Origin: Paecilomyces variotii
Lineage: Eukaryota
Direction: 5' to 3' (one strand)
Assembly: GCA_004022145.1 (NCBI GenBank)
Contig: RCNU01000002.1
Length of the DNA: 64,000 nucleotides
Shown here one piece after another: positions 1 through 64,000 of the stretch (position 1 is its first letter; each line of letters begins with the position of its first letter). Below the pieces are notes generated by a model. It did not search any database. It saw only the letters and a program-made list of their open reading frames with translations, and was not told the origin of the DNA. The position numbers and the translations under genes were made by a program.

Positions 1-297
1 ATGAATTCTCAACGGCCTCCAAAGGTCACGTCGTAACATATGTGAAGCAATATGATCGGTTATGCCGCCCTCTATAGTTCTCCCACCAGAATAGTAACAA
101 TAATAATTGCCAAAATCTGTACTCGAATCATCACGATATGTTCATAATTAACCATATTGCTCTGATTACATAACCATAGTGTTGATCACGTGCATATCGC
201 TCAACGCTTCGAGAATTGCAACACCCTCTACGTTTCCAGAGCGCAGGAGTCCTCGACGGCAGGTTTAAGACGCATTAAAGCTGCGTAATGGGCCAAG

Positions 298-1258
298 ATG
301 GGTGGGAAGGATGAAGCAATTCCAGTTTTTGGCTCAGATGTTCTCCTACCAGCTCTGAAAGCTGGGGGTTTGAGCGGTACGTTTTCCCTTGCACTTTCTT
401 TTCTTCCCTGCTCGAGAGCGGAGACCGGTTCTTGTTATGCAGCTGCATATGTATGGGATTCCATGATTGCTTTCTTCTGAATTTAAGCCATGAAATCGCA
501 GGACATGCCACTTTGATGATGCCTTAATTACTGTGTGCCTGTGGCTTTGTGACTGACTGACTAATTTATTTATTCATACAGGATCGGCTGGTCTGCTGTA
601 CGGAGGTATTTCTGGTATCCTCACCAGCTCTCCTCACCAGGTTGCCCATTCAGTGTCGCATGGAATCCATTGGTTTGCACTAGGCAGCTCATTTTGGTGT
701 AAGTACATTTTTTACTCAGGTCTTGTGTGTTTTGGGCAATATTTAAAAAAAAATTTGAAACTTAGGGTTGAGGAGTAATATTCTGAAACTCCATTTCCAG
801 AACGATGCTTCTCCGAAAGAACGTGCCTATACGAGCGCCATTTCTGGTGGGGTTGCGGGAGGTGCAGTAACGCGGCTTATGGGTAAATTGAATGATTGTA
901 TTTATGTGATATTCGAAAGAAAGTCCACTGACGAACGTACGTAGGTGGTCGCCTTGTCCCAGGTGTCGTGATCTTCTCGATGCTGGGGTATCTTGGCCAG
1001 AGTTCTTACAATGCCATTGACCGATGGCAGGCACAGCGTGCACAGGAGGGTCCATCGAAGCCCTTTCTGCAGCGGTTAGCGGACTCGAAATGGGTCCCGT
1101 TGAAGGCCCTCTCCGATGAGGACTATAAGCATATGCTGAGCGAGAAGCTACTGAACATTGAGGCAGAGATCGCGCTTATTGACGATAAGATCCAGGACCT
1201 CGAGAAGTTGAAGGCGTCCAGCTCGGAAGTGAAGGTGCCGGAATCGAGAGCGAAATAA
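298..1258 (+). CDS. Conserved fungal multi-pass membrane protein, Tim17/Tim22-like fold (4 exons)
   Basis: Splicing GT..AG introns at ~377-581, ~699-765 and ~882-944 gives MGGKDEAIPV...GLLYGGISGIL...SAISGGVAGGAVTRLMGGRLVPGVVIFSMLGYLGQ...LSDEDYKHMLSEKLL. Gly-rich TM segments plus a C-terminal coiled coil; the family call is inference. Confidence 0.6.
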
Positions 1259-2709
1259 GAAATATTACTTATTATTATTATTCCCTAGAAATAATAATCA
1301 CTTACCTGTTCAGGCATGTTGCGGGACTGCGGCGTATCCAGCGTCTCGAAATACGGTGGTGGGATAAGCGAGGCGAACAAACAATATTAAATCAATCCCT
1401 ATTGAGGACATTCGAGGCTGTACTCTATGATGCTTGGCCCCACCGCGGTCGATAGTTAGCATCCCCCTTCGTTGCGTATGTGGTGAATAAGAATTCGATG
1501 CGCGGAACTCCCGGGACCGGCGAGAGTTTAAGAGCGGGAACCTCTTGTGGAGTGGCAAGACCAACAATCTTTTTCTGATGTTGGTGATTTTTTTTATGTT
1601 GCCGGAGCCCCTGGACAATTATCGTGTTAGGAATCAGAGATCGATGTTCGGGGAGTTCCTCCTACCTTAGGCGTATCTAAATCGAGAACATCATTAACGG
1701 TCTCCCTCTTCTTATGGTGATCGTCGAGGTTAGAACAACTCCGTGTCTGCTAGTCAGGGCCTGTGGGCACGTGTCTTGGGGCTCCTGAAGGAGAAATCGT
1801 AATAATAATGCCTCCGCGACGGGCGATGTTAGTTAGTGTCGTGTCTCCGCTTTTTAGCTTCGATTCCTCGCAGTGAAAGACGGCAGCTCGGATACGGAGT
1901 ACCAAAGCATTATTATTGCAGACAAAGGACGCTGTCGTTCGATCCTACTACTGAAAACGGACTGTCCACGATAGTGTCACAGAGTTATTTAGTTACACAT
2001 CCAACAAGAATCGTATAAGTTATAATTTAATTACACGAAGCAGGCTGGGAAAGGGCTTCCCTCCAAAACGAACCACCCGATAGATAGATAATAGTTCGTG
2101 TCCGGATCGCCCATTCCGACCGACGGATTGGCCCAACAGCACACGACGGACCGGGACCCGGCGCCAGGGTGAACGAACAAGCCTCTCTGCCGTTCTGGAA
2201 GCGCTGCTGGAGGGGACAAGAAGACGGAGAAGGGACTCTAAGAGAGGCTTGGTCAGGCTTGGTCCGCAGTTGGTCCGCATTCTGTCCTCTCTGAAGTCAC
2301 TGAGTCTAATTTACCTGTCTGGCCTAAAAACCAGTAATATACCTCTCCCAACCGATCTCCGTTTCCCAACCCATTCCTGTTGGAACGGCCGTGCCTTGCA
2401 GTGGAGGAAAAACAAGGGCAAATAATACAGAGACAAAAAGAAGTTGACACGCAGCATGAAAGGTTCACGACAGCTACGTTTCTCTCCCGACGCTTCGCAT
2501 CCGGGCGCGCAAGCCAGAGCCAACTGAACCCTGAGCCACCGGCGGCAGCATCGCGATTACGGCTTGTCCGGCTCATGCGGTCGATGCAGCCATAACAACA
2601 GACTTTATATCAATTGCAGCGGGGGATCGAGGCGGTTGCTATCGTTTAGATGCTTTGAACGGCATCTGGCCGTGAAGCGGAGTGAACCGGTCGTGGCCAC
2701 GCAGGCAAG

Positions 2710-5700
2710 ATGACTTTCTTCAGCCCGACGACGCTGGTGGTCGGCTTCCTGCTCCTTTACCTAGCCTCCTTCATACTATTGGCCATTATACGCATCGGGA
2801 CTGGCATTTCGATTCAGAGAGTTGGCTATTTCTCCCTCCGACGCATCGCATACGCCCCGAGGGAGGGGATACAGCTGGAAATCCGCGGGCTCGGGTTGTC
2901 ACTCCACCGTCCCTCCTTTGCTAAGCCGACATGGGTCAGCCTCCGGATAACGGACTTGAAGGTAACTTGTGACACGAAGGCGCTGGAAAGGAGTAAACAT
3001 GCAGCGCATCAGCGAGACGGATCGATATCCTCGGATCACTCGTCGGACGAGACAGATGTCAAGGACACGGGATCCGGCCGCAGTTCGCCTTCAAGGTCGC
3101 GGAGTAAGACGTGGAAGACATTGACCAAGGTGAAGGAGCGGATCAAACGGGTCCACAGACAGATACATTGGTTGAAGATGGTCGATGTCGTGGCAGCGAA
3201 CACCACGATCCACTTTACGGAGGCCGGTTATATTCAGGTTGGCTATCTCACGATGGCTGTGGATACCAGGCGCAAGATGGTGGATAGAGGGAAACTCTTT
3301 CGACACAAGAAGGATCCATCTGGGGAGCAGAGCCCTGCGGAATGGATGCTGAATGTGCGGAATATCCTGCTGGCCGTCGACGGCCACGATCCGATGGAAT
3401 TGGTGGATAATATAGGGATCAACATACACGGACTTCTCTACAAGGATCTCGAGGGTCTGAGGGACACATCGGTTGCAATCAAAATTGGAAGATTGCACGT
3501 TCCTTATGACGACCTCATGACATTGTCGAAAAAGGTGAAGCAGTCCAATTCCAACGTATCGAAGGGCGACTCCCCCGAATTGGACGGTAAAATATCTTTC
3601 GCCGATTTTGTCGAAGAGTTGGACAGGCCAGGAACTCAGGAGGATGCTATTGTCCAGACGGTAGCCGACTGCAAGGAATTCGCCAGCTCTCTGTTACGTG
3701 GTATACAAGAGTTCCAGATAGCACTGAGCTTTTTCAGGGCGTCGAGACGAATCCAGCCTGCCGTGGAGGATCAAAAGTCCATGTACCTCAATGTTGTTAC
3801 GCACGAGATTGGTGTGGACCTGCACCGAATGGATCCGGAGACCCCAGCACATCGGATGTACTTCCAACGGAATGATGTTGCTCACCAAGCCCTGCTAGCC
3901 GCGATCTCCCTGTCTGTCAGTCTGGATGACAGCTCTGGCGAAACGGATAAGATCTTGTATGTTCCAATGGCTACCACGACAATCAAAACTACACTACCTT
4001 CCAAGACCGTGAGTTTGGCCAATGAGAGTGATCCGGAGGAACGCAATACCAATGTTCTTTTCGCCAACCTTGTGGTGACATCGCCCTCTGTCGATTTGGA
4101 GCCGCAACATTGTTCTCGATTACTCGATCTAGCGCAGACACGGGCATCGTCTCGAAGGAAAAGGAATAATAATAATAATAATAACCATCGACTGATTTCG
4201 CGCCTGCTACCTAAACTGAGCATCAAGTTGTCGATCCATGAACCCGTTCTTCGATTCGTCCTACCCATCACAGAAACTGCAGGATCCGCACCCTGTGACT
4301 ACAACCTCCTCATATCTTCGATATCTTCAATGTCTATGGATATCGAGTCGTCTCACTCGACAGAGGGCGGACTCCATTATTCCTTGTCATCCATATACAG
4401 AATCACCTCCCATCAGTTCTATTACCAGACCCCCGCCGGAGTGAAGCATAACATCTTGACTACGGAGAACATGGAAATCAAAGTCCTGCTCAATGCCTCT
4501 CCCGAAGTTTGCGTTATCGCTTCAGGAAACATGAACTGCTTCTCGGTTCATATGGTTAATGATGAAGTTAATCGTGGGATTCGCCAGGTCATCGAACAAT
4601 TCCAGACCCATGTGCAGCCGAAGAAGACGATGCCCGGTGATGAAAATAAACCAAGTGTGTTAAGGAGGATACCACCGTGGCTTTTGAGATTCCAATTTGA
4701 GGCTACCGGATCGAGCTTTGAGGTCGCCGGCTTTGACTCCAGTGTCTCTGAGATAAATCGTGGCATCGCACTGCAGCTGCAGTCCTGGACTGCGGATTAT
4801 AGAGCTCAGAAACTTGAGCCGAATAGGACGCTCCCCAGACGAAGGACGTCTACTCACTCTACTGTTGGGGACGAGGCGTCTTTCCTCTTCCCTCCCACAT
4901 CACCGCCTAGAAGTTCCCGTCAGGGACAAGCTGACGGCAGACGGTTGGCATTCCATGTGCGAGGCCTCGAAGGGTTTGCGATAGAATCGGAGGACTATAT
5001 AGAACCGGATCCATTCTTTTCAATGCCTCGATTTGAAGTCGCTCTCAGCACTCACAGCGACCCTCATGGTCCTATATCGCACATCAATTCCGTGATCAAA
5101 GGGGTCTATCTTGAGTACTCGCTCTACCGATATTATTGCCTCGGGGTTGCAGGATACGTGCTACGGGACACTTTCATGCGTCCTGCGCAACAGGGTGCAG
5201 CACCTACAGGCGATTATCGGCTTCATGATTATACTCCGAAGAGTTCGGCCCAAATCCCGCTGTCGCCTTCAGCCAAAAGAGAGCTCGTCACTGTTGATGT
5301 CAGAGCGACTCTCATACAAGTTAAGGCTTCATTGCCTTCTGATCCTCCCATGATGGTGCAGATATACGGCTTCACAGCTGGTCGTCACCGCTGGACGGCT
5401 CCCTTCACAAGATGTCAACTGATTCGCCTTCATGCGGAAGCTCCTAAACTGAAAGGAGTTTGGGCGAGAATTGTCAGTATGAACAATGTGAGGCTCGATC
5501 TACGTGAGATCCGCCGAAAGCAGGGCGATATTATGCGTGAAGAACGCTCCATCGACCTGTATACGGATTTCATTCGGATAGGTGTCCCTCATCACATGAT
5601 TATGCACCGCATCTTCGACAATTGCGTCAACGCCATGAAAGCAATGAAACAGCTGAACCATCGCTTTAAAACTGGTTCGACCGAATACGTTCTGGGAAAG

Positions 5701-8700
5701 GAGCCCGAACCTCCGAAAAAGGTCCCTAAAATCTCCGTTCGGAGCAAAGCGTTATTATTTGAATTAGAAGATGACGCCTTCGAATGGAAATTGGGAACGA
5801 TATATCGAGCTGGGCTCATGGAGCAGAGGCAGCGTATCGCTCGTGAAGATGCTTACCATCTGAAGCTGAAGAGAGTGGCAGAGTCCGACCGCCGTGCTTC
5901 GTCCCGCCTGCGAACTCGGTCTAACTACGCAAAAAGCACCCAGGAGCGCACCAGCGAAGACAGCAAGAGGAGTAAGAGTGAAGATAGACGACCCAGGAGG
6001 TCTTCTTCTGAAGATCGGGGCAGGAGGGGGAGGAAATATCGCTATGATACCGAGGGCACCAGTTGCCTGAGCTCCTCCGCGCAGATAGCGGCTGATGAAG
6101 CATGGTACAAACTACAAGAGCATAATGCCCGTACCTGGAAACTCAAAATCGACTCTGCTTTGAAGTTCCAGGATACTTCGATGAGGGAGATCCGGAATCT
6201 GTTCTCTGGCGCGGATGAACCGCCCGAAGAGGCGGACGACAACGAGGTCATTTTGGCCATTCCCAATAGACCGGGGCTTATGTCCGCGCTCATCAGCGAC
6301 GTGAATCTTGTGATTGACAAACCAACGTTTCCTCTCACCGAATACGCCCAATTTCTTCACAAGATAGGGAAAGGCATGCCGACGGACATGAAGTATTCCC
6401 TGCTGATTCCAATGGGTATCCGGTTAGACATGGGTGAGGCTCGAGTCAGCTTAAGAGACTACCCGCTCGATCTTTTGCATATCCCAGCGCTGCGCCCTGG
6501 GCAGTCGCCTCGACTACCAAGTTGGTCTCTGAAAACCAATCTCGTTATCGCTGAAGAATTCCGCGACGAGCAATCCGCAAGGCACGTGCAGGTAGAGATC
6601 GTGCCTGCGAGCACCATGCCTGATGGTTCCACAAATCCTGCCTTTTGTCTCGACGTGCGGCGAACGGTCTCACCGGTCAAGACGTACTCAGAGCCAATAT
6701 TTGAGATTAACACGAGTCTTCCCACGAGCATTTCCTGGGGTATGTCATATCAACCTGTGATACAGGACATGATGAAGATCATTGAGGGCTTCACCAAGCC
6801 CGAGATCGATCCTTCGGATCGAGTTGGATTTTGGGACAAGATCCGAATGAGCTTCCACTCAGCTATCAGTGTGGTATGGAAGGGCGATGGCGACGTTCAT
6901 TTCAGGCTGAAAGGATCCCGTGATCCATATGTCGTCACAGGTTTCGGTGCTGGATTTGTGATGTGCTGGCGAAAGGATGTGCAATGGAACATCCACCAGA
7001 CCGATGACCCACGGGAGTTTATGAGTGTCACTAGCGGAGAATACGTGCTCGCAGTTCCGGATTACAGCCACGAAGCACGTAGCTCCTTGGAATCTCCAAT
7101 GGACGACGGCGATAGTGAGTCGTCTTCTACTGATGTGAAAAATACCGCTTTCTTCAAAAAGGTCGTTATGAAGCTGTCAGGAAACGTTCGATGGCTGGCA
7201 GGGTTAGTTTTTGAGCGCGATCTGGATAATGGTGTCCGATCGTTCCAGTTCAAGCCTCATTACGAGGTTGTCCTCCGCAATCCGATATACGTACCGGAAT
7301 CGGATCGACAGGTGAGTCGCCCATGCCAAATAAGTATGGGCGGGTGCTAACATCGAATAGGACTATGATGCGTATAAGGGCTTCCGAAGCAACCATATTC
7401 ACTTGTCAATCGCTGTCGAGGCCCCGAATACAAGAGAATGGGTTGTTGGATCCCCTGAGTCATCGACGAGTTATAACACGGTTCATTTGACTCCACGGTT
7501 TTTCACGCACTTCTTCAATTGGTGGTCACTCTTCTCTGGAGTCATGTCCCTGCCTGTTCGTCAAGGTCCTCTTTGGCCCGGAATCACCAAGACAAGCAAG
7601 AAGTTTAGTCGACACCTCGCCACAGTGAAGTACAAGCTTCTTTTCGCTCCGTTGTTTGTGGCTCACATCTACAAACATAAAGACCAAGAGGATTACAGCG
7701 AAGATGTGGTGACTGCGACGGGCATAAAGGTTCGCCTTGATAGCTTCAGACTCGACGTGCACCAGAGGCGTGAGCAGATCAGAACGATGATGAAAGGGCG
7801 CTCGAAGCAGACAAAAGCTAGTGCAATGCGGATCAACCAGACCCAACTTGACTTCCTGAGGGCCGATTTCCGGGCCGTTTCCTCGAGCATCGAAGGCACA
7901 AACCCTGAGGACATTCAAAAGAACACCGACGATGTCATCTCCACTTTCCAGCAGCCTGTCGCGTCGATAGATCTATCTCGTTTCACGATCCCGGATCAGA
8001 ACATGGATTGGATTGATATGGATGACTTTGTTGAGCTGGACTGGATTCTGCCCCAAGAGTCCAACCCTCGGACGCAAATCTTGCCCCTTGCATTCGCACC
8101 CCGATTCACATATCTGCGCCAAACAGACCACGGGCAGGCCGATTCCGAACAGACTGGATTCAGTCCTTTTGGAGACGAGCCGACGCATGAGTGTGTCATT
8201 TCGCAAGACAATGACCCACGACGTGTGCAAATGGAGCTAGTCAAAGAACGCTTAGCTGTCCTTGAAAGGCAATCTGCCAAGTTTGACCAGACTCTTCGCG
8301 AACAGGAAGAGGAACTGCGTGAGCACCTGGATGATCCCGAGGTCAGAGCCAAGCGCGATCTTCTTATCAGGCAGGCTGAATCACTGGCCCGGAGACGCAA
8401 ATTCCTAGGCGGTGGTCTTCGTCGTCTCGAGAGGCAATTGACCGGTCAAGATTCAGTTTCAGACTTCGAGTTTGGAAGCCAGAATCGTGAAAATCCGTCA
8501 TTTAGGACCGGGGAGAACTCCGAGTCAATGGGCAATGGGGACGATCCCGAAATTGCGGGCCTCTACTCTTCTCCCAACGACGATTTGGCCACTGATTTCA
8601 ACAACCGTTTTATAATCCATAATATCCAGCTCAAATGGAACAACTCGCTGAGGAACATCATCCTCCGCTATGGACACCAGGTCAGCCAGAGACGAGGTTT

Positions 8701-11636
8701 CGTATATTACATGTCGCGAAGGGCCGTCAAGTTTATTCTTGACATCGTCGAAGAACAGAACAAGGCCAAGAAGAAGGGTCCAGGATCATTCACAGATACA
8801 TCGCCATCGATCTATGAGGACCTAAACAACACAGAGAAAGATGACGATGGCAGTGTTGAAGATCGCATAGAACAGCTCCTTAATGATGCCAAGCGCTATG
8901 TGAACGCCGATGACAGTGAGACCAGTTCAAGAAAAGAGTCTCGAAAGCGTACAGGATCGGCAGACTTTAGCGACAAGATTGCTCCAGAATTCACGGCGCA
9001 GAATAGCTATCACTTGCGCCTTATAGCTCCTCAGATCCAGCTTCAAAGTGAAAAGAACCCGAAGTCTGTTGCGCTGATAGCTGCCAAAGGCATGCAATTG
9101 AAGGTGGTGTCTATCATGGATAAGCAGCGCGTGGGTGACGATGTCAGCGGCCTCATCCAACGCCGTTTCTCTCTTGACATGGATGGCGCTCAATTCTTTG
9201 TGGCAACGCAGAAGAATCTGATAGCACATCTGCAATTCTACGCCGGAAACAAATACGGGAATGCTCCTGGCTCTGCATGGCCACCGTGGATCACCCTGGA
9301 AGCAATGTTCGACTTTGAGCTCAATCCCTTCGGTTTCTCAAGAATCATCCAGAAAACCTCTGCTAGTCTGCGCTACGACAAGTACAATAATCTCCGGCTT
9401 AAGTACAATGAGGAGGTTGGCCAGGAAGGAGGCGATGAAATTAACGATGACAACAGGGAAACTCGAATGGACCAGATCCTCGTCGACTTCCCTCGCGTTA
9501 GAGCAATCTGTGATTCTGCGGAGTATTACTCCATGTACATCATTGTCCTTGATTTGTTGCTCTACAGTGAACCGCTGGAGAAAGTGCGGAATGAGCGCTT
9601 GGAGAAGATCATGCTTGCATCCGACTTTAGCGATCTGAGAGGTGCCCCGGAGATGGTTAGCAAGCTTCAGGAACGCATTCGACGTCTCGAGGAGATCAAA
9701 GAACATTTCCAGGTGCAGGCCAAATACCTGGACAGGCAAGGCTGGGAAGACCGGATGACACTGGAGAGAGACCTGACGCACTGCGAAGACGAGCTGTTCT
9801 TCATCATGAAAGCCATCACTACCTCGCAGAGGAGAAACGAAGACCGGAGTGGATCGGGGACGAACGGTCTTCTGCGTTGGAACATTTCCGCGTCTGAGGT
9901 GGTGTGGCATCTGATGAAGGATCCGACCGAGCCTCTGGTCGAATTCCAGCTGCGGGATGCGACATATGAGCGCACAGACAATAGCGACGGCTCAAATCAC
10001 AATCTGATCAAGATCCAGAGGCTCTACGGTCTGAATCTGCTGCCCGATGCACTGTATCCTCAGATGATTGTCCCTTACCTTGACCAGAATCGGCGTTTGG
10101 AAGGACCCGACTCAAATATGCTAAAGGTCGAATGGTATATGCTGGAAGCAGTCGCTGGTATCCCGGTTCTGGATGACTTCGAGGTCACGCTCTTCCCACT
10201 CAAGATACAATTAGAAAGAGACACGGGCCAGAAGCTGTTCGAGTACATCTTCCCTGGGGTAGGTGGTAATGCATTTGAGAACGGCGGATTCTCTCCATTT
10301 ATGATCCCGAACACGAACCCTCTGGACGACGATAGCGAGAATGAGCAAGAGACGCGTGAATCGTCTCCAACCGAGCAAAGCAATGACAATACGTCCGGAG
10401 AAGAATCGCAACACTCGACCGGACCTGGAGCTATCCAGTTGCGCTTGCAACCGACTCTCTCTTTCCCAGATCAGAGGAGGCAAGCCCCGCGATCAAACAG
10501 ACACAGAGGCCTTATGATGACGCCCTTACACAAGGACAGCAACCGCCTAGGGCCCACAGATGGAGTTGAGGCCGTCAATCGCCCGTCAACGGGTCACTCA
10601 ATGCTCAAGAAGAAGTCCGTGGATAGCCTACGTATGTTGGCTCGTCAGCCTACAAATAAGTCAGCATCGAACATTTCCGCTAGCGGTGCCAGTGAAGACA
10701 AAGAGAGAGAGAAAGAGAGAGCCAAGAAATTTACACTTGGTCGAGCGAACAGGAGTAAATCCAATGCGGCAGATGACATTTCACAGATGATGTCTCGTGC
10801 CTCAAACTACATGACACTGGCCCATGTGAAGATCAATGACGTGATCCTCTGCTTGAGCTACAAGGGCAAAGGAGGACGCAACATTGAAGACGTCCATGAT
10901 TTCGTTTTCCGTTTGCCTGTCCTGGAGTATCGCAACAAGACATGGTCAAACCTCGATCTGGCTCTACGACTCAAGAAGGATGTCATGAGGGCTCTGATCT
11001 CGCACGCACCTGCAATTCTCGGTAATAAATTCTCGCACCATCGACCTTCCAAACAGCAACAGAAGCGGCTTCGGGAGCTTGCGACTTCGTCCCAGGTTCT
11101 GCCGAATTCGGACAGCGTCATCAATCCGCCATCAGATGAGCCGCGGAGCATTGCTAGTCGCGATTCAACCAGCGAGCTTTCCGAATCTCCGTCGCGAAAG
11201 TCCTTCAATTCCAATGCTTCTCCTCTGGCACGTTCTACTTCTCTCGACTCGAGCATTCAGGGCTCCCATGACCACAGCATCCGCGGTTCTCACGAGCCGA
11301 ACATTGTGGTATCTGACTCTCGCTCTGCGAGCGAAGTCGATGTGGACAGGCACTCCCAGGTGCGTTTTCTGTTACTCTACTGTCTCTGATGTCCTCGGAA
11401 CTAACTGTCAAACAGCATAGTAACAGTTTCATGCACAACACCCTTACTAGGCATCTCACTTCGTCGGAGTTTTCGTCCCGCGAAGCCGACGCGGATGAAG
11501 ACAACGATAGGTACGTAGAACATGACACCTAGAGCATCTCGTCTCGTGTCACATCGACTGACTCTCTTACAGTCCTAAGAAAGGCTTCCGCAATTTCGGC
11601 CGAAGGCTCCTGTCCTCGCGGGGCGGCGATCGATGA
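2710..11636 (+). CDS. FMP27: Fmp27/Hobbit/BLTP2 (APT1/KIP/SABRE family) bridge-like lipid transfer protein, ~2900 aa
   Basis: ORFs 2710-7350 and 7403-11389 are joined by intron 7312-7360 (GTGAGT..GCTAAC..TAG); further introns 11360-11415 and ~11511-11572. N-terminal TM helix, GFWDK motif (VGFWDKIR), WPPW motif (SAWPPWIT), and an APT1-like C-terminus (LEYRNKTWSNLDLALRLKKDV). Confidence 0.92.
4166..4185 (+). repeat. (AAT)n microsatellite inside FMP27 encoding a poly-Asn tract
   Basis: aataataataataataataa, translated NNNNNNN. Confidence 0.9.
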
Positions 11637-12897
11637 TCCTGAGCACACTCCTCACCGAATTCCTCTTTGCCAGATTCCACTGTACGACATTGCATAATCC
11701 GATTCATATATACGACTCGTTATAGACAGCATTGCCCGGAGTTCGTCACATTTTCCCTTTGGAATCTATGCTATACATATTCCTTGAAATACCCCCAGCC
11801 TCTGGCGCTTGTGGTGTTTGGCCGGTGCAACGGGAGGCTAATGCTCTTTTGTCTTTCTCGTCTACTACCCAGAAATCCTAATCATTCGCAAATGTGTTGT
11901 TTTGAGCGACTTCTTTTCTGAATTCCAGCCAATGGGAGTCAATCATCACCGATGCCGTACGAAAGGTGTCTTGATGCCTCAATACCTCATCGTTGATTTC
12001 TTGTGTATTTATTTTTCCGTTCGTTTCTCAGCGTTGTCTTACATTTTCGCATGTTCTTCTATTGTGTTCCATTGTCGACTTTGAAAGGAAGCGTGGGGGG
12101 TTCAACATGACATTTATGGTGAAGCGAACTTGGTATCCTTCCTGGATATTTTAACTTCCTGTCTTTCAATATATATCTGATCGTGTTTTTCTTTTCCATT
12201 TTTGTGTACAAATTTCGTTTGTGTATTATTGTAATTGCCACCCGATGAGGAGTGGGAAAGGAAAGCGGCGAACAAAGAGGGGTTATGAATGAGTTTCCAC
12301 ATGGATATAGAGAGGATTTGGGTTATTTTGAGAATACATACGTTATTTATTTTCTGTTGATTCGTTTCTAGTTAGACGTGGAGTAGATTCGTCCATATAC
12401 AGTAACAAACAAAACCCCACAAGAATCCCCATGGCGAAAAGCGGATGTTAGCCTAACGGGTTAGTACAGCTCTAGCTATAAGTAGATGGCCTGGTTTCCA
12501 GCCATGTTCCATAGGATAACTCGCTCCCATCGACCACTCTCCAGGACGGTCCGGTCAGAAGATGCGAGAAAAGACAACATTCACACTATCGGCGGGGGCA
12601 AAACAGAGCCTGCCACGACAGTCCGTTGCTTTGAACTGATCGGCTGGGCCATATGACGCGAATGACGCGGGTTTGCCGCCGCTCAGCGGCGAGAGTTGCG
12701 AAGGGAGCTTCAACCTAGATCATGGTGCTTGTTCACAGCTGCCACCGCGTTTCTTTCCTGCGCTGAATTCTCTCCGGACACTTCTCTAGATCGATATCGC
12801 AACGGACATAAAATACCGTGGCTTTTCCCGTTGATCCTTCCTGTGTCGCTGCTATCATCATAGGGCGGAGGCCGATAGCCTCCTCCTCCAGCTCGTC

Positions 12898-14533
12898 ATG
12901 GCGAACCGGGTGCTGACGGCTCTGGTCTCCGTTCTGTTCTTCGCATACGGGTTATTCACTTTGTCCCCGTATGCATCCAAAGCTCTCCTGTCTGGACGAG
13001 CCTTCTCGCGCGCGTCTGAGAAGGAGGTCAATGAGTTGAAACTAGGTACGATCACGTTGTTGTGATCTTTCTGCCTACGTCACTAGCGAAATCTCGTTTG
13101 AATCAAGGAATCAACTACGACTAGCTATGTTTGGAGAGTCATGAGAGCTTGCTAATTGTCCGTCGAGTAATTTCAGCCAGGGATCGATTTTGGAATCTGT
13201 CAAAGGGATTCTGCGGTCTCTCGCACCAATTCCTGACCCTCCGCAGTGGCTTCAAGTTCCATTACCTCACGAGCGTCGTACCTGGCAGTGCTACGGCGGC
13301 CCGTTCGAAGAAGCCACTGGTCATCCTAATCCATGGCTTCCCAGATAGTTGGGCGGTATGGCGCCATATCGTATCTTCCCCTGCTATCCACGAATCGAGC
13401 ATCTTGGTTGCTGTTGACTTGCCGGGATATGGTGGGACTGACGGTCTGGACGAATATTCGGCGACAAACGTGTTGGAGAGCTTGACAGAATTCATCATCT
13501 CTCTCAGGGAGCAGTATGGGATCGAAACACCCGTGGATTCAAAGCCGCTAAGAAGAGTCATCATTGTTGGCCATGACTGGGGTTGCGTCCTGGCGATGCG
13601 CCTGGCGGCGGAAGCACCCCAGGTAGCTGACAGATTCATTCTTACCAATGGGCCATTGGTAGGTGTTGCAGCTATTACTCCTCAGATATACTGTTGCTAA
13701 TCATTTTCTCACTCCAGCCTGGCCTTGTCGTCTCGAATGTGCGACGCTTGCTTTCATCGGCCTTTAAGATGTTCAAGACGGCGTTGAACTCGCCACTCCG
13801 CTCCCGATCGACGTTTGCCAAAGCGCTCAAGACGGTCAGCCCTGTGTTCCGCCAGCTTCGTTTGTCAGGATATATCTTTGTCATGAGATTGCCCATATCC
13901 TTTGTCCGCTTCCTGGGATACGCAGGGGATTACGCATTCCTCAAGCGCGTCCACACGATCGCCCACGGTGAAGAAGGACTGTATACGGATCGTGACGCTG
14001 CCGAATCCATGGCCAGCACGTTAGGTCCCTCCGCGGAAGAATGTAAAACAACAACTCCGCAGGGAGAGTCATACCCACTCTCCGTCAAGAAGGAGCGCGT
14101 GCTGGGCAACTTCGAGCACATGGCCAGATATTACAGAGAGGGAGCTACTTTAGGGTCCTGGAATAAGTCTCTCGAGACCATTGCTTCTCTGCACAGTATC
14201 AATCGTGGTAGTGAACTACGACGAAGCACCACTGGGAAGGGATTATTCGACGATGGACCTGACGGAGTCCTCAAGTCACCGGCGACCATCATCTGGGGCC
14301 AGAAAGATACCGCGCTGGAGCCTCATTTGTGTCTGGACGGAATCTCGGACTACCTTGACTCGAACAGCCAGGTCATTATGCTTCCACGGACGGGCCACTT
14401 CACACCAATCGAGAGGGAAAGCCGTGATGCCTTGGAACTGGCCATCGAATGGGCCGCTCAGGGTGATAGCGAAGATATCGGCTCGGTGATCGCGATCAGT
14501 TATCCTGGCGCAATGGTTACGGCGCGGAAGTGA
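12898..14533 (+). CDS. Alpha/beta hydrolase, epoxide-hydrolase-like, with N-terminal hydrophobic anchor (3 exons)
   Basis: ATG 12898 (MANRVLTALVSVLFFAYGLF); introns ~13046-13176 and ~13659-13717. HGFP oxyanion motif, DLPGYG, nucleophile GHDWG, WGQKD and catalytic His in TGHF. Confidence 0.88.
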
Positions 14534-15530
14534 TATTTCTCCCACGTCTTTTCAGGGAAGGGCCACGGGAAGAAGGATCGGGGCAAGCTTGCTTCTTTTT
14601 CTTTTTCTTTTCTTTTCTTTTTTCCTTTTCGGTTATATACTTAGGATGACGAGAGACAAGTTTTTCTTCTTCAGTTGGTGCTGGGGGCCAGTTTCCGGGG
14701 TTCGGGGAGTTCTTATGCCCATTGATCTACTACTGTATGACTAGGACGTTATTAGTTTCTATAGAATCAGTTTGTTTTTTTCGGAAATTTCATGCGCGTT
14801 TCATGTAGACCAGAACGATGATGGAGTACTCTAGTAGTTTCGCTAACGGATCTCCTCCCCACGAAGTGCATCATCTCGCAGGATTAGTTACATGGGCGGA
14901 GTGCTGATCGTCCCGAGGGCTGCGGAGGCGATGCGGATCAACAAGATCAATTGGTGCTCACAGCAGTCGATACGCGGAGAAGAAGGCTACCTTGCGATAC
15001 GCGCTGGTCACCTGGGCTTTCATTTCCTGGAGAGGATTATTGCGGCGGAGAAGGGGATTCACAGCAGAAGTAGCAAGTGGCGTTGAGCGATGCTGGAGCG
15101 AGGTTACTTAGTGTCGACTAAGTCAGTCAGTCACCAAATCCAGACTCCCCCAGAAAACAACCATCATCGCATCAGATCTCCAACCTCCGCGCGGTGGGGC
15201 AACCGAGCTCTCGCCCTTCCCCCTCTTCCTCCATCGACTGCTGCAGAGTCCTTCTTTACAATATTGTGTATATAGTGTCCTCAATTCTTTCCGGATCGCC
15301 CATGTATTGCCTGGCGCAAGCATCCCGTTGCCGTTCCTTGCAATCGTGTGACTTTATGCAGCTGTCGTGAGAGCTTCCGTCGCTTGCAAGCGGGGAAAAG
15401 GACTACCCAGATCGTCGTGATTCTTTGCAATTGATTCTATTTAGTCCTGCAGTGAGGCCGGAGGAGCTGCAGATTTCCCCAGCTCCCGTAATTGCGTCTT
15501 GCGAGGCCCGGGAATCGATTGCCGCCAGTC

Positions 15531-17998
15531 ATGGCTGCGGGAGATGGAGCTGTTTATTGCACGGTGAGCTTCGCTTGCTTCTGTCGACGATTTCGAGAGT
15601 GGCCATGTATGTACTAACGTTTGCGCGCGCAGCTCTTAATGAGCGACAATTACCTCCCGGGTAAGTATTACTACCTCCCACGTCGCGCAAAGGAGAGAGT
15701 CTGTCCTTTTTTGCTAACAATGGCCACTAGGTGCGGCCGTTCTCGCTCATTCCTTGCGCGACAACGGGACAAAGGCGAAGTTGGTTGCTCTTTATACGCC
15801 GGAAACTCTGCAGCCCGCGACAATTGCTGAGCTCCAGGTAGGCTTTTCTCTGCATTGCGTCTGGGTCCTCTTTCCGGTTACTGACCACAGCGCAAAAGAG
15901 TGTTTACGATGAAATCATACCGGTTAACCGGATCACGAACGCAATGCCTGCCAATCTCTGGCTTATGGACCGGCCGGACTTGATATCGACATTTACGAAA
16001 ATTCAACTATGGCGCCAAACACAGTTCAAGCGCATTGTCTATATCGACTGCGACGTGGTGGCCGTACGCGCACCGGATGAGCTTCTGTCCCTGGACGTAG
16101 ATTTCGCTGCCGCGCCGGATGTTGGCTGGCCGGATATTTTCAACAGCGGAGTGATGGTCCTCCGACCCAACATGCAGGATTATTACTCCCTTATCGCGCT
16201 AGCTGAGAGGGGGATCAGCTTCGACGGTGCGGATCAGGGTCTGTTTAATATGCATTTCAGGAACTGGCATAGGTTGAGTTTTACGTACAACTGTACTCCT
16301 AGCGCCAACTATCAGTACATTCCGGCATACAAGCACTTTCAGAGCACGATCAGCTTGCTTCATTTTATAGGGGCCCAGAAACCGTGGAATCTCCCGAGAC
16401 AGGTGCTACCGCGGGAGGCGCCTTATAACCAGCTATTGGGGAGGTGGTGGGCTACATATGACAGGCACTATCGTCCAGAGGTATGGTCTTTCATCTATGT
16501 CCTTGAATCTCCCAGGTCCGGGAATTTTGACTTAGGATAATAGGTTACTTCATATGAACCCGGGTACAGTCAGGCCCTGCCGCAGACTAACCCGCGCCAT
16601 GGTATTCCCGAGACGGTGAAGACCGTGGATACCCCGTCGGCCCTCTCTACTCGATCAGCCCAGATCTACCAACCTGCTCCTGTGCGACCCGTGAAAGTGG
16701 CTTGGAAGGAGACTGGCCAGACGACTGGTTCTACCCAGCAGCGTCATTATGGGGGTCATTTCCACGTTCATCAACCGCCAGCACAAGTAATAGAAGACGC
16801 CTCGGCCAATGCCCCACAAGTCGTGCCTAGTAACCCGCCCCAATACCAGGTGCAAGAGCAAGCCCGGATTGCGAGTGCTGTACCGCAATATGTGCGTGGA
16901 GAAGAGCATGTATCTGCGTATATCCAACCTTCACATGAACCACAGCAACACGCTTGGCAACCTCATCGTGAGGAGCCGTGGCATGAGCAGCAAGCGGAGC
17001 CAGCACCTGCGGTCGTGCATCAGCCTCCCCCGCAAAAGACCCAGTCTCCAGAACCTCCAAAGGAGAGGCCCTTTTCGCCGCCCAAGGCGGAATGGGACGC
17101 ATCGCGGTAGGTCTACCATTGTGTAATCAATACCGGTACAAGCTAACACTACACAGAGAGCCTCCTCCGCAGAATTCAAGGCCAGAGGCGATGGCGCTAC
17201 AAACCCAGACATACACTATGTCTAAAGACACGAAGCTTTTCCGGCCTCCAGGAGCGTATCCTGAAGCCCCGAAAGATATGTGGTATAAAGTGCCCGAAAC
17301 AAAACCTGAGCCGTCAAATATCACCCCAATATTCCCTTGGGAAACCAGAGCACCTAAACCGACACGAGTTTTCCCGGATGAAGTATCTGAGACATCGGAG
17401 TTTCAATCTTCTACTCGTCCCAGGTCTCCTTCCTTGGTCACTGACGCGAGCGGGCCTTCAACAGAAACGCCGTCCACGCCCCCCTACTCGCAGGAACCCT
17501 CGGACCCATGGACCACTTACACAAGGTCCAATGCATGGGACGAGGTCCCAGAAATATCCAAATACATTGAATCGATACAACAATCCAGAAAAGCCAAGAC
17601 GCAAGTGATTCCTGGGACTGACAACGTCTCCTCGCCCTCCAAAGGAGCTGAGGACCGGAAAGGCAGCCTGAGGATTACCGACTTCCCTTCGGAGGTTGAG
17701 CGTCCTAGTCTCCCCGTCACGCCGGCGCCAGTCAGGCCAGCAACCTTCTGGGGCCGAGACGTAGGGGAGACGGGTACAGAACTTCCAGCTGCTAAGGGAG
17801 TGCCCCGGCAGGAGGAATGGGTGGGTCTCACAGTTGATGTGTTTGTACACCTCCTGCGAGTAGCGTACTTATACTGGCGATTGACAGAATCCGATGGCAC
17901 GGCTCGAAGAGCTCCGACGCCGTCAGTCAGAGCTACTCGAACATCCCGATTCACTCCTTGAGAAAGTTGCCCAATTCAGGGAGGCTCACTCGGAGTAG
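15531..17998 (+). CDS. GLG1: Glycogenin (GT8 self-glucosylating initiator of glycogen synthesis)
   Basis: Short 5' exons give MAAGDGAVYCT/LLMSDNYLPG/AAVLAHSLRDNGT; then TFTKIQLW, YIDCD (DxD), PDVGWPDIFNSGV, SFDGADQG and HFIGAQKPW. The last intron 17821-17887 leads to NPMARLEELRRRQS...stop at 17998. Confidence 0.92.
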
Positions 17999-18684
17999 AA
18001 CGACAGCTCATATTCAACCTTTTCGCGAATGTACTCTACCATGTTGAACCTCCAATAACTTTATCAAAGCTCCTCATACGACAAGGGAGCCAACCATCTC
18101 GCTCATTCTCTTAGTTGATGCTATGTAAATCCGATCTTGCTTTGGCGTGTTTCAATCTGGGCATAAAGTTCGCTTATACCCGCTTTATTAGCGCTTCGTT
18201 TCGTTTCATGCATTGCGATTGCTACAGTGCATTGCATTGCTAGACTTGAAGTTTCCGTTTTCGTTTTTATATTCTCTCTAGTTTCGCCTTTCGGATCTCT
18301 TGTTTGTCGATGAGTTAACTCTATTCGATTTCATCTTTGTGGTGTACTATAGCGAGGAGCCATGAAATGTACTTTAGATTGCAACAACGTTAAAAAGTCT
18401 TTCAGTGATGTTCTGTTTCAGATAGATTCCGAGTATTACGTGCGAACATGCGAAGCTGACGAAGCAAAGCAGAACTCAATCTTAATAAATGATGATTGGC
18501 TTCTCTATTTCTTCGTCCGGACGCTTTCAACAATCAATATACCTGTTTCGCAGTAACCTAGTGTCGAGTGATATGATATTATGCATGTTGAGCAGGGAAA
18601 TGATATCCGGCGGATTTGGTTGAACCAAATGCACGCTCTTATTATCGTTCTTTCTGAGTGAATATCCGGATTCGTCGACGACAA

Positions 18685-19693
18685 TCAATCTAGCGTTTTC
18701 CCTTGAATCAAATTCACGTTGACTTGCCGACCACCGTAGGATAGAGAAACATTCTCATCTGTCGGACAATTCATATCGATACGACGTAGATCCAGTCCAG
18801 CTCGAGAAAACCCCAAAAGAAAATTACATCGATCCAAGCGCAAGTTCTCAATACGGTCCAGTAACTCTCTCAATGTCTCCAAAAAAGGACCGGGATATTG
18901 TTCTTCTTTCCGTCCGTCGTGATATGGCAGCTGCAATTGCGATAAGCAGACTGTGCGTAGAGGGACACCGCTCCCATTAGCGATCCAGACAGCCTTCGAT
19001 ACGACATTGAGGTGATGTTCGTAACTCTTTTCTCCCAGTGTCATGTCCAAATCCAGATACGACTGTAGCCAATCTCCCTTTTCCACGGGCCGACAGAAGT
19101 CCACTCTCAGTTCTGCTAGTTTCGGAAGCTTCTGTAAAGCAGAGGATAAGACGGCTAGGTCTGTATCGGTGTTGATGATCCCGCGTTGCTCTTCACAGAT
19201 CTTCTGTAGACGGTCATATATGACCATATAAGAAGGACATTCGCCATCATGATATTTCAAATCATACAATTCTTTCGCCTCTTCGACATATCGATGAGTT
19301 TGAAACGTGAATAGATTCGACGAATAACATTCGAAATCCAAGATTTCTTAAATCAAAAAAAATTCGTTCGTTCTAATAAGGTTTTCAACGTAGGCGATGA
19401 TATCTGGAATAAGAAAAGGCCTTACCCGGTCTTAACAATTGCGGAGCCACATAGATGAAGGAGACGGTATAGTGACGAACTTCGGACTCGATGAAGCTGC
19501 GGAGTTCATCGAATCCAGGTTTTGAGAATCGAAATTCAACCTCGTGGAAGAGAAGAGGTAGGCATATTTGTCTGAGCTTTTTACTGACGCATGAGAGTTG
19601 TTTGAGATCTGGGATTTGGAGCAGGTCGCGGATATCGTACAGGATTTCGGTTGGGAGAAGTTCGAGGAAAGTGTTATGGTCTGTTGAGCTCAT
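18685..19693 (-). CDS. F-box domain protein, probably lineage-specific (2 exons)
   Basis: N-terminal F-box signature LLPTEILYDIRDLLQIPDLKQLSCVSKKLRQIC. Intron 19425-19347 (GTAAGG..AAG) joins in frame to EILDFECY.... TATA-like TTTATATAAA lies ~45 nt upstream. Confidence 0.7.
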
Positions 19694-21066
19694 GGCGTGT
19701 GGGATCGTGAGTGCTAATCGTCTGCTTTGCTGGGTTTATATAAATAAGTGAATATCAATTTTTGAGGTCGCTCAGGTACTAAAAAATATAAAAATATAAA
19801 ATAAAAAATGGTGAAATAGATAGAAAACCGAAGAGATGATAAGATAAAGAAAAGGAAGATAACCACCCTTGGAATTGGACGTGTCTTGATATTGAATTAT
19901 TGTTGATGCTCACGAAGGTGGCCTATTGATTTAGGCCGTCAGCGATAGTATTTATTTATATAGCACGTACAGTTCGCAGCACGTTTGCCACTAGATAGAC
20001 AATAGAACGAGAAACTTCATCATACCACGACTAAAAGGGCAATTCAAACCGGGGTCTCCCAGTTCCTATGAGATAATCAGTTTTTTCACATGTTCTGAAG
20101 GAGTAGTAACGCTTTGGATTTAACCACCGTGAACTAGCGAAAAACCATTGGTGACTCAACGCTATCTGATCGGACGCGACTACTGCTCCTAATTTTCCCG
20201 TTGTAATGTTGTAGCGGTTTGGTTCCGGGAGTTCTCGCAATAACATGATGGAACTGTTTTGCTGATGGCATGACTGAGTTGTTTTAGTTTCGCTCGGGAG
20301 ACGCAATGTCATATGTTTCGTCCCGATGTAGATGGGCTTTCTGACCAATCTTATTAGCGAACCAGAGAAGAAAAGGGTTGATCCCGGTCAAGTGCCTGTT
20401 CGTATGGCCTCGGTTACGAATGATCGAGAGTAAGGTTAATGTCTATTGATCTTATCGAAAGTCTTCTTGGAAGGATCCAAACAACACAGGTAAGAAGCAT
20501 CAAAGAGAATGTGATAGCACGAGACGTAGGTGTAAATAGTATTCAAAAATAGATCCGGAAGGCTTTCGTTGCGTGTGGGTGAGCTCTCTTAAAGTTTGCA
20601 ACCAATGTTTCCTCGCGTCGTTATATTTCTTCAATGGAACTAGCGATTCTGTAAAGGAATAGCCAACTCTTCCAAGAAGCCTCTCATCCAAACGCATCCT
20701 GTGTTTTCGTAGAGAAACTGGGTGCCGCCACACTAGACGAGACAATTCCGGAACCTAACCAATTATCCTACCACAAGTTTTCAAAGTTGATACTATTCAT
20801 GCTTCCCGATTGATGGAATACTAGTCATATGAGATTGCAGAACTTTGGACCGCAAGGGGAAGTTGTAGATATCTTGAAGTTATAAGCTACCTTAGCGATA
20901 ACAACGAGCAATCATTTCTAAGAATATCTTTTCACCTCATGATGCTAGCAAGCACAGACGCCGTACGAAGAGAGGAGGAAACTGGAGAAAACCGCCCCAA
21001 AGAAAGGCCAAAAGAGGATATCGTAGACAGAAGAGGGTATTAAGCTATTTATACACAACTGGAAAC

Positions 21067-22040
21067 TCAGACCTTTCGTCCATGTCGCGAATAGAAATCG
21101 CACTGCTTGATGTGCTTTGCTTTTCCGGTTTTCTCGTCAAATAGGCTGAATCCATAAGTCGCGGCATTGGGTGGGGTATAGACTAGAATAAGATTAGCAT
21201 CACGATACAAGGTTAGAAGGTTAGCTATATCTCAACATACGGTGTAGCGAAATGGCGAAGTTGCTGGGGTCGGGGTTCGAGATTTTATGGAGACCCAGCT
21301 TCATAGATGGTTAGTACACATACTTTGACCAAGAATCATCCCGAGAGAAAGAAAAAGGTAAGATGGCGATAGATGATCACAAACCTTATCAGACATGTAA
21401 GTCACCTGGTTCTCGCCATATTTGGTCTGCTTTGTGATGTGGAGAGGTGACGATTGTCCTTCCTTGACCTTGTCCTCTTCTGGCCACGCATAGAGCGTTT
21501 CCTGCAAGGTGCCTTTTAGGACCTGATTTTGCAAAGGCAAAGGTTAGTTAATTACATCATTCCAGAGTCTCACAATGATGAATGGGCAAATACCTTCATG
21601 ACACAATGTGCGTTAGCATGGTCGTGGATTGCACTCCCTTTACCCGGACTCCAGACAAGAATAAGCTAGATTTCCCAAGTGGGCGCAGTTAGCACACCGT
21701 CTGAGTATCTAATGGCGTCCACTAGCCACGGAGCGTATACGGATTCCACTCTATATTCAATTCATACCAGGTTGCTCTTTCCGTTACCCTCGTCCACCAG
21801 GTTTCTTGTATACGTCCTACTGGCGTCTCCCATCGCGTACATCGTCCACTCTTGCTCATTGGAGACATACTTCTCCATCAGCCGTTGGATGTCTACCGGG
21901 TCGACATCGTCGGAATCAAGACCTGAGCTGGGACCCAAGACAGCGCTCAGATCTGCAACGAGCTTTTGGAAGGCGTCCTGTGCCGTACCATCGGCTTCGG
22001 ACAGAGAAGACGACTCCGAACCGTTTTCGAGGAATGGCAT
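21067..22040 (-). CDS. CDO1: Cysteine dioxygenase (5 exons)
   Basis: [15 protein letters not shown] / [24 protein letters not shown] / VLKGTLQET / LGLHKISNP...AISLH / LYTPP: the cupin 3-His ligands and the SLHLY motif. Confidence 0.95.
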
Positions 22041-22779
22041 CCTTACGGGTTTGCAGTACAGCTTGTCTTGAACTCAGATAACTCTGTAAACCCGCCTATT
22101 CAATGGCAGCGGATCTTCCAGTAAAGTTTCCCGCCTGACTAGATATAAGATGCGTGCAAGCTTCAGAGAAAGCTTTCGGTCTTGGCCGGAAGTTGAAAGA
22201 GAGTTTGAGGATGGAAACGGTCCGAGAAAAAAATAAATTGAAGTACGTAGCTGCCTATAGGTATTACTAACGGCGATTCGGATATCATATCAAGGGAAGC
22301 ACAAGCGTGGTATGCGTATCCTCTTGAGGACGGCGGAGTGGTGAGTATATCTGATATTATACGGAAGGTCCAATGGAGAGCGCCGTGAGGCAATCTCTCT
22401 TGTCTGAGCCGCCGCTTGCCACAAACATGGTCGAAGTTGAGCACGCAACGCAGCACAGGAGAAGACGCGATCAACTCCGATCTGGCTCCGATCTGACTTT
22501 TGGGTGCCTTGTGGGTGCCTTGTTAGTGCCTCAGGTCAACGCCCCGCGGCGATAACTGGGGCTACACTCACCGCCTTTGGCAGAATCCCGCGAAAGCCAT
22601 CGAATAGTGGCGGCGACCACAAATCTATCTCAAAGATTCTTCCCCGCAAGAAACTCTTGCGACATCCTCTGCACACTGCGCCACCGCTATACGCCTGTGT
22701 GTGCTGCATTTTTTTTTTACCAAATACTGCACCTTTTCAATCATTCTAAGCGTGCCTCAGCGCGTGCGATTCCGCAAAA

Positions 22780-24363
22780 ATGGCGACGACAGTGGACAAG
22801 GTTCGCTCTGCCTCCGTTCTTACCAAATCTATGAAGAATGACACTGACACATGATCTCGTACTGCAGATCAAGGAGATTGAGGCCGAGGTTAGTCAACGG
22901 ATTTTCCGTCCGAGATGCTCGAAGAAGTGGGATACTGACACTCCCGCAGATGGCCAAGACTCAGAAGAACAAGGCGACATCATATCACTTGGGACAGTTG
23001 AAGGCTAAGCTTGCGAAGCTAAAAAGAGAGCTCCTCACTCCTTCTGGTGGTGGAGGTGGTGGAGGTGGTGAGTATATGTTCAAATAGTGTGATATTATCA
23101 GCTCTGTCGAGCCTCCGCTGACATGCATATCTCGTAGTCGGTTTCGACGTTGCCCGTACTGGTGTCGCGAGTGTGTAAGTACCTCTCATTTGTACACAGT
23201 TGCGTATCTGACACTGACACCAAATGCTAGGGGATTCATTGGCTTCCCGTCCGTGGGGAAGAGTACGTTGATGAGTAGATTGACTGGCCAGCATTCCGAA
23301 GGTTCGTGACGATCCTCTTGTCTTTGTGCAAGGGAGGAAAAAATACTGATAGTCATGGGTAGCTGCCGCATACGAGTTCACAACCTTGACGACTGTCCCT
23401 GGACAGGTCATATATAACGGTGCGAAGATCCAGATCCTGGACTTGCCCGGTATCATTCAAGGAGCCAAGGACGGCAAGGGTCGTGGTCGGCAGGTTATCG
23501 CTGTCGCAAAGACCTGTCACCTCATCTTCATTGTTCTCGATGTCAATAAGCCTCTAACGGACAAGAAGATCATCGAGAACGAGTTGGAGGGATTCGGAAT
23601 CAGGATCAACAAGCAACCTCCCAACATCGTCTTCAAGAAGAAGGACAAGGGCGGCATTTCCATCTCCGCTACGGTCCCATTGACTCACATCACCCATGAC
23701 GTATGTTCTACAGCTGTAAGACTTTGGGATTATCCGCTGACATTTTCCAGGAAATCAAAGCCGTGATGAGCGAGTATAGGATCTCCTCTGCTGATATTGC
23801 TATTCGGTGCGACGCGACTATCGACGACCTGATCGACGTTCTGGAGGCCAAGAGTCGAAGCTACATCCCCGTCATCTATGCTCTGAACAAGATCGACTCG
23901 ATTTCAATTGAGGAGCTGGACCTTCTGTACCGGATTCCTAACGCGTGCCCCATCAGTTCGGAACATGGCTGGAACGTTGACGAGCTTCTGGAGCAAATGT
24001 GGGAGAAGCTCAACCTCCGAAGAATTTATACCAAACCCAAGGGCAAGCAGCCCGATTATACGGCTCCAGTTGTTCTGCGGTCCACCGCGTGTACTGTCGA
24101 AGACTTTGTATGACGCCTCTCCTACTTCTTTCTCTCTAATCCAGGGACTAACTGTACCATCAGTGCAACGCAATCCACAAGTCGATCGTGGAGCAGTTCA
24201 AGCATGCTATCGTCTATGGTCGTTCCGTGAAGCATCAGCCACAGAGAGTCGGTCTTGCTCACGAACTTGCAGATGAGGATATCAGTCAGTGACCCCGTCC
24301 CTGTTGCGCTCAGCAAAGCTTCCATACTAACTTTCCTTCACAGTTACAATTGTTAAGCGATAA
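22780..24363 (+). CDS. RBG1: Developmentally regulated GTP-binding protein DRG1/Rbg1 (9 exons)
   Basis: [39 protein letters not shown]1 [22 protein letters not shown], and a TGS domain ending DIITIVKR*. Confidence 0.95.
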
Positions 24364-25526
24364 ACGGCCACTCCCAATGCTGAACACTTCCCCTGTCCGC
24401 ATGAAGAGCTGGAGAGCCGATCATGAGGACCTGGCCTATAGCTGACTTGCGCCTGGCACGGACCTTGGGCCACTTGACAGTTGCTTGGAAGGGGATTTGG
24501 ATTCGAAAGTGGTCCACGGGATCTCATCTGAGACACCACGCAGAACTTGATGAGAGCGGGGAGTATGGAAACAATGCTACCAACTGCAGCTGTGGTTTGG
24601 ATAGCGTCCAAGTATCCTGGAAGGGATTGGATTGGGTCTTGTCAATGCATTCATAATGCAGGGTTGTTTTCCGGATCTGGCCATTACCACCAGGTATTAC
24701 GTGTCATAACTTACCAGGGCTCGACAGGGTTGAAATGAGGTGGAGGAAGATGACCGGGGAAGACTGAAGGGAACATGGATTAATCAGCGCACAGGGGAAC
24801 ATCGCAGGCTTCCTCTGGGCTGGATGAGTGTTCATGTCAGGGAATGATTTGTTCTGATCAGACAAGCATAGCGAGTTCCGCTTTCCTTGTGCGAAGACGT
24901 GTCTCAATGCGCATGTTGATAAGACTGTTCCGATACTGATATTTGGAAATGTGATGACCAAATCCGGACTGGCGTCCGGGAGCAAAGATGGATTAACGAA
25001 CTTATCTGCGCGGTTGTGTCAAGAATTCAGGAGGTTCCTTTATAAGAAACGGGGACAGCGCCCATGGCTGTGACATCCTTTCTTGTTCGTGTCAGATAGC
25101 CACCGCATGGCCGGCCTATCGACGGGGATCATGGGCCTTACGATTCCTGCTAGTAGAGAGCCCTGGTGGGAAGCAGAAAGGGCTGAGCCTTCGCATGGCG
25201 AGCAGTGCCGAGTTCCATAGTTCCATCCGCACTTGGGGTCTGGATCGCTCGTTGAGTTCGGATCCGATAAAGAAACTTGTAGATTGTAATAATAGCGGCC
25301 CGTGCAAACCATCCTAGTGCCATGCCGTCTGTAGTTACCTAGACAAGGTACTCTGTCATTGATCGCTGTCGCCCAGATGACAATCCGGTTAGCGGATGAA
25401 GCGGTGCCTGCGCCAGGCGACCAAAACGAGCAGTTACCCTGCTTCTTTCGTCATTCGGGAGATCTCTGTCGAGCCGGGGATCGCTGAAGTATCTTATCCT
25501 TGGCCAATTTGTTAGTTATTTTCTTT

Positions 25527-25528
<2 letters not shown>

Positions 25529-25570
<42 letters not shown>
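25529..25570 (+). repeat. Poly(dT) tract, ~42 nt
   Basis: Uninterrupted T run in an intergenic region. Confidence 0.95.
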
Positions 25571-25573
<3 letters not shown>

Positions 25574-28500
25574 TTTCCACGAGATGCGTGCCGGATGGTC
25601 CATCTTAGGCCCCTGAACGCCTATGGTATTTCTCCCCACACACCACCGGATCCTTCAGCCAAGAGGCTGTTGGAGAAGCAAAGCTTCGAACGTAGATCCC
25701 GGCGCTTAGAGTAGATTGCTGCAGTGAGACATTGGACGAGACTGGGCTGTCTGGAATTACATTGGGCGACCAGAGCCCCGTTCGCAGTGCGGATTGGGGC
25801 CGGTTTGTAATACTTGTAGTGAGTAACTGATAGTACCACTTTCATAATCTGTCGTCAGTATTGGCCGCAGCGCTATCTGCGGAGTGGCAGTATTTAATTA
25901 ATTAATTGGGCGAGAGAAAAAGAAAAGAAGAAGAATGGACCAGGACGGTTGAGAAGAGAGAGAGAGAGAAAGAGAGAAGAAGGAAAGACATTGTTTGATT
26001 GTTTGTCTCGGAGCACGTAACTTAACTAACCTCCTCCGCCTCGCACGTCCGTCGACTCGACCCCAACAGCGTCGTCTTTTCTTTGACGGTTTGACCAGGA
26101 GCTATGGCCTTGTGTTTGAGAGCGCCGGGAGGAGGTTGGCAAGGTCACTAACTGGAGCGTGCTCTACGTTTGATCTTATCCCCCCTCATCCCCCTCCTTC
26201 ATTGTTATTGATTGAATCTACCCGCTGGCGCCCTGTCACACGTTTTAGTTGCCGCCGGGGCTTGTCACCGTCGATATTATTGACTTGATAGCGTCTCTAA
26301 TGGGGTCTTCAAGCCCATAGGTTGATTGTCAGCACTGTGTGTGCCTGTAATTCTTCGATGTCGCACGATGCTGGGCGTCCGCCTCATTCCGTCTGGTCCT
26401 TCAACCATCCAGCTGATGACGATGGCAGCTTCCCCTTCGCAGTTCCACGCGACGATGAATTAGCCTTGATGACCGTCGGACAAGTGTGAATATTACATAG
26501 GCTGGCACCACGTTTCGGCTGCCCACGCTCATGTCCAGTTGAATTTGGTCCCTGACCGTCTGGCCAGACTATGGGCTGTACCAGATTACTCCATACAAGC
26601 GAGCAGGCTTTTTCCTTTCATTATTTGCGTGGCTGACGATAAATGCGCAGCGCCCCAGCGCATGCTCCACGTGAAGGGACAGCCAGAGCTTTTCAGGGCC
26701 AATATCACGACAATACTTCGTCCGCGCAACTCGAGTGGAGCGGAAACTGAAATATCAATATCCGTCCTCGTGGCCCTCCGGCAGGGGAGCAGCGTGTATG
26801 GCTTGAGACTCTTAGACTATGGCTGAAGAAACCGTTCAAATCTGAAAGAGGACGAATCAGTCATTCCTCCGTATGACGGCGGAGACCGTTCGCAAATCGT
26901 GCACCTGCAAGGCTATGTCGATTTTCGAACCACTTTTCGGGCCGTCTCGACAGCTCCATTTGCGGATCCTTTAGAGCGCCACGGCCGCCGGCGAACTAAC
27001 CATACAACGACCAGAGCGAGATCCCTCCGATCGTCCTAACGACGGAGTCTCCTTTCCAGGATGACCAAGGACTGCCCATAGTGGATCGCGGTGGGCCTGG
27101 GGACTGGCCCGGGCATGCTTCAATTCTTAGAGCCGTCGTGCTGAGAACTTAACCTTCTCGATGCAGAAACTATGATAGGACTCTGCTCGACGGTCCTGTT
27201 CTGCCCATGTATGGGTACTTGTAACATATCCTCCACTTGCTGTGCTTTTTGGTCGCAAGTACCGAGTGCTCGACGGTACTAGGTACTTCTTCCGCCGCCG
27301 TTATTCTTACTTTTTATTTCGGCTTCGGATTTCGCCCAGGAAATGGATCATCCACGCTTATACGGCCGAGACCGTCGTGCACTAAATTCGCAAAACAAGA
27401 CCCTCTGTCGATCCTTCTTCGGGAGTGCACTGATGAGGCCATGATGCCCTGGACATTGTGGCTCACTGTTGGTCGCCATTATTGCTATTATTCGCCTCCC
27501 CTTGACAATTACCAATGGATGCCACTGCCCCCTGCAAATAGCACGATGATTATGATTGACTCTATCTAGGGCATCTCCGCTGTCCTCGTGCTTCCGTCTC
27601 CACGATCCACGTCCACTAATCTTCTATCGACCGATATTGTCACGATCTATGGATCGAGTCAGGGAACCCACTCACATCATCATAGCCTCTTGCCCCGATG
27701 CTGTACAGAGAGCGTCGAGCGGTGTTTTCCTTCCTTGGACATGACCATGCCGATGTGGTCCGGGTACCGTCGATTTTGCCCGGGACTAGAGTAGTTGTAC
27801 TGCTCGCAGGGTTCACCATGATCGGGGTAGCAAAGGTTGCTCATAATATTGGCCGCTATTATCTCCCCTTGGAAGATTCGAGCTTTGATATCTCATGTGA
27901 ACTGCCGTTTTATTGAGCCACTAAGCAGGAACTGCCGTTACGTTCCGTATGGTATCCCAATACTTCTGTGCTGTACGTCTTTTTACATCACGGTAATTTG
28001 GCTTTAAAATATCCCGGTCTAACGTCTCCTTCGACAGCCAACCATGTTAAATGGATGGCTTCGACCCCTCACCATTTTTTTGCATGTACCCAATAGTCTT
28101 GCGTCTTCCGGTCTTTTTCTCCTGCTGGCTGTCATTTCTCTCCTTTTTTGCCCTTCCTCCCGTCGCCGCTATCTTGCACGGGCTTTGTGTTTAAGTAGTT
28201 TCCTTTTCGGTTCATCGCCCATAGTTAAGCTGCACTTATCGATGCCCCCCTGGTGCCTTGTCCTGAATCCTTTTTACATGCCCTACCCGCTGCAGAGCAC
28301 CCACCATCCGCCCCTCACTACCTTTTCCCCATCCTGCATACTCCGAAGAGCGTCCCTCAAAAGTCAAGAATAGCTCCCCTGTACATGCTGCAAATACTTA
28401 TCATAGTACCTGCTTCATTCCGAATTCAACGACTCCGGGTGATCGGGATTTTCTTCTCTCCCGCGAAACTATCTACTGCTCTTTCATTCTTCCGTCCTAG

Positions 28501-28662
28501 ATCTATCATGTCTTCTTTCTCTTCAACTCGCATCTAGTCTTGGAGCTTCGCTACTATTAAGTTTGCAGTCGGCTTGGTCCGCGTTTCACTGACCTTGTGC
28601 GTCCGTGCTGCGCTGCAGACTGTCCTTCCCTCAACAGGAAGCAAACCAGCATATTCAGCTCT

Positions 28663-30407
28663 ATGGATGTATCTCCCGCCATGGATACAGAAGCTCATTC
28701 CGGACAGGAGAATGATTTTGGACATTCACAGTGGGTTGAGATGGGCGGCTATAACCCTTCCCAACAAACATCCCCGATACCGGATTTCCACGGGTTTGGT
28801 TATGGACCTGCACCTATAATGCCAATGGAGCCTTCCTATAGCATGTCGATACCGCCGTCGTATGCATCACTGCCTTTGGCTATGCCTTCTCATCCATGGC
28901 CGAGTATGTTGACGGCGCACTCAAGTTTCCATGAGGGGGGGTTGCCACCGGCGCCGGCGCCGGCGCCAATCTCCATATCACCTCCAGCACCCATTCATCC
29001 TATACGCACAACATCCACCGGATCTACCCCTAGGAGGACACTCACGGATGAAGATCGTCGACGGATGTGCCTCTATCATGAGGAGAACAAAAATGCTAAG
29101 CAGACAGACATCGGAGGTGAGCTTCTTCTGCACTTGTATATGATCGAAAACGCTAATTAAAGGGAATGTAGCCTTGTTTGGGGTTGAAAGAAGGTAACCA
29201 AAATTCACTTTCTTTTTGATTTACTATATGAGAATAAAATCTGACATTCTGAAGTACTGTCTCCAAAGTTCTACGTCAGAAAGAGAAGTATCTCAACCCT
29301 GATGATGGATCTCGCTCTCCTATCAAGAGGGCTAAGGGCCGGGTTCCTGATATTGAAAAGGCCTTATCCAATTGGGCAAGGAACTATCAACGTCAAGGCT
29401 ATCCTTTAACGGATGCCATGATCAGGGAGAAAGCGCATTTCTTCGCGACCACTTGTGGTAGTCCTGACGGCAAGGAGAAAGTGCTCACTACAGCATGGCT
29501 CGAGAAGTTCAAACAGAAGAACAATCTACTGGGAGCAAAGTCACGGAAAGGTTCGATCGATACGGCAAGCGACATTGGAAGTCCTTCGCAGTTGAATACG
29601 AACTCGAGTACTGCTTCGGCTTCGCAAACCCCAAGTGGAGTATCACCGATATCCCCCGGTGGATTGACAACGCCGTCTCCAGTGTCTCCTCCAGCAAATC
29701 AGGATAGCCTGCGGAAAGACTCACTTCAAGGTTTTGATTTTGGCAACGACTACCGGCCCACGCACGCTCAGAGTACAACTTCCCTTGACACGGCGCCTTC
29801 CCTCACGGCCAGTATGGCAAGTCCGACATCTCCCTTTGTGTCTGACAGTCCGTACACTCCTACGTTGCAGAATGGACTCCCCTCTATTGGCAGTAATTCA
29901 AGCAGGCCACGAAGCCAGACATTCCCGCTTGCTGCTGCTATCGAACCGGGACTGCTCTCTCCAAACGGTTCAGCTGATCAACTTACACCGAAGAATGTCC
30001 TGCAGGAATCAATGTCTACCTCCGTTCTGGACTCGCCCCTTGATGATTCAGCTCTCGACTCCGACGAGCCAACTACGATCAAAAGAAACCACAGCAGTCC
30101 CGAAATCAAGACTCAGTTGATGCAGCCGCCCCCATTGCCAAAATCAAACACTACTTCTCCAATTAGCGCACCTTCTTCTCCCACTCAAGATGAGGCACGT
30201 CGCGCCTTGGAGCTTGTTATGAACTACTTTCAGAATCAGCCTTCAGGTCTAGGTGCACATGACTTCATGACGATTGGAAAGCTCATGGAGAAGTTGGAGC
30301 TCGCCCAGAATCAAGCCTCTATACTTCCTGGGGGGCTGCACCGTATCGACGAGCGTGAAGATGGGCTTCGCGTCAGCAAGAAACGGAGTATACACTCTTT
30401 GACTTAA
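28663..30407 (+). CDS. CENP-B-type HTH DNA-binding protein without DDE domain (domesticated pogo/Tc5-like HTH) (3 coding exons)
   Basis: RRTLTDEDRRRMC...KQTDIG/ALFGVER/STVSKVLRQKEKYL (first HTH) and PDIEKALSNW...LTDAMIREKAHFFA...WLEKFKQKNNL (CENP-B HTH). Introns 29117-29171 and 29194-29254; Ser/Pro-rich tail. Confidence 0.85.
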
Positions 30408-31770
30408 GATGTTACAGATGTCGTTTCAGGCTGTTCCCTCGCCGACCAGTCTTCCCTGCTATCCTATAATTCATAGGAAGCACGATTGTACTTTTCATTG
30501 TGTTGGTTGCACACGGGCTTCATTATCAAGTGTAACCTGTTTGCTCCAAGCAGATCTGAAGAAACGGATCAAGATGGCAAGATATACAACCATATGAGAG
30601 GGCAACCTCGCAGGCAGGAGTTATTTGGTTTTATTGTTACTTTCTTGCAGTGCAGTTCTCTGAGGAAAACAAGTGATCCTGAGCAACGCCGATTCCATTG
30701 GATCGTGCGCTTTGAATACACGCTCAGGCACTATGTCCATTCCCAACGCCTTTTCGAATCAGCGCCAGCCATCCCAAATCACGGCCTTTATGAGATTGAC
30801 AACCGACTCCTTCGAGGCATACAGCCGGAAAGTGTGCTGATCCTTGGATTTTGATGTGGACTGGACGCATACGTCTGCGTTTCTGTTTCTATACTAATCT
30901 GCTGTGTCCCATTTTGTTATCTATTCCCCCCCTTCTTTTCATGTTGACCATTGCCCGATTTTGTGATCCACCCCAACGTTTTGCATTGTGGTTCCATGTA
31001 CCGGGCACATTTTCCGGTATCTAATCTATTTCCTTACTTCCCATCATGTCACAGAATTGAATACTACACTCGATCCGCTCGCGCGGAAACAGCCTTTAGC
31101 ATAGGGTGCAGGCCCTTATATACCTTCACAGGCAGTGCGCATATATGTCACATTTTCCCTTTCACATACCCCATTTGTGTTTGTTCCGCACTTCATTTCT
31201 CTCTTAACTGTTATTTATCTATGATTATGTGTCTCATAGCATAATCTTTCAACCCGTACCTAGTCTTCTCTTGATAGCCTTCTTTTTCCCTGGATATTCC
31301 CCCTATAGTTCTGTTATGGCCGTCTTGCTTTCATGTGTGTTTTCTTCCACCTCTCTCTCCTGTGCTTCGATTTGTCTATTTATCACTTATTTTCTCTTTG
31401 GATCCTATGTATGATCATCATATCATTGACCTCGCGCATGCCGAATCCGACCCGGAAGTAGCAGACAACAGGAGGGATGAGATTCTCACATTAACTATAG
31501 CGACTGTATACATATACATATCGAGACTCAAGTTCCATTAGTTGCTCTTTCTGGTCTTCTGTTCGATATGATTGTACATGCCCAAACGCAACCAGGCTGG
31601 TGGAAGAGCAGGATTATCGGTTACAAAAAAGTCATGTATTACGGGAGGCAATCTGATTGATAATCGATGATTAGCATTTATTTATTACGTTTTTGTGCTT
31701 TGATATAATCCTATTTGTTTCCTGGGTACTTTTGAAACAAGAATAAGAGAGAACAAGGCGCGTATCTCAT

Positions 31771-34700
31771 CTACATGTGGTCTTCTTCATGGTTGGTGGA
31801 GAGAGTAACCCCTCTGTCTTCCATCAGCTCGGCGACATCGCGCTCCAGCAACTCAGGGAGGAGCTTAGCGAGTATTGCTTCGATTATTGAGAACATGAGA
31901 TGGCGATTGCAGTATGCGTTGGAAAAGGGATCTAAAATTTCGGTCTCGATGGCGGACAGGAGAAGGTCCTCTTCCACCTTGTCGATATTCTCAGCGGATA
32001 AGGGCAAGGCCCGTTCGGGGAAGGGATTTCCTCCCTCGGGTACCAGACCTTCATCCTGCTGTTTCTGAGGCTGCTCGACAACCGACGCACTGACTACATC
32101 ATCCCTGGATATGCAGAAGAACGCTCGAGCGACAGGCCGCGGGATCAGGGATAGGAGCCTCTCTGCACATTGCCGTTTGATGGCCGCAACTTCAGAGTCG
32201 GGACGCTGTCCTCGTTCCAATTGCGAGGGTGGTGTTGTAGTGAGCGTTGCGGCAGGGGCTTCTGCCTCGTTGTTCTCTACCACAATGGGTGGGATTTCAC
32301 TAATGTTCTGTGAAGTCGGAGTCGTGGACGGATTGACATTAGACGATGGAGTTGTGCGCGGACTCGTCGGGAACATAGCAGTCCGAATCGCAAGAACAAG
32401 GGTCGGCAGGAGGGAGGGCGTTAGCACATGCTCCCGGATTGTCTCGTGGAGGAATCTGCAAAAAGAAACAGTATCTGATCAGTCATAGGAGACGGCGGAG
32501 AAATTAAGACGAAAAGTGATATATCTCAGGGATAAACACGGTGCGCGTCAGTGACAAATAGTAGTGCAGTGGGCTTGTCTATATTTGGACACATTTCGAA
32601 GAAGTTGGAAGAAGCTGACGATAGGCGAGGCAAAGAAAAAAGAAGACGAAACAATCATGTCGAGTCTAAGGGACGCGGTCTCGAAGGCAAGGTTACATGG
32701 CCTTGGCTCATGGCTTGATAAGTCGTCCGGGTCCTGAAGATTCTTGTAGAATTCCTTCGGCCATAGACAGGGTACCGATTGAACACTGTAGAACACCGCA
32801 TCGCTCTAAAGGCGGTCGCGGGGGAGGCCGCAGCTTAGGCAGGATATCGAAAGAAAGACCACAGCGGTCGAGACGCAAATTTGAAATTTTGGCTGCAAGA
32901 AATTCCCTGATTGGCTCGAATAATAAGAGCCCATGGGGCACTATTGCTTGCATGTTCCAAAAGTAGCATGGGCGTCATGCGACCGGACCATGGGTGATCG
33001 CCCGTGCCGTGGCTGGCTTATGATCTAGGATCGGTGTTTGCGTCTCCCGCAAAAGATAGCAGGTACAGTGTTTGCGGGGTTCTGGCGAGGCATTCACCAA
33101 GATCATCCACCGTGGTGAAATGAGGTCGACTTTCGAGCAACGCGGGAGGGAAGGGCCGGTCCAGGATGCGTTTAACGGAAGATGCCTCACAGAGACGGTG
33201 CAAGCGAACCATAATCCGCGTGTTCAGGCCCTTTCAACGATATGGAAAGGCGCATGTCTTAGCTTTGGGTTTTGGCCTGGATCTCCTGCAGCCACTCTCG
33301 GGGGGAAGGACGGAAGCATCGAGGGGTCAAAGTCTAAGAAAGCCGAGAGGGAACGCCAAACCGGTGTTGCCCACGCTCCGAATGGCCCTAAATGGCCAGT
33401 CAAGGTAACGTATCGAGCGAGATGCCTAGGCAGCAGGGACGGGGCCGGATGAGCGACAGGGAAGACGGTCGGCGATCCGACAAGGGCCTTGTAACGCAGC
33501 GGTAATGAGACGATACAACCTGGTAACGACTTGTACGGACGAGGCGGCCGTTATCGACGGTGCAGATATCGAAGTCCCCGATATCGCGGAAAAAAGAGAA
33601 GCCTCAAGGTCCATCAGGGGCATAGACAAGCCACGGATACTCGTTATCCCAACCCGATATTGGCTGGGAGTCACCCACCATCAGATCAAGTGACCGCAGC
33701 ATCATGCGAGCAGACATGTCCGCGTCTTCTTGGCCTTCCAATGAGACATGCCAAACCCCTCAAGACAGCGGTCTGCGTAATGCCCCGGTGCGGATCATGG
33801 ATCGAAGATCGCTATCCCATGCACTCGATCACGTACATTTTCCTTAGATGGAGTGCCCCAGACCGTGACAGATGGTGGTGGATCATCCGGGTGATCGCAG
33901 CGGGCCGCGCCAACACGAGGAAAAGGGGGCCAGTGAAGAGCATTAAGTATAAAAGGAAATATTGAGCTTACCTATCAAGAACACCATCCGTATCCCCCAC
34001 TCGACCTGGGCCAGCCAGAATCCAGTGTTGAGCAAGTGCTAATGTTCCCGCGAGCCATGGCATGCGTCGGGGAATATCCAGCAATTGCGATAACATCCCG
34101 TAGAGCCGATAGTCGAGTACGGGACGCTTCGTGACGATTTTGGCCGGCAAGGGCGCTATTCTCGAATGGGTCGTCAGACTGGCAGGATGTGCCGGGGATG
34201 GAGGGCCCCGAACGGGCATCGTAGGCTGCGTGGATGCGACGCGGAAAAGTCCTGTAACCACGAATCGAAGGACGAGATATCCCAGATAGGCATATTGCAG
34301 GATCTGCCATAGCCAGATTGAGAATTGCGATTGGTTCGTCCTTGACGAATGATCGTCGTCGGATTCATCCGCGGTGGACAAAAGCCCAAACTTCTCCAGT
34401 CGGCTCTTCTCGACTCCTTCCGCGTCCTCACTATCTGCTTTGCCCACGCTTCGTTGTGTCGCTAGATCAAGGAGTTTGATTATCGTCTCCCAGACGAACC
34501 ACCCTTCACAAGCCCTCCCGCTGACTTCATTCCCAAGGACCAGATCGGCAAGGATATCACCGACCAATGTCCGTAAACAGACATTCTCCAGATCCTCTGT
34601 TGGAAGAAGGACCGCCAATGCACCCTGCACCAGCAGTTGCCGATATGCCGTCTCATTCTCAAGCTGCATCGTCCGTGCCTGTGGGTCCGAAGGGTCTGGA

Positions 34701-35392
34701 ACAGGAGAAAGCGCTGGATGTGGATTCATGGCATGATAGATGACGTGCAGAGACGAACGGGGCGCAGCCAGATCAGACTGATGCTTGGCTGTTCGGTACG
34801 CTGCACAGGAAAGGAGGCGTCAATACTTGAAACTTCGACGGGACATAAGTGAAAGGGAAGAGTCAGCCTCACAGACTATATGAGCCTCGACCAGACCAGG
34901 AATTTCATCCAACAGTAGTTCAGCAATGTCCACGCGTCGTAACCTCTGTTCCAGAGCACGAGTGCAATGAGCAATCAGCTGTAGGATTTCGTCGACAAAA
35001 GCACGGTCCGGCGTGATCTTGGCGTACCAGGAGTACACAAACTCCCTGATAATGATCGCTATGAGCGCGTATAACTGATGGTCGACATCATTGGAGCTGG
35101 TAAGTGGTGGGAGCAGCTCGTCGAGCGGTCGAGGAGTTGTAGCACCATAGCTGTTGGCTTGCGGACAAAGAATGCGCCGTATCAGGGCAACAGTAGCTCT
35201 ATCATCGGCCGGATCTGGCTGTTCAGAACAGGTCGGGGGTCTGCGCAGCCGGGCTCCTGATGATGGTCGTAGTAGCGGCTCAGTCTGAGCCCTTGAAGGT
35301 GCTGAGAGATTGGAGGCCTTGGAGGTTGACGTCGTTGGTCGGGCCTTGGGGTTCGACAGAGGGGGTAAGCTCGGGGTAGGATGACTGCTCAT
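31771..35392 (-). CDS. PXA + PXC(Nexin_C)-domain protein lacking PX/RGS, Nvj3/SNX-RGS-like (3 exons, with a 1516-nt intron 2)
   Basis: Exon 1 35392-34873 (IIREFVYSWYAKITPD, a PXA signature); exon 2 34800-33972 (YRQLLVQGALAVLLPTEDL); intron 33971-32456; exon 3 32455-31771 in frame (DR|FLHETIREHVLTP...FSNAYCNRHLMFSIIEAILAKLLPEL, PXC-like end). Confidence 0.85.
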
Positions 35393-35542
35393 TTCATCTC
35401 AGTCCACGCTTGAATGTGGGAAGTTGAACCAGGGCATCAATTGGCATTTTCTTCAGAAATGCAAATTCTGAAGAACCGATGTCGAGCATCGATGGCAGAG
35501 ATCAACACGTCGAGAGGTCCATCATCGAAGCTCCCCGGAAGT

Positions 35543-35661
35543 TGATAAGTGATGATAAGTCACTTTAACGGCTGCGGCTCTTCCGCTCCCCGGAGCCTTC
35601 CCCGAACAGGCATAGTAGGGCTTAGGGTTGGCGCTGTTATCGATAAGCCCCCCCCTTATCG
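35543..35661. promoter_or_regulatory. Cluster of GATAA sites in the divergent PXA/URH1 promoter
   Basis: TGATAA at 35543 and 35553, palindrome TTATCGATAA at 35637-35646, CTTATCG at 35655-35661. Confidence 0.5.
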
Positions 35662-35788
35662 CGCCATACTGCACCTCAAACCAGTCATCAAGTATAGTTA
35701 ACTATATCAACACTGCACAGGTCAAGTCCCCCCGGGAGCACAGGGTAGTAAGAGAAGATTCCCATTCATTCAATTACCTCTAGAAACC

Positions 35789-37250
35789 ATGTCTTCACTC
35801 ACAAACGAGGCTCCCATCCCTCTGTGGTTGGACTGTGATCCTGGTGAGCATAATCCCCTGACCGCGCACTGGTTGTTTAGGTAAATACTGATTTCCACTT
35901 CTCAGGACACGATGTGAGCCTTGCTATTTGATATAATACTTCACAATCAATGCAAAGCTGACAATATTTTTTCGATCCGAATTAGGATGCCTTTGCCATC
36001 CTCCTGGCCATCCATCACCCATCTCTGAAGCTTCTCGGAATCAGCACCGTTCACGGTAATGCATCGCTCCAGAACACGACCGCCAACGCAGGCAGCGTGC
36101 TCGAAGCCCTCGGAAGGCCAGATATTCCCATCTATCCAGGATCGAAGAAGCCCTATTCGAGACCCGCTGTTTATGCTCCCGATATTCACGGTAAGGCAAT
36201 CTTCCACATATCAATTATTGGCGAGTGATCCTGGTATAAATATTGAACACATTAACTCTCTAGGAAACACCGGTCTCGACGGCACCGACCTGCTGCCAAA
36301 AGCAACCGTGCCCCCAGTAACAGACAAGAATGCCATCCTGGCTATCCGTGATGCTATCCTAGCGGAGCCAAAGGGAACTCCATGGCTCGTTGCAACTGGA
36401 ACCTTGACGAACATCGGTTTATTGTTTGCAACCTTTCCAGAAGTCGCGGAGCATATTCAAGGTCTGAGTATCATGGGTGGAGCAGTTGGAAATGGATTCA
36501 CTGATGCTCCTATGAGTCGATTGCCTGGTGAAGAGGCACGCATTGGAAATACCACGCCATGGGCGGAGTTCAACACTTATGTGCGATTTCCTAATTTCCT
36601 TTTATCCAATCCTACCTTTCTAGAATACGTCGAAATTATATAGTATCCCCTCTGTTTAAAGCATCATATATTCGGCCTTCTAACATGCAAGTTTATAGTG
36701 TGACCCGGAATCCTCGCAATCGATCTTCTCCAACCCCATCCTCGCACCAAAGACAACTCTCATCGCCCTCGACTTAACTCACCAAGTCCTCGCCTCGCCC
36801 ACCGTCCAGTCCCGCATCCTGACCGGCACAGACGATCTCTCATCCGAACCGACCGTCCTCCGCCGCATCCTCCACGCCCTAGTTACCTTCTTTGCATCAA
36901 CCTACGAAACCGTCTTTGGTCTGGACGTCGGCCCACCGCTGCACGACCCCCTCGCCGTCGCAGTGATCCTTTCGAATCTGAACCCATCGTTCGCCAAAGC
37001 CCATCCAGACAAAGCGCTCAAGTTCAACGACAAGGGAGGAGAACGCTTCATCGTCAACGTCGTTACGGACGGCAAGCATGGGACAGACGTCTCGGTGACA
37101 GGACAGTTGGGGCGGACGGTCGTTGAGCCAGCTACGGGTGGTGGTGGAGTGGCTATCCCGCGCGGTGTTGATCTCGATGCATTCTGGAGCATGATCACTG
37201 ATTGTATCCAGCGCGCGGATGAGTGGAATGCTGCTCGTGGTAGGAAGTGA
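35789..37250 (+). CDS. URH1: Uridine nucleosidase / inosine-uridine preferring nucleoside hydrolase (5 exons)
   Basis: WLDCDPG/HD/DAFAI (the DxDxxxDD motif, split by an 8-nt exon), STVHGN, IHG, ATGTLTN, MGG, AEFN/CDPE and PPLHDPLAV. Confidence 0.93.
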
Positions 37251-37651
37251 GATATGTTATGTACCTGATAAGATGAGACGCGGTGAGGTGAATATCCGGA
37301 TGGTATTTGGGATATGCTACAGTCCTTTTATGGCCTTGGTTTTGGATATGTGAATAATGCCATTGCGTACTTAGACTTAGATTGCGTTGATGGTGGAAGT
37401 TAGATAGACTGTGCTGCATATTCGATGTGAATGGATGATATATGCACATTAACTCCATATCTATCGATAGGACATGTCCCACAGTTGGGGGACTATGAGG
37501 GTTTACTGCTCCTCTGCTAAGACGATGTTTGATACTTCTGTTCCAGAACTGCTTTATGCCTCGTTCTCATACCATCATTACTACGTTGATGTGGATTTAG
37601 CCCACCTGGCCCCAATAGCCTTTTGAGTCTTCATCGTACTCGTGAGAATGA

Positions 37652-38855
37652 TCACCATTCGCGGATACCGCCATCGGCACCATAGAACTCCTTAGGTTGC
37701 CAGGGCTGTGCGTCCTTGGCTACTCGCCGCACCATCTCCTCGTCCACTTCGATTCCAAGTCCGGGGGCGGTCAGCGCCTCGACGTAACCGTCCTTCACGT
37801 CGAACACCTTGGGGTCTTTAAGATAACTCGTGACATCGTATTCCGTATCGGTGTTGTAGTGAATACCTAAGCTCATCTCCTGGATGACAAAGTTGGGCGT
37901 GGAAAGGTCGACTTGCATGCAGGCCGCAAGGGCGATAGGGCCGAGAGGACAGTGCGGTGCAATGGCGACATCGTATGTCTCTGCCATCGCAGCGATGCGG
38001 CGCAGCTCGGAGATGCCACCACAATGGCTGATATCGGGTTGCAGGACATCAACGCTCCCATCCTCGAGGAACCGCTTCACATCCCAGCGGTTGTAAAGAC
38101 GCTCGCCCAGAGCAATTGGACAGCTGACAAGATTCGAGAGGTGTTTTATGCCTTCTGGGTGTTCAGACAAAAGAGGCTCTTCCAGGAATAGCGGATGGTG
38201 GGGTTCGAGGGCCTTTGCAAGTTGCTTGGCCATGGGCTTGTGCAGACGGCCGTGGAAATCTAGGGCGGCATCAAGACCGATTGACTTGACTCTCTTCAGA
38301 CGCTCGACACTGGATTCGAGCACGCTTGGGGAGTCCAGCCAATTGACGTCTTCAGTAGCATTCATCTTGACAGCCTTGAAGCCCTGCTCCAGTCTGGCTT
38401 TACCAGCCGCTTCCACGTCCGCGGGGCGGTCACCGCCAATCCAAGCATAGACAGAGATTTTGTTTCGGACTTTTCCTCCCAGCAACTGGTGAATTGGTAC
38501 ACCCAATCTTCGTCCCTTCAAATCCCAGAGTGCGATGTCAATGCCCGAGATGGCGGACATGAAGACCGGGCCGCCGCGATAGAAACCTAGACGCCAAGCT
38601 GTCTGCCAAATATGTTCGATGTCGCTGGAGATAGCAGTCAGTCAATTGCCGGTACGAGACCTTGTCGTAATGCACATACTCCGCTTCATATCCTTGGAAT
38701 CTCTTGGATAGTGCTGAAAGGGTCCCCTCGATAGCTTCCGTATGTCCTTCGAGAGTACTCTCGCCCCAGCCATACAGGCCATCTTCATCCGTCACTTTTA
38801 CGAACAGCCATCGTGGCAGCACTCGAAAGTACTCGATGCTCTGAATCTTGACCAT
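37652..38855 (-). CDS. Mandelate racemase/enolase superfamily dehydratase, D-galactonate dehydratase (DgoD)-like (2 exons)
   Basis: PRWLFVKV...GWGE, FYRGGP, SGIDIALWDLKGR, KAVKMN (KxK-type), LDFHGR, FLEEP, GERL, QPD and APHCPLGP; intron 38679-38625. Confidence 0.88.
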
Positions 38856-40073
38856 AGTGGAGAAAACGAGGGGCACCAGTGGGGGAAGCTTGGGGTTTTA
38901 GTTCGATCCTCAAGTCTTTGCGGGTGTCTTAAGACCTGTCGCGGTAATCGTGTCTTCAAAAAGGACCAGGTCTTCTTGACGACGAGAAAAAGAAGAAGAG
39001 AAATTGAAAGTTGCGATAGTCATAGTTATGAGGAGTTGCTGTTGAGTTAATCACCAAAACTGTCGGAGTTGGTCCGTCATGTAATACTGTACCAACCCCC
39101 ACGCAAAGTCGCAAACCAACTATCTTTCTCGAAAGCGGACCCATCCGGCACGGAGACACGGGGAAATAATAATATTAAATTTAGTGTCGACCTGGGATGG
39201 AGCAATGGAACAAGGCGGACCACCTGGAGAGAAGTGCAGAAGAGTTCTTCCACTAATGCATGTTTACTGCGAGGCCATTATTGTTCTCCGGGGAAAATAT
39301 TTCGTTTCGCAACCCTGCGGTCGGCCAGTATTCTTATATCAGTACCAGTGTAGTTGTATCAGAACAGGACTTTCCTGCTGTAAGAATAAATAGATGCTAT
39401 CTGTGAGCAGGTTAGTTGGATCCGGGTACTTATGGCCTCCCCCTGAGATAGAGACAGAATCAGGCAACTTAGGACCCCTGAGGAAACAGAAGCTTGACGG
39501 CATTCTGGAATATCACCAGAAAGAGCCATGACAGGTTGTACTAGTAGATCCTTAGCCTCATGACGGGTGAGAAAGATGAAACATCCTCGTCATTAGAGCG
39601 CCCAGGACGTCGCTGATGTCTCAAGTCGACGCCAAAAGGAAACATCGGGAGGTATTATTATTTCTTCTCGTCAGGACTGGACAAAAGACGAGCAGAACAA
39701 AGGAGAGTGAGACCCAGTAATAATTAAGGGCAGCTTGTGCAGCCTCAAGAAGCTGGTGTGTTTGTAACGCCCCGAGGCTCTGCGCTGGAATGCAGTCAGT
39801 CTATCTATCGTCTCCCCCCACTGCCTTGCCGGCAACCCGCTTTCGTCTCCAACTCGCCCCGGCCAAATCGCCTCCATCTCCAACGTTCAACTTCCAAAGC
39901 ATCGCAGACAATCTGGGTCATCGCCCGTACGTCCCTGATCTCTGTTGTCGCTCTGAACCCCCAATTAAAACTAAAACAAAACAACGTATGCGACTGCGTC
40001 TGGCCTCTGCGACCGTCGATCTCTGTATCTCGTAAGGCTGTGGCAGATGGAATCGTCCAGATAGACCGCCACC

Positions 40074-42036
40074 ATGCCACCCGCGAACTCACCTTCAGTA
40101 TGGCGCTCTTTCCCGCAGGATGATGCCTCGTGGCGGTCCTTGCCACTCGCTCTGGTTCCTGGCGCGATGCTGGTCGAGGAATCCGCCGCTCGAGGCGTCC
40201 ATGCTCGACATGATCTCGCTAACTCGATTGTCTTACAGCAGGAAACACCGGCCCTCTCATCGTCTGCCGCCAGTCCATATCTTCAGCAACTCGAGGCAAT
40301 CTCCAGTCCTGTGCCAAATTTCGCCGCCACTCTGATCGCTCATCCTGAGACGCACGATGCCAATGACGAAAACGTGAGCTTCCTGCGGACTCGATTGCGA
40401 TCATCCCCGGAACCGCCGCTCAGTCGACAGCGTCGCAGGAGACAGCAGTATTCGACCGACGATCAACAAGACCAGATGGAAACGGATGACCAGCGGCCGC
40501 TACGAATGACTGTCGAGATCAATCGACGGATTCCTATTGTTCGCCGGCAGCGAGAGGAGGCAAACACAACCCCTAACTACGAAAACCGGGTGTCGGGCAT
40601 GCGATCATTATACGGTTGGGCGCCGGGGTCTGATGACGACGGGGAGGAGGAAAGAGACGATCCTTCCCACGAAAGCTCGGCCATGTCCTTCGGAAGAGGA
40701 GAGCGCGATCCGACACGGAGTAGTAGCAGTCTGAGAAATGGCCGACGGGAAGCTATCGTGAGGATTCCACCGACATTCGCGGGGGAGCCATCAGAAGGGG
40801 GTGGTCTTCGATTTGGAGAGTCCTCCATCACGGCAGAGGCATTATTGCAGTCCGTCAGACGTCAGCCAAGGTTCTCGAGGACGAGGATGCTGCAGAACTA
40901 CATATTGGACCGGGAACGGCAGGAGCAGGAGGAAAGGGAACGGGCATCCGCTTCGTCCACTTCGAGAGCATATCGATTCATTCCCAGCACACGAAATGAC
41001 TCCTATAGAAACCTGTCCCATTCGGATATCCGAGCCCGGATCAACGCGCACAGACAGATGTACATGGAAAACCCACCCAGTTCGCGGCTAAAGGAGACAA
41101 TCAAGTACCTGGAGCGAGTGAGATTCTCGAATTCATATGAAGAGAGCATCTCATCGGCCGCGGAAGGGGGGTTCATACAGTTTGATTATTTTACATGCAA
41201 CGAGGATGATTTCATTCTCGATACTACATCAATCGCACCGCCGGCGCAGTGCTCTTGGCTCCAGCCAGGAGCCGTATTCTCCGGGTCCCAACGTGCGGCC
41301 AATAGCTGTGGCGCTCAAATGCTATCACATCGCGTCCCGAGCCCGCATCAGAACGACCCAGTGATCGTGAATGGTAGTGATACCAACCGTATCAGCGTGT
41401 ATACGAGTAGCGGTCGTCGCTATTGGGCCAACAATCTCTACAGCCTCACGAATAGCAAGGATGAGCATTGGCCGGTGAAGGTGACAATTCATAGTATCGA
41501 CTACAATACGATGACGCTATCGGGAACGATGGAGGCTTATAATATCCCCGATAAGACTTCTCCTACACAGGACGCCCATATCGTGACCTTCCTCGAAGGG
41601 GAGATCATTGATTTCAACAAGCATACTCTGGAAACGAAGAGCTTCAAAGCAGATGCCGAAATCGACAGTACCTACTGGAGAGAGTTGCAACCGTTCAAGA
41701 ACCTCACGGATGATGAGATGATCAGGAACCTTGTGAGCAAGAAATGGCTTACGGAGGAACTAGCGAAGGGGTGGATCCTGATGCGATGGAAAGGTAGGTT
41801 TTGGCAGATGTCTCCGCATAGTTTCTCAATCTGACTATATGACAGAACGGTGTTTCGTCACACCTACCGATTCCCGACAAGGGCTCACGATATCCGGGTT
41901 CTACTACATCTCTCTCCGCCGAGACAACGGCCAAATCGAAGGCTTATACTACGATCCAGGCAGTTCTCCTTACCAACAGCTGTCTCTGAAACCAGAGATG
42001 GAGAAGATGATGTTCCCTGCATATGGCTTCCGATGA
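40074..42036 (+). CDS. GID4/Vid24-family (Vac_ImportDeg domain) protein with long disordered N-terminus (2 exons)
   Basis: SWLQPGAVFSGSQ, WPVKVTI, TFLEGEIIDF, YWRELQPF, ILMRWK/ERCF, LTISGFYY and IEGLYYDPGSSPYQQLSL. Strong Kozak GCCACCATG; intron 41794-41845. Confidence 0.85.
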
Positions 42037-42756
42037 TCTCGACCTAGTTGCATCTCTACGCATCGAACGAGTACACATCTCTTAGAGGAGCATTTGCTCT
42101 TGTTTTGTTTGTCATCTTTCACTGCTGGGCCGTCTGTCTATCGAATATTGGACTTTCTTGGCATCCATGGTTGTTTGAGCGTTATTGGAGGGGACTCCCC
42201 AATGTGGTCTCTTTTTAGCATTGGTCGGTGTTTCTCGCTCGTCGTTGCACTCTCGAGCGGTTTGTTGTTTTCATTATTCATACTGCCTCATCATGCTCGA
42301 CCTTCCCAAGATGTCTGTCACATCATCTGGAGCGCTTTTAGTCTGTCTGCCATACAGTTGGCATTCCACGGGCCGGCGAGGCTTCGAGCAGCTAGCCATA
42401 TCCATGTGTAGATAAAGTAATTGGAACGATGGATATATTCCTTCATACGGTTTCTTTTCCGATCTTACACATGAATACAAACTTTGCGGAAGCTATGAGA
42501 AGTAATACGATTATGATGGATCATCTTTAAGTGATTTCCTCAAGATTCCTTTTTCATTTATCATGTATATGGCAAGCTAGAACCAATGGCGGCCTTGTCC
42601 TATCCCCCACAAGTATCTAGATATTCATCACACGCATGATAACGATCAGGATATAACGACCACTTCCCCCGTTGCCGTTTGCGTTTGCGTTGCGAGACGA
42701 AGCGAGGCAATCGACAGACGGGTTAGATCATAACAGAGACGTAAGGGTGAAAACGT

Positions 42757-43697
42757 CTACTGCTCGGTCTGGAAGTAGTTGAGGAGGATGGAGCGCTCCT
42801 GGGACTCCTCACCCCAGTCACGGACGACAACGCAAGAGCAGTTGACGACCTTGCGGGCGTTACCCTCACGGTCGAGCTGGCCTAAACACACACAGACAAA
42901 TCAGTTAGAAATTCTTTCTTTCTTTTACCATTGATTTGATCCGATTCGATTCAGATAATAGAGTAAGAGTAAGGGTAAAGGAAGGGGGGGGGGGGGGGGG
43001 GGGGGGGGGGGGAGACATACAAAGACCAACCCACTCGCCGAGCAGCTTTCCATCAGGGACCTTGATGAGAGGAATCTTGTGCTCAGAGCACAGAGCAATG
43101 ACCAGCTTCTTGTAAGCCTCCTCCTCGCAGCCCTCGTTGAGGACACACATGTGAGCCTGGCGACGGTCAAGGGCCTTGGAGGCCTCGCGCAGACCACGGG
43201 CCAGACCGTCGTGGATCAGAGAGATCTTCAGAACGCCCTTGAGAGCGTCCAGGACGGACATCTGGCCGCCGGCACCGGCATCAGCGGAAACTTCGACCTC
43301 GTCGGCGGTCGCGACAGGGACCTCTTCTCCGTCCGACTGTTAAAGAGGGGGGGGGTTGTTAGCTTTGGATTCTGTTTTTTTGTTTTTGTGTTAGGGAGGA
43401 TATGGTGGGGTGGGGTAAGGAGAGAGAGAGAGAGAGAGAGAGAAGGAGGGAATTGAGCTCCGAGACAAGATCGCATTTAGCAGGAAAGGAAAAGAAAAGG
43501 AAAAAGAAACAAGTCGGTCTCATTTCCAATTGATCCTTCTTGTCTCTTTCATGACTCTTCTTCCCTTTCCATGTTCTCTTTTGGTTTTCTGGTTCCTCTC
43601 AATTCCCTCCCTCTCTCCCTCTCTCTGTCCCTCCCCAGTATTTCTTTCGTATATTGATCCATTCATGCGACACGGGAATATCTTGACTGCATACCAT
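42757..43697 (-). CDS. RPS12: 40S ribosomal protein S12 (eS12) (3 exons; exon 1 contributes only the ATG)
   Basis: ATG 43697-43695, intron 43694-43337, then SDGEE...[31 protein letters not shown]...LGEWVGLC, intron 43020-42882, then [23 protein letters not shown]. Confidence 0.97.
42984..43012 (+). repeat. G29 homopolymer (C29 in the RPS12 pre-mRNA), in intron 2
   Basis: Uninterrupted G run seen directly in the sequence. Confidence 0.95.
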
Positions 43698-43940
43698 TTT
43701 GATTCGCTACCTGCTTTTCAAGAAAAGTAGCTTTGGTGTAGTTTGTCAAATGTCGGATTATCCTCAAAGAGTGGATAATCGAGAGTCGTAGGGGGTGTGG
43801 TTTGGTAGTTGAAGATGATTGATCCTGAAGATTCGACTCTCGTTTTGAGAAATTTCCCCCCACTCGGCTAAAGTGCACAGTGTGTGCCCTATAATTATGT
43901 AATCCTCAACTACATGAGATTCGCCAATCAGAGTGTGTGG

Positions 43941-43950
43941 ATCACGTGAT
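43941..43950. promoter_or_regulatory. Palindromic E-box ATCACGTGAT (Cbf1-type site) upstream of RPS12
   Basis: Exact TCACGTGA ~250 nt upstream of the ATG, with CCAAT nearby. Cbf1-type sites are known in ribosomal-protein promoters of some fungi. Confidence 0.45.
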
Positions 43951-44327
43951 TTATAGTCTCGAGAAAACAACATTAATGTTGCCGTGGCTTGTTTTCTGAG
44001 CGTTGAAATCATTATTCTACTGGTAATAATGGCTTCATATTCACTTCGCGGAATAATTATCCACTGTATTGCTTCATGGTTACCTCTGTGGTACTCCTTA
44101 CAGGATCATGAAATAAATGTATAGTGAGCAGGTCTCAAGAGGAGCAAATCTGAGCCCAACGGGTTTTCGTGCCCCGTCAACATAACTGGAAGCCGCGAAA
44201 AGCGATCAAACAGAATGAGGTATCATAATCATACAACCAAGGAAAGGATCCACCTCAAATACCACAGACAGGTCGAATACTATGACCCACAAGTATGAAG
44301 GACGCAGTGTGAAGAGGGGCTGTTGAA

Positions 44328-47300
44328 TTAGACATATGTACTCGGTCGTGGAGGACCGTAGCCATTGGTCAGGCCGTTAGGGGGAGCATGTGCATCGGTG
44401 GCGTTTTCGGGATGCGAAAGCCCATAGACGTGTCCGTTTGTCTGCGGAAGTTCGGTCCTGGGAGTGTCCAGCGTAGGTTCACTGTCGATATGCATCTTCA
44501 GCAGCTGGATATCGAGACCATGAAGATGAGGAATATGAGGAACGAGATCCATGAAGTCGGAGAGCTAGTGACATGTTAGCGTGATCCCTATAGCCAAAGT
44601 AGACCATGTTACAATCCAACTTACCCTGACCCAGAAGACGTGCTCCATGTCAAAATACTTAGGTCGTGTTTCGCAATCCTTCTGCATGATCTCGCCAAAA
44701 GACAGGTTGAGGAAATCTGAGTCGTCCGCTTGCACGAGGATCCGGCGTGTTACGCGCCAGAGGTTCATCCGCTGAGTGGGTGTCGCGTTGCGCTTCTCCC
44801 AACTAGCATCTGCTTGGAAGTTAGCTCCATGTTACGAAACAGGACCAAAGGGGAAAACGTACATTGAGAGAGTTGCAAGTCGTTGGTGGCCAAAAGCGGA
44901 GCGACCAGAAAGTTCGGTACCCATCTCTCCTCTGCTATGTCAGGCTCGCAAGACAGATCGATCTGCCTGGTTTTGGCTGTCACCACCGGCATGAACTGTT
45001 TCAGCCACGCGTGGCTTCTTGCCCTTGGGTCATTCGATCCCACAAGGTTGGCAGCCATCCGAAGTCTGTTGGGCAGAGCGTCGCGACGTCGTTGCTCCTG
45101 TTCCTCTTGTTCCTTCCGCAGCTTCGCGACACGAATCCGTTCCTGTTCGAGTCGCTTCTGGCGATCATCTTCAGCTTGCCGGATCCGTCTCTGTTCGGCC
45201 TCCTTGCGTTTGCGTTCCTCCTCCTCCGCCTTCTCACGAGCGAGACGGGCGGCTTTCTCTGCAGCGTCCTTGGCATCTTCTTCCTCCTTGGCGATTCGAG
45301 CCTTTTCAGCCTCAGCAGCAAGCCGTTTCTCTTCCGCAATACGCTCCTCCTCTGCCTTCTTAGCTTCCTCCTTGACCCTCCGGCGCTCTGCTTCTGCTTC
45401 CGTCTTCTTGGCTTCAGCCTCGGCATCAGCGCGCTGATCGACCTCCATGGGAATCTCCTCCAGCACATGGGGCTCCTTCTTCTTCTCTTCCTTGACGGAG
45501 GCTACACTGTCAGACGATCTGGCCGATGTGCTATCTGCAGCCTGGGGCTTGGCCCGTGCGGCGTCCGGAGTGTGGTTATCAGAGTGCCGTGAATGCGGCT
45601 CTGCAGGCGATTCTCCATGTCTCTTGGCTGTCCCATTCACTTTCTGAGGTCCTTCCGACACGCGTCGTTTCTTCTTTTGGAGCTCATCTGAATCGCCTCC
45701 GTGCTGCTCACGGCCCCGTGAACGTGACCGCTCAGATGCATCACTACTCCGGGAACGCTTCAAAGACGGGACACTCAGTTTATCTCCCGTGGTCTCTGAA
45801 GCTGTATCCGTAGGGCGAGGTCTGGAAGCCTCTTCGCGTCCAGACGCTGCTTCAGACAACATGCTGGACTTCTTCTTTTCGCGATCCTGGGGTGGACGGC
45901 CAGCGATCAGACGTCGTCGCTTGGGGGTTTCTTCACTGTGGGTGCTGGGTCCGGAATCCGCGAGACTTCGGCCAGAAACAGCGGATTTGGCTCTGTGAGA
46001 TTCAGAGCGCACTGAGTCCGCTTCCGAGGGAGCGACAGAATGTTCACTGTGGCTTCCGTCCCGTGCAGATACCTTGGTGCGCATACCGCCATGAGGTGAC
46101 CGCTCCCGGTGTGCACCCGCTCCATCTCGTTTCTTCTCCCTCCTTATTTCTTTGGCGGAAGATTCCTGATGGCGGCTTGGTGGCGGGCTTCGAGCTGCCT
46201 TTCTCTGAGAAGCTACCGGCGACGGTGATCCTCTCCGTGCAGCCCTCTTGCTCTCCTTCTCCCGTTCCATATCACGAGCCCGACGAGGTGATCTCACGTC
46301 CGGCTTGCGCATCCTGCGCGCCTGGATGTAATCATCATAAGCTTGTTTCAGTATATCATACTCCTCCTGCCAGTCATCTCCCCTGCGCTCCCGCGCTAAT
46401 TCGAAATAGTAACGGTCACGGAACAGACGACGAGCGGGGTTGAAACCGGGTTGTGCGAGTAGAAGGCGAATAACGGCAAGGTTCCCTCGACCAATCGCTG
46501 CTAACATTGGCGTGTTGTAGCCGGGCTTCAGGTATCCATTTTGGACTGGGTCCGGATCCGGATCGGCATATCCAATGCCTAGTAGCAGTTGCATCACTTC
46601 GTCATGCCCTCCTTTGGCCGCCGCTATCAACGATTCTGCATCGGCCTTCTGTCCAACATTAAGGATGTTAGCAACTCCCGCCATATCCCCCTTGGCGGCA
46701 AACTCCCGTAAATTCTCGGGAGTAGCCTTCGTCCACAGTAGATCATTCCTTGTAGCTTCGCTCCTAACCGTCCGCCTTTTGCTCAGGGATGGCATCGGAG
46801 GCGGACTGCGACCATTAACCGGTGGAGAGTCGCGAGGACTGGCCGCAGAGACCGCTCGAGAGGTGTCCTTGTATCCGTTGGCGCTATGTTCATCCGAGCG
46901 CTGTCGACGATGCGGGTTCGCTTTGGCCTCAGCAATCACACGTCGTATTTCCTCGTAGTCTTCTGAATCGGACGGAACCAGCTCGTACGGTTCATCGCCT
47001 TCAGCATTAACCACCCGGGGATTAGCCCCCGCTGCCAGCAGAAGTTTCACTACTTCCAGATGTCCGTTCTCCACGGCGTCGATGAGAGGAGTGTCCTTGT
47101 CGATATTTTTGGTGTCCACTTCACAGCCTGCGTTGAGCAGGAACTCCACAATCGGAGCACAGCCTTCCAATGCAGCAATCTGGAGGGGGGTATTCCCCGC
47201 GTTATCCGCGACATTCAGATCCTCCGGTCGTTCTAAATGGCGAGCTTTGGCCGCCTCGACCTCTTGGGCGGCACAGGCTCGAGCCAGACGCGTTCGACCG

Positions 47301-48280
47301 TTCTGATCGCGCTGCTTTTTGTGGGCCATCTGCTTGGCGGGCGACATGGCCGCCGTGTCCACAGACTGCAGCCTCCGGAGGTGCGAGGACGGTAGCGGCG
47401 AGCCGCTGGTCGACGAAGATACGGACTGCCTATCTTCCGAGCTGTGACGCTGACGGCCTGTCATTAGTGGTGGTGGTGCCCGTCTCTTCCTCTGGTCCGC
47501 GCTGCTGTGCTGCGAGCCCGACGTGCCTCTCTTGTGTACGCGGTACGTGGGGGACACCGATCGGTCATCTGAGATGCGACGTGTTGATGGGACTGTGTTG
47601 GCCGACTTGCGGTCCCCATTGCGAGCGGGCTCCGCGCTGTGTTGCGGACGCACGCGTCGGTCCGACTCACTGTCGCCATCTCCCACGCCCTCGCTCGAGC
47701 TTCGTTTCCTGGCACGGCGGTCCTTCTCCGTCCTCGAGGTCAGTGATGCATGTGATGAATGCCGTCTGTCCATCCGATCCGACCAGCCATGCGGCTCCTC
47801 TGTCCGCTCCGACTTTACGACCGACCTGGAGGGCGATGTCACCCTCGACTGGGTGCCCGACCGACGAGCACCATCATCTTCTCCCTCGCGGGGGTCGCTT
47901 TCCATCCTCTTCCGCTTCCTGAAGTTACCGTCCGAGGGCGGTGCGTCCAGCTCCATCGTGTCGATCCGGTCATGTCCTTCGTGGGTTCGTTTCTGATCGT
48001 GCTGGATGAATCTCCGCTTCTTCTCGGGCGACAGCGACTCCCGCCCCGACTGGATAATCGTCTCCGCCTCTGAATCGGCCTTGGGGCTCGACACCACGAC
48101 ACCGTCGCCTGGAGCGTCGACCTTCCGGGGGCTCTCCCGGGGGGGCTCTGGTCGGGAGGGTTCTAATCGGGGGGACTGCAGACGAGGGCCCGTGGAGGAG
48201 TTGTCGTCCTTGAGGGTACGCGCAGTCTCTGCCAACCCCGAGACGGCTGGGACAGACGGGGCCGCCTCAGCGTCAGTCAT
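44328..48280 (-). CDS. HOS4: Ankyrin-repeat subunit of the Set3 histone deacetylase complex, Hos4-like (3 coding exons)
   Basis: ATG 48280 (MTDAEAAP). Ankyrin repeats DQNGRTRLARAC, DNAGNTPLQIAALEG, DKDTPLIDAVENGH and GYNTPMLAAIGRG, then a charged coiled coil. Introns 44862-44810 and 44624-44565. Confidence 0.78.
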
Positions 48281-48825
48281 CGCGGTAGCACCTGAGATCT
48301 GGGGTTTCCGTTCGTCATTTTCGGGAGCCGTGGCTGCCAGCGTGCTGCGTGCTGGGAGCCAGAGACAATGGCCTGGGTTGGGGGACGAGAACGGATGTGT
48401 ACTCGACCGGTCAGTGAGCTGGTTGATTGCTGTTTCAAGAATAATGAGGGGGGGGGAGCGTAAGTGAGAGCGAGAGCGAGAGTGAGAGAGAGAGAGGAGA
48501 GAATCGATTTTCGAGGCGGACAGGGGGGGGAGGTGAGAGAGTTGGTTGTCGACAAGGTAATAATATGGGGAGCGGCTATATATTGTTACGGGGGGCTTAG
48601 CACGGAGCCCCGTTGTGGGTGAGGAGAGGGAAAGGATGGCGGGTGGTGTCGTGACGGCGTTGAGTTGAGTGGGAATTTGGGATGTGCAGGAGAGAGAGGA
48701 GGAACAAGAACGAGTACGAGAAGCAGAATAATGCGAAGAGGAAGAAGTGGAAGAACTGCGGGCGGGAAAGGCAGACAATGGAACTCACTAAGTGAACTCA
48801 CTAACTCGACTCAACTGACTGACTG

Positions 48826-49322
48826 GCCTGAACTGAACTGAACTGAACCTGAATCTGAATCTCAGTGGCCACCGGGTTCTGCCGGGCGGGGAGGGATTGT
48901 GGCGGCGGGCATTCCTGGTCGAGTTGAAATTATGATTATTATTATTATTATTATTATGGTACTGGTAGATACTCGGTAATTAATTAATTATTATTATTAT
49001 TAAACAGAGGGACTCACTCACTCTTACTCTCTCTCTCGAGTTCTCATCTCAGTCATCTCACTCACTCAACTGCTCCAGTAACTAACTAATTACTGCTTGT
49101 CTCAGCCAGAAAGGGGGGCCTCTCGATCGCTGGCTGGTCGACTGCAGCCACCGCCTCCACCCGCCGATCCCCAGCGCTGGCCGGTTTCGTGCTGGATGCA
49201 ACAGGGATCGCCGCCTCCGGTGCGGATTCTCACTTCACCACTATGCCAATTAGTTTATCATCAGTTGCATCGGGCGTAATTTAATCATTAGTTGATTGAT
49301 TAATTACTTCGAGTACCATCTG

Positions 49323-49351
<29 letters not shown>
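48826..49351. repeat. Short tandem repeat cluster ((CTGAA)n, (ATT)n, TAAT arrays) in the HOS4/DFG10 divergent intergenic region
   Basis: ctgaactgaactgaactgaa at ~48828; attattattatt at ~48940, ~48990 and ~49325. Confidence 0.8.
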
Positions 49352-49353
<2 letters not shown>

Positions 49354-49953
49354 CTCTGGTCAATAATAATCAGTTATGAACTAGTTGGTTAGTGAGTTCA
49401 TTCGTTCGTTCAGAAAATAATGGGAGAGCGATCTGGAAGCTGCTCGCATGTATCTCTCTCGTGCCGTTTGTCGCCTTGCTCTCGTCTCAAGTTTCAACAA
49501 GGACAGGGTTGCCATGCACGCTGTCGTGGCTGCAGTCAGACTTGAGTACTCAAGTCCGTGCTCACTTCCAAATCTCTCTCTTCTCGATCTCCAGTCGGTG
49601 AGGGCCAGGCCCTGCTGAAGAAGATAGAGTAGTTCAGTTACCAGATAAAACAGGAATGCCACCCCCAAAACACTTCCTGTCGTGGGTCAAAACAACAACA
49701 ACAGTAAATAAATAATAATAATAACAATCAAATAATCCTGCACTGCCCAGATCAGAGCCCATGGGGGACCACCCGTGGATCTGACACCAGTTGGTTAGTA
49801 AATTAATCTAAGTCGTAGATAATAATAACCACTAGGTATCTTCCTCGAAGCCCACACTTCTCGCTGCCGTCCGCGCGTCTCCATCAGGCTCGCTGATAAA
49901 AACCAACTGTCGTCGACGTGACGTTCACACTCTTTCTCTGCCTCTGCACAAGG

Positions 49954-49987
49954 AGAAGAAGAAGAAGAAGAAGAAGAAGAAGAAGAA
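49954..49987 (+). repeat. (AGA)n microsatellite upstream of DFG10
   Basis: agaagaagaagaag... followed by a (GA)n run just before the ATG. Confidence 0.9.
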
Positions 49988-50040
49988 AAGGAAAAGGACA
50001 AGAAAAAGAAAGGGCAGCGGAGAGAGAGAGAGAGAGGAAG

Positions 50041-51136
50041 ATGGCGACCGTCGCACACACGGTCGCGTCGAAATGGACGGCCGCAGTCCAATCCACCGCC
50101 AACAACATGGACGCGGTAGACGCTGTGCGCGCCTTCTTCCTCTTCGCAACTTGCACGGTACGATCTGGCTCCGTCGCTTGTCTATCGTCTACAAGTCGGC
50201 TGAGATGTCCAGAGTAGACGCTGTCCGTCAGCGGGATTCCCTACTTGCGTGCCCGCTTCGTCGACTATGGCCCTCGTGCCACCGACTCCTCCAGGTCGGC
50301 GTCGACTATCGCCGCGCCTCGTTCACCGCTGACTCGCTTCATCGATTATCTGGCGGCGTGGAGAGTGCCGCACAGCTACTTCATCCATTTCTATGTGCTG
50401 TCCGTGCTGTCGTCCATCTTCTGGGCGACCCAGCTGCTCTCCCGCGGCCCCGCGTTCAGAGTCATCGCCGCTCGCGTCAACGAAGAGCATCGGTCCAAGT
50501 CCATGTCGCTCAATCAGGTCTGGCTATGTTGGGCTCTGATGGCCATCCAGGGTGCTCGACGGCTCTATGAATGCATTGCAACAGCGAAGCAGTCCTCCTC
50601 ACAGATGTGGTTCGTGCACTGGTTTCTGGGACTCGCCTTCTACATAGCAATGACGCTGGCGATCTGGATTGAAGGAACAGGTAGGAGAGTTCTCATGGGA
50701 TCCCGCCGGGGCTGCTGGCTCATACTAGGTTCCAGGCACCCTCCTTGCGCGAGATATCACCCTCGATCATCTGCGGGTCACCAACGTCCCTACGCCGCGG
50801 ACGCTGCTGTGTCTGCCTCTCTTTCTGTTGGCCTCGGGCCTGCAGCACGACTGCCATCATTACCTGGCGTCTCTGAAGAAGTATACCCTCCCTGCTCACC
50901 CACTCTTTCTCTCGGTAATATGCCCTCACTATACAGCAGAGTGTGTCATCTATCTGGCCCTGGCCCTGTTGGCTGCCCCTGCCGGAGAATCCATCAATAA
51001 GACGGTCCTCTCCGGTCTGTTCTTTGTCGCGGTCAACCTGGGCATTACCGCTGCCAGTAGCAAGCGATGGTACATGCAAAAGTTTGGCGAGGAAAACGTG
51101 CGGAATAGATGGAGGATGATCCCCTTCCTATATTAG
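50041..51136 (+). CDS. DFG10: Polyprenal/polyprenol reductase (3-oxo-5-alpha-steroid 4-dehydrogenase family, SRD5A3-like) (3 exons)
   Basis: FVDYG, RVPHSYFIHFY, RRLYEC, QHDCHHYLASLKKYTLP, CPHYTAECVIY and WY..KFG...RWRMIPFLY. Introns 50158-50217 and ~50681-50735; the start could instead be ATG 50107. Confidence 0.9.
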
Positions 51137-51381
51137 ATTAGAATCCGCCTATTAGAGCCAGTTCGATGCGAGAGCCGTGAACCACAGAGTCCATATCTGT
51201 TCCCCATGGTTTTCACGTGAATCATCTGGCATGGGTGTCAGGGTTCTTCCTAAGGCGGCAATTTCGCCAATTTCAAATGCAACCGGTTAGAGACCGCTCC
51301 AGCGAGACGGAATTCCCGCGTTGTGCAGGGGTTGATGGATGGATTGATAGAATTCTTTTCACTTTTTTTTTCTTCTTCCTG

Positions 51382-52433
51382 TCATCGTATACCCAAAAAC
51401 CTGCCACTGTTGCCCAGTTTCGCTACCTTGATCACATCCCGATATGTGAGGCTCATCCTCACTTCCCTTTCATACGAACCGCGTTCGTATCTCTGTCGAT
51501 CACCCAGTAGATCCCAGTTGCACACCGTTTGCGCCGTGAGATTCTCGTCCCGGTTCGTCTCCGCAATGCCGTGCAGATAATCCGTATACATGACTTTCGT
51601 CGTGATAAGCAGACTCCGCGGCTCCTGGAGGATCCGGTAGTGTTGTGGGCTAGCTCCGTTCTGCTCCTTTTGACCGTCATCATCGTCCCCGTTGGCTGGA
51701 TCAGGAACGGGGCTGTCCGACCCTTCTCGCCGGTGCTGCTTCTCGTACACGTCCAGTACTATAGGCGCTCCGAGACTCACAGTCGCCACGAGTGGGTAGT
51801 ACGCCGCTCCGTCCTCGTGTGGCATGATCCCCTGGCCGGGCCGGTACTCGTTGATCAGGACATGGTTGGGTGCTCCGTGCGGCGCGTCCGCGAAGATACC
51901 CAGCTCGTCGAATCGCGGACTGATGATCGGCTGTGTCAGCCAGGTCGGCAGCGGGGATGCGAGCAGCGTGTTGGACTTGGAGAGCGCCGACGGCCACGAC
52001 TGGAGACGGCGGTGGGAAAGCTGCGTCCAGCGCGGAAGCGGGACGGTAGTTATCTGTTTTGCAACATTAACAATCTCAGAAACCACGACAAAACTCGGGC
52101 AGGGGTTCAATCTGGTGTGTTTTCCGCCAGAAAAATCCCATTTTGGTGATATAGGCATCCCAAATAGGCGGGTGTCTCGTGACATCAAACAGGCAGTGCT
52201 CCCTGAAAAGGGGGTAGAGCAGATAGTATTTCTCAACATTGAGTAGGCATTCAGAAAATCCTTTCAGGAGCAGGAGGCTAAACACAAGAGATAGACACAA
52301 ACACGGAAAGACAAAACAAGGAAACACCAACCTTCTGTAGCAACCTCTCCTCCTCAGCCTCGCTGATGAAGTTGGGGATATAATATGCATCTTCCGGTAA
52401 CGATGTAATCCGCGCTGCTTCCAGTGAGGTCAT
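51382..52433 (-). CDS. AlkB-family 2OG-Fe(II) dioxygenase, ALKBH6-like (2 exons)
   Basis: YYIPNFISEAEEERLLQK/ITTVPLPRWTQLSHRRLQSW, NHVLINEYRPGQGIMPHEDG (HxD), YLHGI and RMSLTYR; intron 52331-52054. Confidence 0.9.
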
Positions 52434-53353
52434 TCGGAAAATGGTCTTTCTTTCAGAAAATGATGAATGAGGAATAGGAATATCCCTCCTTTCTTCTTTC
52501 TTCTTTTTTCTTTTTCTTCCTCCTTTTCCTTCTCGATCCGGCCTTGCCTTCTGGTTGCTAAGAGCGCGCCTTTCTGACACTATGCATGAAGAACGTAGCA
52601 AGTAGTTGGTTTAAGGAAATGACAAATGAAAAGGAGAAGCGGGTATACGACTAGGAAACAAATGCCAGTACGATATCCTTCTTGTAACTAGGCAATGTTT
52701 GACTCAAACGCGAACTTCCCTCTTCTGACTGACTCCGCTGCGACGTGAATGTAAATCGAAAGTGATAACTATCGTTTCTTTCAATTCTTTCTTTTTCCTC
52801 GCGATTCTCCCAAGACCAAGAAACCTTAAATATCAAGAGAAAACAACAAAAGGAACAAAAAAAAAGATAACCAGATGCTTTGCTTGTACAGAAAAAGGGA
52901 GTCATAAAAGTAAGTTAGTTAGTAGGCAAAAAGATGGAACAAGAGATGGAAGAGAATGACCCCCCGGTCTAGACCGATCAAGGAGTTTCGTGATTGCTCC
53001 CGACCGAAGACGGCCCATAGTCTACCTGTTATTTGTGCCTGAGGCGTCACGGCAATCAACACCCCGCGCGCCGCGGGCCCTCTTTTCGCCGAATACGGCC
53101 CAAAGGTTCCTATGCCGGCGTCATATTGGTTGTTGGTGATCAATATTTAAAATCAAAGGGAGAAATAGCCAAGTTTGCTTGCAGTTTCTACACTTTGTAT
53201 TTTGATTCGAGGGTGTTTTCTATCCATCTTTACTCTCAAGGACGGAATATTTATATGTTTCCGTGGTGACATATTCATCCCACTTTTTTTTTTCTTTACC
53301 TTTCCTTCTCTCAGCTTCTCATATACATATACGATCTATTCAGATCTTGAGTT

Positions 53354-54067
53354 ATGGCGCCCAAGAACAATGTCAAGGGCGGCAAAGGCAAGGGAAAGGA
53401 TGCCTCTGATGCTGGTGGGAAGGACGCAAAGGGTGGAAAAGGATTGAAGCCTGCTACTTCGATCAACGTTAGACATATTCTTGTATGCGGTATTCCCTTT
53501 CTTTCTTTTTTTTTTCTTTCTTTCTTGCTTTATGTTTTACTGTATGACCTTTTGTTTGTCTTTTTCTTGTTTTTTTCCCATCCAATGATCGCAATAAATC
53601 CGATACTGACAATCCATCCAACAGTGCGAGAAGCACTCCAAGAAAGAAGAAGCTCTCGAGAAACTCCGTAATGGTGCGAAATTCGATGATGTTGCCAGGG
53701 AGTATTCAGAAGATAAAGCTAGACAAGGCATGTATCAGAACCCTTCGCGCTATTTCCTATATATATTTGATATTATGCCATAACATGCTCCTTATACTTT
53801 CAATTTTATATGCGTACTTGTAGGGAAATCATACCACAGCGCATCTCGCGGTGTTCATCTCATATGTTTCATCATTTACGTTATACTGTCGAATTGCTAA
53901 CCTCTATCACAGGTGGTTCCCTTGGCTGGAAAGTCCGCGGTAGTCTCGATGCCGCTTTCGAAAAGACGGCTTATGATCTCGAGCCTAGCACAACTGCCAA
54001 TCCGAAATATGCTGAGGTCAAGACTGGTTTCGGGTACCATATTATTATGGTTGAGGGGCGGAAATAA
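53354..54067 (+). CDS. PIN4: Parvulin-type peptidyl-prolyl isomerase Par14/PIN4 (3 exons)
   Basis: Basic Gly/Lys N-terminus, [27 protein letters not shown] and [16 protein letters not shown]. Introns 53483-53623 and 53728-53912 (GC-AG). Confidence 0.93.
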
Positions 54068-56012
54068 GATAGCTTTATTTGAGAAGTTTCTGTTTGGAAT
54101 TAATTCATGATTATATATGTGTAAGATCAATATGCGAATTTCCGTTTCTATATCACTTTTTTAATGAACTACGAATCTTTGCTTGGTTTCAGGGAAGGCT
54201 TGTCATTATAGTGACGCACTGCATTTGGTAAATATATAAATTGTAAAATCTTTGGGGAACCTAATACTCAGGAATTTGCTAAACTTGTCGGAGGACCATG
54301 AAATTGAAAGCCATTGTTGAGCAGGTGCACATGCCCTACAGTACATATATGGGACGACGGGATTCATCAAACTTCAGTTCTCCTTAGCTCATAGAAACAA
54401 TCTCCAGGAAATCCCCATGCGGGCTAAACCACATGGTCCAAAAGTTTCTAAACTGTGTCTGTGCTATCTAGATTCCAGACAAAATGCCCGGCGGCAACAA
54501 CCAATTGGAGAATATCACATCTCTCTCTCATGGCAGAGTCTCAGTTATCCCGGCACTAAGTAACCAATGGTTCGCGGCATGCAGAAAAGATATCATCTTG
54601 GATTCAGGCTGAGTGAATCAGACACGCGAGATAGTTCCAGCCGAGACAGTTCTCTCACCCCGCTTTAAGTACATAAATGCTTAGTGCGGGTTCGCGTGGG
54701 ATGGTCGCTCGAGAACGAACTGGAGCCAAGCACAACGATGGAGCCTGATCTCACGAGAGTTCGAGACATCTGTTTTGATATCAGAAGCGGCGGCGTCTCT
54801 GATTCATCTGCTGACGCTCTTGACACGCAGGGTCCGCGAACGCTGCGGGATGGATATTTACATACTGCAGTTAGCTTCGCGCCTATACCTATCGAGAAAC
54901 AAAATGGGCCAGATCAGGCCTCCGAGTCTCGATTCTAGACAAGAATAGATTCTAAATGGCTAAATATCCTTTCTTCCCCCCCCACGAAGTAGTTCTGATG
55001 TTCTCTACTAAAGATTGTATGTGACACCGCCGCTCCATGGGGTTGATTTATCGAAACGCTAGGGAGAAGAAACCCCCACGACTTCGGCATTCGAACCACC
55101 GAACACCAAGAGCTACGACTCTCTCGCACACTTTTCTTCCGTCGTCGGGGATTGCCCTGGATTCCTAATGCTCCCGCTCGTCCGACATAGATCTACTAGA
55201 CGTATCATAGAATCGTTCGCGGTACAGTACTTCTGAGAAGCCCAAAGTACGAAATAGACCTGATAGAGAAGGTATATTGTCTAGTGGACGTTGACAGGTA
55301 TTACATAGCGGATGGCGATCTATCTCGATGTCTCCCACTTAGGTCCAGCTTGGTCTGGGTCCATTTCCTGTCGATTAATCCCAAGGTTTACCGGCTGATC
55401 TTAGGATCCCGATGGCACGGACATGCACATCCAGACTGCATGGCTAGGCGTTCGGTGCGGCAGTATCTGATCGCCTTTGTTCCCCGGCTGAAGCTCCAGG
55501 CCCTTGCTCGAGGTTGGCCTTCAACCTCGTGTGAGAACTAATTGGTGTCTCGCGCTGTGCGAGTTAAGCAATGCTGTTACTATATCACCCCGGTGAAAAG
55601 TTATTTCCATTTTGATCTTCCTAGTCGCCTACTTGATTTGCTGGATTATTTTCCGTTGCTCTTCCATTGTCCGTTTTCTTCTGCCGGATCATTCTTTTCG
55701 GCCATTTCGCTGTACATACATACATCTGGGATTCGCTATATAAACTTCCCTTCTGTCCCCTGTCCCATCGCCCTTAGCGTACACTTCACTATACTATACG
55801 TGCGCCTGATTAATGAGTTGAGTTCCATAGCACATTGGCGTTGCGATTCAATCTCGCATCCTGGGGATATCCTGTTGCTATAAATACGTATAGCACGGAC
55901 CTGCTTTCTCAATCAAAGACTTTATTTAGTGGCTCTACCCAATGTCCCAATGCCCATTCTACCTTTCTACGCTACTCCTGATCATTGACGACACTGCAGT
56001 GTCTCTATCCTG

Positions 56013-57041
56013 ATGTTCGGTTCTCGCGTCTCTTCACCATTATACCCATCATTCAGCCATCACTCCTATACATCAGAAGACTCAGGCTCCGCTACTACTG
56101 CGCCTATCCTGCCCACAGGCGGATGCCAATTTATCCTCTTGCACTCATCTACTCCTGACCAGCGCTGCTCATGCCAGGGCTTCCGCCTCCATGAGAGCTT
56201 ACCGGGAGCTCACTGTGAGTGCGGGCACCAGGCATGCTATCATTCCCATGATTCCATACCGCAGTCGTCGACGGAATGTACCTCAGCAGGCTATTTAGCC
56301 TTGATGGATAAGATGCGAAGACTTGAAGCTCAATATGAGCATGAAAGGAAAGTCTGGCAGGAAGAGTTGAATGAGGAGCGACGAGCTCGTCGGGAAGATA
56401 TTCGCGTTCTTCGAGAGGCGATGTATTCATTGTATAAAGTTGTTGAGCAAGATATCCCGCGACAGTTTGAATATGTGGAGGATAAAATTGAAGGATTGGT
56501 GGATAGTCAACAGCAGTTACAAGAGAGGGTCATGACTGTGGATGATTCGACTATGGCTTTGGAAGACCGAGTGGCTAATTTAGAAGATGAACAAGATTCG
56601 AACGATGAAGGGGCAGTCGATGATGAGGATGAAGTTGTTGGAGAATCTACAGAGCAATATGGCAGCGACATGGCTGCGCTTGATACCTCTCTCGCTGGGC
56701 AGATAGCAGTCCGCCCATCTGTCCGCGATGGGTTTCCCGCTTCAGGCAGCGATGAAGCTTCTATCAAACTTGCTGAAGCCTCACGGAAGACACATCTGGA
56801 CGACCAAGATCAGTCATTCCAACTACCACCGAACCCTTTGCATGCTGTCAACCCTGCGCAATTGAAGCGTAAACGGCATGGGGTTGATCATGAAATGGCC
56901 GAGTCTACTGCTGAGAGCAGACATTCTTTCACCCTACCAAGCCCACCGCCTCTCTCACTTTCAAGTCCAGATCAGGGCCCTTCTCGGTGTCATAGCGAGC
57001 CAAGCATTGCACCATACTCTTCATTCGGTCTGACGAGTTGA
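56013..57041 (+). CDS. Uncharacterised protein with Cys/His-rich putative Zn-binding module and coiled coil
   Basis: Intronless 342-aa ORF: GCQFILL...RCSCQGF...HCECGHQACYH, then heptad-rich LEAQYEHERKVW...LEDRVANLE. TATAAA at ~55878. Confidence 0.7.
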   Translation: MFGSRVSSPLYPSFSHHSYTSEDSGSATTAPILPTGGCQFILLHSSTPDQRCSCQGFRLHESLPGAHCECGHQACYHSHDSIPQSSTECTSAGYLALMDKMRRLEAQYEHERKVWQEELNEERRARREDIRVLREAMYSLYKVVEQDIPRQFEYVEDKIEGLVDSQQQLQERVMTVDDSTMALEDRVANLEDEQDSNDEGAVDDEDEVVGESTEQYGSDMAALDTSLAGQIAVRPSVRDGFPASGSDEASIKLAEASRKTHLDDQDQSFQLPPNPLHAVNPAQLKRKRHGVDHEMAESTAESRHSFTLPSPPPLSLSSPDQGPSRCHSEPSIAPYSSFGLTS

Positions 57042-57324
57042 CTATCACATATTCAGCTGTCCACTCTAGCATTGATTATTCGAACTCGATATTGATAGAG
57101 GAAACAGGGCAAGATCTCAGATTTTATATATGGGGAAGACAGGTAATATAGGCACCTTTATTTCTGCATCTAAAGTAAAGGGTTTGGTATTATTGTATCC
57201 ATCTATATAAAGTCTAATAGCGTCACGCCAAAGTTGAGCAGCGACAAGAAGGGGAAGAGCAAAAATATACTCTGGTCTGATAGACATTCATGATATTGTA
57301 TCAGGACGGTAGGTTTCCACCCCG

Positions 57325-58693
57325 TCATAGCTCTTTCTCAGCCGCAGCTTTCGCTTTAGCTTTCTCTTTGGCCTTCTTCTCTTGTCTCTGGACGATGCCC
57401 TCGGCTCCAACACCGCCGAAAACGAGCGCCACACCTAGCCACTGGCCGCGAGAGAGCGAGTGACCAAACCAGAAGACGCTGAGGAGCATAGTGAGCATCT
57501 TCCGTGTCACGGTGACGGTGACGAGCAGAAGGGAGGAGAATCTAGACAAGGTGTGGAAGATGAAGAGCTGGCCGATGGCGCCGCAGATAGAGAAGCCGAG
57601 GACGTCCTTCAAGGCCTGAGGGTGTCGGGAGAGGAAAGAGATGGCAGAAGAAAGCTCCGATCCTGTGGATGGAGGAATCGGGAGCGGCAGGATGGATAGA
57701 ATGACACTGTTTGAGAGATAAGGCATGACGAGCAGATAGGCGGTTGTGAGGATGGTGGAGAGGACGTTCTGCGCGACCATCATCTGCGGACCGGAGAACT
57801 TGGTGTAGAGGTGCGGGGAGCTGAAGACATGGTCTTGAGTAGTGTTGGTGAGGCCGTCGAGGAGGAGGTTGATGGAGAGGAGGAAGAGACCATAAGCAGA
57901 TGAGCCACTGCTGGCTTTATTCGCGGACGCTGCTGCTACCTTCTTGCTCGTACCTGGATGGTACAATGTGAAAGTCGCTACGCCCAGGGTGACCAGCAGA
58001 ACAACACCGTACTTGTACAGAGGATATCGCTTCCGGAAGATGGCCAAGTGAAGGAACATGACCGGAAGGAGTTTGCAGGACTTCGCGAGGATAAACGTCA
58101 AGTAGTCGATATGCGCCAGACTAGCGTAGCCAAATGGAGATGCCAATGAAGAGGATATGCTGACGAGAATCAGGGGAAAGAGGATCCGACGAGTCGGGAA
58201 GATCGAGGGTACTTTCTGGCCCTTAGGTGTCGAAAAGTACAGGTATAGGAAACCCGTTATGGCAGCGAAGGAGGATTGAATGGTGTTCAATACGATAGAG
58301 AAGGTCCATCGCTCTGTTGGGGGTTCCGGCTCTTCGGTTGTTGCGGGACGAAGAGGATAAGCGGTTGTTGTGATAGCTTCTTGCAGGACGGCCCATGATA
58401 GACTACTCGTATAATAAGACTTAGCTCTTCAATCCTAGATCCTGACAGAAAAAAGAAATTCCTTACAAAGAAGCATATATCCCCAGAACACAGATAGCAA
58501 GTTGTACCAATCCGGGGCTATCTGAAGGTGGTGTAAGTGCACTGCTGATAGACGCGCTCCCATCTGCCGCAATTGGCTCCTTTGTCGACCCATTTGTCTT
58601 TCTGTTATTTGGACCCGGCGAGTCCAAAGGTGAGTGCATAAACCCAGAGGATGGAGTGCGCTGTATAGGCGCCGCCTGCTTCTGTCGTGCCAT
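57325..58693 (-). CDS. HUT1: ER UDP-galactose/UDP-glucose transporter homolog (SLC35B1/Hut1) (2 exons)
   Basis: GIYASF/LSWAVLQE, LAKSCKLLPVM, LLDGLTNTTQD, GQLFIF and VTVTRKMLT; intron 58466-58403. Confidence 0.92.
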
Positions 58694-59252
58694 GACAGCG
58701 GAGGGATGCTGTATGTATTAGTTACGATAAAACGGGTGGTCCCGTCCGAGGAATGATGTAAAGAACTCCAATGAAGGGCTGTTCAAAGGGACAAATGATA
58801 GGAAGTGATTATTCAAGAAAGCATCTTCCAAAAAGAAGGACAAGAAGGGACGTCGGAGGCGAGAGTAATCCAAGTACTCCTTGATGCCATGTGTTCAGTT
58901 ATCTGAACTGGAGCTCCAGAACGCGGAGTCCGGTAAGGCTGACCAGCGCGCTTTTTCGCCGCACGGGGTTGGCGCCAACCCTAGTTTTCCTTGCGCTCTC
59001 GTTGATCCCCGCATGAAGAGATCAACCTTCAACCTCGCTGGAGTAGACATCAGAGAGCCTCTATTTTACAGGATTTCAATTGACGCACATTCCCTGGCTA
59101 GCTTCCACGCATCAACAACTCCAACAACGCTAAACTAGCCCTGCGATTGAAGCCATCCGGAAGCTGCGCATCAATCCGACAAAAGTTTCAAATCACATCT
59201 ACATTATCGCAAACTCCAACATCCACATCCACATCCTAACTCGCAATTCACA

Positions 59253-59849
59253 ATGTCGACAATAACCTCCCCTCCTAGTCCCTCCGCTCTCACATCACTC
59301 ATCTCCGCTTCCGGTTCCTCAGATCCCATCTCCGCCCTCACCACCCAGATCCTCCACAACCTCAAGCACCAACATCTCTGGACTTCGCTACAAATCCACC
59401 AACTCCCCAGCACAACAGACCAAGATGCATCTATCCCCTTAATCTCTGGTATTCCCCCGAACCGTCTCTACACGCACCCAGACGAGCAGCTCTGGATGCT
59501 CGAAAACAACCTCCGTGACGACGACATCGGGCCCGAACGCTTCTTCGTCCTTCCCACCACGAGAGGGCAGAAATTCACACTGCGGAAGCTCGCGGGGGTT
59601 TTTGATTCCCTTCCTGAGGTGGAGGAGGATGAAAGACCCCTATTGACCCAGGTGACGGATGATCAGAAAACCAAGGATAAAGCGGAGAAGTTAAGCGCGT
59701 ATTATGAGCGGCGGAAACAGATGAGCAAGACGCAAGAATGGGGTGGGAAGAGGTTGCTCTTGGCTATGGTGGATAGGGGTGTTGGTGGTGATGGGACGGT
59801 GGTGTACTATGTCATCCAGGAGGGAACGGTCAAGCCGAGACAAAACTGA
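59253..59849 (+). CDS. SEN15: tRNA-splicing endonuclease subunit Sen15
   Basis: ILHNLKHQHLWT, LISGIPP..LYTHPDEQ and KRLLLAMVD...DGTVVYYVIQEGTVKPRQN, a typical fungal Sen15 C-terminus. Confidence 0.9.
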   Translation: MSTITSPPSPSALTSLISASGSSDPISALTTQILHNLKHQHLWTSLQIHQLPSTTDQDASIPLISGIPPNRLYTHPDEQLWMLENNLRDDDIGPERFFVLPTTRGQKFTLRKLAGVFDSLPEVEEDERPLLTQVTDDQKTKDKAEKLSAYYERRKQMSKTQEWGGKRLLLAMVDRGVGGDGTVVYYVIQEGTVKPRQN

Positions 59850-60288
59850 GTATATGCTTTGCCATTGAAACATCTATACCTCAGTATCAGGCAATCTGAA
59901 TCGCGGATCTTGTGCTCCTGTGCTGAAGCCTTGTCCGGGCCGGCCGTTGAGCGCGAACAGGACGCTTTTGATCGAGCTACTTACAGGAGCTTTATCGCTG
60001 GACGCGCATGCTGAATGGGCCCGGCTAGGGGCTTGACTACGATAGTATCCATCTCGGTCATGACACAGTCACATTCGTCGATATATACATCAGTTCTATC
60101 TCACAGACTGGGGATATATCCGGGGCGGAGATGCTATCTCGCCGAATTATGTACACCGAGAAGACCGGCAGGGGAAAAACAAGGGCAGGCGAGCGTATCC
60201 AAATCGACCCAACGCGGCAGGGTATCGTCTTCCAGATGGAACGAAAATGACAGAAACACAATTAACCAACATATACTCAGAAGCTTCT

Positions 60289-63200
60289 TCAAAGGATGGA
60301 AGTACGTCCAAGTTCAACTCCAGACCGGTTCTCGTCGATGCGTTCCTGTTCCTGCAAGCAACTCTTACAGTAATCTTCGTACAGATGCTTGATCTCATTT
60401 CTATGTTCGCCAAAGAGGGCTCCTGCACGTGGAAATGAGTTGAAATCGACTTCTGTGGTCTCGTCGTCTTGGTTGAGCAGGAGCTCAACCTGGTGACAGC
60501 GACGCGTCTCCTGTTGGAGCCAGCGTTCCCACTCGTTCTGGAGCACTTCCCGCTCAACGCTGTTCACCACACGGAGTGCAACAATGAGATCATGTCGGTA
60601 CATGCCAAGCCGCTCGCGAGTCTCCTGAAGACGCCTCGCTGCACTCTTGGATATTGCGTCTCTGGGATGGGTCGAGGTCAAGGTCAGCGGCAGGTCATAG
60701 TTAACCAGCGTCTGTTCGTGGAATGTGGAGAAGCAACTGCTAGAGCCATTGCCATCAATACGCCACACCGTGTTGTTGGCAATCGCTTCGTCAATATCCC
60801 TCAGGTAAATTGCTTTGCTCATAACATTGTTCGGGGTTACGCCCAAACGAGCCATAAATTTCCCTGCGTTTCTCTCGTGCCACCAGTCGAAAGTATCTCG
60901 CGATGAATAGAACCCATTGATCAGCAGGCTGGAGAACAGTAGGACCAGTATGACGGTGTTGGCCCGAGTTGTCTTCCAAATCCAGCGTAGCAACGCGAAA
61001 GTCCAAAGCATCAGCGAAGAGACTGCACTCTCCAGGAAAGACAAGCATGTCTCAGATACCAACTGCATCAGTGCCCGCTGCTTCCGAGATCTGCGGAAAC
61101 CTAGCTTAGAAAGAGCATCAGATGGAAGCTCAAACCCCTGCTTCTGGTGTCCGACTTGGCCAAAGATAGTAATGGCCCTCTTTGTCCGGCTGTGAGGACC
61201 CAATCGTCGCACTTGATCACTGACTAGATCAAGAAGGTCCAGAGCGTCTTGTTCCAGGTCGCTCAGCGCTTGTTTATCAATGATATCTGATAAAATATTA
61301 GCCAAGAACCTAGTTTACCAGAAAGGATAATGCTCACTCTTCAGCAAATAGGGAGACCATAGCCATTCCACCTTCGTATAGACCGCAATCTTGCATCGGG
61401 ACTTGGCGACGTAGGTGATTACAATCTTGCTGACAAGGCGAAAGCTGCGCCGGAAAGGCAGATGCCAGGCCGTTCTCTTGTCAGTAACAACGTAACACAG
61501 GTGGTCGTTTAGGACGTCAATTATTTGATAGTCCGATACTTTGTTTTCTTGTGTCCGCCCTGTAGGCTGTAAGTAAAGATCCAAATAGCAACAGCTTGCT
61601 AAGACATACCAAGGAGGTCGACCGTCTCTATCTGATATGACATGTCTCGTCTCATATGCCGTGACTCTGAAGTGATCCACGGTCCCTGTTTGATATCTAT
61701 AGATCGTGAGCGACACCTCCAAATGTACAGGCAGCCAGTAAAACTCACTATGAACCCTTCTTTCCTTCAGTAGCATTTGCCAGACTGCGCTCTTGTCACC
61801 AAAGAGTACGTGGAACAGCGCTTTAGAGCTGATCTCGAGTACCCTTTCTGCGGCCAGGCTCAGATTCCCCTGAGGAATATACTGAACAGGCTGGGCGGGC
61901 AATCTGAACTTCGCCACATCCTTCCCGCGATGAGCTTTAGTTGAGTCGAGCTCAAGATCTTTGTCGATATAGATAGGGGCTCTGATATCCCTGCCAGCCT
62001 TTGCGGGGATGAGGTCGCCTGCAACAGCACTAGCATCTGCCGGAGTGCTGAGAGAGACGTCTTCCCAACTGTCAACGCTAAGAGCCCTAGAGGGACTCTC
62101 GGATTCCATCTTGATCAAGGTCTTCAGAATCGCTTCCAAAGAAAGCGGCTCCTCAGCAGTGGCTTCGCTTATCAGGAAGTTTATTCTTCTTTGGAGAAGT
62201 CTCAGAGGCTCAAGGAACGTCTTTATAGTGATCCTGCCCGGGGTATCTTGTCCTATTGGCGGAGCAACGTGGAGGAACAAGAAATCGCAATCTCTTCCGG
62301 GCGCAGCAGTAACCTCTGTAACTGCGCTAAGTTGGACGCTTGTTGTTAAAACAAGGCCATAATAATGGCTGTAGAAATAGATGTTTCGTGTCGTAACATA
62401 GGCTCTGCCGGGGAACTCCTGTTGGTCGTTCGGGCTCCAGGTAGCTCTAAAGACTAAAACCAAGCTCTCTTCTCTGTTCACATTTGGGAAAAGAAGCCGG
62501 AACTGGGCATCTTGTGTCCTGAGCAGCTGAGGATAATAGCTAGGGTACTCGTGCGGAACTCCGATAGCAGCCCTCTGCAATTTGGCTGCGTCTCCATCCA
62601 GACTAACTGTTTGTCGGTGACGCGGTCCTGAACGTTGAGTCGGAGCTGCAGAGTCATCTGACTCTGCCGCAATGGCGTTCTTTGACGAATCACTCATAGG
62701 AGATCCAGGCTTCTTCACCGACGAGCCCTCCCCGTTAGATTCCGGCTGAAGAGCCCTTTCACGCTCCAGCTTATTAACAAAACCCCAGTTAGAGCTGCCC
62801 CAGAGATTGGCCATCATCCCGCTCGGCATGCCCCCCGTGTTGTCTGAGAATCCAAGTCCTATTCCTCTCTCATTGCTCACGATAACGCAAGCCTTGCTCA
62901 TACTTGTGGGAGCAGGAGGATTAGCCAACGTGGGCGGTGCTAGAGACGTTGGAGGAGCTTCACGAAGATTGTAAGTGCGACTCTTGGCTCCGTCGTCCGT
63001 TGTATGCACGGGCAAGGGAAGAATACTATGACTCGCGGAGATCAGGCTCGCGATACCACCAGAAGGAGGCGGCATAGGTGAGCTCGGTCCAGTCGTATTC
63101 GATTTGCGGTGTAGATCCAGTTTCTGAATTATCCTTGCTGCGTGATCTCGTCCGCTCGATTCTTCCCTATCTCCAGTGAGCCGTCTCGAACTGTGGAATT

Positions 63201-64000
63201 CGGCGCTGTTCCGCATGGCCAGGCCGTCCCGCTCAGGAACAGGTAGACTCCCGTTTCGATCTGTTGAAGGTAGCTCATCATTCGCATTAGGAGTTAGAGA
63301 CTCGGAGGGATCGGCCGCAAATTCTGGCGCTGGAGGCTGAGAGATCGAAAATGCAGGATCTTGCACCGTGAGCTTTCCCGAAACTGAAAGGTCGGTACTC
63401 GCAGGGTTCTCCAGAGCCTTTTGTTTAGCTGCCTCAAAGGAATTGATCCATTCCATCAGTTCCTTCTGGGACTCTGCTTGCAGCATTATAGTATTGTTTT
63501 TCGTCTTGACCTCGAAACAAAATCTTCGTTCTTCTTGAAACGCTGGTCGAATGCTGCAGAGCAACACGCCTATTCTTTCGCTTTCTTCCACACCTCCAGT
63601 TCGAGAGCCTTGTACGAGACAGCCAAATATTCCGTTCTTGAGAAAAGCCCAGCGTCTAACCCACACCGTTCGAGTAGGCTTTCCCGTGAACGTCCTGAGA
63701 TACAGCCAGCCCTGCTTCTCTGGTTTGATTCCTTTGTCTTTGGATAGCTTGAGAGATGGCGGGCCATGAGAACCAAGATAAGGAACCGTAGAGACAGAGT
63801 AGTCCTCGAGCTCGCGAGAAGGCCTCGCCGCGTGCTCAGCAGCTTCTTCGATCTGTTTCCTGGCGGAAAGCAGTTCCCGACGAGAGTTTCTTTCGCTAGT
63901 CTCCATCTCATGTGTCCAGCCCTTGATACGTTCCATCTCGGGGCTGCATTTGGTGAACGTCGCAACATGGGTGTCATGGATGGTTTTGGCTTCCCGCCAT
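60289..64000 (-). CDS. SIP3: Sip3/Lam1/Ysp1-family BAR-PH-GRAM-VASt(StARkin) sterol transfer protein; 5' end lies beyond the window
   Basis: PH domain KQGWLYLR...WVRRWAFLKNGIF...ERRFCFEV...LQAESQKELMEWI; GRAM FPGRAYVT; VASt ISSKALFHVLFGDKS...; C-terminal TM. Introns 61748-61697, 61609-61560 and 61337-61287. Confidence 0.9.

Follow-up and report, generated by a model that had tools for sequence, protein, structure and literature searches.

A kilobase intron at one codon of a fungal PXA-domain gene carries a conserved motif that looks like DNA binding sites

RESULTS

Gene structure at the locus

The window, by which we mean the whole 64-kb stretch of Paecilomyces variotii DNA analysed here, holds a gene for a PXA-domain protein and a CENP-B-like gene that converges on it (Table 1). 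The PXA gene has an open frame of 677 aa in three exons, the first two separated by an intron of 72 nt and the last two by one of 1516 nt. Its PXA domain is encoded by exons 1 and 2 (Pfam), and the closest database relative of the protein is from Paecilomyces lecythidis (91%).

Table 1. Features of the PXA locus and its convergent neighbour, in window coordinates
Feature	Position	Strand	Remark
CENP-B-like neighbour in convergent orientation, with an HTH_Tnp_Tc5 domain (approximate start); candidate target of the intron module	28561..30407	+	Pfam E 1.5e-16
PXA gene, exon 3; conserved helical C-terminal half	31771..32455	-	
Long intron, 1516 nt; at the same codon across Pezizomycotina	32456..33971	-	
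Branch-site candidate GACTGAT of the long intron	32478..32484	-	sequence
Second Eurotiales block, ending AGCCAATCAGGGAATT; contains a CCAAT box (32914-32910)	32901..32986	-	CCAAT aligned in 4 of 5 Eurotiales introns
Pyrimidine-rich CCTCCCGC block; common to Thermoascus-like locus L043, also in Helotiales	33135..33165	-	
Block common to Thermoascus-like locus L043	33296..33350	-	80% over 55 nt
CCAAT box, +30 from the TCA of the palindrome	33659..33663	-	phased CSAAT in 19 of 22 introns with CSAAT within 70 nt
Core motif CGCAT-N9-RTCANNTGAY; GCAT half and non-canonical E-box palindrome	33685..33708	-	37 of 40 introns
PXA gene, exon 2; rest of the PXA domain, D-R end in phase 2	33972..34800	-	
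PXA gene, exon 1; Nvj3-like	34873..35392	-	A. fumigatus orthologue AFUA_1G05540

Like Nvj3 and the SNX-RGS proteins, which combine PXA with PXC (for yeast Nvj3, as described in PMC13345203), the host gene encodes a PXA domain followed by a conserved helical C-terminal half. It differs from them in that PXC goes undetected by Pfam: no Nexin_C match was obtained in exon 3, which the first-pass annotation had called PXC-like, or in two full-length orthologues, which contain no Pfam domain beyond PXA. Nexin_C is found at 16% in one related cluster, and 'Nvj3-like' is used here as a putative label. An AlphaFold model of one orthologue (pLDDT 65.5) shows the C-terminal half as confident helices, and a structure search with this model against the PDB returned no match.

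Among 120 longer relatives, the D-R junction is continuous in 109, carries insertions in 5, is the end of the protein in 2 and is otherwise different in 4. Many databases carry this PXA protein truncated at the long intron, and 28 of 32 inspected annotated proteins from Helotiales and Pleosporales stop at the junction, a count biased by a search confined to short proteins. The cut is a common annotation error, which the long intron explains. Peptides that match the intronic motif, as judged by back-translation, also occur inside mis-annotated Aspergillus and Thermoascus proteins extending into the intron.

The intron is spliced, and long in at least four fungal classes

The first-pass annotation had singled out the 1516-nt intron from the sequence alone. 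The intron is real: RNA contigs of two of the four runs that we compared, out of 24 listed (X2 and X10), contain the joint 32455/33972. The splice signals agree with the first description: donor AG/GTAAGC, GACTGAT at 32484-32478, pyrimidine-CAG acceptor. In a spot check, the other joints in RNA contigs between 28.5 and 37.5 kb skip single introns of 55-118 nt, apart from one two-intron joint of 141 nt. The in-frame stop that had been presented as built into the 5' splice site is present and is nothing special, since it follows automatically for any phase-2 intron beginning GTRAG or GTAG; 38 of 40 donors give such a stop, and locus L033 keeps the long intron and its motif without one.

Orthologous introns were collected by one metagenome scan, which yielded 80 loci. 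After removal of loci without a recognisable donor and of near-duplicates, the motif was counted in 40 introns, and lengths were compared for 28 complete ones, that of the window among them. At this codon the intron measures 772-2222 nt in 27 of the 28 complete non-redundant copies, from at least four fungal classes, the sole short copy being the 49-nt intron of L036. L049 is outside this count; its intron measures about 530 nt, has an uncertain acceptor and lacks the motif. Intron 1 of the same gene, by comparison, spans 48-165 nt at 40 of 41 loci; L036 lacks it. In a protein tree, the loci cluster at support values of 0.97-1.0 with named proteins from Eurotiales, Helotiales, Pleosporales and Stereocaulon, and several further clades occur besides. 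L008 is a spliced transcript of the gene at L015, which shows splicing of the long intron in Pleosporales as well.

The bulk of the intron is unalignable between classes, and clade alignments of Helotiales and of Pleosporales introns contain conserved blocks of 20-40 nt. The intron is single-copy within its genome and is not a transposon remnant, an origin that had been named as one that would speak against a function. Judged by its distribution and conserved sequence, the intron is ancient. Fungal introns are generally short, and noncoding DNA in fungi is usually unalignable beyond the genus or family.

A bipartite motif with fixed spacing

The most widely conserved element of the intron is CGCAT-N9-RTCANNTGAY, found in 37 of the 40 non-redundant introns with zero indels between its two halves and a spacer of variable sequence. 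The first half also occurs in the variant form (C/T)GCA(T/G). The TCA and TGA of the palindrome are invariant, while the outer R and Y vary independently (A and C in 7 of the 37), and six different centres occur, CG not among them. The tetranucleotide ACTT is lost in 10 of the 37 introns while the palindrome stays. The motif lies 81-279 nt from the donor; it is missing from L046 and L049, as well as from the 49-nt intron of L036, and L075 is too short to contain it.

In the window the intronic motif is the sole profile match of at least 11 bits in 64 kb, and a genome-wide count gave four matches against one in the control, an absence of enrichment that rules out a genome-wide regulon motif. 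A second copy, of the form GCAT-N11-CANNTGA and identical in geometry, was found outside the intron, 370-570 nt beyond the end of the PXA coding match, in six of eight Pleosporales loci, where it adjoins conserved CCAAT and AGGGG sequences. We also considered a hidden peptide or exon, prompted by an 'MxxxSLD' frame at the motif. This frame is broken by stops and by changes of ATG to ATA or ATT, and no conserved reading frame runs through the motif, which is noncoding.

As given in PMC6329520, ATCANNTGA is a motif of the fungal SREBP-family bHLH factors, of which SrbA favours non-palindromic sites. Table S2 of PMC4223079 lists no SrbA hypoxia ChIP peak at the A. fumigatus locus, nor any between 1,474,012 and 1,760,264 on DS499594. 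In view of this missing peak and of the site preference of SrbA, we do not assign the bHLH factor to SrbA.

CCAAT boxes in phase with the motif

CSAAT, the binding site for CBC, the CCAAT-binding complex (consensus CCAATVR in the account of PMC7144946), follows the palindrome within 70 nt in 22 of the 37 introns. It stands at +19/20 in 13, at +29/30 in 6 and off phase in 3, and the two favoured positions are about one helical turn apart; since 10 of the 13 sites at +19/20 come from related Pleosporales, these counts are inflated by kinship, and few independent events underlie the phasing. A purine precedes the in-phase box, at -1, in 18 of 19 cases, as against 54 of 100 for all intronic CSAAT. 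The remaining 15 introns have no CSAAT within 70 nt; 7 of them are among the 8 Helotiales introns that have CCAGT at +19/20 instead, without the purine flank.

HapC-GFP ChIP-seq data for A. fumigatus, in Table S3 of PMC7144946, place peaks at +1833 (3.8-fold) and +1911 (8.2-fold) from the start of the orthologue AFUB_005880, with weaker ones at +2534 and +2786; the gene's own promoter gives 2.3- and 2.7-fold. In strain A1163 the HapC summits are at DS499594:1,658,075-1,658,153. We estimated the A. fumigatus donor at +1388 from a 444-aa model and a first intron of 57 nt, taking the listed start as the ATG, which would place the main HapC peak about 445-525 nt into the intron. On this estimate, a CBC peak stronger than that at the gene's own promoter would lie inside the orthologous intron. 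In the same table, input DNA peaks too, at the intron site and the promoter alike, and of the 19 matches listed, none is in the NLS-Venus control sheets. HapX reaches 1.6- and 2.8-fold there against 1.7- and 2.2-fold for input, below the 3-fold cut-off of that paper, which reports 4112-5302 CBC peaks per condition (PMC7144946).

Little sign of RNA structure

The first-pass annotation had proposed a structured noncoding RNA in the intron, citing six inverted repeats. All six are perfect at their given coordinates, and repeats of this kind are no more frequent than chance allows: perfect inverted repeats of at least 7, 8, 9, 10 and 11 bp number 58, 12, 5, 2 and 1, as against means of 49.6, 12.2, 3.1, 0.8 and 0.2 in 200 dinucleotide shuffles, 15-60% of which reached the observed count at each length. 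Folding pointed the same way. The intron, folded as two halves, gave z-scores of +1.67 and -0.65 against dinucleotide shuffles, and the mean z-score over 50 windows of 120 nt was +0.13 for the sense and -0.14 for the antisense strand. The consensus structure of 35 sequences at the motif is a 3-bp stem of -0.54 kcal/mol, and the covariation of this region was matched by 211 of 500 shuffles. For Helotiales, the consensus had an unfavourable covariation term (+2.73), with a double change in just 5 of 45 pairs. Neither the window nor any of 10 orthologous loci matched an Rfam family at threshold. One result points the opposite way: in an alignment of 13 sequences, mainly from Pleosporales, nine sense helices were conserved, compared with 2.8 ± 1.4 in column shuffles.

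Telomerase RNA was considered because of a template-like repeat at about 33385-33400 and was rejected: the telomere unit that this repeat predicts is absent from the genome, and the match to RF02462 is on contig C67, not at this locus. In A. oryzae, TER lies between other genes, as reported in PMC3603654; our comparison with ascomycete telomerase RNAs also drew on PMC4299874.

RNA over the intron

The intron had also been proposed to act as a splicing or intronic-polyadenylation switch between a PXA-only and a full-length isoform. This claim finds weak support in the RNA contigs of the four runs, which are unstranded and carry no level. X1 has one contig in which intron 1 is spliced and the sequence continues unspliced into the long intron, no spliced joint being listed; X2 and X10 contain the spliced joint. 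Neither an intronic poly(A) end nor a joint to an alternative acceptor was seen in the contigs of the four runs. X2 also has an intron contig of depth 150 (flanking multi-gene contigs, 305 and 593) that joins exon 3 and ends 55 nt before the donor, and the cover in X10 is confined to the 3' part of the intron. In X7 intron 1 is unspliced and the material looks like DNA. The intron contigs are compatible with retention of the intron, with initiation inside it and with antisense transcription running on from the neighbour.

We discarded the ends of the contigs as candidate start sites (33916 in X2; 33145, beside the CCTCCCGC block, in X10), as contigs cannot show starts. The end of the X10 cover at 33145 carries foreign letters. 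A sense transcript initiated inside the intron would point toward the 3' end of the neighbour; since the consensus of relatives has no conserved in-frame Met near the start of exon 3, such a transcript would probably be noncoding.

The CENP-B-like neighbour

Sequence extends 5 kb or more beyond the donor at 20 loci. A CENP-B-like gene lies downstream of PXA in 17 of these 20, compared with 5 of 20 that keep the upstream neighbour URH1. At L036, where the intron is short and the motif absent, the neighbour is reduced to a 19-aa trace without an HTH_Tnp_Tc5 match (n=1).

In A. fumigatus, AFUB_005890 is on the opposite strand about 6 kb from AFUB_005880, and on these grounds is most likely the convergent neighbour. 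In the pooled samples of PMC4223079 (Table S4), its expression drops about 4-fold from 30 to 120 min of hypoxia, and at 120 min the srbA deletion has a 12-fold higher level; PXA changes 2.2-fold. The neighbour thus appears to be strongly regulated. A hypoxia switch between the two halves of the PXA gene, which such values could suggest if AFUB_005890 were exon 3, is dismissed by its strand and distance. We also dropped an equation of the neighbour with N. crassa CBF-1, which the paper concerned describes as a bHLH-zipper protein.

DISCUSSION

The first-pass annotation correctly took the intron to be unusual and functional, for the wrong reason. Its conserved part looks like DNA binding sites, a reading that the annotation did not contain. 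In our best explanation, which we regard as probable, the intron owes its length to a conserved cis-regulatory DNA module inside it, in the form of an internal promoter or enhancer. Short factor-type motifs, conserved and constrained in their spacing, are what such an element is expected to have, and the deep linkage of the host to a regulator gene, set against the much poorer retention of URH1, is what marks a genomic regulatory block.

In the mechanism that we propose, a dimeric bHLH factor tolerating a non-CG centre, of the SREBP or Tye7 type, would bind RTCANNTGAY, and a partner factor would bind GCAT one helical turn upstream of the palindrome. The CBC would bind one or two turns further on and open the chromatin. 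The module may then act on the CENP-B-like gene 2-6 kb away, either as a 3' enhancer or through an antisense RNA started in the intron. Within the module reading, this convergent regulator gene is the most likely target, at about even chances. The alternative target would be PXA itself, with internal initiation or interference altering the amount of full-length mRNA. A noncoding RNA is a further candidate target. Control of the neighbour by the intron module would explain the lasting linkage of the two genes, which could also come from overlapping 3' ends. We tentatively suggest, as a possibility that we rate well below the module reading itself, that the locus is a miniature genomic regulatory block, in which an ancient intronic enhancer or antisense promoter, read by the CBC and a GCAT/E-box factor pair, controls the CENP-B-like gene and has kept the linkage across at least four classes; it may also set the level of full-length PXA mRNA.

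A function at the RNA level seems to us unlikely, though it deserves the closest consideration of the alternatives. The motif would be a splicing element whose TGAY is an alternative branch site or a decoy for one; a protein bound to the element would steer retention or the use of a nearby 3' splice site between the full-length and a PXA-only or decayed form. Some weight is left to this view by the likeness of TGAY to a branch-site core and by a YAG that comes within the next 25 nt in 25 of 36 introns. The constant proximity of the motif to the donor, the retention seen in X1, the depth of the X2 intron contig and the annotated proteins that end at the junction (subject to the search bias described above) are consistent with it, and three clade alignments would allow base pairing of ACTTG with the donor. 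On the other hand, 7 of the 36 introns have no YAG within 60 nt, ACTT can be lost while the palindrome is kept, and the alternative acceptor that is expected did not appear among the joints of the four runs. In X2 and X10, exon 3 is the only exon that the intron cover joins, and this cover may come from antisense transcripts running through from the neighbour. The invariant TCA of the left half and the GCAT are left unexplained by a splicing element, as is a second copy of the motif outside the intron.

That the intron hosts a structured noncoding RNA is very doubtful, and we consider this reading largely refuted. The conserved blocks within Helotiales and Pleosporales, the slight helix excess in one alignment and the RNA contigs over the intron could be cited for it, but folding and inverted repeats stay at shuffle level, the consensus at the motif is minimal, covariation is lacking at the motif and in Helotiales, and Rfam is silent on the window and the orthologous loci. 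Least probable of all are the readings of the intron as a neutral stretch, as the relic of a transposon or as the host of a nested coding exon; the conservation described here refutes them. Most of the sequence is indeed unalignable between classes, and two lineages (L036 and L046/L049) are without the motif; against this stand the single copy, a length maintained in nearly all complete copies next to a first intron that stays short, and an invariant motif without a conserved frame.

The module that we favour over these readings would work most like an enhancer of the bHLH and CCAAT type, by analogy with the cyp51A 34-mer of A. fumigatus, where a bHLH-type site stands next to a CCAAT/CGAAT box bound by the CBC (as described in PMC4954732), and with mammalian SREBP/NF-Y promoters. 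All share a bHLH-type site beside a CCAAT or CGAAT box. The intron module differs in being intronic, in its extra fixed GCAT half, in having a palindrome rather than an SRE and in the lack of an SrbA peak. Conserved elements in Pezizomycotina introns have been described before as RNA structures (Li and Breaker 2017, PMC5640933; Gao et al. 2021, PMC8216456); the present intron resembles them in position and differs in showing no covariation, and 'PXA' does not occur in either main text. Our literature search, with limited cover of subscription papers, turned up no paper that names the locus or describes an element of this kind. With the bipartite CBC:HapX site, CSAAT-N12-RWT as outlined in its published description, the module would share CBC occupancy and shares a bipartite design of fixed spacing, whereas its fixed partner lies upstream of CSAAT and is an E-box, and HapX enrichment is near input and under the cut-off.

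In animal genomic regulatory blocks, enhancers lie in introns of bystander genes beside developmental regulators such as Shh. The linkage at the present locus would be of this kind, in that an unrelated gene holds conserved noncoding DNA in its intron and has a lasting association with a DNA-binding regulator. It differs in its kilobase scale, its fungal setting and the convergent arrangement of the pair, and control of the neighbour is here a candidate function. If the reading is true, a kilobase intron with a 24-nt motif shared across four classes, bound by the CBC and tied to a regulator, would make a compact and deletable case of intragenic long-range regulation in fungi, and the module would offer a defined probe for finding its DNA-binding partner.

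Annotation and surroundings of the long intron

In 28 of the 32 Helotiales and Pleosporales entries that we inspected, and also in P0003 and P0134, the database protein stops at the D-R/K codon preceding the long intron of the PXA-domain gene, and the C-terminal exon of this gene is frequently listed in databases as a separate gene. A TATAAAAG box lies within the intron; none was evident at the starts of the orthologous introns when these were compared by eye.

Both neighbouring genes contain microexons, and three of the four RNA contig sets carry additional letters at the joint of the one in the nucleosidase gene URH1. Across the ~9 kb upstream of the convergent CENP-B-like gene (window 19348-28560), no ORF of at least 170 aa was found. 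A published A. fumigatus ChIP-seq study places several peaks of HapC, a CCAAT-binding complex subunit, 1.9-4.7 kb upstream in the counterpart region (PMC7144946), and these peaks suggest that the stretch is a large regulatory region. L036, the sole locus with a 49-nt intron, has a neighbour that resembles the CENP-B-like protein only over a short trace.

Coordinates of the features discussed
Feature	Position	Strand	Remark
TATAAAAG box	window 33949-33956	+ (opposite PXA gene)	immediately inside 5' end of long intron
8-nt microexon, URH1	window 35906-35913	+	between two short introns
Stretch with ~20-nt microexon, CENP-B-like gene	window 29114-29251	+	between 55- and 61-nt introns
Neighbour with short trace of CENP-B-like similarity	L036:8755-9690	-	
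Promoter-like block	L019:9178, L060:4959, L062:9108, L067:9213; also L061, L071		Pleosporales
Top genomic match to motif elsewhere	G000:C23:1035174-1035197 (L088)		26.4 bits
RF02462 (ascomycete telomerase RNA) match	G000:C67:1234689-1234772 (L002)	-	47.5 bits, over cut-off

Related sites outside the intron

The conserved promoter-like block of Pleosporales, which combines AGGGG, CCAAT and GCAT-N11-CACCTGA, is placed between the 3' ends of both convergent genes. The best match to the intron motif elsewhere in the P. variotii genome lies near an ankyrin-like frame. L002, whose RF02462 match exceeds the cut-off, is likely the telomerase RNA locus of P. variotii.
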